The position numbers and the translations under genes are program-made. 64,000 nt of DNA. It comes from Rhodobium gokarnense. Lineage in GTDB: Bacteria; Pseudomonadota; Alphaproteobacteria; Rhizobiales; Rhodobiaceae. The notes under the pieces were generated by a model. The model was not told the DNA's origin. It saw only the letters and a program-made list of their open reading frames with translations, and did not search any database. The stretch covers positions 22,587 through 86,586 of the forward strand of contig NZ_JAOQNS010000009.1 in the NCBI RefSeq assembly GCF_025961475.1. The letters are read 5' to 3'. How positions within the stretch are numbered: position 1 is the first letter of the stretch; the number at the start of each line of letters is the position of its first letter. Positions 1-64,000 of the stretch are shown here, in pieces.

Positions 1-65
1 GCGCCGGAAAAGTCTGTTAGCATTGATCTGACCATGCGGGCCGGACGGCCCGCCAAGCCGAAGGA

Positions 66-1478
66 TTGCTTGGGATGACCTACGATCTCGTCGTCATCGG
101 AACCGGCCCGGGGGGCTATGTCTGCGCGATCCGCGCCGCGCAACTGGGCATGAAGGTGGCCGTCGTCGAAAAGCGCGCCACCCATGGCGGCACCTGCCTC
201 AATGTCGGCTGCATTCCCTCAAAGGCGATGCTGCACACCTCCGAACTGTTCGAGGAGGCGGCGCATTCCTTTGCCGGCTTCGGCATCAAGGTCGCCAAGC
301 CGAAGCTCGACCTGCCGGCGATGATGAAGCACAAGCAGGAGACCATCGACGGCAATGTCGGCGGCATCGAATTCCTGTTCAAGAAGAACAAGATCACGGC
401 CTTCCACGGCACCGGCCGCATCCTTTCCGCCGGCAAGGTCGAGGTCGCCCATGAGGACGGCTCGACCGAGATCGTGGAGACCCGCAACATCGTCATCGCC
501 ACCGGTTCCGACGTCGCCCGCCTGCCGGGCATCGAGATCGACGAGGAACAGGTGGTGTCCTCGACCGGAGCGCTGGCGCTCGACAAGGTGCCCGGCAAGA
601 TGATCGTCGTCGGCGCCGGCGTCATCGGCCTGGAGCTCGGCTCGGTCTGGCGCCGCCTCGGCGCCGAGGTCACGGTCGTGGAATTCCTCGACCGCATCCT
701 GCCGGGCATGGACGGCGACGTCGCCAAGAACTTCCAGCGCATGCTGAAGAAGCAGGGCATGAAGTTCATGCTCTCTTCCAAGCTCGACGGCATCGACAAG
801 AAGGGCAAGAAGCTCGTCGCCACCATCGAGCCGGCGGCCGGCGAGGCCGCGGCCGAGACCATCGAAGCCGACGTCATCCTCGTTGCCATCGGCCGGCGGC
901 CCTACACCGAAGGCCTCGGCCTCGACGATGTCGGTGTTGCCCTCGACGACAAGGGCCGGGTCAAGACCGACGGCCACTTCAAGACCTCGGTCGACGGCAT
1001 CTATGCCATCGGCGACGTGATCGCCGGTCCGATGCTCGCCCACAAGGCCGAGGACGAGGGCATCGCGCTCGCCGAACAGCTTTCCGGCCAGGCCGGCCAC
1101 GTGAACTACGAGGTGATTCCGGCCGTCGTCTACACCATGCCGGAGGTCGCCTCGGTCGGGAAAACCGAAGAGGAGCTGAAGGAGGCCGGCACCGCCTATT
1201 CCGTCGGCAAGTTCCCGTTCAGCGCCAATGGTCGCGCCAAGGCCATGGCCCAGACCGAAGGCTTCGTGAAGGTGCTCGCCGACCAGAAGACCGACCGCGT
1301 CCTCGGCGTCCACATCGTCGGCGCCGGCGCCGGCGAGATGATCCACGAGGCGGCCGTCCTGATGGAGTTCGGTGGTTCCGCCGAGGACCTCGGCCGCACC
1401 TGCCACGCCCACCCGACCATGTCCGAAGCAGTCAAGGAAGCGGCACTCGCCGTCGACAACCGTCCGATCCACATGTGA
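66..1478 (+). CDS. lpdA: dihydrolipoyl dehydrogenase (E3 component)
   Basis: 470 aa; N-terminal FAD motif [10 protein letters not shown], redox-active disulfide [13 protein letters not shown], full pyridine nucleotide-disulfide oxidoreductase architecture with C-terminal dimerisation region. Confidence 0.95.
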
Positions 1479-1640
1479 CGCGGCCCGGCGCGACCGTTGC
1501 GCCTGACCAACGGGCATTGATGTCCCCTCGGCCAACAAAAGCGCATTGACGACCTTCGGACCCACCGGCTCGGGGGATTTGGAAATCAGGGCGTTCCCGC
1601 GCGCACCATCGGCCCGGTCAATGCGCGTCCCTACAAAAAA

Positions 1641-1676
1641 AGCCGGGCCGTCGTTCGACGGCCCGGCTCTTTTTTC
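1641..1676. terminator. bidirectional Rho-independent terminator between lpdA (+) and small secreted-protein gene (-)
   Basis: GC-rich hairpin agccgggccgtcg-ttcg-acggcccggct flanked by A7 upstream and T6 downstream. Confidence 0.7.
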
Positions 1677-1715
1677 GGGACAGACTTTGGTTCAGGAGAA
1701 AGCGGACGCGGCCTG

Positions 1716-1925
1716 TTATTCGGCCGTCGGCGTCACGTCGCTGGTCGCCAGCGAATCCGACTTGGCGCCCTTGGAGCTCGGAAGCGGCGTGATCTGGGCC
1801 GACTTCATCGACTTGCCCTCATAGGACGCCGTGGTGTCGGTCTTGGAGTAGGGGCACGCAAGGGCGATCGAGGCGCTGAGCGCGAAAGCCGAAGCGGCGA
1901 GAAGCGTGGTGGTGGTGCGGATCAT
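1716..1925 (-). CDS. small secreted hypothetical protein (69 aa)
   Basis: ORF begins MIRTTTTLLAASAFALSASIALA (signal peptide) with AGGAGG 6 nt upstream of ATG; longer ORF-track version has implausible N-extension. Confidence 0.5.
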   Translation of the reverse strand: MIRTTTTLLAASAFALSASIALACPYSKTDTTASYEGKSMKSAQITPLPSSKGAKSDSLATSDVTPTAE

Positions 1926-2109
1926 GGCAGTGCCTCCTGTCATGTGCCGGCCTGGAAGATGAAGCGCGCGGTCGGGGGGCGCAGACGAATTGCCGGACTG
2001 CGTCAAAAAGTATCATGACGCATCTTTGGGCGACAAATCACAGATTGTTTAGCTGCCGGCCGGGCCTCGCCATCCGGGCATGGGCAGCGGTCCCGCCCGC
2101 GCGGATCGA

Positions 2110-2538
2110 TCAGTCCCGTTCCAGCACCACCCTGTAGTGCTCGTCGGCCTTGCGCGTGTCGTGATAGGTGACCATCACGTCGACCTGCATGCGGTGGCCG
2201 TAGGCATGCAGCGTCACGTAGCGGGTGCCGAAGAATACCTCGAAGGCGGCGTAGAGCCGTGCCTGGTCGAGTCGCTGACCCGGCGCCCAGCCCCAGGTGC
2301 AGTCGCGGGGCGAGCACTCGCTCTTGGCCCGGACGCGCCAGTTGCCCTCAAAGCGGCCCCGGACGCATTCATATTCGACTTCGATGGAGGAGATCACGCC
2401 GACCCGCGGCCGCGGGTGGACCCAGGTACCGACTTCCGGCGGCATCTCGCAGTCCTTGGCTTCGGCGCTGGCCGGCATCGCCACCGGCAGGGCCAGCAGG
2501 GCGGCGGCGAACATCGCGCTCTTTGCAAATGGTGTCAT
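2110..2538 (-). CDS. secreted hypothetical protein, Cys-rich (142 aa)
   Basis: N-terminal signal peptide MTPFAKSAMFAAALLALPVAMPASA; codon usage consistent with host; no recognisable family. Confidence 0.55.
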   Translation of the reverse strand: MTPFAKSAMFAAALLALPVAMPASAEAKDCEMPPEVGTWVHPRPRVGVISSIEVEYECVRGRFEGNWRVRAKSECSPRDCTWGWAPGQRLDQARLYAAFEVFFGTRYVTLHAYGHRMQVDVMVTYHDTRKADEHYRVVLERD

Positions 2539-2607
2539 CGGTCTGTCCCCGACGGAGCGTCCCGGCCTCCCCCACCTTGGGCCGGAAAAAGACCCGTCCT
2601 TTCGTTG

Positions 2608-3546
2608 TCAGGCCCGCGGATGTGCCTTCTGGTAGATGTCGAGGAGCCTGTCGCTTTCGACCGCGGTGTAGATCTGGGTGGTCGACAGGCTGGCGTGGCC
2701 GAGCAGTTCCTGGATTGCCCGGAGGTCTCCGCCGGCGCTGAGAAGATGCGTGGCGAAGGAGTGGCGAAGGGCATGCGGCGTCGCGGTCTCGGCAAGGCCG
2801 AGCGCGCCGCGCAGCCGCTGGACGGCGATCTGGATGATGCGCGGCGACAGCGGCCCGCCGCGCGCACCGACAAAGAGCGGCCCGTCCTCGGCAAGCGCAT
2901 AGGGGCAGAGCTTCAGATAGGCCGCAACCGCCTCGCGCGTTGCGGCGAGCACCGGCACCAGGCGGGTCTTGCCGCCCTTGCCGGTCACCCGCAGCGACTC
3001 GACGGTATCGACCGGCGCCTCGGCGCGGGAAAGGCCGAGGGCTTCGGAGATGCGCAGGCCCGAGCCGTAGAGCAGCGACAGAACGGCCGCGTTGCGCACG
3101 GCGATCCAGGGCTCCTCGTCGAGCGCCTCGTCGGCATCGACCATGCGCCGCGCCGAGGCCGCCGCGATCGGCTTGGGCAACGTCTTGGGCTGTTTCGGCG
3201 TGCGGATCGCCTTCAGTGCCGCGGCGTTGGCAAGGCCCTTCCGCTCCAGGAAGGAAAAGAACGAGCGCACGCCGGCAAGCGCCCGGCCCATGGAGCGCGG
3301 ACCCGCCCCGGCGCGCCGCCGGTCGGCGAGGAAGCCGCGGAAATCGGCCGGTTTCAGGTCGGCAATGTCGGCAATGCCCGGCGCGCCGCCGAGATGCAGC
3401 GTCAGGAAGGAGAGGAGCTGGCGGACGTCGCGCTCATAGGCCTCGACCGTCTTTGCCGCAAGCCGCCGCGTGCCGGCGAGGTGGGCGAGCCAGGCGGTCA
3501 CCTCCGCAGCAAGGTCGGGTCTGGCGGTGATCAGCGGCGCTGCCAT
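2608..3546 (-). CDS. xerC: tyrosine site-specific recombinase XerC/XerD family
   Basis: Catalytic C-terminal motifs ...RHSFATHLL... and LLGHASLSTTQIYT; start taken at MAAPLIT (ATG 3546) rather than upstream in-frame ATG. Confidence 0.8.
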   Translation of the reverse strand: MAAPLITARPDLAAEVTAWLAHLAGTRRLAAKTVEAYERDVRQLLSFLTLHLGGAPGIADIADLKPADFRGFLADRRRAGAGPRSMGRALAGVRSFFSFLERKGLANAAALKAIRTPKQPKTLPKPIAAASARRMVDADEALDEEPWIAVRNAAVLSLLYGSGLRISEALGLSRAEAPVDTVESLRVTGKGGKTRLVPVLAATREAVAAYLKLCPYALAEDGPLFVGARGGPLSPRIIQIAVQRLRGALGLAETATPHALRHSFATHLLSAGGDLRAIQELLGHASLSTTQIYTAVESDRLLDIYQKAHPRA

Positions 3547-3841
3547 GTCTCCTTCCGCAGTTTTATACCAAGTATACAATCAAGACGGGCACGTTGGCGC
3601 GTCTACGCCTTTGCAGATCAAGAGGTTACACCAGCAACATTGACAATTCGTCACCAGTTTACTCCGTATTTAATTCCAAGGTGCAACAACGGCGCGGCCG
3701 ATCATGCCGGAAAATGCTGGATTTATCTAACGCCGTCGGCAAGGAGGCTTTATCCCGCCGGGCCGCCCGCTATCCTCCGGTGTCGTCCCGGCCGGCTGAG
3801 TCGCCGTCGGGCATCCAACGTCGCCGACTGCCGGAGCCTGC

Positions 3842-6076
3842 GTGGCCAACCAGACCGCCTCCCTGCCGGGCCTTGAGCCGGCCCCCGAAGAGCCTGCCGC
3901 CACCGTTCCGGTGCTGGTGCCGGTCGCCGTGGAGACGGCCTACAGCTACCGGGTCCCGGCGGGAATGCACCTTGGGCCCGGAACCGTCGTCCAGATACCG
4001 CTCGGCAACCGGCAGGTCGTCGGCGCGGTCTGGGAGCCCGGCATCTGGGAGGGCGGCGGCGCAAAGCCGGTCGATCCGTCGAAGCTGCGCGAGATCCTCC
4101 ACGTCTTCGACGTCCCGTCCATCGATGAGCGCATGCGCCGCTTCATCGACTGGGTCGCCCGCTGGACCATGGCGCCGCCCGGCATGGTGCTGCGCATGGT
4201 CCTCCGGGTGCCGGAGGCGCTGGAGCCCGAACCGCCGCTGAAAGGCGTCCGCCTTGCCGGGGCGCCGCCCGAGCGGATGACCAAGGCCCGCGCCCGCGTG
4301 CTCGACCTCTTTGAGGAAAACCCCTCCTGGTCGAAGACGGGCCTTGCGACCGCCGCCGGCGTCAGCCCCGGCGTCGTCGACGGCCTCATCGGCGCTGGCA
4401 CGCTCCAGATCGTGCCGCTGCCGGCGGCCCCGCCGGCGCCCATGCCGGAGGCCGACTGGAACCGCCGCGACCTGAGCCCTGCCCAGGACAAGGCGGCAGA
4501 GGAGATCACGGCGACCGTCGCCGAGCGGCGTTTCTCCGTCACGCTGCTGGACGGCGTTACCGGCGCCGGCAAGACCGAGGTGTATTTCGAGGCCGTGGCC
4601 GAAGCCCTGCGCCGCGGCCGCCAGGCGCTGGTGCTGTTGCCGGAGATCGCGCTCACCTCGGAATTCCTGCAGCGCTTCGAGGAGCGTTTCGGCTGCCGCC
4701 CCGGCGAGTGGCATTCGGATGTGCCGCCGAAGCAGCGGGTGCGGCTCTGGCGCGGCGTCATCGACGGTTCGGTCCGGGTCGTCGTCGGCGCCCGCTCCGC
4801 GCTGTTCCTGCCCTTTCCCGAACTCGGCCTCATCGTCGTCGACGAGGAGCACGACCCGGCCTACAAGCAGGACGACCGCGTCGCCTACCACGCCCGCGAC
4901 ATGGCGGTGGTGCGCGGCCACATCGCCGGCTTTCCGGTAATCCTGTCGTCGGCAACGCCCTCCATCGAGACAAGGCACAACGCCGATACCGGCCGCTACC
5001 GCCGCATCGAGCTGCCGGACCGGGCCTCCGGCGCCGCGCTGCCGGACATCCACGCCATCGACATGCGCCGGGGTGGCCCGGCCCGCGGCCGCTGGCTGGC
5101 CCCGGCGCTGACCCGCGCCGTCGGCGAGGCGCTCGCCCGCGGCGACCAGGCGCTCCTCTTCCTCAATCGCCGCGGCTATGCGCCGCTGACCCTCTGCCGC
5201 TCCTGCGGCCACCGCTTCGAATGCCCGGATTGCAGCGCCTGGCTGGTGGAGCACCGGTTCCGCAGCGTGCTCACCTGCCACCATTGCGGCTTTTCCATGC
5301 CGACGCCGGAGGCGTGCCCGTCCTGCGGCGACGTCGATTCGCTGACCGCCTGCGGGCCGGGCGTCGAACGCATCGCCGAGGAAGCCGCGGCCGACTTTCC
5401 CGATGCCCGCATCATCGTCTTGTCCTCCGACATGCCCGGCGGCACCAGGCGGCTGCGGGCCGAACTGAAGGCGATCGCGGGCGGCGAGGGCGACATCATC
5501 ATCGGCACCCAGCTCGTCGCCAAGGGTCACAACTTCCCCAAGCTCAAGGTCGTCGGCGTCGTCGATGCCGATCTCGGCCTTTCCACCGCAGACCCGCGCG
5601 CGGCGGAGCGCACCTTCCAGCTCATCTCCCAGGTGACGGGCCGCGCCGGGCGCCGCGACGGCGCCGGCGTCGGCTACTTGCAGACCTACATGCCGGACCA
5701 TCCGGTGATGCGGGCGCTGGTCTCCGGTGACCGCGAGAGCTTCTATGCGACCGAGCTGGAGGCGCGCGAGCGGTCCGCCATGCCGCCCTTTGCACGGCTG
5801 GCGAGCCTCCTCGTCACCGGCCCGGACCGGCCCCTGACGGAAGGCTTCGCCCGCGAGCTTGCCCGCGCCGCGCCCCACCAGGACGGTGTCCACGTGCTGG
5901 GTCCGGCCGACCCGCCGCTTGCCGTCATCCGCGGCCGCCACCGCCAGCGCCTCCTCGTCCATGCCGACCGGTCGGCGGACATCCAGGCCTATCTGCACCG
6001 CTGGCTGGCGGCCGGCCCGGTGCCGAAGAAGGGCGTCCGCCTCGCCATCGACATCGAGCCGCTCAGCTTCATGTGA
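3842..6076 (+). CDS. priA: primosomal protein N' (replication restart helicase PriA)
   Basis: 744 aa; Walker A GVTGAGKTEVY, DEEH box (VVDEEHD), Cys4 zinc-binding cluster CRSCGHRFECPDCSAWL...CHHCG; GTG start. Confidence 0.9.
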   Translation: MANQTASLPGLEPAPEEPAATVPVLVPVAVETAYSYRVPAGMHLGPGTVVQIPLGNRQVVGAVWEPGIWEGGGAKPVDPSKLREILHVFDVPSIDERMRRFIDWVARWTMAPPGMVLRMVLRVPEALEPEPPLKGVRLAGAPPERMTKARARVLDLFEENPSWSKTGLATAAGVSPGVVDGLIGAGTLQIVPLPAAPPAPMPEADWNRRDLSPAQDKAAEEITATVAERRFSVTLLDGVTGAGKTEVYFEAVAEALRRGRQALVLLPEIALTSEFLQRFEERFGCRPGEWHSDVPPKQRVRLWRGVIDGSVRVVVGARSALFLPFPELGLIVVDEEHDPAYKQDDRVAYHARDMAVVRGHIAGFPVILSSATPSIETRHNADTGRYRRIELPDRASGAALPDIHAIDMRRGGPARGRWLAPALTRAVGEALARGDQALLFLNRRGYAPLTLCRSCGHRFECPDCSAWLVEHRFRSVLTCHHCGFSMPTPEACPSCGDVDSLTACGPGVERIAEEAAADFPDARIIVLSSDMPGGTRRLRAELKAIAGGEGDIIIGTQLVAKGHNFPKLKVVGVVDADLGLSTADPRAAERTFQLISQVTGRAGRRDGAGVGYLQTYMPDHPVMRALVSGDRESFYATELEARERSAMPPFARLASLLVTGPDRPLTEGFARELARAAPHQDGVHVLGPADPPLAVIRGRHRQRLLVHADRSADIQAYLHRWLAAGPVPKKGVRLAIDIEPLSFM

Positions 6077-6177
6077 GCCCCTATCCCGGCAAGGCACTCT
6101 TTATATGGGAGGGGGCATTCGCGCCGGACCTGTGCCATGATCGTCGGAACGAAAACACCGACAGGGAGGACCGGGGA

Positions 6178-6672
6178 ATGGTCAGGACAGGGACGATCGT
6201 TGCCGCAATGGCCGGTGCCATACTTCTTGCCGGTCCCGGCGCCGGCCGTGCCGCCGGCACGGACATGCTGTTTTCCATCGGCGTCATGACCGGCGGCGAC
6301 GCCACACAGTACTGCAACTTCATGACGCCGGCCGATGCGGCCGCCTTCAGCTTCGACGACGAGGCGACCTGGCGCTTCGTCTTCGTCTCCGACTACCCGC
6401 AGCCCGAAGGGGAGAGCGAGGAAAAGGGTCCGCGCGCCCGCGCCGTCGTCAACGGCAGGCTGCAGACCTTCGTCTTCCGCGGCGAAAAGACCGACGGGGC
6501 GGGCATGCTGGTGCGCCGCTATCGCGGCCTTGACGACAGCGACCTGCGTATGGTCGCGCGCCTCAAGCCGGGAACGAAGGGGATGGAAAGCCAGAACTTC
6601 GAAGGCCGGATTGTGATCCGCCGCGGCGACTGGCGCGCCGGCGTCGCGGTCAAGGGCGATTGCGGCGTGTGA
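6178..6672 (+). CDS. secreted hypothetical protein
   Basis: Start at MVRTGTIVAAMAGAILLAGPGAGRAAG (signal peptide); upstream part of ORF-track frame is not coding-like. Confidence 0.5.
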   Translation: MVRTGTIVAAMAGAILLAGPGAGRAAGTDMLFSIGVMTGGDATQYCNFMTPADAAAFSFDDEATWRFVFVSDYPQPEGESEEKGPRARAVVNGRLQTFVFRGEKTDGAGMLVRRYRGLDDSDLRMVARLKPGTKGMESQNFEGRIVIRRGDWRAGVAVKGDCGV

Positions 6673-6932
6673 TGCAAACCGGTCGTTGCAGGCGGGCGGC
6701 CCGGCCACAGGTCGTATTTTTTCGCCCGAAAAGCGGGAACAATGCACCCCCTTTACGACCAAGGAATGAAATGGCGATGTTGCGTGCCCCTCACCCATGT
6801 GCTATGCGAAGCCCGGCTTTCGGGGCACAATCCTGCCAATCGTTTTTGCGGTCGGAAAAAGTCTTCTCTTGCAAGACTTTAGCGATGAGCTTTGGAAGTC
6901 GTCAGTGACGATCCGCGTGAGAGACAGAGCCC

Positions 6933-9022
<2,090 letters not shown>

Positions 9023-9064
9023 CGTAGCGCGGGAAAAAACGACTAGCGCGGAACGAAAGCGGAC

Positions 9065-9946
9065 ATGCCGAGTCTCAAGGACCTCAGAAACCGCATCTCG
9101 TCGGTCAAGGCGACGCAGAAGATCACCAAGGCCATGCAGATGGTCGCGGCGGCCAAGCTGCGCAAGGCCCAGGAGCGGGCGGAAGCCGCCCGTCCCTATG
9201 CCGAGCGCATGGGCGCGGTGCTCTCCAACCTCGCCCGCTCGCTGGAAGGCCAGCCCGGCGCGCCGGAACTGATGGTCGGCAACGGCAAGGACGAGACCCA
9301 CCTTCTGGTCGTGTGTACGGCCGACCGGGGCCTGTGCGGCGGCTTCAACTCCTCGATCGCCAAGCTTGCCCGCCAGCATGCGTTCCGGCTGATCAAGGAA
9401 GGCAAGACCGTCAAGATCCTGTGCGTCGGCCGCAAGGGCTTCGATGCCCTGAAGCGGGACCTCGGCAGCTATATGCTCGACGACAAGTTCGAGTTCCGCG
9501 GCGTCCGCCAGATCGGGTTCGAGCACGCCGCCGATATCGGCTCCAAGGTGATCTCCATGTTCGAGGAGGGCGAGTTCGACGTCGCCACCCTGTTCTATTC
9601 CCGCTTCCGCTCGGTGATCAGCCAGATCCCGACGGCGCAGCGGCTGATCCCGGCCGAGATCGACACCGAGGTGGAGATCGACACCGGCGGCGCGATCTAC
9701 GAATACGAGCCGGACGAGAAGGAAATCCTCACCGACCTGTTGCCGCGCAACATTTCGGTGCAGGTCTTCCGCGCTCTTCTGGAGAACGGGGCGTCCGAAC
9801 AGGGTGCCCGCATGAGTGCCATGGACAACGCCACGCGCAACGCGGGCGAGATGATCGACAAGCTGACGCTGAGCTACAACCGCCAGCGCCAGGCGCAGAT
9901 CACCAAGGAACTCATCGAAATCATTTCCGGCGCCGAGGCGCTGTAA
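9065..9946 (+). CDS. atpG: F0F1 ATP synthase subunit gamma
   Basis: 293 aa; [37 protein letters not shown]-terminus diagnostic of gamma. Confidence 0.95.
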
Positions 9947-11395
<1,449 letters not shown>

Positions 11396-11453
11396 CGCAT
11401 CACGCCCGGCGGGCCGGCAGCGCCGGCCCCCGTGTTGAAAGGATCGTCGCCAG

Positions 11454-11858
11454 ATGGCCGAACCGTTTCAGTTCGAACTCGTCTCGCCGGAAAAGCTCTT
11501 GATTTCCGAGCCGGTCGAAGAGGTCGTGGTGCCGGGCGTCGAGGGTGACTTCGGTGTCCTCAAGGACCATGCGCCGTTCATGTCGACCATCCGGCCCGGC
11601 TACCTGACCGTCAAGAAGGTCGGCGGCGCGGTTGAGGAAATCTTCGTCTATGGCGGCTTTGCCGATACCGGTCCGGGCGGCCTGACGGTCCTCGCCGAGC
11701 ACGCGGTTCCGGCCGCCGAGCTCGACCGCGAGGGCATCGCCCAGTCGATTCGCGACGCCGAGGAAGACGTCGCCGATGCCAAGGACGACGTCACCAAGGC
11801 GGCCCGCGCCCGCAAGCTGGAACAGCTCCGCGACATCGAGATGGCGCTGAAGAAGTAG
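11454..11858 (+). CDS. atpC: F0F1 ATP synthase subunit epsilon
   Basis: 134 aa; position after atpD and typical epsilon N-terminal beta-sandwich sequence. Confidence 0.85.
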   Translation: MAEPFQFELVSPEKLLISEPVEEVVVPGVEGDFGVLKDHAPFMSTIRPGYLTVKKVGGAVEEIFVYGGFADTGPGGLTVLAEHAVPAAELDREGIAQSIRDAEEDVADAKDDVTKAARARKLEQLRDIEMALKK

Positions 11859-11887
11859 CCGCCTGCCGCGTCGACGACCAAGAAACC

Positions 11888-11930
11888 AAACCGCCCGGCC
11901 GGACGCCCCGACCGGGCGGTTTCGTTTGTG
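11888..11930 (+). terminator. Rho-independent terminator after atp operon
   Basis: hairpin ccgcccgg...ccgggcgg followed by tttcgtttgtg. Confidence 0.6.
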
Positions 11931-12247
11931 GGGTATCCTGTGACGGCGCTTGGCCGGAAACGCCTCCGGCGGCGTGGCCGAAAAAGGGCGTTGACGACCG
12001 TCATGCCGAAACGCGCGGAGGGTCGGGAAAACGCCTTCGCTGCATTGACTTCTTCGGTCGCGGTCGATGCCCGTTTGTGTAAAGTTCGAAAAGGAAGCGG
12101 GCGGACGGGACAGAAGCTCGTCTGCCAATGCGTTGATGCCAGAGCGGGAAATCGGGAAAATCGTCTCCGTTCTCCGTACCGTCATGCCCGATTGACACGC
12201 CCGCTTCCAATTCACGGCATTAACGGGCCCGGCCCCGAAGAGGTTCC

Positions 12248-13531
12248 ATGGATTCCGACAGCAGGGAGCATCTTTTCGAGAGGATCGAGGCGGCGCGCGA
12301 CGACCTGGTGGCGCTGACCCGCGACCTCGTCCGCGTGCCGACGGTCAATCCGCCGGGCGATGCCTACGGCCCCTGCGCGGAACTGATCGGCGAGCGGATG
12401 CGCCGCCGCGGCTTTGAGATTTCCTACATCCGCGCCGAGGGAACGCCCGGCGACAGCGACCGCTACCCGCGCATCAACGTCGTCGCCCGCTACGAGACCG
12501 GCCGGCCCGGCCCGTGCCTCCACTTCAACGGCCATATCGACGTCGTCGATGTCGGCGAGGGCTGGACCGTCGACCCGTTCGCCGGCGAGGTCCGGGACGG
12601 CCGGCTCTATGGCCGCGGCACCGCCGACATGAAGGGCGGCCTGGCCGCGGCCGTCGTCGCCGTCGAGCAGCTCCTCGCCGCCGGCGTCCCGCTCGCCGGC
12701 GCGATCGAAATCTCCGGCACGGTCGATGAGGAGTCGGGCGGCTATGGCGGCGTCGGCTACCTGGCCGAACGCGGCTGGTTTTCTCCGCCCCGGGTCGACC
12801 ACGTCATCATCCCCGAACCGCTCAATGTCGACCGGATCTGCATTGGCCACCGCGGCGTCTGGTGGGCCGAGGTCGAGACCCATGGCCGCACGGCGCACGG
12901 CTCCATGCCGTTCCTCGGCAATTGCGCCGTCCGCCACATGGGCGCGGTACTGGAGCGCATCGAAAACGACCTGCTGCCGCGGCTTTCCGCCCGCTCCACC
13001 GTCATGCCCGTGGTGCCGGAGGGCGCCCGCTCCTCGACCCTCAACATTAACGCCATCCATGGCGGCCAGGGCCTCGACTTTTCCGGCCTGCCGAGCCCGA
13101 TGGTCCCGGACCGCTGCCGCATGGTGCTCGACCGGCGCTATCTGATCGAGGAAGACCCGGCCGAGGTCGAGGCGGAGATCCGCGCGCTCCTCGACGGGCT
13201 GGCCGAAACCCGCCCCGGCTTTTCCTACGATCTGCGCGAGGTGCTGGCCTTCGCCCCGACCATGACCGAGCCGGATGCGCCGGTGGCGCGCGCGGTGGCA
13301 AAAGGCATCGAGACGGTGCTCGGCCGGCCGGCGACCTCCGTCGTCTCGCCCGGCACCTACGACCAGAAGCACATCGTCAGAGCCGGAAAGCTGAAGGACT
13401 GCATCGCCTACGGCCCGGGCATCCTCGACCTCGCCCACCAGCCCGACGAATATGTGGTCATCGACGACATGGTCGCCTCGGCCAAGGTCATGGCGGATGC
13501 GGCGATAACCCTGCTCGCGCCGCCCGCCTGA
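12248..13531 (+). CDS. M20 family metallopeptidase (ArgE/DapE/ACY1/CPG2 family)
   Basis: 427 aa; HFNGHIDVVDVGEGW and GRGTADMKGG metal-binding motifs of peptidase M20. Confidence 0.85.
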   Translation: MDSDSREHLFERIEAARDDLVALTRDLVRVPTVNPPGDAYGPCAELIGERMRRRGFEISYIRAEGTPGDSDRYPRINVVARYETGRPGPCLHFNGHIDVVDVGEGWTVDPFAGEVRDGRLYGRGTADMKGGLAAAVVAVEQLLAAGVPLAGAIEISGTVDEESGGYGGVGYLAERGWFSPPRVDHVIIPEPLNVDRICIGHRGVWWAEVETHGRTAHGSMPFLGNCAVRHMGAVLERIENDLLPRLSARSTVMPVVPEGARSSTLNINAIHGGQGLDFSGLPSPMVPDRCRMVLDRRYLIEEDPAEVEAEIRALLDGLAETRPGFSYDLREVLAFAPTMTEPDAPVARAVAKGIETVLGRPATSVVSPGTYDQKHIVRAGKLKDCIAYGPGILDLAHQPDEYVVIDDMVASAKVMADAAITLLAPPA

Positions 13532-13630
13532 TCGTCCGCCATCCACGAAAAGGCCTTGAAGCGCGCGCCCGGATTGTCATCATGCGGGCCTGAAGATGGC
13601 AATGGGACCGAAAGACGGGGAGGCAACGTC

Positions 13631-15121
13631 ATGATCATCACCGCAAGGGGGCTCGGCTCCCGCATCCTCGCCGCGGCCGCCCTCGGCGCGGCACTCACGG
13701 TCTCGGCAGCCGCAAAAGACACGCTGACGATGGGCATGGTGCTGGAGCCGCCCCATCTCGACCCGACGGCCGCTGCGGCCGCGGCCATCGACGAGGTGGT
13801 CTACGCCAACGTCTTCGAAGGCCTCACCCGCATCGACCGTAAGGGCGAGGTGAAGCCGGCACTGGCGGCAAGCTGGGAAATCGCGGAAGACGACGTCACC
13901 TACACCTTTCACCTGAGAAAGGGCGTCACCTTCCACGACGGCAGCGACTTCGATTGCGAGGACGTCGCCTTTACGCTGAACCGCGCCCGCGCCGAGGACT
14001 CCGTCAACGCCCAGAAGCGGCTCTTTGCCCCGATCGAAAGCGTCGACTGCCCCGACCCGTCGACCGCCGTCGTCAAGCTCAGCGCACCGACCGGCTCCTT
14101 CCTCTTCGACATGGGCTGGGGCGATGCGGTGATCGTGGCGCCGGAGACGGCCGACAGCAACAAGACCGACCCGGTCGGCACCGGTCCGTTCACCTTCAAG
14201 CGGTGGGTCAAGGGCGACCGGGTGGAACTTGTCCGCAACGAGAACTACTGGGGCGAACCGGTGCCCCTTTCCGCCGCCACCTTCAAGTTCATCGCCGACC
14301 CGTCGGCCGCCGCGGCCGCCCTGATGGCCGGCGATCTCGACGCCTTTGCCAATTTCCCGGCGCCGGAGCTGCTGCCGCAATTTGAGGCCGACCCCCGCTT
14401 CACCGTGGTCAGCGGCACCACAGAGGGCGAGACGATCCTCGCCTTGAACAACGCCAGGCCGCCGCTGAACGATATCCGCGTGCGCCGCGCCATCGCCCAT
14501 GCGGTCGACAAACAGGCGATCATCGACGGTGCGATGTTCGGCCAGGGAACGCCGATCGGCTCCCACGTCGCACCGCACAATCCGGCCTATATCGACCTCA
14601 CCGGCCGCTATCCCCACGACCCGGAAAAAGCGAAGGAACTGCTGAAAGAGGTGGGCGCGGAGACCCTCAAGCTGACGCTCCGCCTGCCGCCGCCGCCCTA
14701 TGCCCGCCGCAGCGGAGAGATCGCCGCCGCCCAGTTGAAGGAGGTCGGCATCGACGTGGAGATCGTGCCGGTGGAATGGGCGCAATGGCTCGACCAGGTC
14801 TTCAAGCGCACCGACTACGACATGACCATCGTCTCCCACACCGAGCCGGCCGACATCGAGATCTACGCCCGCGACAGCTACTACTTCAACTACGAGAGCC
14901 GGCAATTCCGCGCCGCCTATCACGACTACGCAACGACGCTCGCCCCGGCGGAAGCCAAGGCCAAGCTCGGCCAGCTGCAGAAGATCCTCGCCGAGGACTG
15001 CGTCAACGTCTTCCTCTTCCAGCTCGCCAAGACCGGCGTCTGGAATGCCCATGTCGAGGGCATCTGGGAGAACAGCCCGGTCCAGGCCAACGACCTGACG
15101 GATGTGCGGTGGGTGGAGTAG
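13631..15121 (+). CDS. ABC transporter substrate-binding protein, family 5 (peptide/nickel, DppA-like)
   Basis: Signal peptide MIITARGLGSRILAAAALGAALTVSAAA, GGGAGG RBS before ATG 13631; SBP_bac_5-like sequence. Confidence 0.85.
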   Translation: MIITARGLGSRILAAAALGAALTVSAAAKDTLTMGMVLEPPHLDPTAAAAAAIDEVVYANVFEGLTRIDRKGEVKPALAASWEIAEDDVTYTFHLRKGVTFHDGSDFDCEDVAFTLNRARAEDSVNAQKRLFAPIESVDCPDPSTAVVKLSAPTGSFLFDMGWGDAVIVAPETADSNKTDPVGTGPFTFKRWVKGDRVELVRNENYWGEPVPLSAATFKFIADPSAAAAALMAGDLDAFANFPAPELLPQFEADPRFTVVSGTTEGETILALNNARPPLNDIRVRRAIAHAVDKQAIIDGAMFGQGTPIGSHVAPHNPAYIDLTGRYPHDPEKAKELLKEVGAETLKLTLRLPPPPYARRSGEIAAAQLKEVGIDVEIVPVEWAQWLDQVFKRTDYDMTIVSHTEPADIEIYARDSYYFNYESRQFRAAYHDYATTLAPAEAKAKLGQLQKILAEDCVNVFLFQLAKTGVWNAHVEGIWENSPVQANDLTDVRWVE

Positions 15122-15235
15122 GGGGAACGGCGATGAGGCTTGCGGGACGCGAAGCGGTGGCGGGATTGACCGGAGCGCAAAGGCTCACCGGCCGCGCCTC
15201 GGGTGGAGGGTCTGATACGTGCCTTGCCTCCTCCT

Positions 15236-15650
15236 ACGCGTCACCACCGGGCTTGACCCGGTGGTCCATACGGACGCATGGCACAATCTGTACGATGAGA
15301 CTTGCCCCCGGAAGCCGTCCGTCATTGCCCCTGGCATGGCCCGAACCCGATGACGTTGACGCAAGCGGCACTCGCATCATGGATCACCGGGTCAAGCCCG
15401 GTGATGACGCGGTGTGAGCGGCAAATCGGAACAAGGCTCGGCTGTGCTCGGGACACCTTGGCGCCACCCCCTCTTCCGTCACCCCGGGCTTGACCCGGGG
15501 CCTAATGTCCGTCTCGGCACGGTAGCCCGTTGCGACTTCTGTCGGAGGCAAGCACCCGCGCGACCGCCTGCTTCCGTCAACGAAGGGCATACCGGGTGGA
15601 TGGGGGCATTGGGCCCCGGCTCGGGGGCCGGGGTGACGCAGGAGGTTTTG
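15236..15650. repeat. MITE/REP-like palindromic elements (one degenerate, one complete about 180 bp) in dpp-like operon intergenic
   Basis: Complete copy 15470-15647 bounded by inverted termini cgtcaccccgggcttgacccggggcctaatg... / ...ggcattgggccccggctcgggggccggggtgacg; degenerate copy 15236-15400. Confidence 0.75.
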
Positions 15651-15721
15651 GCTGGTCGGAGCGATCCGTCGGCGAGTTCCGCTCACGCCCGGCCCGACTG
15701 TGCCGCCACCCGGCCCGCCCC

Positions 15722-16678
15722 ATGACCCGGTTCCTCCTGCGCCGCCTTGCCGTCATGCTGGCGACGGTGCTGGTCGCCTCCCTCGTCGTCTTCACGGTGC
15801 TGGAGGTGCTGCCCGGCGATCCGGCGGAGGTCATGCTCGGCGTCGGGGCGGAGCCGGAGACCGTCGCCGCGCTGCGCCACGATCTCGGCCTCGACCGGCC
15901 CGCGCCGGAGCGCTACCTTTCCTGGATCGCCGGCATGGCGATCGGCGATTTCGGCACCAGCTACACCTATGGCGTCCCGGTCTCCGAGCTGATCCTGGAG
16001 CGCGCCGTCGTCAGCCTGCCGCTCGCGCTCCTCGCCATTCTTCTGTCCACGGCCATCGCCATCCCCCTCGGCGTAACGGCCGCCGCAAGGCGCGGCAGCG
16101 CGGTCGATGCCGCCGTCATGGGCTTTGCCCAGATCGGCGTCGCGGTGCCGAATTTCTGGCTCGGGCTCCTCTTCATCATGCTCTTTGCCGTGACCCTGCG
16201 CTGGCTGCCGGCCGGCGGCTTTGCCGGCTGGGAGGCGGGGCCAGGCCCGGCGCTCGCCTCGCTCACCCTGCCGGCCGTCGCGCTGGCGCTCCCCCAGGCG
16301 GCGATCCTTGCCCGCGTCACGCGCTCCGCCGTGCTTGAAACCCTCGGCGAGGACTATGTGCGCACGGCCCGCGCCAAGGGCCTGACGCGGCAGGCCGCGC
16401 TCTGGCGCCATGCGGTGCGCAACGCGCTCATTCCGGTCGTCACCATCATGGGCCTGCAGTTCTCCTTCCTCATCGCCGGCACCATCATCATCGAGAGCGT
16501 CTTCACGCTGCCGGGCCTCGGCCGGCTGATCTTCCAGGCGATCGCCCAGCGCGACCTCATCGTCGTCAAGAACGTCATCGTGCTGCTTGCGATCAGCGTC
16601 ATCGTCGTCAATTTCCTCGTCGACCTCGCCTATGGCGCCCTCGACCCGCGCCTCCGGAGCCTCGTCGATGATCGTTGA
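15722..16678 (+). CDS. ABC transporter permease (DppB/OppB-like)
   Basis: 318 aa from MTRFLLRRL; multi-TM with BPD_transp_1 EAA-like region (...RTARAKGLT...). Confidence 0.85.
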   Translation: MTRFLLRRLAVMLATVLVASLVVFTVLEVLPGDPAEVMLGVGAEPETVAALRHDLGLDRPAPERYLSWIAGMAIGDFGTSYTYGVPVSELILERAVVSLPLALLAILLSTAIAIPLGVTAAARRGSAVDAAVMGFAQIGVAVPNFWLGLLFIMLFAVTLRWLPAGGFAGWEAGPGPALASLTLPAVALALPQAAILARVTRSAVLETLGEDYVRTARAKGLTRQAALWRHAVRNALIPVVTIMGLQFSFLIAGTIIIESVFTLPGLGRLIFQAIAQRDLIVVKNVIVLLAISVIVVNFLVDLAYGALDPRLRSLVDDR

Positions 16679-17519
16679 GCGCGCGCGGGAACTGATCGCC
16701 GGCGCCTCCCAGAGCCGGTCCTTCCTCATCGGCGGCGCCATTACCTTGGCGCTGGCGCTGACAGCCGCCCTGTCGCTCCTGTGGACGCCCCATTCGGCAA
16801 CGGCGATGGATATTGCGGGCCGGCTCGCCCCTGCGAGCGCGGACCACCTTCTCGGCACCGACCAGTTCGGCCGCGATGTCCTTTCCATGCTGATGGTCGG
16901 TGCGCGCAATTCCATCCTCGTCTCCGTCATCGCCGTCGGCATCGGCATTTTCATCGGCGTGCCGCTTGGAACGCTGGCGGCGGCCCGCGGCGGCTGGGTC
17001 GACGAGGCGGTGATGCGGCTCAACGATTTCGCCTTCGCGTTCCCAGCCCTGCTGACCGCCGTGATGATCACCGCGCTCGCCGGCCCCGGCGCGGTCAACG
17101 CCATGGTCGCCATAGGGCTCTTCAACATTCCGGTCTTTGCCCGACTGTCGCGCGGCGCGGCGCTCGGCGTCTGGAAGCGGGAGTTCGTGCTTGCCGCCCG
17201 CGCCGCCGCGCGCAGCCGGCTCGCGATTACGCTCGACCATGTGCTCCCCAACATTGCCGGGCTCCTGCTCGTCCAGGCGACGATCCAGTTCGCGCTCGCC
17301 ATCCTTGCCGAAGCCGGGCTTTCCTATCTCGGCCTTGGCACCCAGCCGCCGAGCCCGAGCTGGGGTCGCATGCTGAACGAGGCCCAGACCTTCATCTATC
17401 TGGCGCCGCAGCTTGCCATCTATCCGGGGCTGGCGATCACGCTCTCGGTCCTCGGCCTCAATCTCCTCGGCGATGGCTTGCGCGATGCCCTCGATCCGCG
17501 CTTGCGGCGGGAGCGCTGA
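16668..17519 (+). CDS. ABC transporter permease (DppC/OppC-like)
   Basis: 283 aa from MIVERAREL; N-terminal OppC-type TM then BPD_transp_1 region; start overlaps upstream stop. Confidence 0.8.
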   Translation: MIVERARELIAGASQSRSFLIGGAITLALALTAALSLLWTPHSATAMDIAGRLAPASADHLLGTDQFGRDVLSMLMVGARNSILVSVIAVGIGIFIGVPLGTLAAARGGWVDEAVMRLNDFAFAFPALLTAVMITALAGPGAVNAMVAIGLFNIPVFARLSRGAALGVWKREFVLAARAAARSRLAITLDHVLPNIAGLLLVQATIQFALAILAEAGLSYLGLGTQPPSPSWGRMLNEAQTFIYLAPQLAIYPGLAITLSVLGLNLLGDGLRDALDPRLRRER

Positions 17520-17520
17520 C

Positions 17521-18513
17521 ATGGCGTCGCTCCTCGATGTTCGCGACCTGACGGTGACCTTTCCGGGCAAGACCGGCCCGGCCCATGTCCTGGACGGCGT
17601 CTCGTTTGCCGTCGCGCCGGGCGAGGCGGTCGGCATCGTCGGCGAGTCGGGCTGCGGCAAGTCGATGACGGCGCTGGCGATCATGGGCCTCCTGCCACCA
17701 GGAGCATCCGTGCGCGGCCAACTCTGGCTCGGCTCTGACGATCTGCTGGTGCTGCCCGAGCCCGCCCTCTGCGACCTCCGCGGCCGTCGCATCGCGATGA
17801 TCTTCCAGGAGCCGATGACGGCGCTCAATCCGGTCAGGACCATCGGCGACCAGATCGCCGAAGGGCTCGCCCTCCATCTCGGCCTCGGGCGCCGGGGGCG
17901 CGCCGACCGGGTGCGCGAGCTGCTGGACCGCGTCGGCCTGCCGTCCCCACGCTTTTCGCCGTCGTTCTATCCGCACGAACTCTCCGGCGGTCAGCGCCAG
18001 CGGGTGATGATCGCCATGGCCCTTGCCTGCGAGCCGGACCTTTTGATCGCCGACGAGCCGACGACGGCGCTGGACGTGACCACCGAGGCCCGCATCCTCG
18101 ACCTCATTCTGGAGGTGACGGCGGCCTCCGGGATGGCCCTCCTGATGATCACCCACGACCTCGGCATCGTCGCGGAAACGGCCGAGCGAGTGCTCGTCAT
18201 GTATGCCGGACGCGTGGTGGAGGAGGGAACGGCGGAACGGCTCTTCGCCGGCATGGCCCACCCCTATACCGCCGGCCTCTTCGCCGCCTCGCCCCATGCC
18301 GTGGCAATCGACCCGGGCGTGCGCCGCCCGCGCCTTGCCGCGATCCCCGGCACCGTGCCGGAGCCGGAAGAGCGCCCGACCGGCTGCCCCTTCGCCGAGC
18401 GCTGCTCGCGCCGCACACCGATGTGCATCGAACCTCCACCGCTCGCGGCCCTCGGCGAAGGCCACTGCGTCGCCTGCTTCCATCCGTTGGCAGTCGGGGA
18501 GGGGGTGTCATGA
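17521..18513 (+). CDS. ABC transporter ATP-binding protein (DppD-like)
   Basis: Walker A GESGCGKS, signature LSGGQRQR, oligopeptide-type C-terminal Cys motif. Confidence 0.9.
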
Positions 18514-19496
18514 GCACAGCCCCGCTCCTTGCCGTCGAAGGTCTCGTCCGCGACTACGCCCTGCCGCGCGTGAAGCTCTTTGGCGAACGGCCGATGCTGC
18601 GGGCGCTCGCCGGCGTGGATCTGGCGGTGGAGCGCGGCCGCAGCCTCGGCATCGTCGGCGAATCCGGCTGCGGGAAGTCGACCCTCGCCCGGCTCATCCT
18701 GGCGCTGGAACGCCCGACCGCGGGCACTGTCCGGCTCGATGGAACGGATATCTTTGCCGCCTCAAACGACGAACTGAAGGCGCTGCGCCGCCACCTCCAG
18801 ATCATCTTCCAGGACCCCTACGGCTCCCTCGATCCCCGCCAGAAGGTGGCGCGCATCGTCTCCGAGCCGCTGCGCTCGCTGGCGCCGGAGACGGACCGGG
18901 TCCGCCGCCGCATGCGGGTCGCCGAGGCGTTGCAGTCCGTCGGCCTGCCGGCCTCGGCGGCGGCGAAATATCCGCACGAGTTCTCCGGTGGCCAGCGCCA
19001 GCGCATCGCCATCGCCAGAGCCTTGGTGACAAGGCCCGACCTGATCGTCGCCGACGAGGCGGTCTCCGCCCTCGACGTCTCGGTCCAGGCCCAGGTGCTG
19101 AACCTGATGAACGACCTGCAGGCCGAATTCGGCCTTTCCTATGTGGTCATCAGCCACGACCTCAACGTGGTGCGCTGCGTCACCGACGACGTCGCGGTGA
19201 TGTATCTCGGCCGCATCGTCGAGGAAGGCCCGAGCCCGGAGGTGTTTTCCCGGCCCCGCCATCCCTATACCCGCGCGCTGATCGAGGCTGTGCCGAAACC
19301 GGATCCGGCACGGCGCAAGGCCCGGCTTGCCGCAGCGGCGACGCGGGTGGCGGCCGCACCGCTGCCGCCGGAGAGCGGCTGTGCGTTCCGGCCGCGCTGC
19401 CCGCTGGCGTTCGAGCGCTGCATCGCCGAGGCCCCGCAATTGCGCCCCGTTTCCGGCGGGGTGAAGATTGCCTGCCACCGGGATCCGGAGGTCTGA
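18510..19496 (+). CDS. ABC transporter ATP-binding protein (DppF-like)
   Basis: Walker [25 protein letters not shown]; ATGA overlap with upstream ATPase gene. Confidence 0.9.
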   Translation: MSTAPLLAVEGLVRDYALPRVKLFGERPMLRALAGVDLAVERGRSLGIVGESGCGKSTLARLILALERPTAGTVRLDGTDIFAASNDELKALRRHLQIIFQDPYGSLDPRQKVARIVSEPLRSLAPETDRVRRRMRVAEALQSVGLPASAAAKYPHEFSGGQRQRIAIARALVTRPDLIVADEAVSALDVSVQAQVLNLMNDLQAEFGLSYVVISHDLNVVRCVTDDVAVMYLGRIVEEGPSPEVFSRPRHPYTRALIEAVPKPDPARRKARLAAAATRVAAAPLPPESGCAFRPRCPLAFERCIAEAPQLRPVSGGVKIACHRDPEV

Positions 19497-19535
19497 TCGA
19501 CAAAACAAAAAACAATCAAAAGGGAGGACAAGACC

Positions 19536-20282
19536 ATGAAACTGGAAGGAAAGATTGCCATCGTCACTGGCGCCGCATCGGGCTTCGGCGACGCGATCGC
19601 AAGGCGCTTCGCCGCAGAGGGCGCGCAAGTGATGATCTCCGACATCAACGAGGAGGCGGGGACGCGCGTTGCCGGAGAGATCGGCGCGGCTGCTGGCTTC
19701 TGCCGCGCCGACGTCTCGAAACCGGCCGATGTCGCCGCCATGGTCGACGCGACGGTCGAGGCCTTCGGCGGGCTCGACATCATCGTCAACAATGCCGGTA
19801 CCACCCACCGCAACAGGCCGATGCTGGAGGTGGGCGAGGACGAGTTCGACCGCATCTACGCGGTCAACGTGAAGTCGATCTACAACGCGGCCATTGCCGG
19901 CGTGCCGGCCCTGAAAGCACGCGGCGGCGGCGTCATCCTCAACATCGCGTCGACGGCCGGCGTCCGCCCGCGGCCGGGCCTCGTCTGGTACAACGGCTCC
20001 AAGGGCGCGGCGATCACGCTGACCAAGGCGATGGCGGTGGAGCTTGCGCCGGACAACATCCGCGTCGTCGCCCTCAACCCGGTCGCCGGCGAGACGCCGA
20101 TGCTCGCCCTCTTCATGGGCGAGGACACGGAGGAAAAGCGCGCCGCGTTCCGGGCGACCGTGCCGCTCGGCCGGCTGTCGACGCCTCAGGACATCGCTAA
20201 CGCCGCGGCCTTCCTCGTCAGCGACGAGGCGAACTTCCTCACCGGCGTCTGCCTGGAGGTCGACGGCGGCAGGTGTATCTGA
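19536..20282 (+). CDS. SDR family NAD(P)-dependent oxidoreductase
   Basis: 248 aa; TGAASGFG Rossmann motif, NNAG, catalytic YxxxK (YNGSKGAAITLTK). Confidence 0.9.
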   Translation: MKLEGKIAIVTGAASGFGDAIARRFAAEGAQVMISDINEEAGTRVAGEIGAAAGFCRADVSKPADVAAMVDATVEAFGGLDIIVNNAGTTHRNRPMLEVGEDEFDRIYAVNVKSIYNAAIAGVPALKARGGGVILNIASTAGVRPRPGLVWYNGSKGAAITLTKAMAVELAPDNIRVVALNPVAGETPMLALFMGEDTEEKRAAFRATVPLGRLSTPQDIANAAAFLVSDEANFLTGVCLEVDGGRCI

Positions 20283-20296
20283 ACCCCCAACGACCC

Positions 20297-21106
20297 TCAG
20301 AACCCTGCGCCGTCATCCTCCACATGCACCGTCGCCTTGTAGAGGTGCCAGGTGGTGTGCCCTAGCAGCGGCATGACGACAAGGAGGGCGAGGAAGGCGG
20401 TCAGCGTCGAGGCGGCCAGCGTCACCGCGACAAAGAAGCCGTAGCCGATCAGCGGCACCGGATTGGTCTTCACCGCCTTGACGCTGGTCATGATCGCCGT
20501 CACCGGATCGATGCCCCGGTCCATCAGCAGCGGATAGGACATGACGCTGATGGAAAACAGCATGACGGCGAAGAAGGCGCCGATGGCGTTGCCGACGACG
20601 AGGAACAGGAGCCCCGTCGGCGTCGTCAGGATGTCGATGAAGAGCTGCGGTATCTCCGGCGACTTGACGCCGAAGAAGATGGCATAGAGCGCGGCGGCGA
20701 CGTCGAGCCAGATGATGAAGCCGAACAGCGTGATCATCGGCAGCCAGCTCAGCCGCTCGCGGCCCTTCTTCAGCGCGCCGCCGATGGTCTCGCCGAAGGG
20801 CGCGGGCCGCCCGGCCGCAAGCCGCATGCTGACCTCGTAAAGGACGGTGGCGGTGAACGGTCCGAGGAGGGCAAAGCCCGCCGCGGTCGGATAGGCGAGG
20901 TAGATCAGCCCGGCGAATTCCACCATGTAGAAGACGATCCAGCCGCCGGCGGCAAAGAACAGCCCGACGCTGGCGCCGACCAGCGGCGCGGCCCTGAAAT
21001 CGCGAAAGCCCTTGGCGAGGGCCTGGCGCACGGTGGTGACGGTAATGTCGGCGACGACGAGCCGGCGCGTCGGATCGTCGAGCGCCGCGGCATCCTCAGC
21101 GGTCAT
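20297..21106 (-). CDS. integral membrane protein, DUF2189-like
   Basis: 269 aa with about 6 hydrophobic TM segments; family assignment from memory of DUF2189 topology only. Confidence 0.55.
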   Translation of the reverse strand: MTAEDAAALDDPTRRLVVADITVTTVRQALAKGFRDFRAAPLVGASVGLFFAAGGWIVFYMVEFAGLIYLAYPTAAGFALLGPFTATVLYEVSMRLAAGRPAPFGETIGGALKKGRERLSWLPMITLFGFIIWLDVAAALYAIFFGVKSPEIPQLFIDILTTPTGLLFLVVGNAIGAFFAVMLFSISVMSYPLLMDRGIDPVTAIMTSVKAVKTNPVPLIGYGFFVAVTLAASTLTAFLALLVVMPLLGHTTWHLYKATVHVEDDGAGF

Positions 21107-21419
21107 GGTGTTCCCCCGGTTGGAAATGCGTCTCTGCGGACGTTTGTCGTTGCCGTTATATTAGAGCGTTTCGAGATAAAGGGGAAACGTTCCGGCCGCA
21201 GGAGAACCGGTCCTGCCGGTCGGCTCCGGCGGCGCCGTCCAGGTCCTCATATTCACCCGATGTTTTGCATGAAGCCTTGTTTTTTCGGCAGCAAACCGCT
21301 TTTTAAAGCTTCTACGCTCCAAATGGTCATCCAATGAACTAGATTGAGTGACGGAATGGGCTCCGGCCGCATTTTGCGGCGGCCGGTCCCGGCCACCTCT
21401 CCGGCAAGACTGACGCTAA

Positions 21420-22079
21420 ATGGCGAAGATCAACCAGCGCATCCGCAACGGCAACGGCAACTCGCGCCGGGAGAACGGCTGGCTCGACCGCACCCGCCGG
21501 ATGATCCGCTACAAGCTGCACATTCCGATGATCCGCAGCCCGCATCCGCCGGAGTTCACCGCCCGCGGCGTCATGATCGGCACGATCTGGGCCATGGTTC
21601 CGGTCTTCGGCCTGCAGATGCTTGCGGTCCTGATCACCTGGATCATCGCCGAACGGGTGCTGCGCTGGGAGTTCTCCCTGGTCAACGGCCTTGCCTGGAC
21701 CTGGACCACCAACATCGTCACCATCATCCCGACCTATTACGTCTACTACGTCACCGGGCAGATCCTGCTCGGCCATTTCGACGACATCAGCGGCTATGAC
21801 GGCTTCCACAAGCTGTTCACGACCACCACCTCGACCGATGCCGGCTTCTGGGTGAAGCTCCTCAACTGGTTCGAGACGCTGATCAGCGGCTGGGGCGTGC
21901 CGATCCTCATCGGCTCCATCCCCTGGACGATCCTGTGCGGCTGGCTCGCCTATGTGATCTCGCTGCGCTTCGTGCGCGAATACCAGCGCCGCCGCGCCGT
22001 GCGCATGCAGGACGCCCGCGACCGCAACAACCGCGCCCGCACGACGGCGACCGCCGACACGCCCTCTTCCGGGCAATAG
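21420..22079 (+). CDS. DUF2062 domain membrane protein
   Basis: MIRYKLHIPMIRSPHPPEFTARGVMIGTIWAMVP core typical of DUF2062; opposite-strand ORF 21339-22076 is Arg/Gly-rich artefact. Confidence 0.7.
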   Translation: MAKINQRIRNGNGNSRRENGWLDRTRRMIRYKLHIPMIRSPHPPEFTARGVMIGTIWAMVPVFGLQMLAVLITWIIAERVLRWEFSLVNGLAWTWTTNIVTIIPTYYVYYVTGQILLGHFDDISGYDGFHKLFTTTTSTDAGFWVKLLNWFETLISGWGVPILIGSIPWTILCGWLAYVISLRFVREYQRRRAVRMQDARDRNNRARTTATADTPSSGQ

Positions 22080-22097
22080 GCGGAAGCCGTGCCGCCG

Positions 22098-22631
22098 TCA
22101 GTCGGCGATGCCGATCCTGGCGTAAAGCTCCTTGCGGAAATCCCCGTCGTCCCAGTCGAGCGGGCCGATATGGCGCCAGGTGACGGTGCCGGCCCTGTCG
22201 ACGATCAGCGTCGCCGGATAGCCGAAGGTGCGAAAGGCGCTGCCGGTCTTGCGCTCCGCATCCTGCCAGGTCGTGAGCCCGAGGCCCAGTTCGGAGGACA
22301 GGAACTGCGCGATCCGGGCATAGGGAAACCGGTCGACGGAGACGACGAGGAGCCGGTCGCCATTTCCGGCCTTGTCGAGGTCGGCGGCGAAGCGGTCCAC
22401 CGAGGGCAATTCCCTGCGGCAGGGAACGCACCACGTCGCCCAGAAATGGACGATGGTCGGGCCCTTCTCCGACAGCACCTCGCGGACCGGGCGGGCGCCG
22501 CCCTCGCCGTTGCGCAACAGGACGCCCTTCAGCGCGACGACGTCCTCGGCCGCCGAAGACGGCAGCGGGGCAACGGCAAGGACCATGAGGACGGCGGCGG
22601 CAAGACGGCAAAGGGTAGGGAACGCGGACAA
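22098..22631 (-). CDS. TlpA/ResA-family thiol:disulfide oxidoreductase (periplasmic thioredoxin-like)
   Basis: Signal peptide plus WATWCVPCRRE thioredoxin-fold CxxC active site. Confidence 0.85.
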   Translation of the reverse strand: MSAFPTLCRLAAAVLMVLAVAPLPSSAAEDVVALKGVLLRNGEGGARPVREVLSEKGPTIVHFWATWCVPCRRELPSVDRFAADLDKAGNGDRLLVVSVDRFPYARIAQFLSSELGLGLTTWQDAERKTGSAFRTFGYPATLIVDRAGTVTWRHIGPLDWDDGDFRKELYARIGIAD

Positions 22632-22713
22632 TGGGGCAGCCTTTCAAAGGGCAGGTGTGCCCGATGTCCTATCCCATTTTCGATCGATGCGAAAACGCGC
22701 GCCTGCCGCGCCG

Positions 22714-23481
22714 TCACTCTGCAGGCAATTCCGTCCCGGTTTCCGCAAAGCGCTTCGGCTGCGGCGTGCCGGCGATCTCCATGATCAGCTTGCGCCGCAC
22801 CGCATCGGCAAAGGTCGGGGCGCTGTCGGCGGTGACGACGAAGGCGCCGGGCCCGCCGATGATCTTTTCGGCGAAGGCCGCCTCCAGGTCGTAGGAGATC
22901 GGCCGGCCGGAAATGCAGTGGCGGCAGAGGACGGCAAGGCCGTTGATGGTGATGCCGGCCGAGACCACAGTCGCCCGCGCCGATTCGATGCTCGGGCCCG
23001 ACCATGAGTTGGCGCTGTCGGCGGAGATGTCGATAACCTTGCGGAAGCCCTCGATCTCGTTGTTCTCGATCAGCGCCATGCCGAGGAGGAGGGCCGTGCC
23101 GATGGCGTTGTAGCCATGCGCCCTGCGCGGCGGGATCATCAGCGCCTCGGCGAAGGCTGCGGCGCTCTCCGGGCCGTCGACGACGGTCCAGTCGACGACG
23201 ATGTCCTGGGACTCCGCGTTGCCCCACTCCACATAGGTGACGGCGATCTGGCCGTGCGGCGTGTTGCGGATGGCGGTGATCACGGCCGGGTCGGTGATCG
23301 CCTCGGCATAGCCCTTTCGCTGGAAGCGGATCTCCTCGTTGTCGATCGAGCCGGTGGCATCGGCGAGGAGAACGAGCTCCAGCGCCACCTCGGTCGCGGC
23401 AGCCCGGGCGGGCGCCAGCGCGAGCGCTGCCAGGAACAGGAAACCGAGGCCCGTCCGGGCCAGTTGGGTGCATACCGACAT
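22714..23481 (-). CDS. DUF1194 domain-containing secreted protein (vWA-like)
   Basis: Start at MSVCTQLARTGLGFLFLAALALAPARA (signal peptide); VALELVLLADATGSIDNEE resembles DUF1194 N-terminal motif. Confidence 0.6.
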   Translation of the reverse strand: MSVCTQLARTGLGFLFLAALALAPARAAATEVALELVLLADATGSIDNEEIRFQRKGYAEAITDPAVITAIRNTPHGQIAVTYVEWGNAESQDIVVDWTVVDGPESAAAFAEALMIPPRRAHGYNAIGTALLLGMALIENNEIEGFRKVIDISADSANSWSGPSIESARATVVSAGITINGLAVLCRHCISGRPISYDLEAAFAEKIIGGPGAFVVTADSAPTFADAVRRKLIMEIAGTPQPKRFAETGTELPAE

Positions 23482-24116
23482 CGTTGGCGACCTCGATCGC
23501 TGCGGCCGGTCCGTCCGGCCGACGGCAAAAGTAGACCATGGGTGGTGCCGGCCGACAACGCAGAGGGCCGTTGCAAATGCCTTCACGGCCGATTGAAGGA
23601 GCGCTGAAGGGGTTGATTCGATGGAGCGTTTCGCCGGTTCAGAATGGCAATCAAGATTTCTTGAAAGTCCAAATGCCGCAGACCGACCGTTGCACGAGTG
23701 GGTCGCAAGCGGCGCCGACGATGCCATCCAAGTCCGAGCGCGTCATCGGTTCAGCGGGCTCGTGTAACCGCACAAGCGACAACAGAAGGCCCTGGGCCGC
23801 AGCGATTTTCTCTCAACGGGCTTACCGTATGGAGAAGGGCAATGGGCCCCGGGTGTCCGCTGCGCGCCGCCCGGGGTGACGGCCATCATTGGAGCGACCG
23901 CCAAAACTCATACGAGCCCAATGGGCTCGCAAGGCCGACCGGCCGCCGGCGCCCATGCGCCGCCCCCGCGGAGCCGCGAACGAAGTGAGCTGGCGTGAGC
24001 GAAAACCGAAGCCGCAGGCTTCGCAAGCGCGACTGCGCGCCGGCGCCTATGCGCCGCCCCGTCGGAGGCTAGCGGGCGCAGCCCGCGCTCAGCCGCGAGA
24101 CATGATTTTGAGAGAT

Positions 24117-24192
<76 letters not shown>

Positions 24193-24365
24193 ATCTCTTT
24201 GACGAGCGTCTCTTGGGAAAGACGGTCTCTGAGGACCCGGCAGCGGCCGCGTGAAGCCGCGGGGTGCGCCGTCGAGTGGGCGGAAACTATGCGCCGCCCG
24301 CGCGATAATCAAGAGCCTTGTTTCAAAAAAACGACAGCCCCTTGCCGCGGCACTTCGGCGCCCGT

Positions 24366-24785
24366 TCAGCGCTCCTCGTCGTCCTTGGAGACGTCGGGAA
24401 TGATGTCGTCGACGCTGTCGTCCTCGTCGTCTTCTTCCAGGAAGGTATCGTCGTCGTCATTGACGTCGACGTCGATGTCGGAGTCCTCGATCTCGGGGAC
24501 CGCCTCGCCGTCATCCTCGTCGTCGTTGTCGACGGTCTCGCCCTCGTCTTCCTCGGCGTCTTCCAGGGAGACCAGCTCGGCGTCCTCGGTCTCCGCGTCC
24601 TCTTCCTCGGATTCCTCCGGGTCGGGGTCTTTCTTGGCGGTCGCTTTGCTCGCCTTGGCCGCAACAACGGTCTGCTCGAACACCGCGCCGCATTTCGGGC
24701 AGGTGATCGGGTTCCGGTTGAGATCGTAATATTTGGTGCCGCAATCGGCGCACAGCCGCTTTGTGCCGAGTTCCGGTTTGGTCAC
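24366..24785 (-). CDS. FYDLN_acid family protein (zinc-ribbon N-terminus plus poly-acidic tail)
   Basis: GTG start; VTKPELGTKRLCADCGTKYYDLNRNPITCPKCG zinc ribbon followed by D/E-rich C-terminus, matching TIGR02300-type proteins. Confidence 0.75.
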   Translation of the reverse strand: MTKPELGTKRLCADCGTKYYDLNRNPITCPKCGAVFEQTVVAAKASKATAKKDPDPEESEEEDAETEDAELVSLEDAEEDEGETVDNDDEDDGEAVPEIEDSDIDVDVNDDDDTFLEEDDEDDSVDDIIPDVSKDDEER

Positions 24786-24960
24786 GTTAGAACCTCGTCG
24801 ATATAACAGCGCACGTGCTTTAAGGTGCGAAACGATCTGTGTCAAAAACAAATCTTTGCTGTCCGCACAAGCGGGAAATGGCGCGAACCACGCTTTTTTT
24901 GTGCGACGATCCGGGCCGAACGCCTCACGGTCGCGTGACCTTCCCGCCTTCGCGTGATAG

Positions 24961-27023
<2,063 letters not shown>

Positions 27024-27269
27024 GAAGGGAGCGCTGACCGGCGCGCCCTTATCGGCGTTATGTCATCGGGCGAGCGAAACGGGCCTCATGGTCCGGGCCG
27101 GTCACCGGTGCGGAGCGAGAATACGAATATCAATGGTCGCCCAGCGCCCGCAATTGCCGGCCCGCGTTTCAACGCGAATGCCCCGAATTGACTGGGGCCG
27201 GGTGCGCAGCGGCGACCGACGCAACGCCAACCGCCGGCATTTGAGGGCCAAAAGGCTCTGGGAGATTAG

Positions 27270-28976
27270 ATGAACGCGACCAACCCCACCCGTGAGGATT
27301 TTGCCGCTCTTCTGGAAGAGTCCCTCTCGGCGACGGACATGCTCGAAGGCACCGTCGTTAAGGGCAAGATTGTCGGATTTGAGAAGGATCTGGCGGTTAT
27401 CGACGTCGGCCTGAAGGTCGAGGGCCGTGTCCCCGCCAAGGAATTCGGCGCCCGCGCGCGCAATGGCGAGCTCAACGTCGGCGACGAAGTCGAGGTTTAC
27501 CTGGAACGCATCGAAAACGCGCTCGGCGAGGCCGTGCTGTCCCGTGACAAGGCTCGTCGCGAGGAAAGCTGGGTCCGCCTGGAAGCCGCGTTCGAGAAGA
27601 ACGAAAAGGTCACCGGCCAGATCTTCAACCAGGTCAAGGGCGGCTTCACCGTCGATCTGGATGGGGCCGTGGCCTTCCTGCCGCGCTCCCAGGTCGATAT
27701 CCGCCCGGTGCGCGACGTCGGCCCGCTGATGCACACCCCGCAGCCGTTCCAGATCCTGAAGATGGACAAGCGCCGCGGCAACATCGTCGTCTCGCGCCGC
27801 GTCGTGCTTGAGGAAAGCCGCGCCGAGCAGCGCCAGGAACTGGTCCAGAGCCTGGAAGAGGGTCAGGTCATCGAGGGCGTCGTCAAGAACATCACCGACT
27901 ACGGTGCGTTCGTCGACCTCGGCGGCATCGACGGCCTGCTGCACGTCACCGACATCGCCTGGCGCCGCATCAATCATCCCTCCGAGGTGCTGTCCATCGG
28001 CGAGACGGTCAAGGTGCAGATCATCCGCGTCAACCAGGAGACCCACCGCATCAGCCTCGGCATGAAGCAGCTCGAGGCCGACCCGTGGGATGGCATCGAG
28101 GCCAAGTATCCGGTCAACGCCAAGTTCACCGGCCGGGTCACCAACATCACCGACTACGGCGCGTTCGTGGAACTGGAGCCGGGCATCGAGGGCCTGATCC
28201 ACGTCTCGGAGATGTCCTGGACCAAGAAGAACATCCATCCGGGCAAGATCGTCTCCACCAGCCAGGAAGTCGAAGTGATGATCCTGGAAGTGGATGCTAC
28301 CAAGCGTCGCATCTCGCTCGGCCTCAAGCAGACCCTCGACAATCCGTGGTCGGTCTTCGCCGACGCCCATCCGGTCGGCAGCGTCGTCGAAGGCGAGGTC
28401 AAGAACAAGACCGAGTTCGGCCTGTTCATCGGCCTCGACGGCGACGTCGACGGCATGGTGCACCTGTCCGACCTGGACTGGAACCGTCCGGGCGAGCAGG
28501 TCATCGAGGAGTTCCGCAAGGGCGACATGGTCAAGGCCCAGGTCCTCGACGTCGATGTCGACAAGGAGCGCATCTCCCTCGGCATCAAGCAGCTCGGCGG
28601 CGATCCCTTCGCCGAGGCGAGCGGCGAGCTGCACCGCGGTGCGGTCGTCACCTGCGAGGTCACCGAGGTCAAGGAGAACGGCCTGGAAGTCAGCGTCGTC
28701 GGCTCCGACCTGTCGGCCTTCATCCGCCGCGGCGAACTGGCCCGCGACCGCTCCGAGCAGCGTCCGGAACGCTTCGCCGTCGGCGAGAAGTTCGACGCCC
28801 GCATCACCCAGTTCGACAAGAAGGCGCGCCGCATGGCCGTCTCCATCAAGGCCCTGGAAGTGGCCGAGGAGAAGGAGGCGATCGCGCAGTTCGGCTCCAC
28901 CGACTCCGGCGCTTCGCTCGGCGACATCCTGGGTGCGGCCCTCAACAAGGCCCGTGAGGACAGCGACGAGGAATAG
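27270..28976 (+). CDS. rpsA: 30S ribosomal protein S1
   Basis: 568 aa; six S1 repeats (GxV.G.V..I...GAFV.L). Confidence 0.97.
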   Translation: MNATNPTREDFAALLEESLSATDMLEGTVVKGKIVGFEKDLAVIDVGLKVEGRVPAKEFGARARNGELNVGDEVEVYLERIENALGEAVLSRDKARREESWVRLEAAFEKNEKVTGQIFNQVKGGFTVDLDGAVAFLPRSQVDIRPVRDVGPLMHTPQPFQILKMDKRRGNIVVSRRVVLEESRAEQRQELVQSLEEGQVIEGVVKNITDYGAFVDLGGIDGLLHVTDIAWRRINHPSEVLSIGETVKVQIIRVNQETHRISLGMKQLEADPWDGIEAKYPVNAKFTGRVTNITDYGAFVELEPGIEGLIHVSEMSWTKKNIHPGKIVSTSQEVEVMILEVDATKRRISLGLKQTLDNPWSVFADAHPVGSVVEGEVKNKTEFGLFIGLDGDVDGMVHLSDLDWNRPGEQVIEEFRKGDMVKAQVLDVDVDKERISLGIKQLGGDPFAEASGELHRGAVVTCEVTEVKENGLEVSVVGSDLSAFIRRGELARDRSEQRPERFAVGEKFDARITQFDKKARRMAVSIKALEVAEEKEAIAQFGSTDSGASLGDILGAALNKAREDSDEE

Positions 28977-29023
28977 GTCCCGTCGTTGCCGGGTTGACCC
29001 CCGGATATTCAAGGAAACGATTA

Positions 29024-29050
29024 AAGGCCTGTTTCGACGGGCCTTTTTTC
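29024..29050 (+). terminator. putative Rho-independent terminator after rpsA
   Basis: short hairpin aggcc-tgtttcgacg-ggcct followed by T6. Confidence 0.45.
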
Positions 29051-29129
29051 GTGTATGGTGGCGCCTTGTCATTGCAGGTCGCGGGCTGAGGTCGCCCGCG
29101 GCGTCTTACCGGTTCGGGATGCGGAACCC

Positions 29130-30134
29130 ATGATCGATGCCGACCTGATCGTCGACCGCCGCCGTTTGCGGCGTAAGCTCGCCCTGTGGCGGGTGATCGG
29201 CGTCGTCGCGGTGGCCGCGCTCATCGCCGGCATCGTCGTCTATGCCACCGGCATCGGCGACGTCGCCGGCCGCAGCCGTTCCCATATCGCGCGCATTTCC
29301 ATTTCCGGCCTGATCACCGACGACCGCGCCAAGCGCGAGCTGATCGAAAAGGTCGGCAAAAGCGATGCGGTGAAGGCGGTGATCGTCTCCATCAACAGCC
29401 CCGGCGGCACCACCGTCGGCGGCGAGGCGCTCTACGAGGCGCTGAGGAAGCTCGGCGAAAGGAAGCCGGTGGTCGCTCATATCGGCACCGTCGGCGCCTC
29501 GGCCGGCTATATGGTGGCGCTGGCAACGGACCACATCGTCGCCCGCCGCGCTGCGCTGACCGGCTCCATCGGCGTCATTATCCAGTTCGGCGAGGCCTCA
29601 AAGCTGCTCGATACGATCGGCATTTCCGTCGACGAGGTGAAGAGCTCACCGCTGAAGGCGACGCCCAACTTCTACAAGCCGGCGAGCGAGGAAGCGCGCC
29701 AGGTCCTGAAAGACGTCGTCGACGACAGCTATGACTGGTTCGTCGACCTGGTGCGCGAGCGCCGCAACATGACGCCTGCACGTGCAATCACGCTCGCCGA
29801 CGGACGCATCTATTCCGGCGCCCAGGCCCGGGAAAACGGCCTCATCGATGCCATCGGCGGCGAGGACGTCGCCATTTCCTGGCTCGAGACGGACCGCAAT
29901 GTCGCCCCGGATCTGCCGGTGCGCGACTGGAAAAAGGACGAGGGAATTAACGACCTTCCCTTTTCCGCCGCAGTTATGCAAAAGTTTGCATGGTTGCTCG
30001 GCGACACGGCAGCCGCAACGCTCGGACGCGAACTCGGGCTGTTCCGCGACGGTGCGCCGCTTGACGGCCTAATCTCCGTTTGGCAGCCTTCCACCACAAC
30101 ACAAAACAATGAAAGCCAGGGGGCACCTCGATGA
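29130..30134 (+). CDS. sppA: signal peptide peptidase SppA (36K type)
   Basis: Start [12 protein letters not shown], one TM then S49 peptidase sequence (SINSPGGT... GASAGYMVA). Confidence 0.85.
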
Positions 30135-30427
30135 TCAAGTCGGAGCTGGTCCAGCGGATCGCCGCACAGAATCCGCACCTTTACCAGCGAGACGTGGAGA
30201 AGATCGTCAACGCGATCCTCGACGAGGTGGTCGAGGCGCTGATGCGCGGCGACCGCGTCGAATTGCGCGGCTTCGGGGCCTTTTCGGTCAAGAACCGGCC
30301 GGCCAGGGTCGGCCGCAATCCGCGCACCGGGGAAAAGGTGAGCGTTACCGAGAAATACGTGCCGTTCTTCAAGACCGGCAAGGAGATGCGGGAGCGTCTG
30401 AACGGCGGCTCGGCCGGGGACGAGTGA
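30131..30427 (+). CDS. ihfB: integration host factor subunit beta
   Basis: 98 aa; [11 protein letters not shown]...[34 protein letters not shown] fold, beta-type. Confidence 0.93.
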
Positions 30428-30470
30428 AGCCGCCCCTATTGTCCTGTTATCAAGATAAGGAACTGGTCCT

Positions 30471-30824
30471 TTGAAACGATTGCTGTGGCTCCTGGTGGCG
30501 ATCCCGGTCGGCATCGTCGTCGTCGTGGTGGCTGTTGCCAACCGGCAATTGGTGACCCTGTCGCTCGATCCCTTCGCGACGGACGCTCCGGCGCTGGTCG
30601 TCACCCTCCCGCTTTACATGTATCTGTTTGCCGCGCTGTTCGCCGGCCTCATCCTTGGCGGCGTCGGCGCCTGGATGAAGCAGGGCCGCTGGCGCCGCGA
30701 GGCCCGCGAGCGCCGCTATGAGGCGGTGCACTGGCACAAGGAGGCCGACCAGCTCCGCGAGGAGAAGGAACGCGCCCGGCCGGGTCCGGCCCTGCCGTCT
30801 CCGTCAAATCGCCGGGCGGCCTGA
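30471..30824 (+). CDS. LapA-family protein (DUF1049, LPS assembly protein A-like)
   Basis: 117 aa, two N-terminal TM helices, location immediately after ihfB as in many Proteobacteria. Confidence 0.65.
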   Translation: MKRLLWLLVAIPVGIVVVVVAVANRQLVTLSLDPFATDAPALVVTLPLYMYLFAALFAGLILGGVGAWMKQGRWRREARERRYEAVHWHKEADQLREEKERARPGPALPSPSNRRAA

Positions 30825-31100
30825 CCTGACCCGGGGCAACATGGCCCCGCGCGCTTGCGACAGGACATTTCTTGAAGGAACGGGCGCTCGCAATTGCCGC
30901 GAGCGTCCCTTTCGTCGCGTGCCGATGACGGCATAGCGCCGTCCGCGCGGCGCCAGGCGGCACGGCGAAATTGCAGCGCCGCGCGCTGCCACCGCTGTTC
31001 TTAATCAAAAAATCGCAAAGCCCGCCAAAGGCCGGTTCTTTTGGCGGAATAAACCGGCTAGGCTCCCTGCACTTCCGAAACACCCGGGTGGAGGGACCCT

Positions 31101-32900
31101 ATGGTTGGCGTCGTTATCGGATTTCTGGCCCTTGGCGTGGGCATCTACCTCTTGTTTCGCGGTGGCGGATCGACGACCCAGCCAACCACCTCCCAGGGAC
31201 GGCTCGGACGAACGCTTGCCGCCCTCGGGCGCCGCGGCCTCGGCATCGTGCTCGCCGCCGTCGGCCTCTTCCTCCTCGCCTCCACCTCCTTCGTCTATGT
31301 CGACCCGGACGGCGTCGGCCACCTGAAGCGCATCTATGCCTTCGAGGAGCTGCCGCGCGGCCGCATCGTCGCGCTGGAGGGCGAAAAGGGTCCCCAGGCG
31401 GATATCCTCGGCCCCGGCTTCCATTTCATCCCCTTCGTGCGCGTCCTCTACGACTATGAGGAATTCGAGGTCCTGACCGTCCCGGAGGGCTACTACGGGC
31501 AGATCAAGGCCAATGACGGCCTGCCGATGCCGAGCGGCATGTACATCGCGCCGGCCTTCCCGGACGACAAGACCGAGGGCATGCTGGACGCCAAGACGTT
31601 CCTGACCTCCGGCGGCTACAAGGGACCGCAGGAGACGGTCCTGAAGCCCGGCCGCTACCGCCTCAACCGCTACCTGTTCGACGTGCGCGTCACCGAGGCG
31701 ACCGAGGCGACGATCATCCCCAAGGGGTTCGTCGGCGTCGTCAAGTCGAACGTCGCCGCGCCCGGCATCGATTGCCATGAGGAGGTGGTCGCGACCGACG
31801 CCGCCCGCGGCGCGCTGACCGTGCCGCTGGTGCCCCGCGGCTGCGTCGGCATCTGGAAGGAGCCGCTTCTCCCCGGCGCCTACTACCTCAACCGCCAGGC
31901 CTATGAGGTGACGCTGGTCGACGTGCGGGTCCAGACCTGGGAATACAAGGGCGGCTACGTCAAGCGCATCATCGACCTCTCCGTCGACCAGGAGGGCAAC
32001 ATCCAGCAGGTCGAGCGCCAGGTCACCGAGGCGATCCCGCCGAACGCCGCCGACAAGGCCGTCTTCGTCAAGGTCGAAGGCTGGGACATCCCGCTGGAGC
32101 TGCGCGCCCTCGTCCAGGTCAGCCCCGACCACGCGCCGATCGTCGTCGGCTCCGTCGGCGGTCTGGAAGAGATCGAGAACCGCATCCTGACGCCTGCGAT
32201 CAGGTCCATCGTGCGCAACGTCGCCGGCTCCACCGTGCGCGTGCCGATCAAGGAGGAGGGCGGCGGCATCGCCGTGCCGATCGAATACGAGGTCCGGCCG
32301 ACCCGCGTCCTCGACCTCATCGAGAACCGCGAGGCGCTGGAGGAGACGATCGAGGCCAAGATCAAGATCGAGGGCGACAAGGCTGGCGTCGACATCCGCG
32401 AGATCCGCCTCGGCGAGCCGGCGATCCCGCCGGAGCTCCTGGTCTCGCGCCTGCGGGTCCAGCTCGCCGACCAGCTCTCCAAGGCCTATGACCGCGAGAC
32501 GGCGGCCCAGCAGAAGCGCATCGAGACCGAGCAGGCCCGCTCCACCGCCAACGAGCAGCCCCGCCTCGTCCAGGCCCAGATCGCCGTCAAGGTCGCCAAC
32601 CAGCGCGAACAGGAGCGCGAGGCTTTGGGCCGCGCGGAACGCAAGTTCCTGGAAGAACTCGCCAAGGGCCAGATGGCCCAGGCCAACGTCCTCGGCCAGG
32701 ACCGGGTTGCGCTCCTGCAGGCCCTCGACAAGGTGCTCGGCAGCCTGGAGAGGAAACCCGAACTCGTCCAGATCGTCGGCAAGCTTGTGCCGAACACGGT
32801 GGTCGGCAACTCATCGGGTTTGGCCGGCGCCGCCGCCATCTTCGGCTCCAATTTCGGACAGGCGACCAGGGAGATCCCGACCGGCGCCGGAGGACGGTGA
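31101..32900 (+). CDS. SPFH/band-7 domain protein, flotillin-like
   Basis: 599 aa; N-terminal TM helices, SPFH-like region (SFVYVDPDGVGHLKRIYAF...GFHFIPFVRV), long E/A/Q/R-rich coiled-coil C-terminus as in YqiK/FloT. Confidence 0.6.
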   Translation: MVGVVIGFLALGVGIYLLFRGGGSTTQPTTSQGRLGRTLAALGRRGLGIVLAAVGLFLLASTSFVYVDPDGVGHLKRIYAFEELPRGRIVALEGEKGPQADILGPGFHFIPFVRVLYDYEEFEVLTVPEGYYGQIKANDGLPMPSGMYIAPAFPDDKTEGMLDAKTFLTSGGYKGPQETVLKPGRYRLNRYLFDVRVTEATEATIIPKGFVGVVKSNVAAPGIDCHEEVVATDAARGALTVPLVPRGCVGIWKEPLLPGAYYLNRQAYEVTLVDVRVQTWEYKGGYVKRIIDLSVDQEGNIQQVERQVTEAIPPNAADKAVFVKVEGWDIPLELRALVQVSPDHAPIVVGSVGGLEEIENRILTPAIRSIVRNVAGSTVRVPIKEEGGGIAVPIEYEVRPTRVLDLIENREALEETIEAKIKIEGDKAGVDIREIRLGEPAIPPELLVSRLRVQLADQLSKAYDRETAAQQKRIETEQARSTANEQPRLVQAQIAVKVANQREQEREALGRAERKFLEELAKGQMAQANVLGQDRVALLQALDKVLGSLERKPELVQIVGKLVPNTVVGNSSGLAGAAAIFGSNFGQATREIPTGAGGR

Positions 32901-32923
32901 CCGGCCGAGAGTCGCCCAAACGA

Positions 32924-33665
32924 CGTCATCGCGAGCGCAGCGAAGCGATCCAGTGCGGCGTTTGAGGGTGGTCCCGACGCTCACCACACCCTCCTCCGTC
33001 ACCCCGGACTTGATCCGGGGCCTATTGCCCACCTCGATGCGGTAGCCCGTCGCGGTTCTTGATGTGACCCACGCCAAGGCCAAGTGCTCTCAACAAACGG
33101 CATACCGCGTTGGCAGGGGCAATAGGCCCCGGCTCGGGGGCCGGGGTGACGACTGAGTGTTGGGCACGCGGGGTGCGCCCCAAGCTAACACGGAGCCTGC
33201 TGCCGACGCCCTATGGATTGCCGCGTCGGCCTTACGGCCTCCTCGCAATGACGTTGAAAAAACGAGGAAAATCTCTCTACCGTCATTGCGAGTGCAGCGA
33301 AGCGATCCAGTGCGGCATTTGAGGAGTGACCCCGGTGACCGCCACACCCTCTTCCGTCACCCCGGACTTGATCCGGGGCCTATTGCCCACCTCGACGCGG
33401 TAGCCCGTCGCGGTTCTTGATGTGACGCACGCCAAGGCCAAGTGCTCTCAACAAACGGCATACCGCGTTGGCAGGGACAATAGGCCCCGGCTCGGGGGCC
33501 GGGGTGACGGCTGAGTGATGGGCACGCGGGGCACGCCCCAAGTTAACACGGAGCCCGCTGCCAACGCCCTATGGATTGCCGCGTCGGCCTGTCGGCCTCC
33601 TCGCAATGACGTTGAAAATACGAGGAAAATCTCTCTACCGTCATTGCGAGCGCAGCGAAGCAATC
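32924..33665. repeat. tandem duplication (period about 357 bp, about 2.1 copies) of composite repeat containing MITE-like palindromic element
   Basis: unit starts cgtcat(c/t)gcgag(c/t)gcagcgaagcgatccagtgcggc at 32924, 33281, 33639 (partial); each full unit contains an about 180-bp element with about 34-bp inverted termini (gtcaccccggacttgatccggggcctattgccc ... gggcaataggccccggctcgggggccggggtgac). Confidence 0.9.
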
Positions 33666-33762
33666 CAGTACGGCCTCGCCGCCATCGATCCGTTCAAGGA
33701 AAAAACAAAGGGCGCCGCGATTGCCGCAGCGCCCTTCTTGATCGAATAGGCCGAACGCCGGA

Positions 33763-34443
33763 TCAGGCCATCTTGTCGACCGTCGCGCCGGGGCCGGCGG
33801 CCGACGGGCTCTCATTGGCCTCGCCGCTCTCCGGCGCACCGGCGTCGTTCGCTGCTTCCGCGGGGGCCTCGCTCGCTTCCGGCTTCGGCGCCTTGGGGCC
33901 GCCCTTGGCAACGCCGACCATCGCCGGGCGCAGCACGCGTTCGCCGATGACGTAGCCGGACTGCACGACCTGCACCACGGTGCCGCTCGGCACGTCGGGG
34001 TTCGGCACCTCGAACATCGCCTGGTGCAGGTTGGGATCGAACTTCTCGCCGGCCGGGTCGAGCTTCTTGACGCCATGCTTTTCCAGCGTCTTCAGCATGT
34101 CCCGTTCCGTCATCTCCACGCCCTCAAGCAGACCCGAGAACGCCGCATCGGCGCCCTCGCGCGCTTCCGCGCCGACGGCATCGAGCGCCCGGCGCAGGTT
34201 GTCGCTGACGGTCAGCATGTCGCGCGCAAAGCTGGAGGCGGCGTAGTCGCGCGCATCGCGCAGCTCCTTGCCGGTCCGCTTGCGCAGGTTCTCCATCTCC
34301 GCCAGGGTCCGAAGGAGCTGGTCCTTCAGCTTGGCGTTTTCCTCGCTGAGCGCTGCGGCCGGATCGGCCGCATCCGCCTCCGGCTGCGCGGCGGTGTCGT
34401 CCGCAGCCTCGGTCTCGGGGGTCTTTCCCGTCTCGTCACTCAT
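33763..34443 (-). CDS. grpE: nucleotide exchange factor GrpE
   Basis: 226 aa; ...[19 protein letters not shown]... and C-terminal beta domain typical of GrpE. Confidence 0.93.
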
Positions 34444-34638
34444 TGCAGTCCTCTTCGGGGTCCGCGTCCGGAGCCCTCTTTAAGCGGTGTCGGCGTATGA
34501 GCCCGTCCGTTGTTGAATATCCGGGTCGCGATATGCGGTCTCGGCCCGCCTCCGTCAAGGTTTGGCCACAAAAAGACACGGCAAAACCCGGGTCGGCGGG
34601 CCGGCCCGGGCAGCGACAGGCTGAACTGGAAGCCGGGA

Positions 34639-34959
34639 TCAGACGGCGCCGTTGATCCAGTCGAGGAGGCGGCCCTTCGGCTGGGCGCCGACCTGCATGG
34701 AGGCGGGCTCGCCGTCCTTGAACAGGATCAGCGTCGGGATGGAGCGCACCCCGTATTTGATCGCCGTGTTCGGGTTCTCGTCGATGTTCAGCTTCGCCAC
34801 CTTGACCTTGCCGGCCATCTCGGTGGCGATTTCCTCAAGCGCCGGCGCGATCATCTTGCACGGGCCGCACCATTCGGCCCAGAAGTCGACGACAACCGGC
34901 TCCGACGATTTCAGGACGTCGGCCTCAAAGGTCGAATCGGTGATTTTTTCGGTCGTCAT
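34639..34959 (-). CDS. trxA: thioredoxin
   Basis: 106 aa; WAEWCGPCK active site. Confidence 0.97.
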
Positions 34960-35077
34960 GGGTGTCCTTCTTTCATGGCTTGCATCATGCGCGAGGCATG
35001 TCGCTCATTAGTTGGTTCGAAAGTAAGAACGCCGGACCGGAGCGTCAAGCACGGGCATTTCCGAAAAAGCGCGATCT

Positions 35078-38000
35078 TCAGGAAAGGATTTCGCCGGATC
35101 CCCCGGCTCTGAGCCGCTGGAGCGCGGCATCGAGCCGCGCCGCCTCGAGTTCGACAAGCGCCGGACCGGCGGTCCACAGGAGCGCGGCGCGGACCGTGCG
35201 TCCCGGATAGAGCGCCGACAGCACATGCCGGTAGAGCGCGAGCTGGACCACATAGTCCTCCGGGATCGCCGAATCGCCCGGCACCTCCCGGTTGGTCTTG
35301 TAGTCGACGATGAGCACGGCGTTGTCCGTCGCAATCAAACGGTCGATCTGGCCGGAGATCGAGAGCGTCTCGCCGCCATCGGTCCGAAGCGTGCCGACGA
35401 TGGCGACTTCGGCCCGTCCCTCGGACGCAAAGACGTGGCGGAAGTCGGGATGGTCGAGGACCGAAAAGACCTCCGCGATGAGCCCCGCCCGGTCGGACTC
35501 CCCGAGATCCGGCGCGAGTTTCTCGAGCATCTTTGCCGTCATCTCCGGCCGCCTTTCTTCGGCAGGCCCCGGCAGGTGCTGCAGCAGCAGATGGACCAGC
35601 CGGCCGCGCTGCAGCGCGTCGATGCCGGGCGAAAGCGCGGCCGCCATCGCTTCCTGGGAGAGCCTGTTCTCATCCGCGGGCGGCGCGGAGGTGCCGCCGA
35701 AGGCGCGCGAGGGCGCGAGCGGTCGGATGCGCGGCGGCGGCGGAGCGGGCGTCGTCAACCAGTCGGGCCGCGGCACGGCAGGCACTGCCTCCGCCTCGTC
35801 GCCGGTTGCTTCCCGGGGCGGCGCGTCAATCTTGCGCCAGCGCCAGGCGGTCACCGCGCCCTCGGTATCCCGGATCTCCTCGGCCTCCGGCGAGAGCGAT
35901 GCCTCGATGACCCGGTGCCAGATGGTGTCCGGCGGCGTCCGCGTGCCGCGATAGCCGCAGACGATCAGCCGGTCGCGCGCGCGCGTCATCGCCACATAGA
36001 GGAGCCGGCGGTATTCGTCCTCCTGGTCGCCCTTGTAGGCATCGATGGCGGCCCGGTGCCAGTCCGTCGAAGCCGGTTTGCCGGGCGTCCACACCGGTGC
36101 CTCGATGCTGCGTCCGCCGACCGTCAGCTCGCGCTGGAGGATCTTCGGCGCGTGGGCATGGCTGAACGGCGCGGAAGCGGGATCGACGAGGAAGACGACC
36201 GGCGCCTCCAGCCCCTTGGCGCCGTGGACGGTCATGATCCGCACCTCGCGCGCGACAGAATCCTGCTGGCGCTTGATCTCGGTCGGCGTCAGCGACAGCC
36301 ACGACAGGAACCCCTGAAGGCTCGGCGTCTGGGTTTCCTCGAAGGACAGCGCCAGCGCCAGGAACGCGTCGAGCACCTCGTCGACCTCTGCGCCGAGCCG
36401 GCCGCGGAATTTCGCCCGCCCGCCGAAGGGGCCGAGGATGTCGGCGAAGAACTCGTAAGGCGGCACCCGGTCGGCCCGGCCGATGGCGCGGGCAAGCAGC
36501 CCGTGGCCCGCGGCGAATTGCGGCTCCTTGCGCCGAGCGAACAGGGCCTCGGCAAGGCTCGCATCCCGGTCGTGGCCAAGGTCGAAGAGGGTCTCTTCGT
36601 CGAAGCCGACGAGCGGGCTTTTCAGCACCTCGGCAAGGGAAAGGTCGTCGGCCGGCAGGAGCGCGGCGCGGCCGAGCGAGATCAGGTCCATGACCGCGAT
36701 GTGGTCGGTGACGGCAAGCCGGTCGGAGCCGGCGGCCGGCACCTGCCGGTCCTTCAGCGCCCGGTTCAGCGCATCGACGAAGGCCCCGCGCTTGCGCACA
36801 AGCACCAGCACGTCGCCGGGGGTAATCCGCCGTCCCGTGCCTTCCAGCCGCGCGCCGGAGGCGATCCAGCCGGCGACAGTGTCGGCGATGCGCTCGGCCA
36901 ATCGCCGCGCCGGCTCCGCCGGGCCCTCATGGTCGAGCGGCTCGGTCCAGTCCTCCGGTTCGGTGACGGTCTCCGCCTCCATCAGCGGCCAGACCTCGAC
37001 GAGGCCCGGATCGCCCCGCCGGATCGCCTCGTGGATCGGCGCGGCGGGCGGCTCCGATAGCCCTTCATGGTGTTCCGGCGCGGCAAAGACCGTATCGACG
37101 GCGGCGAGCACATCGGGCGAGGACCGGAACGACAGGTTCAGCCGCTCGTCATGGAAGGCGAGGCCGGCGTCCCGTGCCGCCCGCCCGAAGGCCTTGCGCT
37201 TTTCGCCGAAGAGGCGGGGGGCGGCGCCCTGGAACGAATAGATCGACTGCTTTTCGTCGCCGACGGCAAAGACCGTCGGCGGCCGCTCGCGCCGCCCTTC
37301 GCCGGAAAAGAAGTCGCCGACGAGCTGGGTGATGACGTCCCATTGCCGGGGGCTGGTGTCCTGGCCTTCGTCGACCAGCACGTGATCGAGGCCGAGGTCG
37401 AGCTTGTACTGCACCCAGCGCGCGGCCTCCGACGAGGAGAGGAGGTCGGCGGTGCGCGAGACGAGGTCATCGAAGTCGAGGAGCCCGAGGGCGGCCTTCC
37501 TGGCCTCGTAGCGGGCGATGACCGCCTCCGCGAGCCGGGAGATCGCGGCGGTCGCCTCCACCGTGATCGCGGCGCGATACCGGTCGAGGACGTCCCCCAG
37601 CCGCTCGCACTCGGCCCCCAGCCGCTCTTCCAGGTCGGGAAAGACGTCCTTGATCGCCTTGGTGGCGAATCCCCTTGCCGTGCGCGGGCTTTCGTTCTGC
37701 GTGAAAAAGACCTGCGTCCACGCTGCGAGTTTGGCTTCCGGATCGTGCTCGCCAAGGGCGGCCCTGAGGCGGTCCAGAAGCTTGGCATCGGTCGCCTTGT
37801 CGGAGGCTTCAAGCTCCGGCAATAGACCGGCGAGGAACCCGGACGAGAACGCCTGCGATTGGTCGGCCTCTGCCGCGATGGCGCGCGGCGTTTGGCCGGA
37901 CTCAAGCCCGAAATCTGCGGCGAGCGCGGCGATCCCCGCGTCGAGCGAGCCGGACGCTGCGATGAAGCGCGACAGGGTCTCGCGTTTCGCCACAAGTTCG

Positions 38001-38593
38001 GCAATCGCCTCCTGAAAGCTCCAGTCGCTCGCCCGTGCCATCACCGTCTGCAGGGCGTCTGCCAGCCGGCCCTCGGGCTGCTCGGCTGTCCGGTGGAGGA
38101 GGGACGCCTGCGCCTCGGCCAGAAGCTCGGCCTGGCCGCGGTCGTCGAGCACCTCGAAATGGCCGGCGACGTTGGCTTCCAGCGGAAACTGGTGCAGCAG
38201 CGCCTCGCAAAACGCATGGATGGTCTGGATTTTCAGGCCGCCCGGCGTTTCCAGCGCCCGGGCAAAGAGGCGTCGAGCGCGGACCAGACCCTCGCGGCCG
38301 GGGCGCCGGCCTTCCAGTTTTTCGAGTTCTTCGGCAAGCGCTGCGTCGTCGAGCCGGGTCCAGCCGCTGAGCCGGTCGAAGACGCGGGTCGCCATTTCCG
38401 CCGCCGCGGCCTTGGTAAAGGTGAGGCAGAGGATGCGCCCCGGATCGATGCCGGCAAGGAGCAGCCGCACGACGCGCTGGGTCAGCACGAAGGTCTTGCC
38501 GGACCCGGCATTGGCGCCGACCCAGGCCGACGCGAAGGGGTCGCAGGCGCGGGCCTGGCGGGCAAGGGTGTCGGCGGGGATCGCGCTGGTCAT
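35078..38593 (-). CDS. addA: double-strand break repair helicase AddA (UvrD-like helicase plus C-terminal PD-(D/E)xK nuclease)
   Basis: Start at MTSAIPADTLARQ (ATG 38593, ATGA overlap with addB stop); Walker A GANAGSGKTFVL; about 1170 aa; upstream in-frame extension in ORF track overlaps addB and is rejected. Confidence 0.88.
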   Translation of the reverse strand: MTSAIPADTLARQARACDPFASAWVGANAGSGKTFVLTQRVVRLLLAGIDPGRILCLTFTKAAAAEMATRVFDRLSGWTRLDDAALAEELEKLEGRRPGREGLVRARRLFARALETPGGLKIQTIHAFCEALLHQFPLEANVAGHFEVLDDRGQAELLAEAQASLLHRTAEQPEGRLADALQTVMARASDWSFQEAIAELVAKRETLSRFIAASGSLDAGIAALAADFGLESGQTPRAIAAEADQSQAFSSGFLAGLLPELEASDKATDAKLLDRLRAALGEHDPEAKLAAWTQVFFTQNESPRTARGFATKAIKDVFPDLEERLGAECERLGDVLDRYRAAITVEATAAISRLAEAVIARYEARKAALGLLDFDDLVSRTADLLSSSEAARWVQYKLDLGLDHVLVDEGQDTSPRQWDVITQLVGDFFSGEGRRERPPTVFAVGDEKQSIYSFQGAAPRLFGEKRKAFGRAARDAGLAFHDERLNLSFRSSPDVLAAVDTVFAAPEHHEGLSEPPAAPIHEAIRRGDPGLVEVWPLMEAETVTEPEDWTEPLDHEGPAEPARRLAERIADTVAGWIASGARLEGTGRRITPGDVLVLVRKRGAFVDALNRALKDRQVPAAGSDRLAVTDHIAVMDLISLGRAALLPADDLSLAEVLKSPLVGFDEETLFDLGHDRDASLAEALFARRKEPQFAAGHGLLARAIGRADRVPPYEFFADILGPFGGRAKFRGRLGAEVDEVLDAFLALALSFEETQTPSLQGFLSWLSLTPTEIKRQQDSVAREVRIMTVHGAKGLEAPVVFLVDPASAPFSHAHAPKILQRELTVGGRSIEAPVWTPGKPASTDWHRAAIDAYKGDQEDEYRRLLYVAMTRARDRLIVCGYRGTRTPPDTIWHRVIEASLSPEAEEIRDTEGAVTAWRWRKIDAPPREATGDEAEAVPAVPRPDWLTTPAPPPPRIRPLAPSRAFGGTSAPPADENRLSQEAMAAALSPGIDALQRGRLVHLLLQHLPGPAEERRPEMTAKMLEKLAPDLGESDRAGLIAEVFSVLDHPDFRHVFASEGRAEVAIVGTLRTDGGETLSISGQIDRLIATDNAVLIVDYKTNREVPGDSAIPEDYVVQLALYRHVLSALYPGRTVRAALLWTAGPALVELEAARLDAALQRLRAGGSGEILS

Positions 38594-41500
38594 GCCTCGT
38601 CCCCTCCGCCGAGCGACCATTCGGCGACCCGCGCCAGATGGTCGTAGTCGCCGGCAAAGCGCCGCTCGAACATCGGCCGCGCGCGAGAACGATAGCCGGT
38701 CGCCGGGTTCCGATAATGCGCGACGAGGGCGGCGAGTTGGGCGACGGCCTGTGCCGCGAGCGCTTCCGCATCGCCGTCCCGGCCGCGGGACTGGAAAAAG
38801 TCGACCGCCCGCGCGTCCTTCAGCGCTACATAGGCGATCTCCGCGACGGTTCCGGCGGGAAGGCCGTCGAACCCGCCGCGCTCGGCCATCGCCGCTTCCA
38901 GCGGCAATTGCGGGGAAAGCAGCGCATCGACCTGCTTGCCGGAGGGCAGGGTGCCGGTCTTGTAGTCCAGCAGCGCCAGCCGCCCGTCGGCAAGGACGTC
39001 GATCCGGTCGGCCCGGCCGCGCAACCGGAACGCGGCGTCCGGTAGCGCGATCTCCATAGAACCGCCGATCTCCACGAAGGAGCGGGCAAGCGTCGACGCC
39101 CGCGCGCGCTCCCAGTCGAGGAAGGCGCCGGCGATGCGCGAAAAGCGTGGCCACCAGAGGGCATGGATGTCGGGAAAGACTTCCAGCTCCGCAAAGTGCC
39201 GGCGCCCGATTTCCATCAACGCGTCCAAAGCCGTCCCATCGAGCGGCGTCGCCGCTACGCGGCTGCGGATGAAATCGGCGAAGATCGCATGCAGCACCGT
39301 ACCGCGCTCGGCAAGGTCGGGGACTCCGCCGATCTCGTCCAGGGGATCGAGGCGGAGCACATGCCTTGCGTAGATCGCGTAGGGGTCGCGGATCAGCGTC
39401 TCGATCTCCGTGACCGAAAGACTGGCAGGCCGCGCGGCGAGCGGTGGCGCCGGCTCCGGCCGGACGACGGGCCTTGCGGCGTCCGAACTGCCGTCGAGGC
39501 CGCGCGCGAACGTCAGATACGTCTCTCCCCGCGCGGTCATCGCCGCGTCCGCCTCCTTGCCGACGACGGCGCGCAGCCGCTGCAGCCAGCGCGAGGCAAC
39601 GCTCGGCGCGCCCTCCTTGCGCAGCGACCGGGAAAGGACCACGCGCGGCGCGCCGAAGCCTTGCGCGAAATCGTGGGCGGCCAGGCCGATCCGCCGCTCC
39701 GGCGCCTCCAGCCCGAGGTCGCGCCGCATCGGCCGCGACAGCCAGGGATCGGAGCGCGTCGCGGCCGGCCAGTCGCCCTCCACGAGCCCGCCAAGCACCA
39801 GCCGGTCGACGCTCTGCAGCCGCGCTTCCAGCGGCCCCCAGATGGATATGCGCGGGTCGGCCGGGATGTTGGGCCTGACAGCGATGCCGTCCATCAGCGC
39901 GCGCAAGAGCGCCGGCCAGTCGGAAGCAGCGACGGGAAAGTCGGTGACGTCGAGCTCTGAGAGCTCGGTGAGGAACCCGGCGAGCCGCGTGCCGGCGGCG
40001 GGATCTGCAAGCTGGGCAAGGGCGCCCGTGTCATCGCAAAGGACCCGGTTGAGGACCTGGATTTGCGCGGAGACGAGATCGCCGACGCTGACGGGGCCTT
40101 GGCCGAGCGCTTCCAAAGGCGACAGGGCCTCGGCGATGCGCGCGCCCAGATCGGCGATCCGGTCCCAGTCGGCATCGCAGAGCCGGCACACGGCGCGATG
40201 ACGGTGTCGCTGTGGAGCCTCCCGCCCGGCTTTCAGGGCCGCGACGGCGGCGCAGAGGCCGGCACTGCCGTCGCGGGTGCGCGGGCCCCGCAGGACCGCG
40301 ATTTCCAGCAGCCGCGTGCCATGCCTGAGGTCCTCCGCGGACAGCCCGAAGCGGGCAAGGGGGTGTTTTAAAACAGCAAGCAGCGTCACCGGATCGAAGC
40401 CGGAAAGGGCGAGGTCTGCGAGCAGCCGGGCCAGCACCGCCGGCGGCGTGCCGGAAAGCGGCCGGCCGGCGGAATCGTCGACGGAAATCTCCCAGCGCAG
40501 CAGGTGCCGCGCCACCCGGCGGGCCAGCACGCGGTCCGGCGTGACGAGCGCGGCGGTCTGCTTCTCCGCGACCGCCTCGCGAAGCGCGATGGCGACGGCG
40601 AGCGCCTCTTCCTCCTCGCCCCGCGCCTCGATAAGGGCAACGCCGGCAAAGGCATCGGCGATGTCCGCGTCGACAATTCCGAGGTCGCGCCAGCCTTCCG
40701 TCGCCTCGGCGGGTCGCAGCGCTTCGTTGACGAGCCGCATGCGCGTGGACCGATCCGCATCGCCGTTCTCCGGTCCGAGCGCCGCGACGTCTTCTCGCCT
40801 GATGCCGATGCGGGCAATCAGTTGCCGCATGCCGAATTGCGGATGGCTCGGGGCCGCGGCCTCCGCCTCCCGGTCGCCGATGGCCTCCCAGGCATCGTCC
40901 CCCAATCGCCGGTCGAGGCCGGGAAGCACCACGGCGCCGTTCGGCAGATGCGCGATGGCGGCAAGGAGATCTGCGGTCGCCGGCGCCGAACCGGTCGAGC
41001 CGGCGGCAATCACCGGACCCGTCGGGGGGTGGTCGCGCAGGCGCCGCGCGGCGGTCTCGATCGCCCGGTCGCGGTGCATTCCGGGATCGGCGAGCCCGCG
41101 CTCGGCGAGATAGGCCGGCCAGTGCTCGGTGACGATCTTCAAAAATTCCAGGCTGATCTGCCAGTAGCGGGCATAGTCCTCCGGCACCAGCGAGAACAGG
41201 CGATGCCAGTCGGCGCGCTCGGTCGCCACCTGGTCCATGAGCCGGATGAGGTCGTCGGCAAGCCGCGCGGCGTCGGCCGGCGAAGCCGGGATCGAGATCT
41301 CGCCCTCGATATGGGGCATCAGGTCCCGCGCGACCCGCTCGGTCCAGGAAAGCACCAGCCGGGAGACGACGAGGCGCCGTTCCAGATCGCCGATATTGGG
41401 TGGCAGGGCCGTCTCGTCGGCGAGCGTCGCCTCGTCGATGTCGTCCTCGCCGTCGACGTCGCCGATCGGCGTGATGCGCGGCAGGATAGCCGCCCGGCCG

Positions 41501-41733
41501 CCGAGCTCGGAGAGGAAGACACCCCGAAGCGCCCGCGCCGCGCGCCGGGTCGGCACGAAGATGCGCACATCGGCAAGCGCCAGCGGATCGTCGTCAAGCG
41601 TGAAGCCGGGAACCAGCTCGCCGGAGAAGAGCCCGCGCACCAGCGTCGGCAGGAACGGGGACTCGGGCGGGATCGTCAGGACGCGGGGCCTCGCTCCGCA
41701 GTCGCCGCCCGTCGGTCCCTGTTCTCCGGCCAT
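38590..41733 (-). CDS. addB: double-strand break repair protein AddB
   Basis: 1047 aa, immediately upstream of and overlapping addA; alphaproteobacterial AddB architecture (inactive helicase-like N-terminus, nuclease C-terminus). Confidence 0.85.
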   Translation of the reverse strand: MAGEQGPTGGDCGARPRVLTIPPESPFLPTLVRGLFSGELVPGFTLDDDPLALADVRIFVPTRRAARALRGVFLSELGGRAAILPRITPIGDVDGEDDIDEATLADETALPPNIGDLERRLVVSRLVLSWTERVARDLMPHIEGEISIPASPADAARLADDLIRLMDQVATERADWHRLFSLVPEDYARYWQISLEFLKIVTEHWPAYLAERGLADPGMHRDRAIETAARRLRDHPPTGPVIAAGSTGSAPATADLLAAIAHLPNGAVVLPGLDRRLGDDAWEAIGDREAEAAAPSHPQFGMRQLIARIGIRREDVAALGPENGDADRSTRMRLVNEALRPAEATEGWRDLGIVDADIADAFAGVALIEARGEEEEALAVAIALREAVAEKQTAALVTPDRVLARRVARHLLRWEISVDDSAGRPLSGTPPAVLARLLADLALSGFDPVTLLAVLKHPLARFGLSAEDLRHGTRLLEIAVLRGPRTRDGSAGLCAAVAALKAGREAPQRHRHRAVCRLCDADWDRIADLGARIAEALSPLEALGQGPVSVGDLVSAQIQVLNRVLCDDTGALAQLADPAAGTRLAGFLTELSELDVTDFPVAASDWPALLRALMDGIAVRPNIPADPRISIWGPLEARLQSVDRLVLGGLVEGDWPAATRSDPWLSRPMRRDLGLEAPERRIGLAAHDFAQGFGAPRVVLSRSLRKEGAPSVASRWLQRLRAVVGKEADAAMTARGETYLTFARGLDGSSDAARPVVRPEPAPPLAARPASLSVTEIETLIRDPYAIYARHVLRLDPLDEIGGVPDLAERGTVLHAIFADFIRSRVAATPLDGTALDALMEIGRRHFAELEVFPDIHALWWPRFSRIAGAFLDWERARASTLARSFVEIGGSMEIALPDAAFRLRGRADRIDVLADGRLALLDYKTGTLPSGKQVDALLSPQLPLEAAMAERGGFDGLPAGTVAEIAYVALKDARAVDFFQSRGRDGDAEALAAQAVAQLAALVAHYRNPATGYRSRARPMFERRFAGDYDHLARVAEWSLGGGDEA

Positions 41734-41904
41734 GTCTGTCCCGTCCTTAGCTCATGGCAACCGCGCGGCGTCACGGTCGCCGAATCCCTCGCCGGATGGT
41801 ACGCGCGCCAAGGGGCACACAAAAGGGGATAGCGATGGGGATGGAACGGGGATTCGGGAGGGATCGGCTGTGGATAGATTGTGGAATCGATGGGGACAAA
41901 CCGG

Positions 41905-42165
41905 CGGCGCCTCTCACTCAGCCGTCACCCCGGGCGGAGCGAAGCGGAGACCCGGGGCCTATTGTCCCGATCCGCACGGTATGCCGCGTGGTGATGGAAG
42001 GGGAAGCCGCGCGAATGCTGGTCTGCGGCAAGACCCTCAACGGGCTGCCGTGTTGAGGTGGGCATTGGATACCGGGTCTGCGCTGCGCTCCGCCCGGCAT
42101 GACGACAGAGTACCAACGCGATGTCATTGCGAGTGCGCGCAGCGCGCGTGGCAATCCAGGGGCCG
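41905..42165. repeat. degenerate copy of MITE/REP-like element plus cattgcgagNgc...caatccag motif
   Basis: gtcaccccgggcggagcgaagcggagacccggggcctattgtcc terminus; gatgtcattgcgagtgcgcgcagcgcgcgtggcaatccagg related to unit-start motif of 32.9-kb tandem repeat. Confidence 0.7.
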
Positions 42166-42246
42166 AATACTCAGAGCAAGTGGCTCTGGATCGCCGCACT
42201 CGCTACGCTCGTTCGCGATGACGACAACCTCGGGGCCTAGCCGCCC

Positions 42247-42984
42247 CTACAGCGCGCTCTCCAGGATCGCGGCTTCGGCTTCGCGGATCGCCTTTGGCGT
42301 TCCCACATGCAGCCAGATGCCTTCCATGCGCACGCCGAAGAGGCGCTCCGCCTCGATGGCCTTGTCGAACAGGGTGTTGAGCGAGAACGGGCCGTCCGGC
42401 GCGCCCTCGAAGAGCCGCGGGTGGAGGATGGCGACGCCGGCATAGACGAAGGGGGCGACGGAGCGCTCCTTGCGCCGGCGCACTTCGGCGTTCGGCGTCA
42501 TGAAGAAATCGCCATGGCCGTCATAGCCGAAGGCGTTGACCATGGGCGCGAGCAAGAGCAGCGCGTCCATGCGCGCCTCGTCCCAGGCCTCGATCAGGAG
42601 CTCCAGATTGGGCGTCGCCCCCTCGACCCAGAAGCTGTCGGAGTTCATCAGCAGGAACGGCTCCGGCCCAAGCATCGGCAGAGCCTTCTTGAGCCCGCCG
42701 CCGGTGTCGAGCAACTGCCGGCGCTCGTCGGAGATCACGGGCTTCGGCACGCTGCGGTGCGAGACGTGCACCTCGACGAAATCGGCCAGGTAATGGACGT
42801 TGACGACGACGTCGGTGATGCCTGCGGCTGCCATGCGGTCGAGCCCGTGGTCGATCAGCGCCTTGCCGGCGACCTCGATCAGCGGCTTCGGGGTGGTCGC
42901 GGTCAGCGGCCGCATGCGCTTGCCGAGACCGGCGGCAAGCATCATCGCCCGGGTCGGGCGAAACGGAGTGCTGGGGGACACCAT
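42247..42984 (-). CDS. nucleotidyltransferase family protein (MurU-like MurNAc-1-P uridylyltransferase)
   Basis: LAAGLGKRMRPLTATTPKPL sugar-nucleotidyltransferase glycine-rich motif; adjacency to amgK-like kinase. Confidence 0.75.
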   Translation of the reverse strand: MVSPSTPFRPTRAMMLAAGLGKRMRPLTATTPKPLIEVAGKALIDHGLDRMAAAGITDVVVNVHYLADFVEVHVSHRSVPKPVISDERRQLLDTGGGLKKALPMLGPEPFLLMNSDSFWVEGATPNLELLIEAWDEARMDALLLLAPMVNAFGYDGHGDFFMTPNAEVRRRKERSVAPFVYAGVAILHPRLFEGAPDGPFSLNTLFDKAIEAERLFGVRMEGIWLHVGTPKAIREAEAAILESAL

Positions 42985-42995
42985 TCTTTATGCTC

Positions 42996-44528
42996 TCAGG
43001 AACCGGAGGGGCCGTTCAGGTCCGATTGGAGGACGCTGTCATACCAGAGCCGCACGGCTGAGAGAACGGGGTGTTTGAGCGATCGTTTCAAATAGTTTTT
43101 CAAACGTGGAAAATGCTTCAGGTAGTCGGGCTTGCCGTCGCGGTCGTTGAGCCGGGCGAAGATGCCGAGCACCTTGGTCGCCCGCTGCGCCGCCGCGATC
43201 GCATGGGCGGTGCGGAACGCGGGCTCGTCGAAGCCGGGGTCCTGCTTCCGGCGCAGGGCGATGTAGCGGTCGAGGAGTGCGACCTCCAGCGCCTCCGGCA
43301 CGGTGATGCGCGCGTCCTGGGTCAGCGAGGCGACGTCATAGGCGGCCGGACCGATCAGCGCGTCCTGGTAGTCGAGGAGGCCGATGTGGGCGATGCCCTT
43401 GCGCTGCGGCAGCCAGATCAGGTTGGGCGAATGGAAGTCGCGCAGCACCCAGCTCGACTCGGTCGCCTCCAGCGCGGCGAAGGGCTCTTCCCAGGCGGCA
43501 AAGAAGGCCTGGCGTGTCGCCGCGTCGGCCGGGGCGCCGGTGACATGGGGCAAGTACCAGTCGATGAGAAGGCTGATCTCGATGGTGAGCCCCCGTCGGT
43601 CGAAGGGCGGCACGCGATGGCTGGTGCCGTCGGCAAGCGCGATCTCCTCCGGCAAGTTGCGCCCGTGCAGAGCGGCGAGCACCTCGACGGCGGCCAGGTA
43701 GCGTTCCGGGATCGGGCCGGCCGCATCGATGACGCCCTCGGTGCCGAGGTCTTCAAGGAGCAAAAAACCGGCATCGAGGTCGGCGGCGAGCACCCTAGGT
43801 GCCGAAAACCCGGCATCGCGCAGCGTTTCGCCGACGGCAACGAACGGCCGGACGTCCTCGGCGAGATGGGCGATGCGGCTGTAGGGGAGGCCGTCCTGGA
43901 CCGGCGGGCCGTCCGGCTGGGCGGGCGCGTTCATGGCAACGGCGTTTTGGCTATCGCGCCGGATGCGTTCGTAGCTGCGCGTCGAGGCATCGCCCTGCAG
44001 GAATCGGCGGACCGCTGCGGTCCAGCCGGCATCGTCGAGAAACCGGCGCAGGGAAAGACTGCGCTCCAGCCGCGTCTTCCAGCTTCCGGAGGGGGCCGAA
44101 AGGGTGACCATGCGGGCGTTCGGATCGTCGCGTTCTTCCAGGGAAAGCTCCAACCGGTCGACGGGCAGCCGCCCCTCGGCCCGGTCCGGCCATTCGATGA
44201 GCGCGGCCCCCGTCAGCATCGCCTCGTCGAGGCCGACCTCTTCCAGTTCGTCCGGATCGGCGAGCCGGTAGAGGTCGAAATGGGTGACGGTGAGCCGGCC
44301 GAAATCATAGCCTTGCGCCAGCGTGAAGGTCGGGCTCGGCACTTCAAGCTCCGGATCGTCGGCAAGGGCGCGCAGGACGTAGCGGGCAAAGGTCGTCTTG
44401 CCGGCGCCGAGATCGCCGGAAAGCGCGATCACGTCGCCCTTGCGGAGCGCCATGGCGACGTCCTCGGCAAGGAGACAAAGCGCCGCCTCGTCGGCAATGA
44501 GGATGGTGACGTCGTCGCTGTCCGCCAT
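42996..44528 (-). CDS. bifunctional TsaE (t6A ATPase) / aminoglycoside-phosphotransferase-like kinase (AmgK-like)
   Basis: N-terminus DVIALSGDLGAGKTTFARYVLRAL (TsaE/YjeE P-loop); C-terminal 350 aa APH-fold kinase (HSPNLIWL...LLDYQDALIGPAAYDV). Confidence 0.8.
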   Translation of the reverse strand: MADSDDVTILIADEAALCLLAEDVAMALRKGDVIALSGDLGAGKTTFARYVLRALADDPELEVPSPTFTLAQGYDFGRLTVTHFDLYRLADPDELEEVGLDEAMLTGAALIEWPDRAEGRLPVDRLELSLEERDDPNARMVTLSAPSGSWKTRLERSLSLRRFLDDAGWTAAVRRFLQGDASTRSYERIRRDSQNAVAMNAPAQPDGPPVQDGLPYSRIAHLAEDVRPFVAVGETLRDAGFSAPRVLAADLDAGFLLLEDLGTEGVIDAAGPIPERYLAAVEVLAALHGRNLPEEIALADGTSHRVPPFDRRGLTIEISLLIDWYLPHVTGAPADAATRQAFFAAWEEPFAALEATESSWVLRDFHSPNLIWLPQRKGIAHIGLLDYQDALIGPAAYDVASLTQDARITVPEALEVALLDRYIALRRKQDPGFDEPAFRTAHAIAAAQRATKVLGIFARLNDRDGKPDYLKHFPRLKNYLKRSLKHPVLSAVRLWYDSVLQSDLNGPSGS

Positions 44529-44544
44529 CGGCTCCTATCTTCGG

Positions 44545-47163
44545 TCAGGAGCGCCCGGCGCCGGCCGCCGGGACGCCGTTTGCCGCGGTTCCGTCCGGTG
44601 CCGCGATCGCCGCCGGGCTCGCATCGCCATGGCCGGGCGCCGGCTCAAAAGGGAACAGGCACGTCACCGTCGTTCCCTCGCCCTCGCGCGAGGCGATGTC
44701 GACGACGCCCCGGTGCGCCTCCACGAAGCTTTTGACGATGGCAAGCCCGAGGCCGGGTCCCCGCCGGCGGTTGCCGGTGGTGCGGCTGACGAAGCGGTCG
44801 AAGACGTTCGGCATGAAGTCCTGGGGGATGCCGCAGCCATGGTCGCGCACGGTCAGGCTGACGCCCTCGCCGCTGCGCCGGGCGATGATCTCGACCAGCC
44901 CGCCATGGTCGGAATAGACGATGGCGTTGGAGAGCAGATTGTAGAGCACCTGGCGGATGCGCTTTTCGTCGGCCGTGAAGTGGCCGATGTCGTCCGGGAT
45001 GTCGGTCGTAATGCGGATCTCCGACTCCCGGATGCGGTCCTGCAGGCCCTCGATCGCGGCCGTCGCCGTCTCGCCGATGTCGACCTCGCCGAGGTGCAGT
45101 TCCATGATCCCGGCATCGAGCGTCGCCAGGTCGAGGATGTCGTTGATGATGGCCAGCAGCGCCGCCGACGAGGAGCGGATATAGTCGGTGTATTCCTGCT
45201 GCTTGTCATTGAGCTCGCCGAATTTCGGGTCATTGAGGAGCTGGGCGAAGCCGATGATGTTGGTCAGCGGCGAGCGCAGCTCGTAGGAGACGTGCTGGAT
45301 GAAGGTGTTCTTCAGCTCGTCGGCCTGCTGCAGCGCCTCGTTCTTGTCGACGAGCGCCCGCTCCACATGGACGGTGTCGGTGACGTCGACGAACGTGACC
45401 AGCGTCGCCCCGTCCGGCAGCGGCAGGGTCGCGTAGTCGACGACGGTGCCGTCGCCGCGCTCCATGCGCCCGGCGATCGGGGTGCGGGTTTCGGCAAAGC
45501 CGGTGACGGTGGCGTTGAGCCGCTGCCAGGTCGGCGCGTCGTCATGGATGCGCCGGCACTGCTCGATCACCTGGGCGATGTGCGGGCGGTCCTCCAGCGT
45601 CGTCTCGTCGAGGCGCCAGATCGCCACGATCGACGGGTTCCAGAGCCGCAGCCGCCCGTTGGAGCCGAACACGGCGACGCCTTCCTGGAGATTGTCGAGG
45701 GTTTCCCGCTGCACCCGGATGAGGGCGTTGTAGCGGCTCTCCAGGTCGAGTTTTTCGGTGACGTTCTCATAGACATAGGTGACGCCGCCCTGCGGGTGCG
45801 GGTTGGCGACGACGCGCACCGTGCGCCCGTCCGGCAGGTGCCACCAGTGCTCGATCGCCCCGACCTCGCGATAGGCATCGAGGATCGACTTCTTCCAGGA
45901 CCGGAAATCAGCCTGCTCCGGCAGTTTGCGGTCCTGGCGCAGCCGGTCGAGGATGGCGCTGTCCTCCGGCGCCGATTCCAGGAACGCCGGGTCGAGGCCC
46001 CACAGGTCGCGATAGGCGGCGTTGTAGAAGGTGAGCCGCCGGTCGGCGCCGAAGATGGCGACGGCGGTCGCCAGTTCGTCGAGGGTGCGGGCGTGGAAGT
46101 CGAGGGTGCGGCGCAGGTCCGCCTGCATCTTTTCCAGTTCGCTGACGTCGATGGCGATGCCCGCCTGGCCCTCGTCGCCGGCGACGTCGAGGACGTCGAA
46201 CAGCTTGCGGTCGCCGGCGACCACCACCGGCAGCCGCTTGCGGAACACCGGGTCGGTGGCGTGGTGGCCCTCCATCAGCTTGCGCGCCGCACCGTCGAGG
46301 AGTTCGTTGCCGGCCCGCGCCGCCTGGACCTGGTTCGGCGCCTCCACGGCCTCGGCATAGGCCTCGTTGACCCACAGGAAGCTGCCGTCCGGATTGCGGA
46401 TCCAGCACGGGTTCGGCATGGCGTCGAGCAGCGCCCGCATGGTCTCCACCATGCTGGTCAGCTTCTCGTGCTCGGCGACCATCAGCGCATGCGCCTGGCG
46501 CTCGCCGGTGAGGTCCCGGAAACGGGCGATGGCGCGGCCGCTGGCGGTGCGCCCGACGGCTTCCACGAGGCCGCCGCTGGTCGTCGTCACGGTGAGCGCG
46601 AAGCCTTCGCCGTCATCGCGCAGGTCGGCGAGCGCGTGCTCCAGCCGGGTGGCGGCATCGGGCGTCAGCCATGTGCCGAAGGCCAGGAAGGCGGCCGGGC
46701 TCTCCGGCGCGCCGGAGCCGCCGCCGAGGCTGCCGATCACGGTCGGCTTGCCGGTCGACCGGTGCCAGATGACGTTGCGCTGGTCGTCGGTGTCGAGCAG
46801 CGCCTCGGCCTGTTCGACGCTCGCCTGGAAGTCGGCGATGCCGCGCTCCAGGCGGGCGATATCCTCCTCGGCCCGGCGCCGGTTGCGGATCAGGATCGCC
46901 GCACTGAACACGGCGAAGGTCAGCGCACCGAGCAGCGAGACGATCCACAGCACTTCCAGCGAGCCGAGCTGGGTCGGAAAGCGCTGCGCCAGGTCCTGGG
47001 CCCTGGCGGCGGTTATCGGGAGAAAACAGGCTGCGAGCGGCAGGACCTTCAGGGCCGGGTGCGGTGACCCGGATTGTCGCGAGGAGTTCCCCCGACGCCT
47101 CCCGCCATGTTTCGGCATATGGAAAGACCTTTCGCCGCCTTCGGTCTTTGCAAGACGTGACAC
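44545..47163 (-). CDS. membrane-anchored multi-PAS sensor histidine kinase (PleC/DivJ-like HisKA)
   Basis: 872 aa; N-terminal TM region, several PAS-like repeats, H-box HVSYELRSPLTNIIGFAQLL, HATPase_c (GLGLAIVKSFVEAHRG); no receiver domain; true start may be ATG at 47118. Confidence 0.85.
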   Translation of the reverse strand: MSRLAKTEGGERSFHMPKHGGRRRGNSSRQSGSPHPALKVLPLAACFLPITAARAQDLAQRFPTQLGSLEVLWIVSLLGALTFAVFSAAILIRNRRRAEEDIARLERGIADFQASVEQAEALLDTDDQRNVIWHRSTGKPTVIGSLGGGSGAPESPAAFLAFGTWLTPDAATRLEHALADLRDDGEGFALTVTTTSGGLVEAVGRTASGRAIARFRDLTGERQAHALMVAEHEKLTSMVETMRALLDAMPNPCWIRNPDGSFLWVNEAYAEAVEAPNQVQAARAGNELLDGAARKLMEGHHATDPVFRKRLPVVVAGDRKLFDVLDVAGDEGQAGIAIDVSELEKMQADLRRTLDFHARTLDELATAVAIFGADRRLTFYNAAYRDLWGLDPAFLESAPEDSAILDRLRQDRKLPEQADFRSWKKSILDAYREVGAIEHWWHLPDGRTVRVVANPHPQGGVTYVYENVTEKLDLESRYNALIRVQRETLDNLQEGVAVFGSNGRLRLWNPSIVAIWRLDETTLEDRPHIAQVIEQCRRIHDDAPTWQRLNATVTGFAETRTPIAGRMERGDGTVVDYATLPLPDGATLVTFVDVTDTVHVERALVDKNEALQQADELKNTFIQHVSYELRSPLTNIIGFAQLLNDPKFGELNDKQQEYTDYIRSSSAALLAIINDILDLATLDAGIMELHLGEVDIGETATAAIEGLQDRIRESEIRITTDIPDDIGHFTADEKRIRQVLYNLLSNAIVYSDHGGLVEIIARRSGEGVSLTVRDHGCGIPQDFMPNVFDRFVSRTTGNRRRGPGLGLAIVKSFVEAHRGVVDIASREGEGTTVTCLFPFEPAPGHGDASPAAIAAPDGTAANGVPAAGAGRS

Positions 47164-47388
47164 CTGATGAAACGAGCCGGCGCCCCAGCCTCAAGGCCGC
47201 CGATTCGATCCACCATAACCGGATTGGGAGGTCAGCCGTAAGAGTCCATAAGGAGAACGAAGGGCATTCTTTGCCGCGAATATGGCCGCGCCCGGAACGC
47301 AGCCGGCCGCGGCGATCGGGTGATGCCGCGGCCGGGGCCGGAAAAGCGTTTTGGTTTCAACGCAGAGCGGGCGTTGCCGCCGGAAACC

Positions 47389-48783
47389 CTAGTATTTGTA
47401 GTGATCGGATTTGAACGGACCGGACTTGCCGACGCCGATATAGGAGGCCTGTTCGTCGGTCAGTTCGGTCAGCGTGACGCCGAGCTTCTTCAGGTGCAGC
47501 CGGGCGACCTTCTCGTCGAGATCCTTCGGCAGCACATAGACCTGGTTCTCGTATTTGCCGTCATTGTTCCACAGCTCCATCTGCGCCAGCACCTGGTTGG
47601 CGAAGGAGGCGCTCATGACGAAGCTCGGATGGCCGGTGGCGTTGCCGAGATTGACCAGCCGGCCCTCCGACAGGAGGATCATGCGCTTGCCGTCCGGGAA
47701 CTCGATCAGGTCGACCTGCGGCTTGATGTTGGTCCACTTGAAGTTCTTCAGGGAGGCGACCTGAATCTCGTTGTCGAAGTGGCCGATGTTGCAGACGATG
47801 GACATGTCCTTCATCGCCCGCATGTGGTCGATGGTGATGACGTCCTTGTTGCCGGTGGCGGTGACGAAGATGTCGGCCTGCGGCGCGGCATTCTCCAGGG
47901 TCTGCACGTCGAAGCCGTCCATCGAGGCCTGCAGGGCGCAGATCGGGTCGATCTCGGTGACGATGACCCGGGCGCCGGCGCCGCGCAGGCTCTGGGCCGA
48001 GCCCTTGCCGACGTCGCCATAGCCGCACACGACCGCGACCTTGCCGGCCATCATCACGTCGGTCGCCCGGCGGATGCCGTCGACGAGGCTCTCGCGGCAG
48101 CCATAGCGGTTGTCGAACTTCGACTTGGTGACGGAGTCGTTGACGTTGATGGCCGGGAACGGCAGCTCGCCGCGCTCCTGCATCTGGTAGAGCCGCATGA
48201 CGCCGGTGGTCGTCTCCTCCGAGACGCCCTTGAGGGAGTCGCGGATCCTGGAGAACCAGCCCGGGTTCTTTTCAAGCCGCCGCTTGATGGTGGCGAAAAG
48301 GGCCTCCTCTTCCTCGTTCGACGGGTTGGCGAGGACGGACGGATCGTTCTCGGCCTTGGCGCCGAGGATGACCATCAGGGTCGCGTCGCCGCCGTCGTCG
48401 AGGATCATGTTGGCGGTCTCGCCATTGCCGAAGTCGAAGATCTTGTCGGCGTAGTCCCAGTACTCCTCCAGCGTCTCGCCCTTGACGGCGAAGACGGGCA
48501 CGCCGGCTTCCGCGATCGCGGCGGCGGCATGGTCCTGGGTGGAGAAGATGTTGCACGAGGCCCAGCGCACGTCGGCGCCGAGCGCCTTCAGGGTCTCGAT
48601 CAGCACCGCGGTCTGGATCGTCATGTGCAGCGAGCCGGCGATGCGGGCGCCCTTCAGCGGCTGCGCCGCGCCGTATTCCTCGCGGCAGGCCATCAGGCCC
48701 GGCATCTCGGTCTCGGCGATGGTGATCTCGGTGCGGCCCCACGGGGCGAGCGAAATGTCCTTGACGGTGTAGTCGGCGGTCAT
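47389..48783 (-). CDS. ahcY: adenosylhomocysteinase
   Basis: Start at [17 protein letters not shown]; NAD-binding and AdoHcyase signature sequence throughout. Confidence 0.95.
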
Positions 48784-49084
48784 GAAGGGGATCTCCCGGT
48801 AATGGGTGTCGCTGGAGCCGGAGGTGCTCACGGTCCCGTCGGTCGGGCGCGGCGCCGGTGCTCCGTCATTGAGGCGAGCCGGATGCGGACGGCAGAAGCC
48901 GGCCGGCATCCCGTGCGCGGTCGAACCGGGTTATAGCCAAAACGCCCGCGGCATTCAATAAAGACATAAAGATTTCTTTATGCAGTAATGAATCATTCGT
49001 TTCCACAAGGGCTTGCGCCAGGAGAAGGGCCCGCGGAACGGCTCTTTGAAAGAAGGAAGCCGGGTCGGTCAGGCGAAATTGCCG

Positions 49085-49354
49085 CTATTCGGCCTCGTCG
49101 AACCGCCCTTCGACGAGCTGCACGAGCGCGTCCATGGCGGCCTCCGCATCGGCGCCTTCGGCGGTCACGGTGATGGTGGAGCCGGGGGCGGCCGCCAGCA
49201 TCATCAGGCCCATGATGGAGGTTCCGGGCACTGACTGGCCGTCGCGGCTGACGATGATGTCGGCATCGAAGGTTTCCGCGCATTTGACGAATTTGGCCGA
49301 GGCGCGGGCGTGCAGTCCCCGCTTGTTGACGATGGGAAGGCACCGCGAAATCAT
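49085..49354 (-). CDS. ptsH: HPr-family phosphocarrier protein (NPr-like)
   Basis: 89 aa; ...GLHARASAKFV... His-15 region and Ser-46 region (GTSIMGLM). Confidence 0.9.
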   Translation of the reverse strand: MISRCLPIVNKRGLHARASAKFVKCAETFDADIIVSRDGQSVPGTSIMGLMMLAAAPGSTITVTAEGADAEAAMDALVQLVEGRFDEAE

Positions 49355-49384
49355 TTCCGGCGGCGCTCCATGGACGTCACGCTC

Positions 49385-49789
49385 CTATTGCAGCCCGGCG
49401 AGCACCTGGCTCGCCACGCTGATATATTTGCGGCCGGACTCCCGGGCTTCGGTGATCGCGTCCGACAGCGACTTTTCGCCGCGCACCGAGACCAGCTTGA
49501 TCAGCATGGGAAGATTGACGCCGGCGATCACTTCGACCGACTGCTCCTCCATCACCGAGATGGCGAGGTTGGAGGGGGTGCCGCCGAACATGTCTGTCAG
49601 CACGATGACGCCGGAGCCGTCGTCCGCGCCCTTGACCGCGTCGATGATGTCCTGGCGCCGCTTTTCCATGTCGTCGTCCGGCCCGATCGAAATCGCCGCC
49701 ACCCGCTCCTGGGGTCCGACCACATGCTCAAGTGCAGCTTTGAATTCCTCGGCCAGCCGTCCGTGTGTGACGAGGACGAGTCCGATCAT
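49385..49789 (-). CDS. manX: PTS EIIA component, mannose/fructose family
   Basis: 134 aa; MIGLVLVTHGRLAEEF with active-site His, EIIA-Man fold. Confidence 0.88.
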   Translation of the reverse strand: MIGLVLVTHGRLAEEFKAALEHVVGPQERVAAISIGPDDDMEKRRQDIIDAVKGADDGSGVIVLTDMFGGTPSNLAISVMEEQSVEVIAGVNLPMLIKLVSVRGEKSLSDAITEARESGRKYISVASQVLAGLQ

Positions 49790-49956
49790 GGGTTCACTCG
49801 CTGTTTTTGGTCATTACGCGCCGGCGGCCCGATTGGATTGCCGGACCACTCGCGCTGTCGCGCCGTGAACTGACCATCTTGCGGTTTCGCTTTCGCAGCG
49901 CAACAGAAAAATGCGTGCCGCCGCAATTGTCTCCGGCGCTATGGCAGCGGTGCCAC

Positions 49957-50424
49957 TCACGCCGCCGGAATGTCCTGCGGATCGAGGCCGTCAAGGGCCG
50001 CGCGGACCAGCCTCGTCGCCTCCGCGCCGCCGTCGCGGACCGGCTGGCGCGGCAGGCGGACGCCGCAAAGGACCGTCGTGAGCTCCGCCGGTTCCGGCAT
50101 CCGCTCAAGCCCGTCCTTGCCGACGATGTCGACGACGAGCCGGATGACGCAGGCCGGCTCGTGGGCGATCTTCAGGATGCCGCGGCCGCGCAGTTCGATG
50201 AGGCCTGCAAGGGGCTTCGGCGCGCGCGCGATCAGACGGCCGTTGACGGCACTGACCTCCACCCGGTCGTCGGCGACGAGCGCTCCGAACAGGCCGTCGC
50301 CCGGCCGTTGCAGTAATGTCCAGGCGAGCAGCGACTTGCCGCTGCCCGACGCCCCGCGGATGAGGACACCGGATGGTCCGAGAAGGAGCGCCGTTGCGTG
50401 GGTCTGGAAGGGGGCTTCGGCCAT
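49957..50424 (-). CDS. hprK: HPr kinase/phosphorylase, short alphaproteobacterial form (C-terminal domain only)
   Basis: Walker A GASGSGKS and HprK C-domain motifs; lacks N-terminal domain as typical for alpha-proteobacterial HprK. Confidence 0.85.
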   Translation of the reverse strand: MAEAPFQTHATALLLGPSGVLIRGASGSGKSLLAWTLLQRPGDGLFGALVADDRVEVSAVNGRLIARAPKPLAGLIELRGRGILKIAHEPACVIRLVVDIVGKDGLERMPEPAELTTVLCGVRLPRQPVRDGGAEATRLVRAALDGLDPQDIPAA

Positions 50425-50450
50425 GGGGTCATCCCATCCGGAGGCGCGGT

Positions 50451-52247
50451 TCACGCCGGCAGCCGGACGACCATGCGCGCCCCGGCGATCCGGCTCTCGC
50501 CCGTCTCCCGGTCGGTGGTCGTGCGGTTGCGGGCGCGGATGGTGCCGCCATAGGCCTCCACGATCTGCTTGGAGATCGACAGCCCGAGGCCGGAATTGTT
50601 GCCGAAGGCATCGCCGTCCGGCCGATCGGTGTAGAAGCGCTCGAAGATGCGGTCGGTGTTCTCCGCCCGGATGCCGGGGCCGTCGTCTTCCACGGCGATC
50701 TCCACCATCTCCTCCTTGCGCGACAGGATCACCCGGACGGTGCCGCTCTTCGGCGAGAAGGACTTGGCGTTGTCGATCAGATTGTTGAGCACTTGCGCCA
50801 GGCGCCCGTCGTGGCCGGTGACGACGAAGGCGCCCTTCATCGCCGGCTTCGGCTCGTTGACGATGAGGGCGACGACCGGTTCGCCCTCGTGGCGCACCTG
50901 GCCGGCCATGTGGACGACGGCGTGGGCGAGTTCGGCCATGTCGAAGGGTTCCGCGTCGACGCGCGAGAGTTCGGCATCGAGCCGCGAGGCATCGGCAATG
51001 TCGCTGATCAGGCGGTCGAGTCGGCGCACATCGTGCTCGATCACCTGCAAGAGCCGCTCGCGCGCCTCCGGCTTCTTGGCGAGCGGCAGCGTCTCCACGG
51101 CGCTGCGCAAGGAGGTCAGCGGGTTCTTCAGTTCGTGGGCGACGTCGGCGGCGAACTGCTCGATGGCGTCGATCCGGTTGTAGAGCGCGTTGGTCATGTT
51201 CCGAAGCGCCTGGGAGAGATTGCCGATCTCGTCCTGGCGGTCGGAAAAGTCCGGGATCTGCTGGCGCGCCGAGACGCCGCGGCGCACGCGCTTGGCCGCC
51301 GCCGCAAGCCGGCGCAGCGGCGCCGCAATGGTGCTGGCAAGCAGGACCGAGAGTACCAGCATGACGATGGAGGCGACGAGGAACACCCGGAAGATCGCCA
51401 TCCGCTCGGCGCTGACGATGGCGTCGATGTCGCCGCCCTGGGTCGACAGGAGGAGCGAGCCGAGGACGGCCCGGAAGCGCTGGATCGGCACGGCGACGGA
51501 GACGATCATCTCGCCCTTGTCGTTGACCCGGACGATGCTCGCCGGCGAGCCGGAAAGGGCGGTGTCGACCTCCGGATAGGCGCGCCCGTCGGCGCCGGTC
51601 AGCTCCTGGTAGGCCGGCAGCTCGCGCGAGCGGATCCAGAACAGGAACGACTGCCAGAGTTCGCCGAGCCAGCCGATCTCGCCGTCGCGTGCCGGCGGCA
51701 GGTCGAAGCGCAGCACCTGGCCGCGCGAATAAAGGTGCCGGCTGTCGAGGATGAGGATGCCGTCGCGGTCATAGATGCGCGCCCGCGTCTTGGTCGGCGT
51801 GATCAGCCGGCGCAGGATCGGCGCGATCTTTTCCGGATTGATCGGGAAATCGAGGGCCTGCAGCGTGTCCTCGGCCGGCGCGATGGTCTCGCCGACCTGC
51901 AGCTCCAGGAGCCGCTCCGGGTCGACCGTCATGGTGTCGCTGTCGGCGGTCGAAGAGGTGGCGATGGCGCCGGCGATGATCTCGCCCTGGGTGAGCAGGC
52001 TCTCCACCCGCGCATCGATCAGCCCGGCGCGGAACTGGTTGAGGTAGAGGATGCCGGAGACCAGCGCCAAAAGGCCGAACAGGTTCAGGATGACGATGCG
52101 CCGGGTCAGGTTGGAAAAGACGTGGATGCCGAGGCCGCGGGCGATGCGCGCGGACAGGTGGCGCCACAGCCGGAGCCGACGCTTCAGCCCGCGCTTGTCG
52201 TGGGGCGCCTCCGGCACCGTCGCGCCGGTTTCGGCATCGATCGCCAT
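50451..52247 (-). CDS. chvG: sensor histidine kinase ChvG/ExoS/BvrS
   Basis: 598 aa; two TM segments with periplasmic loop, HAMP, H-box HELKNPLTSL, HATPase_c; directly downstream of chvI. Confidence 0.9.
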   Translation of the reverse strand: MAIDAETGATVPEAPHDKRGLKRRLRLWRHLSARIARGLGIHVFSNLTRRIVILNLFGLLALVSGILYLNQFRAGLIDARVESLLTQGEIIAGAIATSSTADSDTMTVDPERLLELQVGETIAPAEDTLQALDFPINPEKIAPILRRLITPTKTRARIYDRDGILILDSRHLYSRGQVLRFDLPPARDGEIGWLGELWQSFLFWIRSRELPAYQELTGADGRAYPEVDTALSGSPASIVRVNDKGEMIVSVAVPIQRFRAVLGSLLLSTQGGDIDAIVSAERMAIFRVFLVASIVMLVLSVLLASTIAAPLRRLAAAAKRVRRGVSARQQIPDFSDRQDEIGNLSQALRNMTNALYNRIDAIEQFAADVAHELKNPLTSLRSAVETLPLAKKPEARERLLQVIEHDVRRLDRLISDIADASRLDAELSRVDAEPFDMAELAHAVVHMAGQVRHEGEPVVALIVNEPKPAMKGAFVVTGHDGRLAQVLNNLIDNAKSFSPKSGTVRVILSRKEEMVEIAVEDDGPGIRAENTDRIFERFYTDRPDGDAFGNNSGLGLSISKQIVEAYGGTIRARNRTTTDRETGESRIAGARMVVRLPA

Positions 52248-52256
52248 CTGAGAGGG

Positions 52257-52955
52257 CTATACCTCCTTGAAGCGGTAGCCGACGCCATAGAGCGTCTCGA
52301 TCATGTCGAAGCTGGTGTCGACCACCTTGAACTTCTTGCGCAGCCGCTTGATGTGGCTGTCGATGGTGCGATCGTCCACATAGACCTGGTCGTCATAGGC
52401 CGCGTCCATCAGCGCGTTGCGGCTCTTGACGACGCCCGGTCGCTGGGCGAGCGCGAAGAGGATCAGGAATTCCGTCACCGTCAGCGTCACCGGCCTTCCC
52501 TGCCAGGTGCAGGTATGGCGTTCCTGGTCCATGACCAGCTGGCCGCGCTCGATGGTGCCGGCATCCGGCGTCTTCTGCGGGCTGGCGTCGCGCGGCTGCG
52601 CCCGGCGCAGCACAGCGCGCACGCGCTCCACCAGCAGGCGCTGGGAGAACGGTTTGCGGATGAAGTCGTCGGCGCCCATCTTCAGGCCGAACAGCTCGTC
52701 GATCTCCTCGTCCTTGGAGGTGAGGAAGATCACCGGCAGGTCGGTGAGCTGGCGCAGCCGGCGCAGAAGCTCCATGCCGTCCATGCGCGGCATCTTGATG
52801 TCGAGCACGGCAAGGTCCGGCGGGCTCGACTTCAGGCCGTCGAGCGCGGAGGCGCCGTCGGTATAGGTCTCGACCCGGTAGCCTTCCGATTCCAGGGCGA
52901 TCGACACCGAGGTCAGGATGTTCCGGTCGTCGTCTACGAGCGCGATGGTGGTCAT
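52257..52955 (-). CDS. chvI: OmpR-family response regulator ChvI/BvrR
   Basis: Start [10 protein letters not shown]; receiver Asp (LAVLDIKMP) plus winged-helix DNA-binding C-terminus (GVGYRFKEV). Confidence 0.92.
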
Positions 52956-53200
52956 GGTCGCGAACGGGCTCCAAATGCTGATGCGGCTTGACTTTCTCCG
53001 CCGGGCCGTCGAATCAGCGCAAAACGGCGCGAAAATGTGGCAAAGGACCATAACGGGTGGCGATCCGTCGCACAAATGGCGGATCTTCGGGGCTCAAGGG
53101 TCGCAAAACGCTCTTTCGCGGCCGCCCCGGCCTGCCCGGACGGCAGGAAAAATGGCCCTGTCGCCCGATATTTAGGTGGCGCGACGAAAAGGAGAAGGGG

Positions 53201-53689
53201 ATGGCCAGGGACAATCCGGCCGGCAAGGACGAGGACTTCGACGCCCTCAGGGTCTCGCGCGGCCTTGTCGCCGGCGCCTCAACCGCGACCCTTGCCACCC
53301 TTTCCGCCGGCGACGGGGCGCCCTTCGCCTCGCTGGTGACGGTCGCGCCCGCAACCGGAAGCGGGCCGGTGCTCCTTCTGTCGACGCTCGCACGGCATAC
53401 GCGAAACATTGCCGCAGACCCCCGCGCCTCGCTGCTCTTTGCCGGCGGTGACAAAAACGCCGAGGGGCTGGACGATCCGCTGATGGCGGCCCGCATCACG
53501 GTCGTCGGCGAGATCGTTGCCGATCCGGCCCCGGACTTGCGCGAGGCCTTCCTGGCGCGCCACCCGGAAGCGGCGCCCTATGCCGGTTTCTCCGATTTCG
53601 CGATCTACCGCCTGGTGCCGAAAAGCGCCCATCTGGTCGCCGGTTTCGGCCGCATCGTCGATGTCGATCCCGGTGAGCTGTTCGACTGA
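53201..53689 (+). CDS. pyridoxamine 5'-phosphate oxidase-like FMN-binding family protein
   Basis: 162 aa, strong RBS AAAGGAGAAGGGG; split-barrel PNPOx-like sequence (ASLVTVAP...LSTLARHTRN). Confidence 0.65.
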   Translation: MARDNPAGKDEDFDALRVSRGLVAGASTATLATLSAGDGAPFASLVTVAPATGSGPVLLLSTLARHTRNIAADPRASLLFAGGDKNAEGLDDPLMAARITVVGEIVADPAPDLREAFLARHPEAAPYAGFSDFAIYRLVPKSAHLVAGFGRIVDVDPGELFD

Positions 53690-53957
53690 GAGCAATTGCC
53701 TGAAATACAGGCAAATTACGCAATGCTGCGTAGCTCTACGGTTGAAATCCGCCCTTTTACGGACCTCACCTGCGGTTTCATGCTATCTACACATAAAGTA
53801 CTAAGCTTGCGATAATGCAACGTCTTGAATGGCGGATAGCGCTCCCATATGGTCGGACCGATCGCGAGGGAGACAGGGAAGATTTGACGCCACGGCATGA
53901 GAGCATCCGTCGCGAGAACGCCTGTGGCAAAAAACGAGAAAATCGGGAGATATTGCG

Positions 53958-55571
<1,614 letters not shown>

Positions 55572-55612
55572 TCCGGGCGCAAGGCCCGGCGACTAGCCGG
55601 AAACATCAAGAA

Positions 55613-55640
55613 GCGCGGTCCGACGGGCCGCGCTTTTTCG
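55613..55640 (+). terminator. Rho-independent terminator after pckA
   Basis: gcgcggtcc-gac-gggccgcgc hairpin followed by T5. Confidence 0.65.
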
Positions 55641-55882
55641 TTGGCCGCGCTTGCGCGCCCGGCACACCATTTGCCATTGCGGAAAAATACTTAACCGTCA
55701 TATTCATGGCCAATTGGCAGTTTTAAGTTGCCCCGCTAGACTTCGGCCGCCGCGCGCAAGGATCCCATCGGCGCGCGGGACTGTTGAAAGTCGATAACTT
55801 GAATGGCGCGTGTCAGTCAGGGGCTGATGACGACATCGCCACACCGGAATCTCCAAGCTGTTCCCGGAGGGAAACAACGAAC

Positions 55883-56359
55883 ATGATCTGGAAAGCGAAA
55901 AAACCCCTGATCGCAGCGATGGCCATCGCCGCAGCCATGTCCCTGTCGAGCGAGGCGTTCGCCCAGCACGCCCGCTGTGACGCCCGTGCCCGCGCGGCGG
56001 CAAACGACCGCGTCCCGACCGGCGGCAACGTCATCGGCGGCGCCGCGGCCGGTGCTGTCGGCGGTGCCATCATCGGCGGTATCATCGGCGGCGGCCGAGG
56101 CGCGGCCCGCGGGGCCGCCATCGGCGGCGGTGCCGGTGCGGTCGGCGGTGCCGGGCGCTCCTCGATCCAGTGGGACCGCGTCTATCGCCGTGTCTACAAT
56201 CGCTGCATGAACCGCGCGGCGGATGTCGGCTACCGTGGCAGCGGCCCGAAGCCGTGGTCCCCGGCCTGGTACGACTACTGCTCGTCCAAGTACCGGACCT
56301 TCAATCCCGATACCGGCTACTATTTCTACGCCCCGGGCAGGCAGCGCTTCTGCCGCTGA
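55883..56359 (+). CDS. BA14K family protein (with glycine-zipper region)
   Basis: Signal peptide, Gly-zipper GGAAAGAVGGAIIGGIIGGG, C-terminal WYDYCSSKYRTFNPDTGYYFYAPGRQRFC characteristic of Brucella BA14K-type proteins. Confidence 0.85.
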   Translation: MIWKAKKPLIAAMAIAAAMSLSSEAFAQHARCDARARAAANDRVPTGGNVIGGAAAGAVGGAIIGGIIGGGRGAARGAAIGGGAGAVGGAGRSSIQWDRVYRRVYNRCMNRAADVGYRGSGPKPWSPAWYDYCSSKYRTFNPDTGYYFYAPGRQRFCR

Positions 56360-56403
56360 CCCAGGCAAGGGGGCCTGAGGGCCCCGCACGATGGGTGTTG
56401 GAG

Positions 56404-56433
56404 AACGCGGGCCTCGGCGCCCGCGTTTTTTTG
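56404..56433 (+). terminator. Rho-independent terminator after BA14K gene
   Basis: aacgcgggc-ctcggc-gcccgcgtt hairpin plus T7. Confidence 0.75.
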
Positions 56434-56560
56434 TTGGCGTTTTTGCAATGCCGGCAAGTGTTGCCCGCTATGGGGTTGCGCTTCTTGCGCTCCCGTTTTT
56501 CCTTCACTCAGCGTCGCGACAGGAGACGATCATGTGATCCATGAGATTGATTACGAAATC

Positions 56561-56974
56561 TCAGCTTATTATTCCACTTCCGCGCATACCGTCTTTCGCG
56601 GCGGAAATGAAATTTTCTTCATCATCTTTCTTGAAACCACGGAACGCCGCGATGAACAACGCAATCAAAATAGCCGTTATTGAAATAATAGGGGAGACGA
56701 CTAGTGCAATCGCATATGTTGCGGGAACAGTCAAAATTGTTCCCCAAATTACATTGTGTGACATGTGAAATAAGGCAAATGACATCATGAATATTATTGC
56801 GAGAGCAACAATAACGGCAAGCCAACGTAGATAATAGCGTTGGTCGGCTTCTCGATTTAAATTCTCTTTTGCCTTTGCGCTGGCCTCTAGGAGCCGAAAT
56901 TCAATGTTAGTCTGTCTTTGAGGTTGCGCTTTTTCTGCTTCAGGCTGCGCATCAATTGGCGGTACATCAATCAT
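56561..56974 (-). CDS. hypothetical membrane protein (2-3 predicted TM helices), candidate toxin partner of Panacea-domain protein
   Basis: 137 aa from MIDVPPIDAQ (ATG overlaps upstream stop as ATGA); hydrophilic N-terminal 50 aa then LRWLAVIVALAIIFMMSFALF and IWGTILTVPATYAIALVVSPIISITAILIALFIAAF hydrophobic segments; no family recognised. Confidence 0.55.
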   Translation of the reverse strand: MIDVPPIDAQPEAEKAQPQRQTNIEFRLLEASAKAKENLNREADQRYYLRWLAVIVALAIIFMMSFALFHMSHNVIWGTILTVPATYAIALVVSPIISITAILIALFIAAFRGFKKDDEENFISAAKDGMRGSGIIS

Positions 56975-57435
56975 TTCTGGGCATTCGCCTGCCGACGCTT
57001 GACTATGTAGTGGGATTGAATCAATTCGTTGGGGATCGGTGCATACCACCCGCCGAGACGGGTCGCAGTTTCCCACGGGCCACCTGGTTCATGGGTAATT
57101 TCGGATAGCCTAAAGGGCGTCATTGTGCCATAAATGTTATAGATCTGTTCTAAAAGGTTCTCCGTCGTTGGATCGTCAATAGTATCGGGATAATTAGAAT
57201 CTGGTTTAAAAGGTGTGACACCTTGTGGCCGAAAAGAATTGTAAACGTCCGGAATTACAGGGCCGTATTGCCATGCTTCAATGCGGTTTGGAAATAACGG
57301 GGCATTGTTGATTTCTAGGTTCCAGCCATGTGCGATATAGGTGAGCTTTAGCAGCGCCATTATGGATGGACATTGCCCATCACGCTTGGCGCGGCTCAAG
57401 AACCAATTGGCAATCTGCCGTGCATCGTATTGCAT
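56971..57435 (-). CDS. Panacea (DUF4065) domain protein, candidate PanA-type antitoxin
   Basis: IANWFLSRAKRDG...SIMALLKLTYIAHGWNLEINNAPLFPNRIEAWQYGPVIPDVYNSF matches the KLqKLlY...AW.yGPV.p.vY core of DUF4065/Panacea (SocA/GepA-like); ATG 57435 with GGGGTGA 6 nt upstream (alternative GTG 57444). Confidence 0.7.
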   Translation of the reverse strand: MQYDARQIANWFLSRAKRDGQCPSIMALLKLTYIAHGWNLEINNAPLFPNRIEAWQYGPVIPDVYNSFRPQGVTPFKPDSNYPDTIDDPTTENLLEQIYNIYGTMTPFRLSEITHEPGGPWETATRLGGWYAPIPNELIQSHYIVKRRQANAQK

Positions 57436-57459
57436 CTTATTCACCCCGCTAGCTCACTT

Positions 57460-57487
57460 AATATAATCAATTTCGTTGAGATTTCAA
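57460..57487 (-). promoter_or_regulatory. sigma70-like promoter of islet operon (TTGAAA-N16-TATATT) with upstream palindrome GATTCGAATC
   Basis: On minus strand: TTGAAA (57482-57487) - 16 nt - TATATT (57460-57465), about 25 nt upstream of ATG; perfect 10-bp palindrome at 57505-57514 just upstream of -35. Confidence 0.55.
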
Positions 57488-57774
57488 TGACTTGCTATCT
57501 AATTGATTCGAATCGTTTTTTTGCTGCGCCGCAAGTGATCCCGTCAGTTTTTCCGACCAGCGCTGCATTTGCGTTTTTTGAGCCGGGCAAATACCGCATG
57601 TGCCGTTTGCAGTGGTTCCGCTTTTCCTCAGAAGTGGACTATCGCTAGGTTGTAGTACGTAAGCGGCAGCGAAAAAGAATGAATTCAAAAGCCCTCCGGG
57701 TTGCCGAGGCAAGCCGGTCTCGATGCGGTGGGGCAGACGAAAGAGTCGTTCGCGCCCCGCACCGGCGAGGATGC

Positions 57775-58281
57775 TTACCCCGCCGCCAGGTGCTTGAATG
57801 CCGCGACGACCTGGACATAGACGTCGCGCTTGAACGGCACGATCAGGTCCGGCAGGCGCTCCAGGCGCTCCCAGCGCCAGGCGCTGAATTCCGGCTTGTG
57901 GTCGTCGCCCGGATTGTCGACGTCGATCTCCGATTCCGGGCCGGTGAAGCGCATGGCGAACCATTTCTGCTTCTGGCCCCGGTAGCGGCCCTTCCAGGCA
58001 ATGCCGATCATCTCGTCCGGCAGGTCATAGGTAAGCCAGTCCCCGGTCTCGCCGATGATCTCGGCCGAGCGCACGCTGGTCTCCTCGAAGAGCTCGCGCT
58101 TGGCTGCCTCGGCCGGGTCCTCGTTCTTGTCGATGCCGCCTTGCGGGAACTGCCACCAGTAGCCGGCCCCCTCCGCATCGTCCGGCTCGAAGCGGCGCTC
58201 GCCGGCCCACACCAGGCCGTCGTCGTTGAACAAGACGACGCCGACGCAGGGGCGGTAGGGAAGATCGTCCTTGGCGACCAT
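57775..58281 (-). CDS. rppH: RNA pyrophosphohydrolase (Nudix)
   Basis: Start [19 protein letters not shown]; Nudix box [23 protein letters not shown]; RppH-type C-terminal region. Confidence 0.88.
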
Positions 58282-58349
58282 CGGATGGGACCTCGCTGAT
58301 TTTCTGCCGGCCTCGCGCGGGGCCGCGGGCGGGGGAGAAGAAAAGGCCG

Positions 58350-59534
58350 TCAGCGCTGGCGCCGGCGCACCACTGCGGAGATCGGTACCAGAACCACCCC
58401 CCGGCTTTCCAGCGATTTCGCCCATTCGGAGATGCGCTCCACCGTCACCGGCAGCGCCGAGGCGACGCCGATGCCGGTGCCGTTGGTCCGCGCGATGGTC
58501 TCAAGCTCCAGGAGCCGGGTGTCGATATCGGCAGCCGCCGGCGAGGCGTCGATCACGACCTCGCTCTTGGCGTAGGGCGTGCCGGTGGCGTGGGCGATGC
58601 TCTGGGACAGGCTGCGCGGCGAGGTGCCGTCGTCGAGATACATCAGGCCGCGCCGGCCGATGTCCTCCATGAAGAAGGCGAGCGCCTTGGGATCGGCGGT
58701 GAAGCGCGCGCCCATATAGTTGACGACGCCCACATAGTTGGTCAGCCGCGACAGCACCCAGCGCAGCCGGGCAAGGTTCTCCGAGGGCGCGAGCGAGGTC
58801 AGCAGCGTGTGCGGGCCGGGGTCGTTATCCGGGAAGTCGAACGGCTCCAGCGGCACCTGCAAGAGAAGCTCGTGGCCACCCGTGCGGGCCTTCTGCATCC
58901 ACCTGTCGAGGCTGCCGCCATAGGGCGCAAAGGCGAGCGTCGTCTCCTTCGGCAGCTTGCGGAGCGCTTCCTGGGTGCCGGTCTGGGACAGCCCGAGGTC
59001 GCCGACGATGATGGCGATCTGCGGCGCGTTCTTCAGGTTCGGCGAAATCGGTGCGGAGTAGAGGTCGAACGGCCGGCTGCCGTCGACCGAGCGCCGCGGC
59101 AGCGGGCCGTTGCGGCCCTGCTCCATGAGTTTGGGGATCGGCTGGGTGGAGAGCGCGCCGTCCGGCCCGACCTCGGGCTCCACGGCGGCGATGTCCTCGC
59201 CCGGCGGCTTGATCGCGGTGATCACCGAGCCGTCGCCGAGGGTCGCGGCATCGCCCGCGTCGTCCGTGCCCGCCTCGCCGGGGGCAGGCGCCTCCTTGGG
59301 GATGTCGACCACATCGACGGTGGCGGACGGCGATTTGTTGAGGGTCGGCGCGATGTCGACGGTCGCCATCGGCTCGCCGCCATGGGGATCGTCGACCAGC
59401 GACAGCCAGGCGGTGACCGTCGAGCCGACGATCAGAAACAGGGCGAAGGCGAGAAGACCGAACGGAAAGCGGCGCTTCTTGCGGTCCGCCTTGGGTTTTC
59501 CGCCAAGGGGTGCGGTCAGGTTGTCCGCTGCCAT
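58350..59534 (-). CDS. divergent polysaccharide deacetylase family protein (YibQ-like)
   Basis: N-terminal TM anchor then [13 protein letters not shown]...[10 protein letters not shown]...[11 protein letters not shown] typical of PF04748. Confidence 0.8.
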
Positions 59535-59801
59535 GATCGTCCGCCGCCTAAAGCATGTTTGGGTTTATTTGAGATGCTTTAGTCCATTGTTTCGAGACGA
59601 TTTCTTATCCAAAAACTTGGTTAATTTTTTGCCAAAACGCTCCGGGATAGGACTCCCGGAAGCGGGCCGCGGACCAGGACAGGTGCAAAACCGATCGGCA
59701 AAAGCACGGGGAAAACCAGATCAAACGCCGCGCGTTTGGGGCCCGCCGGATACGGGTCAGGGGAGGCGGCCGGGCCTCGGCCGCCTCTCAGGACCTCTTC
59801 G

Positions 59802-61139
59802 TCAGTTCGGGATCCCTGCATTCGGGTCCGGCGGGAAGGCGCTGTTCTGCTGCAGCCCGCGCAGGAGTTCCAGGGCGTAGGAGAGCTGCGCGTCGTCCTT
59901 CGGATCCGGCGGCACATAGGCCTGGGAGGCGGCGACCGCTTCCTTGTCCTCGCCCTCCTCGGAGGTGAGGTGGCCGCGCAGGCCCGCTTCGCCCTTGGTT
60001 TCCGTGCGGCCCTTCAGCTCGTCCGGAACCTCCTGCAGGATCTCGATGTCCGGATCGATGCCCTTGGCCTGGATCGAGCGGCCGGCCGGCGTGTAGTAGC
60101 GCGCCGTGGTCAGCCGGATGGCGCCGTTGGAGCCGAGCGGGATAATGGTCTGCACCGAGCCCTTGCCGAAGGAACGGGTGCCGAGCACCGTTGCCCGCCG
60201 ATGGTCCTGCAGCGCGCCGGCGACGATTTCCGAGGCCGAGGCCGAGCCGCCATTGATCAGCACGATCACCGGCTTGCCCTTGGCGAGGTCGCCGGAGCGG
60301 GCGTTGTAGCGCCGGGTTTCCTCGGCGTTGCGGCCGCGCGTGGAGACGATCTCGCCGCGGTCGAGGAAGCTGTCGGAGACCGCGATCGCCTGGTCGAGGA
60401 GCCCGCCCGGATTGTTGCGCAGGTCGACGACGAAGCCCTTCAACTTGTCTTCCGGCACGTCCTTGGAGATCTCGTCGATGGCCTCGCGCAGCCCGTCGAA
60501 GGTCTGCTCGTTGAACTGGGTGATGCGGATGTAGCCGGTGTCGTCCTCGACCCGGCTGCGCACCGAGCGGATGCGGATGATGTCGCGGGTGATGGTGATC
60601 TTCAGGGGCTCGGTCGCGCCCTTGCGGATCACCGTCAGCGTCAGGTCGGTGTTGACCGGGCCGCGCATCTTCTCCACCGCCTGGGCCAGCGTCAGGCCGC
60701 GCACCTGTTCGCCGTCGAGATGGGTGATCAGGTCGTTGGCGAGGATGCCGGCCTTGTGCGCCGGGGTGCCGTCGATCGGCGCCACCACCTTGACGACGCC
60801 GTCCTCCATGGTGACCTCGATGCCGAGGCCGCCGAACTCGCCGCGGGTCTGCACCTGCATGTCCTTGAAGGATTTCGGCGACAGGTAGCTGGAATGCGGA
60901 TCGAGCGCCGTCAGCATGCCGTTGATCGCCGATTCCACCAGCTTGGTGTCCTCGGGAACCTCGACATAGTCGGAGCGCACGCGCTCGAAGACGTCGCCGA
61001 AGAGCTGAAGCTGCCGATAGGTGTCGGAGGCTGCGGCATTGGCGGAGCTGCCGAAGACGATCCTCGTCGGCGACAAGGTCACCGCGACTGCTGCGCCGAG
61101 CAGCGCACCGACCATCAGGAGAGAGACTTTACGAATCAT
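59802..61139 (-). CDS. ctpA: carboxy-terminal processing protease (S41 family)
   Basis: Start MIRKVSLLMVGALLGAAVA; PDZ domain then S41 catalytic region (GGSASASEIVAGALQD, K in TRSFGKGSVQT). Confidence 0.9.
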   Translation of the reverse strand: MIRKVSLLMVGALLGAAVAVTLSPTRIVFGSSANAAASDTYRQLQLFGDVFERVRSDYVEVPEDTKLVESAINGMLTALDPHSSYLSPKSFKDMQVQTRGEFGGLGIEVTMEDGVVKVVAPIDGTPAHKAGILANDLITHLDGEQVRGLTLAQAVEKMRGPVNTDLTLTVIRKGATEPLKITITRDIIRIRSVRSRVEDDTGYIRITQFNEQTFDGLREAIDEISKDVPEDKLKGFVVDLRNNPGGLLDQAIAVSDSFLDRGEIVSTRGRNAEETRRYNARSGDLAKGKPVIVLINGGSASASEIVAGALQDHRRATVLGTRSFGKGSVQTIIPLGSNGAIRLTTARYYTPAGRSIQAKGIDPDIEILQEVPDELKGRTETKGEAGLRGHLTSEEGEDKEAVAASQAYVPPDPKDDAQLSYALELLRGLQQNSAFPPDPNAGIPN

Positions 61140-62560
61140 CCGTCGACCTTTTGATTTTCCGTATCGACCCACCACGGGGCCGAATCGATTGCCTTGCCGT
61201 CCTTGCGAAACTCTATGTAAAGGACTGGCTGGGTGGACCCAATGTCAAGCGTCGCCGCGCTGGCCAGACGCTGCGTCCCCATCACCGCGATCGGCTCGCC
61301 GGCCAGAACGAACTGGCCCAGTTCCACGTCGATCGTTTCCATGCCAGCCAGTAGAATATGATAGCCGTCGCCCGCATTTAGGATCAAGAGTTGACCGTAG
61401 CTGCGGAACGGGCCGGCATAGACGACCCAGCCGTCCGCCGGGGCGACGATCCGCGCCCGCGGCCGCGTCGAGACGGAAAGGCCCATGGACTCCCCGCCGA
61501 TGCCGTCGTCATCGCCATAGTGCCGGAGCACCGCGCCGCGCGCCGGCAGCGCGAGGTGCCCCTTGGTCTTGATGAAGGCAACGGCCGGGGCGAGCCGGTT
61601 GGCGCTGGTATCGGCGACCGCCTCCTCGCCCTTTTCTTCCCGTTCCTTTGCGGCCCTTGCCGCGGCCTCCGCCGCGTCGCGGGCCGAGGCGATTTCCTTT
61701 TCCAGGTCAGCGACGAGGTCCTTCAGGGACGTCGCCTTGGCGGCCAGTTCCTCGGCCTTCTTCTTTTCCGCGGCAAGCGCCTCGTTGCGGGCCCTGAAGC
61801 GCGCCTTCTTGTCGGCAAGGAGGACGCCGAGCCGCGCCCGTTCCTCCGCCAGCCGCCGGGCATCGCCGGAAAGCCTGTCGCGCTCCGCCGCCATCTGCCG
61901 CTTCAGCGCGGTCAGCTCGGCAAGGTTACCTGCCAGCGCCTCGGCTTCCAGCCGCAGTTCGGGCAGCACGCCGCCGAGGAGAATCGCGCTGCGGACGGCG
62001 GCAAGTGCGTCTTCCGGCCGCACCGCCAGCGCCGGCGGCGGCTTCTGGCCGATCCGCTCCAGCGCGGCAAGCACCTCGGCAAGCACCGCCCGGCGCTTGG
62101 AGAGCGACAGGCGCACCTCGTCTTCGTTGCCGCCGAGCCGCTCGTAGCGCTCCTCGCTTTCCGCGAGCGCCGTCTCCAGGCGGTGGACGCGTTCCGCGGT
62201 GCGGATGAGGGCGGCATTGAGGCTCGCCCGGTCCTGGTCCAGTTCGGCGATCTCGCGGGCGATCGTCTCCTGCCGGTCGCCGGAAATCTCGATGTCGCGG
62301 GTGAGCGCGGCCAGTTCCTCCTCGCGCGCGCTCTTGCGCGCGGCGATCTCGGCAACCGCTTCGGGCGCCGCCTCGTCGGCCGGGGCCGCCACCTCTTCCT
62401 CGGCCTTCGCCAGCACGTCCGGCGCCGCGAAGCCCCCGGCGCCGGCGACGAGCGCCAGGCTGAAGAGCCCGATCAGGGAGGTGCGGCCGGCCGATGCGGA
62501 CACGGGTGATGCCAAGTGAGAATCCAATGCCGTTATGAGACCGTTAAGGTTACGCGGCAA
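61136..62560 (-). CDS. murein hydrolase activator EnvC-like (coiled-coil plus degenerate/LytM M23 domain)
   Basis: Long Ala/Glu/Arg-rich coiled coil then C-terminal M23/LytM domain (GVDIA...GWVVYAGPFRSYGQLLILNAGDGYHILLAGM); exact start uncertain (signal peptide begins near SLIGLFSLALVAGAGG; likely GTG within 5' region). Confidence 0.75.
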   Translation of the reverse strand: MPRNLNGLITALDSHLASPVSASAGRTSLIGLFSLALVAGAGGFAAPDVLAKAEEEVAAPADEAAPEAVAEIAARKSAREEELAALTRDIEISGDRQETIAREIAELDQDRASLNAALIRTAERVHRLETALAESEERYERLGGNEDEVRLSLSKRRAVLAEVLAALERIGQKPPPALAVRPEDALAAVRSAILLGGVLPELRLEAEALAGNLAELTALKRQMAAERDRLSGDARRLAEERARLGVLLADKKARFRARNEALAAEKKKAEELAAKATSLKDLVADLEKEIASARDAAEAAARAAKEREEKGEEAVADTSANRLAPAVAFIKTKGHLALPARGAVLRHYGDDDGIGGESMGLSVSTRPRARIVAPADGWVVYAGPFRSYGQLLILNAGDGYHILLAGMETIDVELGQFVLAGEPIAVMGTQRLASAATLDIGSTQPVLYIEFRKDGKAIDSAPWWVDTENQKVDG

Positions 62561-62771
62561 GCCGTTAACGATCCGTCAACCATACCGCAGAACATGGAAA
62601 AGCCCGGCGACGGCGGCAAGTGTTGCTTCCAATCATGGTTATTTCCAGGCCGCGACCGCTGGTTTCCAACGGAAAGCCGCGGAGATCGGCCACTGGCGAA
62701 GGCGCGGCCGCTCCTTTCCTATCCCCCGCGCGCGCCGGCGCGAAGGCCGGGGAGGGCCTTTGCGGGATCAC

Positions 62772-63254
62772 TTATTCGCGATGATAGGGATGGCCGGACA
62801 GAATCGTGGTCGCCCGGTAGAGCTGTTCGAGGAGAAGGACGCGGGCGATCTGGTGCGGCCATGTCATCGTCCCGAGCGAGAGCTTCAGGTCGGCGCGGGC
62901 AAGCAGCTCCGGCCCGTGGCCGTCCGGCCCGCCGAGGACGAAGGCGATTTCCGGCGCGCCGCCGTCGCGGGTCGCGGCCAGCCAGTCGGCGAACGCCCGG
63001 CTCGACATCGACTTGCCGGCCTCGTCGAGGGCGACCACGACGGCTCCGGGCGCAAATGCCCCGGCGAGCGCGGCGGCCTCCTCGGCGGCGCGCTCGGTTG
63101 CCGAGCGGGCGCGCGATTCGGCGATTTCCTGAAGATCGAAGCGGGTGATGCCGAGGTTGCGGCCGCTCTTTGCCGTGCGCCCGGCATAGCGCTCGACGAG
63201 CTGGCGCTCGGCGCCGGCCTTCAGCCGGCCGACGGCCGCAACGAGAATGCGCAT
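62772..63254 (-). CDS. rlmH: 23S rRNA (pseudouridine1915-N3)-methyltransferase
   Basis: Start MRILVAAVGRLK; SPOUT fold length about 160 aa, C-terminal ...WPHQIARVLLLEQLYRA... Confidence 0.88.
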   Translation of the reverse strand: MRILVAAVGRLKAGAERQLVERYAGRTAKSGRNLGITRFDLQEIAESRARSATERAAEEAAALAGAFAPGAVVVALDEAGKSMSSRAFADWLAATRDGGAPEIAFVLGGPDGHGPELLARADLKLSLGTMTWPHQIARVLLLEQLYRATTILSGHPYHRE

Positions 63255-63394
63255 AAACCCTCTTTGCGCGGAGGAGCCGGGAGCCGGCCCTGTCCGCCGC
63301 ATATTCCACTCAACGACGTTCCGGTCCGCCCGTCACGCGGGGCAGGCGGCCGCGTCGATCGGCCCTCCGCTCGCTCAGGCGAGCGGTGCGGACC

Positions 63395-63784
63395 TCAGAC
63401 GAAATACCGGTCGTTCGTCGGCACGTCTGCCGCCCACATCTTTTCCAGATTGTAGAACGCCCGGACTTCGGGGCGGAAGATGTGGATGATGACGTCGCCG
63501 GTGTCGATCAGGACCCAGTCGCAATGCGGCAGGCCCTCGACCTTGGCGGTGCCGAAACCGGCCGTCTTCAGGTCGCGCAGCAGGTGGTCGGCGATCGCCC
63601 CCACGTGGCGATGCGACCGCCCCGAGGCGACGACCATATGGTCGGCCAGAGCGGACTTTCCGGTGATGTCGATGGGGTTGATGTCCTCGGCCTTGGAGTC
63701 TTCCAGGCTCTTGAGAACGGTCTCCAGCGCTTCCCGCACGGTGTCATGCGTACGGCCAAGCGGCGCTTCGGGCGCGCGAGTCAT
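63395..63784 (-). CDS. rsfS: ribosome silencing factor RsfS (Iojap)
   Basis: DINPIDITGKSALADHMVVASGRSHRHVGAIADHL...WVLIDTGDVIIHIF typical RsfS; start MTRAPE (alternative upstream MML). Confidence 0.88.
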   Translation of the reverse strand: MTRAPEAPLGRTHDTVREALETVLKSLEDSKAEDINPIDITGKSALADHMVVASGRSHRHVGAIADHLLRDLKTAGFGTAKVEGLPHCDWVLIDTGDVIIHIFRPEVRAFYNLEKMWAADVPTNDRYFV

Positions 63785-64000
63785 CGCGGCCTCGCCGTCA
63801 AGCATCATGCTCAGGGATTTTACCTCTCGCCATGCGATACCGGTTGCTGCATCGGCGGTCTTGCCGATGCTTCGAGACTGCCTGCAACCAAGCGTCAGCC
63901 TCATGTATAAAATAAGCGTTTCAGGGTGACGATTTCAAGACGCCTTTGATTCCGTAAGATTGCGGGCCTCGCGCGGCCCTGTCGCCCGGGGAGTGGCGCG

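Follow-up and report, generated by a model that had tools for sequence, protein, structure and literature searches.

A probably acquired PanA-PanT-type toxin-antitoxin cassette between a BA14K-type gene and rppH in Rhodobium gokarnense

We analysed a 64,000-nt stretch of the Rhodobium gokarnense genome (the window) and found an AT-rich islet lying between a BA14K-type gene and rppH, which are convergent. We consider it likely that the R. gokarnense lineage gained a 1.3-kb segment by horizontal transfer and that this islet is its core. By analogy with studied systems, it probably constitutes a complete two-gene PanA-PanT type II toxin-antitoxin (TA) operon on the minus strand, for which toxicity, neutralisation and a membrane target would be as in those systems. 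The features on which this reading draws are as follows.

56405-56432, plus strand: terminator hairpin and T-run of the BA14K-type gene, conserved in R. orientis
56436-56439: GGCG at the left junction, common to the right junction and present as a single copy in the R. orientis empty site (GTGGGCGAGAAGGC)
56440-57763: segment specific to the lineage and lacking in R. orientis (1324 bp, 47.6% GC)
56493-56511, plus strand: left proposed direct repeat, 53 nt inward of the left junction of the insert
56512-57617: AT-rich core, the islet of the original prediction, 45.8% GC against a window average of 66.9%
56561-56974, minus strand: panT, coding for a 137-aa putative membrane toxin, directly downstream of panA
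56971-56974, minus strand: ATGA overlap of the panA stop and the panT start (translational coupling), read from the sequence
56971-57435, minus strand: panA, coding for a 154-aa standalone Panacea-domain antitoxin (Pfam PF13274)
57487-57460, minus strand: sigma-70-type promoter TTGAAA-N16-TATATT, 10/12 matches to the consensus, its -10 element ending 24 nt before the panA ATG
57505-57514: perfect 10-bp palindrome GATTCGAATC, 17 nt upstream of the -35 element, probably fortuitous
57618-57631, plus strand: right proposed direct repeat, 132 nt inward of the right junction of the insert
57672-57764, minus strand: pair of hairpins in the GC-richer right flank of the insert, immediately past the end of rppH, with a U-rich tract after the second
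57764-57767: GGCG at the right junction, a 4-bp microhomology or ambiguity

The insertion is evident from relatives that keep the surrounding gene order. In R. orientis, whose rppH is 95% identical to that of the window, about 15 nt separate the terminator of BA14K and the stop codon of rppH, whereas 1324 bp are added in the window; blastn and global alignment against the R. orientis locus (L002) showed that positions 56440-57763 are absent there, and no similarity to them was found in the loci of three other relatives (L173-L177). In three metagenomic lineages with rppH 75-81% identical to the window gene, rppH is convergent with BA14K or with a glycine-zipper paralogue at a distance of at most 60 nt, and PanAT is absent from the interval. 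In all, rppH is convergent with a BA14K-type gene in four related lineages, with a gap of at most about 95 nt and the insert missing, which bears out the claim that the islet was inserted into conserved synteny. At more distant rppH loci, PanA was found near rppH in 0 of 79. The bounds first proposed for the islet, 56512-57617, are right for the AT-rich core, but the lineage-specific segment is larger. Its junctions were defined from R. orientis alone, the sole close comparator with sufficient DNA identity, and have nothing in common beyond GGCG. DNA-level relatives of the whole insert were not found among plasmids, and among 80 metagenome loci DNA matches were limited to panA coding sequence and a brief portion of panT. 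No tRNA was found in the islet, and searches for known RNA families returned only sub-threshold matches on the BA14K terminator. The rppH/BA14K interval varies across relatives, and in some it contains a paralogous gene of 111-113 aa.

The composition of the core sets it apart from its surroundings. Compared with the other 1106-bp windows of the 64 kb (mean 67.4% GC, sd 2.5, minimum 60.9%), the core has a z of -8.6, indicating that the predicted GC drop is real and far beyond chance, and the lowest 200-nt windows within it reach 39% GC. GC3 is 0.50 and 0.38 in the two genes of the islet versus 0.91 in rppH and PEPCK. The flanks of the insert are richer in GC than the core (54% for 56440-56511 and 58% for 57618-57763) and may represent intergenic DNA particular to this lineage instead of sequence that came in with the cassette. 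At 12 other loci, the GC content of the cassette was below that of every measurable flank, except for the transposase-bearing left flank of locus L166.

These observations bear on whether the segment could have been ancestral to the genus, with later deletions from R. orientis and from the remaining relatives. A single close comparator defines the junctions, and the variability of the interval, with its paralogous gene in some relatives, would fit such a history; yet independent clean losses would be needed in four lineages, GC and GC3 of panA and panT are far off the host values, and homologous cassettes are present in unrelated contexts and taxa, a phage included. We regard ancestral retention as scarcely credible and prefer horizontal acquisition.

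The product of panA matched PF13274 (SocA_Panacea; DUF4065) over residues 31-124 with an E value of 5.3e-17 and 63.2 bits against a gathering cutoff of 25.7, and is 100% identical to the NCBI protein 'Panacea domain-containing protein [Rhodobium gokarnense]'. The ATG start at 57435 agrees with the N-termini of homologues, M-x-YDARQIANWF. A GPV motif, read in the translation, is located at residues 58-60 (...AWQYGPVIPDVY...), and this motif of Panacea is critical for neutralisation (PMC8832971). The Panacea and SocA profiles together span residues 3-149 of the 154, and neither a helix-turn-helix (HTH) nor any other N-terminal domain was found in PanA. PanA also matches PHROG families, and a search by sequence found no relatives of solved structure. 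The same domain is present in SocAB, a type VI TA system of Caulobacter, and the NCBIfam SocA model aligns with residues 3-149 of PanA; however, PanA scored 92.9 bits, below the SocA equivalog cutoff of 190, and its partner is a protein with two transmembrane helices rather than a SocB-like replication inhibitor.

PanT is predicted to have a charged N-terminal helix and two transmembrane helices, and alignments revealed two conserved motifs, a C-terminal AAFRGFKxxD and H-x2-H. We found 23 homologues with 42-61% identity, encoded directly 3' of a PanA homologue at every examinable locus, and a wider family of 279 representatives at E<=1e-3. Adjacent genes for PanT and PanA homologues were seen in L082-84, L086-89, L093, L096, L099, L163, L166-169 and L170. 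An AlphaFold2 model, made from an alignment that left out the phage sequence, is a helical hairpin with helices at residues 18-77, 85-111 and 116-133 and a pLDDT of 74.8. Foldseek searches of the PDB with this model returned nothing under E = 2.8, sequence searches found no relative of solved structure, and PanT had no Pfam or NCBIfam match. Neither PanA nor PanT was matched by the PADLOC models. When a 71-sequence PanT profile was compared with known toxins by hhalign, PanT of E. coli phage PhiR47_1 was matched with 57% probability and an E value of 1.1e-4 over 40 columns, and the T12 member of phage S1249 with 1.5% probability. With the validated T3/T12 PanTs, the R. gokarnense protein has architecture alone in common, sequence homology not being demonstrable.

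PanAT is a type II TA family with membrane-disrupting PanT toxins (Kurata et al. 2022, PNAS, PMC8832971; Ernits et al. 2023, PMC10440598). Among validated PanTs, the transmembrane ones cause membrane depolarisation or permeabilisation, and the toxin is bound in a complex by its PanA (PMC8832971). Standalone PanAs neutralise directly and without ClpXP (PMC8832971), touching the region ahead of the transmembrane segment (PMC10440598). In these systems, the gene for a standalone, GPV-bearing Panacea antitoxin precedes and overlaps that for a small toxin with a charged N-terminus and C-terminal transmembrane helices, an organisation found again in R. gokarnense. Within the catalogue, the closest counterpart is toxin cluster T24 (pT26), for which Dataset S1 of Kurata et al. 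2022 lists eight alphaproteobacterial pairs, predicted and untested there, from Ochrobactrum, Ensifer, Rhizobium, Pseudaminobacter, Thalassobius, Ruegeria and Sphingomonadales EhC05 (PMC8832971). The EhC05 pair P0043/P0138, with adjacent locus tags, is listed as a PanA with a PanT of cluster T24 in the arrangement A|T (PMC8832971). The window PanT is 45% identical to this EhC05 toxin (E 2.7e-25), the accession having been equated with P0138 from the single EhC05 entry, and the EhC05 PanA is 65% identical to the window PanA. In T24 the gene order is A|T, as in R. gokarnense, and the two genes overlap slightly or leave a short gap. R. gokarnense itself is absent from the list, and the entry for R. 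orientis is another pair (T10) at a different place in that genome. Judged by these comparisons, the R. gokarnense pair is an ordinary further member of the catalogued PanAT family, with a T24 toxin.

The 137-aa membrane protein might instead not be a toxin, and the pair might serve another function, such as a membrane sensor or effector partnered by PanA. Toxicity of T24 is a prediction, Kurata et al. saw no toxicity in E. coli for 8 of the 25 PanTs that they tried (PMC8832971), and significant matches to solved structures or defence models were not found. Nevertheless, the arrangement of a charged N-terminus followed by transmembrane helices is that of validated membrane PanTs, and strict pairing, translational coupling and a mobile unit tied to insertion sequences (IS) or phage are typical of TA modules. 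A non-toxic function is thus unlikely in our estimation, and a TA operon is the reading that we retain.

The claim that the operon has its own sigma-70 promoter was borne out in sequence and location, and the promoter is kept in position and sequence among close relatives. TTGAA is invariant in a 7-sequence alignment of the promoter region, and TTGAAT/A-N16-TAxAxT recurs in five relatives (L162, L163, L166, L169 and L089). The transcript would start near 57452 and encode PanA and then, via the ATGA coupling, PanT. On the minus strand past panT, the first strong stem to occur is the hairpin at 56405-56432, which likely stops the panAT transcript. The hairpins at 57672-57764 (MFE -46.2 kcal/mol; z -1.9, which is weak) were missed by a terminator scan, but this terminator-like structure could insulate panAT from rppH read-through. 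A plus-strand promoter-like site at 57440-57467 is most simply explained as a by-product of the AT-rich spacer.

The palindrome upstream of this promoter had been put forward as an operator for antitoxin autoregulation. It is present where predicted, but the insert contains 1 such 10-bp palindrome versus 1.3 expected from shuffles, and the whole window contains 145. Many type II antitoxins autoregulate, and the chance of finding one perfect 10-bp palindrome within the 73 nt upstream of the -35 element is about 0.04, both of which would suit repression of the promoter at GATTCGAATC by PanA, by the PanA-PanT complex or by a host regulator. On the other hand, the palindrome was absent from the equivalent position in 6 of 6 close relatives although the promoter is conserved in them, the profiles leave no room in PanA for an HTH, and a location upstream of the -35 element is unusual for a repressor site. 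In addition, Ernits et al. 2023 (PMC10440598) make the case that autoregulation of panAT operons by Panacea is improbable. An operator at this site is very unlikely, and on sequence grounds the palindrome has no demonstrable role.

How the segment arrived was examined through its edges and its relatives. The two edge repeats exist at the coordinates given by the original prediction, which had considered them possible remnants of a target-site duplication or of att sites. Their similarity is marginal (local-alignment P about 0.01 versus shuffles), with equally good matches elsewhere in the window, panT included. A longer gapped alignment of about 60 nt, 56440-56503 against 57574-57628, also beats shuffles with P about 0.01; this candidate repeat was rejected as evidence of a mechanism, as equal scores occur elsewhere in the window and the empty sites have no counterpart. 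Arrival by site-specific recombination or transposition with the edge repeats as its traces is hardly to be believed, since the repeats lie inside the junctions rather than at them and no copy was found at empty sites at five loci of four lineages, even with 2 mismatches allowed. An empty site lacking the repeat is the outcome that the original prediction had itself named as refuting, and the edge repeats have no demonstrable role. Nor does the islet hold the machinery for such a route: ORF reading found no integrase or transposase, as had been predicted, and tblastn found no transposase. Unlike integrase-type genomic islets, the R. gokarnense islet has no integrase, tRNA target or att repeats at its junctions.

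A more concrete route is suggested by the closest relatives of PanA. These proteins, 68-80% identical to it, are all encoded next to an IS1595-family transposase (NCBIfam NF033547, E 7.5e-47), and the window PanA falls within a clade in which every other member adjoins such a gene. Their loci share a conserved four-gene unit, DUF6471 gene - IS1595-family transposase - panA - panT, in which the DUF6471 gene is small and HTH-like and beyond which neighbour genes differ from locus to locus; the transposase adjoins panA in L082, L162, L163-165 and L169 and is inverted in L166/167. IS1595-family insertion sequences reportedly carry passenger genes (Siguier et al. 2009), a likeness to this unit, and the family makes 8-bp target duplications. 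The window copy differs in that it has no transposase, no detectable inverted repeats and only 4 bp of identity at its junctions. When three transposases of the IS1595 family and two DUF6471 proteins were used as tblastn queries, neither the insert nor the whole 64 kb gave a significant match, and neither terminal inverted repeats nor an 8-bp duplication was found in the window. For the IS units in the metagenomic loci L169 and L166, no convincing terminal inverted repeats that would fix the IS ends were found. By phylogenetic bracketing, the cassette in the window most likely derives from such a unit and either lost the transposase or never had it. The earlier guess of a decayed element or a cargo cassette thus gains indirect support from the neighbours of the closest PanA relatives, but not from any relic in the window. 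Known PanATs are often found near transposases or in phages; on how PanAT modules travel, Kurata et al. offer a general remark alone (PMC8832971).

The phage association raises the possibility that the cassette is a prophage remnant, a moron-like unit left after phage decay. Paracoccus phage Psul1 carries a homologous PanA-PanT pair near its cI/cro region, PanA matches PHROG families, and the cassette resembles morons in having its own promoter and low GC. However, neither phage genes nor an att site were found around it, its flanks are housekeeping genes in conserved order, and its closest relatives lie beside IS rather than in phages, so that a prophage origin is quite improbable. As a tentative extension, which we think less probable than not by some distance, the four-gene unit may be a TA-carrying transposable element with PanAT as its own addiction module, and a cassette of about 1 kb comprising promoter, panA and panT may be able to survive or travel in the absence of the transposase, R. 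gokarnense being an example; T24 PanTs, with H-x2-H and AAFRGFKxxD, might in addition form a distinct and widespread class of membrane toxins with 279 representative clusters.

By analogy with membrane PanTs studied experimentally, PanT in its free form would enter the inner membrane, causing depolarisation or permeabilisation and arresting growth. PanA would neutralise PanT by direct binding, probably at the N-terminal region ahead of the first transmembrane helix. Because PanT would be toxic and PanA would neutralise it, the module would act as an addiction cassette, or possibly as an abortive-infection cassette. The cassette leaves the current understanding of TA systems unchanged. It provides a clean, datable case of the arrival of a TA module in a housekeeping interval, with empty sites in sister lineages, and an intact representative of PanT cluster T24 for toxicity and membrane assays, and the pairing of its nearest relatives with IS1595-family transposases offers a concrete, testable route by which PanAT may travel.

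The AT-rich islet is real. It is a PanA-PanT toxin-antitoxin cassette acquired by horizontal transfer, and its toxin is probably a membrane toxin of the catalogued cluster T24. The GC content of its core (56512-57617) is 45.8% against a window average of 66.9% (z = -8.6; the lowest of the other 1106-bp windows in the 64 kb has 60.9%). This stretch is occupied by two minus-strand ORFs, panA and panT, with GC3 values of 0.50 and 0.38, as against 0.91 for the neighbours rppH and PEPCK. A Logan assembly contig of the same region was 100% identical across the 3.5 kb compared. Among the readings of the islet in the original prediction, insertion and promoter hold, and palindrome-operator and flanking repeats do not. 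The features concerned are as follows.

Features of the insert
56561-56974, minus strand: panT, encoding a 137-aa protein; its ATG overlaps the panA stop codon as ATGA
56971-57435, minus strand: panA, encoding a 154-aa protein
57487-57460, minus strand: promoter TTGAAA-N16-TATATT, 10/12 match; the -10 ends 24 nt before the panA ATG
57505-57514: palindrome GATTCGAATC, 17 nt upstream of the -35
56436-39 and 57764-67: GGCG at both junctions, present as a single copy in the R. orientis empty site (GTGGGCGAGAAGGC)

RppH relatives were scanned at one genome per species, giving R. orientis DSM 11290 (95% identical) along with 79 loci that are more distant, and three further lineages were obtained through RppH homologues with 75-81% identity. 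R. orientis keeps the order ctpA, deacetylase, rppH and BA14K gene, and its BA14K terminator is followed after about 15 nt by the rppH stop codon. In the three further lineages, rppH is convergent with the BA14K gene or its 111-113-aa glycine-zipper paralogue within 60 nt, and neither PanA nor similarity to 56440-57763 was detected; PanA lay near rppH in none of the 79 distant loci. These relatives keep synteny without the segment, which is therefore an insertion into a conserved gene order, as originally proposed. The proposed edges have to be moved outward: homology to R. orientis extends to 56439 on the left and restarts at 57764 on the right, so the lineage-specific segment is 56440-57763 (1324 bp) and exceeds the AT-rich core by about 220 bp. 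The GC-richer flanks (54% and 58% GC) may have arrived with the cassette or may be lineage-specific spacer. Folding of the right flank gave two hairpins just after rppH, with a U-rich tract behind the second, a weak signal (z -1.9).

The paralogue, which corresponds to the N-terminal glycine-zipper half of the BA14K-type protein (L173:4511-4846, L174:4526-4864 and L176:5247-5588, metagenomic loci of relatives), lies either between rppH and BA14K or past BA14K, so the convergent interval varies even where no toxin-antitoxin insert is present. In an unrelated metagenome contig (L104:8-199 and 3001-3258), about 2.8 kb separate an rppH homologue from a PanA homologue (65% identical) downstream of it, and this interval holds a response regulator and a riboflavin-type gene; the proximity is probably coincidence. 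The 3' UTR/terminator of the BA14K-type gene (56358-56432, plus strand) gave a sub-threshold Rfam match to the sRNA SorX (20.7 bits against a gathering score of 46.6, E 0.048), most likely mere terminator similarity.

Two similar sequences at the islet edges had been proposed as a target-site duplication or att remnants. Both are present, and in a gapped alignment the similarity stretches to about 60 nt (P ~0.01 against shuffles). However, matches as good were found at several places in the rest of the window, panT included, and the repeats sit 53 nt and 132 nt inside the insert junctions. In addition, the motif was absent from all five empty-site loci (four lineages) with two mismatches allowed, which by the original prediction's own reasoning speaks against that role. 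We therefore reject the repeats as duplication or att sites.

PanA is a Panacea-domain protein (PF13274, E 5.3e-17), 100% identical to the NCBI entry 'Panacea domain-containing protein [Rhodobium gokarnense]'. Its gene could also start at a GTG three codons upstream, but the ATG is favoured because homologues begin M-x-YDARQIANWF. The SocA profile spans residues 3 to 149, indicating that PanA is without the N-terminal HTH of the type found in some PanAs.

panT is clearly a real gene, since it has 23 homologues (42-61% identity), several on the same contigs as PanA homologues; since a homologue lies directly behind that of PanA in every related locus with enough downstream sequence; and since 279 family members (145 at E <= 1e-10), most of them 130-160 aa, were recovered by profile search among 1.84 billion representative proteins. 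Paracoccus phage Psul1 also has a homologous pair, close to its cI/cro region; identity is 53% for PanA and 32% for the partner (pairwise E 1.5e-16). The motifs ENLNREADQRY, H-x2-H, AP-x-S and AAFRGFK-x2-D are strongly conserved. In the AlphaFold2 model (pLDDT 74.8), residues 18-77 form one long helix that is charged in its first half and continues into the first hydrophobic segment; helix 85-111 and a further helix at the C-terminus follow. This agrees with the two membrane spans from hydropathy analysis. PanT had no match in Pfam, NCBIfam, PADLOC, PDB sequences or PDB folds. The NCBI annotation includes the 137-aa panT, and the Logan gene caller missed it, placing a 49-aa ORF on the opposite strand (L001:7599-7748, window 56534-56683, plus strand); in low-GC islets of high-GC genomes, automated gene calls can overlook the toxin.

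PanA-PanT modules were defined by Kurata et al. 2022 (PMC8832971), who demonstrated that the two proteins form a complex and that neutralisation is direct (type II). In their experiments the membrane was depolarised or permeabilised by three PanTs for which transmembrane helices are predicted, and they remarked that many PanATs lie near transposase genes. Their Dataset S1 lists a Sphingomonadales EhC05 pair, with adjacent locus tags, as PanA plus toxin cluster T24 (pT26), and this pair is among the homologues recovered here (P0043/P0138). PanT of the window thus falls in a catalogued cluster of eight alphaproteobacterial pairs, each marked 'notest' (PMC8832971). Profile comparison aligned its second transmembrane helix and C-terminal motif with an E. 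coli phage protein annotated PanT at 57% probability; for a phage S1249 T12 member the probability was 1.5%. At these values homology to the validated toxins is unproven, and architecture alone is common to them and PanT.

The promoter predicted for the islet lies at the proposed place, in a region with five promoter-like sites versus 1.4 expected. In the six closest loci, TTGAAT/A-N16-TA(T/C)A(T/C)T occurs between the upstream gene and panA at an unchanged distance from the start codon, and TTGAA is invariant in the seven-sequence alignment; a more distant clade has ATTCACA-N17-CTATAT in its place. The comparison provides good support for a real panA promoter. A second promoter-like site on the plus strand (57440-57467, TTCACC-16-TATAAT, 10/12) overlaps the panA leader, is directed at the rppH 3' end and probably arises as a side effect of the AT-rich spacer.

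The palindrome is likewise present, and such palindromes number 1 in the insert against 1.3 expected from shuffles and 145 in the whole window; the chance of one within 73 nt upstream of the -35 is ~0.04. None of the six closest loci has a palindrome at the equivalent position, and at most a half-site is kept (GAATCAAATC in L162, a PanA relative's locus). Because it is not conserved and PanA is without the N-terminal HTH, its proposed role as an operator is unsupported. According to Ernits et al. 2023 (PMC10440598), standalone Panacea neutralises directly, contacting the region ahead of the toxin's transmembrane segment, and Panacea is probably no transcriptional autoregulator.

As originally observed, no integrase or transposase was found in or beside the insert, nor was a tRNA or terminal inverted repeat. 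The closest PanA relatives (68-80% identical) all adjoin an IS1595-family transposase (NF033547, E 7.5e-47). Loci L082, L162 and L169 have the order DUF6471 gene (minus), transposase (plus), panA (plus) and panT (plus), the L162 contig stopping before panT; L163-165 have transposase-panA-panT and then the contig end; and L166/167 have the DUF6471-transposase pair in the opposite orientation to panAT when compared with these loci. DNA identity among these loci is only ~68-71% and the genes beyond the unit vary, so the four-gene unit is old and moves as one. The small DUF6471 gene (~79 aa, HTH-like sequence, e.g. VTYAQLAEKL; L169:3618-3857, L082:1646-1864, L166:3235-3471, L162:3-98) is always divergent from the transposase, the two being separated by an AT-rich spacer packed with ATATAT-type repeats, and may be the element's regulator. 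In either orientation the upstream gene stops about 75 nt before panA (L166:2181-3471, L169:3618-4923); together with the inversion, this suggests that a junction just ahead of the panA promoter is prone to recombination.

In a neighbour-joining tree, PanA of the window nests inside the IS1595-linked clade. The R. gokarnense cassette is most simply explained as a descendant of such a DUF6471-transposase-panA-panT unit, with the transposase lost or never received. IS1595-family elements make 8-bp duplications; unlike these, the junctions carry a 4-bp GGCG, so integration may have been by illegitimate or microhomology-mediated recombination. R. orientis, which is without the insert, is listed in Dataset S1 of Kurata et al. 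2022 with another PanAT pair, of toxin cluster T10, at a different place in the genome; the sister species thus differ in their PanAT complements.

Follow-up and report, generated by a model that had tools for sequence, protein, structure and literature searches.

A candidate PanAT toxin-antitoxin pair of cluster T24, with a predicted two-helix membrane partner, in an acquired islet of Rhodobium gokarnense

Within a 64-kb stretch of Rhodobium gokarnense DNA (the whole stretch analysed, here denoted the window), a 1.4-kb segment of AT-rich foreign DNA bears two overlapping genes on the minus strand, panA and panT. The locus raises the question of whether the two genes constitute a toxin-antitoxin (TA) module, and if so of what kind. 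The islet (56363..57780, without strand) extends from the stop codon of a BA14K-like gene to the stop codon of rppH. Its low-GC core spans ~56440-57650. GC content here is 0.42-0.48, whereas the window averages 0.67; all 400-bp intervals with GC below 0.55 fall within 56301-57800 and nowhere else in the 64 kb. Third-position GC (GC3) is 0.50 for panA and 0.38 for panT, compared with 0.80-0.91 for pckA, the BA14K-like gene, rppH, the deacetylase gene and ctpA. Two syntenic relatives (L013 and L014, RppH 80-81% identical) keep the order rsfS-rlmH-envC-ctpA-deacetylase-rppH and have no counterpart of the islet; the blastn match to both ends at window positions 56362 and 57781, and the panAT site is occupied in each by a glycine-zipper gene of 111-112 aa. 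Both features that the initial annotation had drawn from the letters, an AT-rich composition unlike that of the other window genes and absence from the otherwise conserved rppH-ctpA-envC-rlmH-rsfS neighbourhood, were borne out by these comparisons. The panAT islet is foreign and was acquired horizontally.

In the window the pair stands as a lone islet amid housekeeping genes, with no surrounding defence island. An Rfam search around the islet gave nothing above threshold. Two pairs of repeats were found at its flanks, a 13-nt direct pair (56424/57514) and a 16-nt inverted pair (56538/57464), which by a rough estimate are at about chance level. A cassette bounded by TIRs or att sites was rejected, because the window flanks match those of no other panAT locus, the downstream flanks have nothing in common between loci, and the upstream flanks share short stretches among only a few of them. 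The islet is a clean case of a minimal 1.4-kb TA cassette inserted between housekeeping genes with no recognisable mobility gene.

The first gene of the pair, panA (56971..57435, minus strand), encodes a standalone Panacea (DUF4065) protein of 154 aa, a putative antitoxin. The Panacea core that had been read in this ORF was verified by HMM search: PF13274 (SocA_Panacea) matches with an E-value of 5.1e-17 and 63.3 bits (gathering cut-off 25.7), spanning residues 28-121 of the protein and positions 1-112 of the 113 in the profile. PanA also matches phrog_1281 (E 3.6e-38) and the NCBIfam model SocA_antitoxin (NF047745; 92.9 bits, E 1.8e-26, against an equivalog cut-off of 190). Since the latter alignment covers residues 3-149, PanA is a single-domain protein, and no extra HTH, PAD1 or ZBD domain was detected in it. 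As to the start codon, for which two positions had been offered, the product of the ATG at 57435 is identical to WP_264602412.1, a 'Panacea domain-containing protein' of Rhodobium gokarnense at NCBI, and the version starting at the GTG at 57444 has no NCBI record; we retained the former. Identity between PanA and its counterparts in eight homologous modules is 62-68%; with the antitoxin of a T12 pair in Aggregatibacter phage S1249 it is 36% (E 2e-24). A single-sequence structure model of PanA was discarded for its pLDDT of 33.

The second gene, panT (56561..56974, minus strand), encodes a 137-aa putative membrane toxin, which we place in cluster T24 (see below). Hydropathy delineates two hydrophobic segments, at ~49-72 and ~85-112, separated by a loop of 12 uncharged residues, in a protein that is charged at both ends. 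An AlphaFold2 model (pLDDT 76) has helices at 18-77, 85-111 and 116-132. The predicted layout comprises a disordered stretch (residues 1-17), a conserved cytoplasmic helix (~18-48) carrying the motif NREADQRYxLRW, TM1 (~49-72), TM2 (~85-112), an AAFRGFK motif and a charged C-terminal helix. Of the hydrophilic head and two to three membrane helices proposed at the outset, the head stands as a charged N-terminal helix and two TM helices are upheld by hydropathy and the model, whereas a third is not. Because its 23 close homologues have 22 invariant residues, panA and panT are real genes and not chance ORFs. Conservation peaks in the cytoplasmic helix (mean column identity 0.80) and in AAFRGFK (0.90), beyond the generic hydrophobic segments. 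The invariant positions include R41, E42, Q45 and R46. A 171-aa version of panT starting at the GTG at 57076 was rejected, since the homologues begin at an MxxVPPxD motif.

Searches of PanT against Pfam, NCBIfam, PADLOC and PHROG gave no significant family, a Pfam search of 150 relatives gave no consistent one, Foldseek of the model against the PDB returned nothing at E<=0.001, and sequence and profile searches of the PDB returned chance-level TM matches only. The description of the partner as family-less holds for these databases but not for the literature, where the protein falls in cluster T24 of Kurata et al. 2022.

The arrangement of the two genes is that of a coupled operon. The panA stop codon TGA (56973-56971) overlaps the panT ATG (56974-56972) in the tetranucleotide ATGA, as annotated initially. 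Just upstream of panA lies a sigma-70-like site (57460..57487, minus strand) with a -35 box TTGAAA (57487-57482), a 16-nt spacer and a -10 box TATATT (57465-57460), which scored 10/12 in a consensus scan. In L001, L006, L007 and L011 both boxes recur, equally far from panA, and the site would serve as the single promoter that had been predicted for the pair, with a transcript beginning at about 57455. A Shine-Dalgarno-like GGGGTGA (57441..57447, minus strand), its G-run 8 nt 5' of the panA ATG, is a candidate ribosome-binding site. On the plus strand, the GC-rich hairpin CGCGGGC-CTCGGC-GCCCGCG followed by T7 (56406..56432) serves the convergent BA14K-like gene as its intrinsic terminator and is present in the RNA fold of 56385-56560, although a pattern scan made no call. 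As the sole strong hairpin 3' of panT, it may also end the panAT transcript.

A profile search with PanT (E<=1e-3) recovered a family that makes up 280 clusters at 50% identity. Of the 12 contexts that could be read, 11 (the window, L001, L004-L009, L011, L017 and L018) have a Panacea gene directly upstream of the PanT-family gene, and the boundary between the two ranges from a 17-nt overlap to an 85-nt gap (L006), an overlap of 4-17 nt being usual. Conserved adjacency to one partner family is the FlaGs criterion by which PanTs were called in Kurata et al. 2022. Across Rhodobiaceae, Rhodobacterales and Sphingomonadales, PanA (62-68% identity) and PanT (39-53%) co-occur. This pairing, together with the 2-TM partner and the Panacea HMM match, bears out the proposal of a PanAT-type pair. 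At L019, a distant PanT-like gene has another small gene in the upstream position, an exchange of partners that is typical of TA toxins. A convergent gene of 136-161 aa runs into the 3' end of panT at five loci (L001-L003, L006 and L007); it was considered as a third component and rejected, because it is missing from the window and the remaining loci.

Elsewhere, panAT modules occupy variable settings rich in mobile elements, with IS1595, ISL3, recombinase, Prim-Pol and SIR2-kinase genes as neighbours, among them SIR2_2-Pkinase and GIY-YIG in Sulfitobacter and a methylase-HNH in L017. This patchy distribution, the variable neighbourhoods and the empty syntenic site in L013 and L014 mark the pair as accessory and not part of a core genome, as had been suspected. 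With PanT as the tblastn query, neither PLSDB plasmids nor INPHARED phages gave a match, and a scan of IMG/VR with PanT-family patterns was likewise negative, so that these three collections hold no evidence of a plasmid- or phage-borne module.

The group to which the pair belongs was predicted earlier. Dataset S1 of Kurata et al. 2022 (PNAS 119:e2102212119) lists as cluster T24 eight alphaproteobacterial pairs, from Ochrobactrum grignonense, Ensifer aridi, Rhizobium oryzae, R. favelukesii, Pseudaminobacter salicylatoxidans, Thalassobius mediterraneus, Sphingomonadales bacterium EhC05 and Ruegeria halocynthiae, all of them flagged 'notest'; the cluster appears in that work as table rows and nothing beyond. 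The EhC05 entry, a PanA and a putative toxin of cluster pT26/T24 (GCF_001650955.1, A|T, overlap -17), corresponds to our locus L004, where panA (5550-6017) and a 2-TM gene (6001-6444) overlap by 17 nt. Between the EhC05 2-TM protein (P0018) and the window PanT, identity is 45% (E 2.7e-25). The link was made through assembly, gene order and overlap length and not through the accession itself, the protein compared being GenBank OAO02591.1 and the RefSeq WP_066743555.1 being unmatched. Gene order, size, host class and a standalone PanA are the same in the window pair and the EhC05 entry. Rhodobium gokarnense, in contrast, is not among the members of Dataset S1, which has eight where the family defined here has 280 clusters. 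As a T24 PanAT member, the window pair is a promising candidate without being a system of a new kind, because the T24 group was already predicted in 2022. Its initial designation as an accessory, probably uncharacterised TA pair keeps its first part and loses some of its novelty, given the Dataset S1 entry and the NCBI name of PanA. In the same study, 25 PanAT pairs were tested in E. coli; nine were fully validated, eight putative toxins were non-toxic and five were toxic yet unrescued (Kurata et al. 2022).

We consider it probable that the pair is a type II PanAT module in which the 2-TM toxin, which depolarises the membrane, is restrained by a standalone Panacea antitoxin bound to the conserved cytoplasmic helix of the toxin. 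From the single sigma-70-type promoter, panA would be transcribed first and then panT, and since the ATGA overlap would couple their translation, the antitoxin would be made with or ahead of the toxin. PanT is predicted to insert into the inner membrane as a helical hairpin of two TM segments, with both termini in the cytoplasm. Free PanT would most likely depolarise or permeabilise the membrane and halt growth, like the validated membrane PanTs of E. coli, Bartonella and Helicobacter. Most likely, PanA neutralises it directly, by binding the highly conserved cytoplasmic juxtamembrane helix (~23-48) and the N-terminal tail, a mode that mutagenesis has established for PanT(D11):PanA of Bartonella choladocola. 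As a guess, Y57 and H115 of the window PanA may be the equivalents of Y56 and H120, which were mutated in the B. choladocola PanA. The toxin would be released once PanA is lost or inactivated, whether by proteolysis, by loss of the element itself or, possibly, in response to a phage cue.

The same module may serve chiefly in abortive infection or phage defence: on sensing a phage cue, PanA would free PanT, and the toxin would kill the infected cell or arrest its growth. We put this role forward tentatively. It competes with an addiction or stabilisation role in biological function and not in molecular mechanism. A sensory role for Panacea was proposed by Ernits et al. 2023, who also reported that Rosmer of phage Kita, a related membrane-depolarising TA, protects against phage; in addition, the module adjoins defence-like and mobile genes elsewhere (Sulfitobacter, L017), and the phage protein family phrog_1281 matches PanA. 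Against this, the PADLOC models match neither PanA nor PanT, the window pair sits alone among housekeeping genes, relatives in phages or viral contigs were not found in INPHARED and IMG/VR, and the literature examined gives no phage defence by a PanAT with a membrane toxin.

The pair could also be non-toxic, a membrane protein with a cytoplasmic Panacea partner that acts, for example, in superinfection exclusion or as a regulatory switch anchored in the membrane, without arresting growth. In searches that included the S1249 T12 toxin, no homology to validated toxins was seen for the 2-TM protein, and the conserved cytoplasmic helix and AAFRGFK could equally bind something else. We nevertheless judge this rather unlikely, as strict co-inheritance, antitoxin-first coupling, patchy mobile distribution and partner swapping form a classic TA signature, and the small TM partners of PanA that have been tested (T3, T12 and Helicobacter) are toxic, with T3 members recorded as 'Toxic' (Vibrio cholerae) or 'stuck in cloning' (Pararheinheimera). 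Finally, a SocAB-like type VI arrangement, in which PanA, instead of sequestering the toxin, hands it over to ClpXP to be degraded in the manner of SocA and SocB of Caulobacter, would accord with the near full-length SocA_antitoxin alignment and the alphaproteobacterial host but is very improbable, given a score far under the equivalog cut-off, a membrane partner with no resemblance to SocB, a membrane-inserted hairpin that would make a poor ClpXP substrate, and the complex formation of PanAT pairs, typical of direct type II neutralisation (Kurata et al. 2022).

Returning to the type II PanAT module, a more far-reaching version, which we regard as doubtful, would make T24 a distinct and widespread group (more than 280 clusters at 50% identity) of gated two-helix membrane effectors, and not a generic membrane-disrupting peptide. 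In this version the NREADQRYxLRW helix and AAFRGFK control pore oligomerisation and PanA acts as a phage-responsive sensor, so that Alphaproteobacteria of sea and soil would possess an abortive-infection system that had gone unrecognised. The non-Panacea partner at L019 suggests that the effector could be plugged into other sensors. If validated as a toxin, T24 would be the fourth, sequence-unrelated membrane toxin family neutralised by Panacea and would add to the evidence that one antitoxin domain controls many unrelated toxins. No new class is opened, as both the PanAT class and the T24 cluster had been predicted in the literature. The conserved motifs of T24 outside the membrane are unusually well defined and offer handles on how a soluble Panacea protein restrains a membrane protein.

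Among known systems, SocAB of Caulobacter crescentus, a type VI TA, shares with the window pair the Panacea domain, which is the domain of SocA, and an alphaproteobacterial host. In that system SocA acts as an adaptor through which ClpXP receives SocB, which is soluble and inhibits the DnaN clamp. The window partner, in contrast, is a 2-TM membrane protein, and the window PanA scores below the SocA equivalog threshold.

HokB, TisB, RmrT of Rosmer, holin-like proteins and SLATT/S_2TM are, like PanT, small helical membrane proteins with the same predicted collapse of membrane potential. Antisense RNA controls Hok and TisB, which are peptides shorter than about 50 aa; the window PanT, in contrast, has 137 aa and a putative protein antitoxin. 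PanT matched SLATT_1 with an E-value of 0.61, which is not significant, and Phage_holin_3_6 was met in 2 of 150 PanT family members, below threshold. HokB provided the reference phenotype in Kurata et al. 2022, and RmrT depolarises the membrane (Ernits et al. 2023).

The validated membrane-depolarising PanTs include T12/D11 of Bartonella apis (now B. choladocola) and T3 of E. coli STEC O31. Three membrane PanTs depolarise E. coli and each is neutralised by its own PanA; T3, T12 and T24 were kept as separate clusters (Kurata et al. 2022). The PanA of the E. coli plasmid pZ1323CEC0013_1-7 has a soluble partner, and the chromosomal PanA of E. coli UMNF18, considered as the T3 pair, was set aside, having another accession and no adjacent TM gene. 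When a profile of 150 PanT sequences was aligned with the S1249 T12 toxin by hhalign, the probability was 1.8%, a comparison whose sensitivity is limited by the single target sequence, and the mechanism of PanT is for that reason argued from architecture and not from homology. In a membrane PanT, the region just ahead of the TM helices is contacted by a standalone Panacea protein (PMC10440598), and the neutralisation that we propose for the window PanT, through the corresponding segment, is modelled on D11:PanA.

The upstream gene of the pair, panA, runs on the minus strand from an ATG at 57435 to a stop at 56971 and encodes 154 amino acids. Its product is a Panacea (DUF4065) protein, as the initial annotation had proposed: PF13274 (SocA_Panacea) of Pfam matched residues 28-121 with 63.3 bits (gathering score 25.7). 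The NCBIfam model SocA_antitoxin aligned to PanA end to end (92.9 bits; the equivalog cut-off, 190, is far above), and the phage protein family phrog_1281 matched at E 3.6e-38. No extra domain was found in PanA, which is therefore a standalone Panacea protein. The partner gene, panT (minus strand, ATG at 56974, to 56561), encodes the expected 137 amino acids, and the proposed stop/start overlap consists of three bases common to the panA TGA and the panT ATG (56974). The two products are each 100% identical to Rhodobium gokarnense records, WP_264602412.1 and WP_264602411.1, respectively. A sigma-70-like promoter, TTGAAA-16-TATATT (57487-57460), lies just 5' of panA, and both hexamers keep their position in L001, L006, L007 and L011, four of the loci compared with the window. 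The sole strong hairpin 3' of panT (56406-56432) is built of GC pairs and has a T7 run after it on the plus strand; it terminates the convergent BA14K-like gene and was missed by the pattern scanner.

Hydropathy detected two hydrophobic segments in PanT, at about 49-72 and 85-112; of the two to three helices suggested initially, the third was not borne out. The loop between the segments has 12 residues and no charge, residues 1-48 carry seven K/R and nine D/E, and the tail (111-137) carries five of each. An AlphaFold2 model, built on an alignment of 23 homologues (pLDDT 76), has a long helix (18-77) that enters the membrane from the cytoplasm, a second helix that leads back (85-111) and a short C-terminal helix (116-132). 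From this model we read PanT as a hairpin whose N- and C-termini would both be cytoplasmic. Conservation among the 23 close homologues (E<=1e-20) peaks outside the hydrophobic core: mean column identity is 0.90 in the AAFRGFK motif after TM2 and 0.80 in the juxtamembrane helix 23-48 (motif NREADQRYxLRW), compared with 0.62 in TM1 and 0.39 in the loop. A full HMMER profile search placed 280 clusters at 50% identity in the family at E<=1e-3, of which 148 reached E<=1e-10.

We examined gene context wherever DNA was readable, in Sulfitobacter sp. (L001-L003), Sphingomonadales bacterium EhC05 (L004/L010), two metagenome contigs (L005, L006), four Sphingomonadales genomes (L007-L009, L011) and three loci of distant PanT-family members (L017-L019). 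A same-strand Panacea gene lay directly 5' of the 2-TM gene in all contexts but L019, with a boundary ranging from a 17-nt overlap to an 85-nt gap (L006); the PanA ORF of L018 is intact, though previously uncalled. Close modules encode PanA proteins 62-68% and PanT proteins 39-53% identical to those of the window. In L019 (3709-4357), the gene of the distant member P0293 (118 aa, E 8.7e-17 against the family profile) is preceded, 4 nt away, by a 95-aa ORF with no Panacea domain and no Pfam match; this may be a partner swap, joining the 2-TM toxin to a different antitoxin. L017 (2588-4456) carries tandem Panacea genes (286 aa, then 160 aa) 5' of the 2-TM gene, flanked by an upstream IS1595 transposase and a downstream methyltransferase-HNH gene. 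In three otherwise different contexts an opposite-strand gene converges on and overlaps the panT 3' end (L001 6410-6820, L006 6316-6774, L007 4408-4893). The encoded proteins are homologous (136-161 aa, 29-35% identity, 22 invariant columns) and match no Pfam family, and the gene is missing from the window and the remaining loci. On a 4.1-kb E. coli plasmid (L020, NZ_CP148433.1, 27-894), a PanA gene precedes that of a soluble partner (139 aa), which is not related to the 2-TM family; copies of this PanA gene at least 99% identical occur in 48 E. coli genomes, nearly all chromosomal.

The AT-rich codon usage remarked on initially is reflected in GC3 values of 0.50 (panA) and 0.38 (panT) versus 0.80-0.91 in five neighbouring genes, and 400-bp windows below 55% GC occur only at 56301-57800 in the 64 kb, which points to a foreign origin of the pair. 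Two syntenic relatives, L013 and L014, have RppH proteins 80-81% identical to that of the window and the order rsfS-rlmH-envC-ctpA-deacetylase-rppH followed by the BA14K-like gene, with pckA next in L014. In both, the space between rppH and the BA14K-like gene is taken by a glycine-zipper paralogue of 111-112 aa and not by panAT, in agreement with the reported absence of the pair from this conserved neighbourhood. DNA homology between the window and these relatives ends at 57781 and 56362. The relatives have two glycine-zipper paralogues by rppH, of 111-112 aa and of 153-158 aa, the longer with a BA14K C-terminus (7526-7864 and 7982-8458 in L013; 7511-7846 and 7934-8395 in L014). The window retains the BA14K-type copy alone (55784-56359, plus strand); the panAT islet fills the place of the short paralogue, of which the window holds no remnant. 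The islet lacks integrase and transposase genes; the repeats that flank it are, by a rough estimate, what chance would give, and its flanks match none of the other loci.

Elsewhere, panAT is found among mobile or defence-like genes. IS1595 transposases lie near panAT in L004, L006, L007, L017 and L018, and this proximity hints at a route by which the cassette travels; the window has no IS1595-family transposase. These are five independent contexts, with distances of up to about 3 kb. L005 has ISL3, Prim-Pol and UmuDC neighbours, and a serine recombinase lies near the L018 module. In Sulfitobacter L001, a gene for an 807-aa SIR2_2 and protein-kinase fusion (7182-9605) is about 800 bp from panAT; it also occurs in L002, where a GIY-YIG gene lies beyond it, and in L003. 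The Sulfitobacter setting looks like a defence island. Searches of PLSDB plasmids, GenBank phages and IMG/VR contigs turned up no relative.

The Panacea antitoxins (PanA), together with the many unrelated toxins (PanT) that they partner, were defined by Kurata et al. 2022 (PMC8832971), who fully validated nine of 25 pairs, three with membrane-spanning toxins that depolarise E. coli, and found eight toxins without toxicity. Small TM-type PanTs fared better: three were validated, one more is listed as toxic and one as 'stuck in cloning'. Their Dataset S1 lists, for Sphingomonadales bacterium EhC05 (GCF_001650955.1), PanA WP_082896667.1 and putative toxin WP_066743555.1 in cluster pT26/T24, with order A|T, distance -17 and 'notest'. 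In L004, from the same assembly, PanA (5550-6017) overlaps a 2-TM gene (6001-6444) by 17 nt, and the 2-TM protein is a homologue of the window PanT (45% identical). The EhC05 2-TM protein is the GenBank version, OAO02591.1, with no direct match to the RefSeq accession of the row; the two are linked by the shared assembly, the order of the genes and the length of their overlap. By this homology, the window PanT is assigned to the already catalogued putative-toxin cluster T24, whose eight listed members are all alphaproteobacterial. No family of Pfam, NCBIfam, PADLOC or PHROGs matched PanT above threshold, so that its description as family-less holds for these collections but not for the Kurata et al. 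catalogue. The validated-type cluster T12 was sampled by one member, Aggregatibacter phage S1249 (PanA D11S_2261, toxin D11S_2262), whose 14-nt overlap agrees with the dataset. The window PanA is 36% identical to the S1249 PanA; hhalign detected no homology between the T24 profile and the toxin of this single T12 member (probability 1.8%).

Together, these data confirm the initial observation at 56561-57444 and support its PanAT interpretation as a prediction; we consider the window pair a probable toxin-antitoxin system. A role in phage defence is possible but gained no support: the pair is a lone islet amid housekeeping genes, and PADLOC returned no defence match for it. In Bartonella choladocola, a standalone Panacea directly neutralises a membrane toxin, contacting its N-terminal tail and the short helix before the TM region; rescue was lost with two substitutions in the Panacea core (Ernits et al. 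2023, PMC10440598). The window likewise has a standalone Panacea and a putative toxin in which the cytoplasmic helix leading into TM1 is best conserved. Because the layout is the same, we propose the same mechanism, inferred from architecture and conserved pairing: synthesis of PanA and PanT would be translationally coupled, PanA would hold PanT by its cytoplasmic helix, and release of PanT would lead to membrane depolarisation and growth arrest. With its clear conserved motifs, the window pair is a well-delimited candidate for studying how a Panacea restrains a membrane toxin, and it adds to the known PanAT class within a cluster, T24, already listed by Kurata et al. 2022.

Follow-up and report, generated by a model that had tools for sequence, protein, structure and literature searches.

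A probable PanA-paired membrane toxin gene in a low-GC islet of Rhodobium gokarnense

A 64,000-nucleotide stretch of Rhodobium gokarnense DNA (the window; contig NZ_JAOQNS010000009.1, positions 22,587 to 86,586) carries a short open reading frame (ORF) directly behind a Panacea-domain gene, and the question raised by this locus is what the product of that ORF might do. The ORF is probably the toxin half (PanT) of a horizontally acquired two-gene PanA-PanT module that occupies a 1.2-kb low-GC islet, and the protein is, by analogy with published PanTs, most likely a membrane-depolarizing toxin. The kind is already published and experimentally validated, and the locus is an unannotated example of it. 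The genes and their signals were assigned as follows.

56561 to 56974, reverse strand: candidate gene for a PanT-type membrane toxin of 137 aa, with its stop codon (ORF list and translation)
56971 to 57435, reverse strand: PanA, a single-domain Panacea/DUF4065 antitoxin of 154 aa from the ATG at 57435 (PF13274)
56971 to 56974, reverse strand: ATGA in which start and stop codons overlap, coupling translation of the toxin to that of PanA (read from the sequence)
57460 to 57487, reverse strand: sigma-70-like promoter candidate 5' of PanA (consensus scan; a pattern match only)

PanA matched PF13274 (SocA_Panacea) with an E value of 5e-17 and 63.3 bits (cut-off, 25.7 bits) and phrog_1281 with an E value of 4e-38. 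Its ATG at 57435 is preceded by a GGGG run resembling a Shine-Dalgarno sequence, and a GTG at 57444 is an alternative start. The promoter candidate consists of TTGAAA, a 16-nt spacer, and TATATT, with 10 of 12 positions matching. At the other end of the gene, the PanA stop codon TGA (56973 to 56971) overlaps the ATG of the toxin (56974 to 56972).

The ORF at 56561 to 56974 proved to be real. Its reverse-strand translation was the protein quoted in a preliminary description of this DNA, and the 137-aa sequence was 100% identical to a hypothetical protein of R. gokarnense. That description had preferred the ATG at 56974 over a GTG at 57076, a choice borne out by the homologs, which share the N terminus and retain P5 in 97% of 145 family members. 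The lengths of 22 close homologs were 133 to 147 aa (apart from one 110-aa fragment), and their N termini aligned. The longer ORF from the GTG was rejected, its extension lying in the PanA coding region and homologs starting at the ATG. A profile search returned at least 280 clusters (50% identity) at an E value of ≤1e-3, of which 148 had an E value of ≤1e-10, and relatives of the toxin were 130 to 170 aa long. With 280 such clusters returned, the ORF cannot be put down to chance. Nor is the protein peculiar to the Rhodobium genome, its family comprising at least 280 clusters. Family members with a named source organism were mostly from Alphaproteobacteria; when names were looked up for 10 family representatives, only the Paracoccus phage protein was named.

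PanA lay directly upstream of the toxin gene in 16 of 16 distinct loci for which upstream DNA was available, in otherwise unrelated neighborhoods (the window and L001, L003, L004, L006, L007, L008, L010, and L012, with L015, L017, L021, L023, L024, L025, and L026 completing the set). The proposed Panacea pairing is thus upheld, with the toxin candidate as the conserved partner of a PanA gene. In the other loci the junction was mostly an overlap of 4, 8, or 14 nt or a 1-nt gap; in L021 the gap was 33 nt. Across loci, PanA identity was 53 to 67% and toxin identity 31 to 49%. Such better conservation of PanA than of the toxin is unusual for an antitoxin, and PanA could have a function beyond neutralization.

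The base composition of the locus and its immediate neighbors were as follows.

56450 to 57700, no strand: low-GC islet holding only the PanA-toxin pair (GC profile)
55784 to 56359, forward strand: BA14K-like gene neighboring the islet (Pfam)
57775 to 58425, reverse strand: NUDIX (RppH-like) gene neighboring the islet (Pfam)

The GC fraction was 0.39 to 0.52 in the islet and 0.65 to 0.70 in its flanks, the module itself having 0.459 against flanks of 0.651 and 0.676. Eight of the nine other loci with two readable flanks likewise had a module poorer in GC than either flank, the difference being about 2 to 18 points. Such a GC deficit in the majority of the hosts examined indicates that the module is mobile. 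In the window the pair is solitary, with no phage genes around it, and no Rfam families or tRNAs were found near the islet. Direct-repeat similarity at the islet edges was marginal (a score of 23, compared with a mean of 17.4 and a maximum of 25 after shuffling).

The toxin candidate had been described as a hydrophilic N-terminal segment of about 50 residues followed by two or three transmembrane (TM) helices and a charged tail. The hydrophilic part, two strong hydrophobic peaks (Kyte-Doolittle, at about residues 51 to 72 and 86 to 111), and the charged stretch FRGFKKDDEE were all present. Two TM helices were confirmed by hydropathy and by an AlphaFold2 model, a check suggested at the time, which gave a helix at residues 16 to 77, a loop, and a helix at residues 85 to 111. 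The third helix was not: the middle stretch VIWGTILTV is weaker and falls where the family alignment varies most, and in many homologs this region is 3 residues shorter and hydrophilic. The protein was divided into the following elements.

56951 to 56965, reverse strand: N-terminal V-P-P-I-D motif, residues 4 to 8 (column conservation, alignment A3)
56825 to 56929, reverse strand: cytoplasmic helix before TM1, residues 16 to 50 (AlphaFold2 model and conservation)
56759 to 56824, reverse strand: TM helix 1, residues 51 to 72 (hydropathy, AlphaFold2 model, alignment)
56720 to 56758, reverse strand: short variable loop, residues 73 to 85, predicted to be periplasmic (family variation in length and sequence)
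56642 to 56719, reverse strand: TM helix 2, residues 86 to 111 (hydropathy, AlphaFold2 model)
56621 to 56641, reverse strand: membrane-adjacent cytoplasmic motif R112-G-F-K-K-D-D118, the charged tail of the preliminary description
56576 to 56626, reverse strand: weakly conserved C-terminal helix, residues 117 to 133 (AlphaFold2 model, pLDDT of 63 to 73)

Among the 145 family members, D8 of the N-terminal motif was conserved in 65%, beside P5 at the frequency given above. The helix before TM1, modeled with a pLDDT of 88 to 93 across residues 21 to 50, ends with the membrane-adjacent motif E42-x-x-Q45-R46-x-x-x-R50 (Q45, 94%; R46, 88%; R50, 79%). The outer end of TM1 is marked by H70 and H73. 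In TM2, P95 was conserved in 100% and F111 in 99% of members, S98 and T100 were also conserved, and the helix ends with A110-F111. The motif that follows had R112 in 92% and D118 in 86% of the 145 members, with variants such as AAFRGFKDGD and GAFRRFKDDD. The mean of K plus R was 4.4 before TM1, 0.9 in the loop, and 3.1 after TM2, and the predicted topology is one of two helices with both termini inside (N-in/C-in). Conservation was strongest outside the lipid-facing core, at P5, E42, Q45, R46, R50, P95, S98, T100, F111, R112, and D118, a pattern more in keeping with a surface for protein binding and gating than with a passive anchor. The architecture is supported as that of a small membrane-active toxin; toxicity itself we infer.

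Consistent with the earlier statement that no domain is recognizable, Pfam, NCBIfam, PHROGs, and PADLOC gave no match to the protein at curated thresholds, and all 145 family members searched against the same libraries gave only sub-threshold, generic transmembrane matches. No match with an E value of ≤0.001 was obtained among PDB sequences, PDB folds, or BFVD folds; the PDB and BFVD searches brought up only VAMP2, GPCR-fusion constructs, and the mitochondrial calcium uniporter (MCU), which were all at noise level and were discarded. PADLOC returned 0 matches to the toxin at an E value of ≤1, and neither PanA nor the toxin had a PADLOC defense model. A SLATT membrane effector was rejected, SLATT_1 reaching only an E value of 0.61 and 10 of the 41 bits required, and RosmerTA RmrT, SLATT, and S_4TM were not among the 25 Pfam families that the 145 members matched most often.

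The architecture was then set beside that of published PanTs. Clusters T3 and T12/D11 comprise PanA-neutralized toxins in which a charged head at the N terminus precedes C-terminal TM helices (Kurata 2022, PMC8832971; Ernits 2023, PMC10440598). The T3 toxin of Escherichia coli and the T12 toxin of Bartonella apis (D11 in NetFlax) depolarize the membrane and admit SYTOX Green, and both are neutralized by their cognate PanA (PMC8832971, PMC10440598). Membrane PanTs halt transcription, translation, and replication together, with depolarization measured by DiSC3(5) and HokB serving as the depolarizing control (PMC8832971). PanAT pairs form complexes, which was read as direct, type II-style neutralization (PMC8832971). 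In a model of the PanT D11:PanA complex, the Panacea domain touches the unstructured N-terminal region and the short helix preceding the TM segment, and the PanA substitutions Y56A and H120E abolish neutralization of PanT D11 (PMC10440598).

Both clusters are large and mixed in content, and each has members from Alphaproteobacteria, those of T12 being from Thalassospira, Altererythrobacter, Ochrobactrum, and Bartonella. None of the pairs assayed in PMC8832971 belongs to the sequence family of the window toxin. The validated T12 (NetFlax D11) pair is WP_077993242.1 of Bartonella apis/choladocola with PanA WP_077993240.1, and T12 also holds D11S_2262 of Aggregatibacter phage S1249, the member compared here. 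T12 pairs resemble the window pair in having a single-domain PanA upstream, antitoxin before toxin, with a small overlap or gap. Their toxins, like that of the window, are about 110 to 160 aa long and have a charged or disordered N terminus, then a helix that continues into TM1 and, beyond a short loop, another helix; the published mechanism is depolarization and permeabilization, with PanA binding the N-terminal region and the pre-TM helix. The AlphaFold2 model of an S1249-family T12 member gave a disordered N terminus, a helix at residues 25 to 78, a loop, and a helix at residues 88 to 118, the same order of elements as in the window toxin. At the sequence level, comparison with the Pasteurellaceae/S1249 subgroup, which is the only part of this heterogeneous cluster covered, gave hhalign probabilities of 9.7 to 10.6% with a close alignment (A1) and 4.7% with a broad one (A3), and HMMER scores of 6 to 11 bits, none of them significant, although the weak alignment was collinear over about 67 columns. 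Unlike the window family, this subgroup lacks a strongly hydrophobic TM2, the invariant Pro, and the AFRxFKDxD motif.

T3, represented by WP_000019185.1 of E. coli STEC O31 and PanA WP_000287252.1 and compared by description only, likewise combines a charged N terminus with C-terminal TM helices, and its toxin is validated as toxic, depolarizing, and neutralized by PanA. The cluster is very broad, with Rhodobacteraceae, Sphingomonas, and Marinicaulis entries whose gene overlaps are akin to those of the loci here; some of its members are annotated as S_4TM or coiled coil, whereas the window protein and the scanned family members are not. The suggestion of a new toxin family for a Panacea antitoxin is thus not sustained in the form given, published T3 and T12/D11 already covering such pairs. 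From these published pairs and the family of at least 280 clusters, the kind is taken as known. PanA partners encoded on E. coli, Enterobacter, and Shewanella plasmids were also considered and set aside as different proteins, the E. coli one being a non-membrane protein.

In the favored reading, the toxin is predicted to span the inner membrane as a helical hairpin whose two termini are cytoplasmic. A short disordered N terminus with the conserved VPxxD would lead into a long cytoplasmic helix continuing into TM1, followed by a short periplasmic loop and by TM2 with its invariant Pro and Ser/Thr-rich stretch; TM2 would close on the cytoplasmic side with the conserved AFR-x-F-K-D-x-D motif. PanA would be the first product of a shared transcript on which translation of the two genes is coupled, and it may neutralize the toxin through contacts with the cytoplasmic N-terminal motif and the membrane-adjacent helix. 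This contact site is proposed by analogy with that between Bartonella PanT D11 and PanA, which was predicted and supported by mutagenesis. Free toxin might form oligomers within the membrane that abolish its potential or act as pores, and a growth stop would follow, as for the published membrane PanTs.

Neutralization need not be direct. In a SocAB-like (type VI) arrangement, PanA would be a proteolytic adaptor handing the membrane protein to a protease, with no stable block. The host is an alphaproteobacterium, as is Caulobacter, in which SocAB (T10) was described with an antitoxin of the same Panacea/SocA domain, and PanA fits the NCBIfam SocA model (NF047745, SocA_antitoxin) over its whole length (E value of 2e-26, 92.9 bits). 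That score, however, is well under the 190-bit equivalog cut-off, and the partner is not SocB-like: T10, the SocB cluster, is distinct, and SocB is a soluble inhibitor of DNA replication, whereas the window partner has two membrane helices and matched no NCBIfam family. SocB was accordingly rejected as its identity. The complexes reported in PMC8832971, read as direct neutralization, and the loss of PanT D11 neutralization by point mutants in the PanA interface (PMC10440598) also count against an adaptor, which we consider very unlikely.

We also considered that the protein is not toxic at all but serves PanA as a membrane anchor, receptor, or accessory subunit, or that it is a phage protein of the superinfection-exclusion, holin, or antiholin type. 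Several predicted PanTs, including a putative membrane one from Clostridioides difficile, were non-toxic in E. coli (Kurata 2022), 9 of the 145 family members gave weak matches to Phage_holin_3_6 (best E value of 4e-4), and in one prophage the copy follows closely on a phage lysozyme gene. However, the holin matches were below threshold and stood among generic hairpin matches (DUF2207_C, E1-E2_ATPase, DUF805), and the lysozyme-bearing prophage has small genes of its own in its lysis cassette. The gene is always beside PanA and mostly not beside an endolysin gene, and its architecture agrees with that of the validated toxins, making a non-toxic role quite unlikely. A holin identity for the window protein itself was rejected, as it had no Phage_holin_3_6 match and no endolysin gene was found near the window copy.

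For the favored toxin-antitoxin module, the setting of its relatives bears on what it may be for. The 16 loci include one Paracoccus temperate phage and three prophage contigs. In the Paracoccus phage, vB_PsuS_Psul1, the pair lies in the lysogeny module, on the same strand and downstream of a CI-like repressor gene; three IMG/VR prophage contigs carry copies, among them the one behind lysozyme, and a further copy adjoins a SIR2-kinase gene. The S1249 T12 pair lies near a phage repressor and an Abi gene. A tblastn search with the window toxin gave no plasmid match and no meaningful phage match, the same search of phages with the distant member P0198 found Paracoccus phage Psul1 only, and a scan of IMG/VR for the close subfamily gave no match. 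Because relatives occur in prophages and by defense-type genes, a role in abortive infection or mobile-element addiction is likely.

The same placements, together with the stronger conservation of PanA, would also suit a phage-sensing abortive-infection switch, with PanA as a sensor that frees the membrane effector upon infection, much as lambda RexA activates the RexB channel. Against this, neither protein matched a PADLOC defense model, the window copy is a solitary islet without surrounding phage genes, and phage-challenge data are absent for PanA/membrane-PanT pairs in the PanAT literature surveyed. We regard such a switch as possible but doubtful. It overlaps the favored explanation and differs mainly in the trigger of release.

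A further reading is that the window family is a distinct and hitherto undescribed PanA-controlled family of two-helix membrane effectors, apart from T3 and T12, that acts as an abortive-infection switch; this we think unlikely. In the same reading, and with equally low expectation, the module would be prophage or island borne, with PanA, whose conservation is unusually high, as the phage sensor and the hairpin as the depolarizing executioner, in functional analogy to lambda RexAB. Markers of such a family would be VPxxD, E-x-x-QR-x-x-x-R, the invariant Pro in TM2, and AFRxFKDxD.

If the favored assignment were confirmed, a well-delimited, widespread sequence family would join the membrane toxins neutralized by Panacea, and its conserved motifs could be mutated to test how PanA recognizes very different toxins. 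The current picture of PanAT systems is unchanged by the window locus. A family model would be warranted, since Pfam, NCBIfam, PADLOC, and PHROGs hold none and the genes are now annotated as hypothetical.

Small inner-membrane proteins collapse the membrane potential in lambda RexAB and in the type I/V toxins HokB, TisB, and GhoT, none of which had sequence or fold similarity to the window toxin in the library searches. Hok, TisB, and GhoT are controlled by an RNA or RNase antitoxin rather than by a protein binder, and RexB has four transmembrane helices. The resemblance of lambda Rex to the Paracoccus phage copy lies in its cytoplasmic partner and in its prophage site beside the repressor gene.

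The gene at 56561..56974 is real. Its translation reproduced exactly the 137-aa sequence quoted in the preliminary description, and the homologue search returned a Rhodobium gokarnense "hypothetical/membrane protein" with 100% identity. Directly upstream lies a gene encoding a Panacea-domain antitoxin (PanA), and the start codon of the candidate toxin and the stop codon of PanA overlap, on reading the sequence, as ATGA. The features of the locus are as follows:

55784-56359, + strand: BA14K-like gene for a small glycine-rich protein; C-terminal PF07886 match of 26.1 bits against a 26.0-bit cut-off
56407-56433, + strand: GC-rich hairpin with T7; folding energy -20.7 kcal/mol; about 125 nt past the toxin stop codon
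56561..56974, - strand: candidate toxin CDS, 137 aa, ORF translation beginning MIDVPPIDAQ...FRGFKKDDEENFISAAKDGMRGSGIIS
56971..57435, - strand: PanA, single-domain Panacea/DUF4065 protein of 154 aa; PF13274 E value of 5e-17, phrog_1281 E value of 4e-38
57487-57460, just upstream of PanA: sigma-70-like promoter, a pattern match (TTGAAA, 16-nt spacer, TATATT)

Together, these two genes occupy a 1.2-kb islet whose GC content is 39-52% in surroundings of 65-70%, with a NUDIX (RppH-like) gene on one side and the BA14K-like gene, whose product also gave a weak Gly-zipper match, on the other. The hairpin at 56407-56433 escaped the consensus scan; it probably serves the convergent BA14K-like gene as its intrinsic terminator. 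The islet is marked by neither a tRNA nor an Rfam family, and no flanking repeat was convincing. Its edges at 56440-56468 and 57518-57544 can be aligned with gaps over about 29 nt (TTTTTGC..TGC.C.GCAAGTG.T.CCCG), but this similarity was too weak to be accepted as an insertion scar: the alignment scored 23, whereas shuffled sequences averaged 17.4 (sd 2.0) and reached 25 at most.

A word-indexed search returned 22 close homologues of 41-61% identity, and an HMMER profile search of 1.84 billion cluster representatives returned 280 clusters at E <= 1e-3, 148 of them at E <= 1e-10 and most of 130-170 aa. Since a family of relatives exists, a chance ORF was excluded. Its members came in two main flavours, AAFRGFKDGD, as in the window protein, and GAFRRFKDDD with a longer coiled N-terminal helix. 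Apart from one fragment, the close homologues were 133-147 aa long and shared an N-terminus in the alignment, which supports the ATG at 56974, the start previously preferred, and rules out the extension from the GTG at 57076. The earlier statement that the protein has no recognisable domain also held. Pfam gave only sub-threshold, generic transmembrane-hairpin matches for the window protein and all 145 relatives in the broad alignment (including DUF2207_C, E1-E2_ATPase, DUF805 and Phage_holin_3_6), NCBIfam, PHROGs and PADLOC gave no usable match for the same set, and neither a profile search of PDB sequences nor Foldseek against PDB and BFVD folds gave anything at E <= 0.001.

Hydropathy analysis of the window protein showed two strong peaks, at residues 51-72 and 86-111. 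The AlphaFold2 model (29 aligned sequences, mean pLDDT 77) predicted a disordered stretch (residues 1-15), one long helix (16-77) running from the cytoplasm directly into TM1, a short loop, TM2 (85-111) and a C-terminal helix (117-133). Of the two or three TM helices suggested earlier, two are retained; the middle hydrophobic stretch falls in the most variable region of the family and is shorter and hydrophilic in many homologues, which argues against a third. Among the 145 members, the segment just ahead of TM1 carried a mean of 4.4 Lys plus Arg residues, the loop 0.9 and the segment following TM2 3.1, so that by the positive-inside rule both termini are predicted to be cytoplasmic, giving a predicted two-helix N-in/C-in topology. 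Conservation across these members was highest at P5 (97%), Q45 (94%), R46 (88%), P95 (100%), F111 (99%), R112 (92%) and D118 (86%), with E42, R50, S98, T100 and A110 also among the best-conserved positions. The conserved elements are an N-terminal VPxxD motif, an E-x-x-QR-x-x-x-R motif adjoining the membrane and, in TM2, P-x-x-S-x-T...AFR-x-F-K-D-x-D; the first motif and the helix adjoining the membrane are the most conserved soluble features of the window protein.

Linkage to PanA was obligate in all loci inspected. An intact PanA gene was directly upstream on the same strand in 16/16 distinct loci with upstream sequence, the junction being an overlap of 4, 8 or 14 nt or otherwise a small gap. 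The loci inspected came from Sulfitobacter, Sphingomonadales EhC05, a Rhodobacteraceae MAG, Sphingopyxis, Sphingobium and Parasphingopyxis genomes or MAGs, one more Sphingomonadales MAG, several metagenome contigs, Paracoccus phage vB_PsuS_Psul1 and three IMG/VR prophage contigs. In ENA contig NODE_16 (L026, 3544-3999) the intact PanA gene, whose product is 58% identical to that of the window, was missing from the source gene table, so that surveys of gene tables would wrongly count its toxin as an orphan. The neighbourhoods were mutually unrelated, comprising a SIR2-kinase gene, an IS1595 transposase, umuDC, an SMC-like ATPase, housekeeping genes, a phage lysogeny module downstream of a CI-like repressor, and a phage lysis cassette. 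Both flanks could be read at 9 other loci, and at 8 of these the GC content of the module was lower than on either side, the difference being about 2 to 18 points. The pair is thus a self-contained mobile two-gene module with low GC relative to its flanks as its signature. Across the related loci (L001-L026), PanA was considerably more conserved than the membrane protein (53-67% against 31-49% identity to the window proteins); toxin-antitoxin pairs are often assumed to show the opposite. Details of two of these loci are:

L001 (Sulfitobacter sp. 1A05707), 5182-7605: SIR2_2 and protein-kinase fusion, 807 aa, separated by about 0.8 kb from the pair
L017 (Paracoccus phage vB_PsuS_Psul1), 987-3405: PanA (p14) and family member (p13), same strand as the CI-like repressor

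The fusion looks like a defence-island neighbour. In the phage, two small genes of no assigned function separate the repressor from the downstream pair, a layout that recalls lambda cI-rexA-rexB. Rival readings of the membrane protein as an anchor without toxicity, as a holin or as a protein of superinfection exclusion are unlikely: all holin matches were sub-threshold, and in the loci inspected the gene always accompanies PanA and is seldom near an endolysin.

The Panacea domain was named by Kurata et al. (2022), who validated nine PanA-PanT (Panacea-associated toxin) pairs, 3 of them having toxins with predicted transmembrane segments (PMC8832971). The validated membrane PanTs shut down transcription, translation and replication simultaneously, with depolarisation detected by DiSC3(5) and uptake of SYTOX Green, while several predicted PanTs, including one predicted membrane protein, were non-toxic in E. 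coli (PMC8832971). The Bartonella toxin was renamed PanT D11 by Ernits et al. (2023); Panacea was predicted to touch the unstructured N-terminal part of this toxin and the short helix that precedes its transmembrane region, and PanA substitutions Y56A and H120E abolished its neutralisation (PMC10440598). The window protein closely fits PanT D11 in its architecture, in the order of the two genes and in the contact site inferred for it. It looks like the validated membrane PanTs, and by analogy it may be toxic and depolarise the membrane as they do.

Most likely, PanA and the toxin would be translated from one coupled transcript, and PanA would bind the cytoplasmic N-terminal motif and the helix adjoining the membrane, holding the toxin inactive. 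On loss or displacement of PanA, the hairpin would oligomerise in the inner membrane and dissipate the membrane potential or form pores, and growth would stop. A proteolytic adaptor mechanism like that of SocA was considered as a rival, as PanA did match the NCBIfam SocA_antitoxin model; however, its 92.9 bits fall under the 190-bit equivalog cut-off, its partner here is not SocB, and published evidence indicates direct binding. A role in abortive infection, with PanA as the sensor, is plausible because copies occur in prophages and defence islands and because PanA is unusually conserved.

The preliminary description had suggested a new toxin family. An unannotated, PanA-partnered membrane protein was indeed found, but novelty was not upheld: membrane toxins that share this architecture and are neutralised by PanA have been described and validated before, and the family is sizeable. 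The published PanT clusters T3 (E. coli) and T12 (Bartonella apis, D11 in NetFlax) are large and heterogeneous, with alphaproteobacterial entries from Rhodobacter, Aquimixticola, Sphingomonas and Marinicaulis in T3 and from Thalassospira, Altererythrobacter, Ochrobactrum and Bartonella in T12 (PMC8832971, PMC10440598); relatives of the window protein are therefore plausibly already included in one or the other. For T12, homology was examined with D11S_2262 of Aggregatibacter phage S1249 alone (family alignment of 18 sequences); the profile-profile probability was 9.7-10.6% using the close alignment and 4.7% using the broad one, the HMMER score was 6-11 bits, and neither was significant. The weak alignment was collinear, pairing AK..N..R.DQ.F ahead of TM1, L.HM where TM1 ends and V.(A/P)I.S within helix 2. 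The AlphaFold2 model of the S1249 protein (mean pLDDT 63) predicted a disordered N-terminus, a helix (25-78), a loop and a helix (88-118), the same order of elements as in the window protein model. The analysis is chiefly of value in that it defines the family cleanly and supplies motifs that can be tested.

Several small proteins unrelated to one another serve as partners of PanA (PMC8832971, PMC10440598), and the partners met on other plasmids agree with this. Those on E. coli and Enterobacter plasmids were soluble proteins. One further pair was encoded beside transposition genes:

L019 (Shewanella khirikhana plasmid), 1498-2378: PanA and a 132-aa protein, beside TnsA and transposase genes

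This 132-aa protein has a charged head and two TM helices and scored 9 bits against the family HMM, which is no match; the pair looks like another PanA-linked membrane-toxin lineage. On Azospirillum argentinense plasmid p7 (L020, 1444-2549), PanA lies downstream of a lysozyme gene, and the approximately 560 nt between it and the next, opposite-strand gene, which hold no annotated gene, may contain an uncalled PanA partner.
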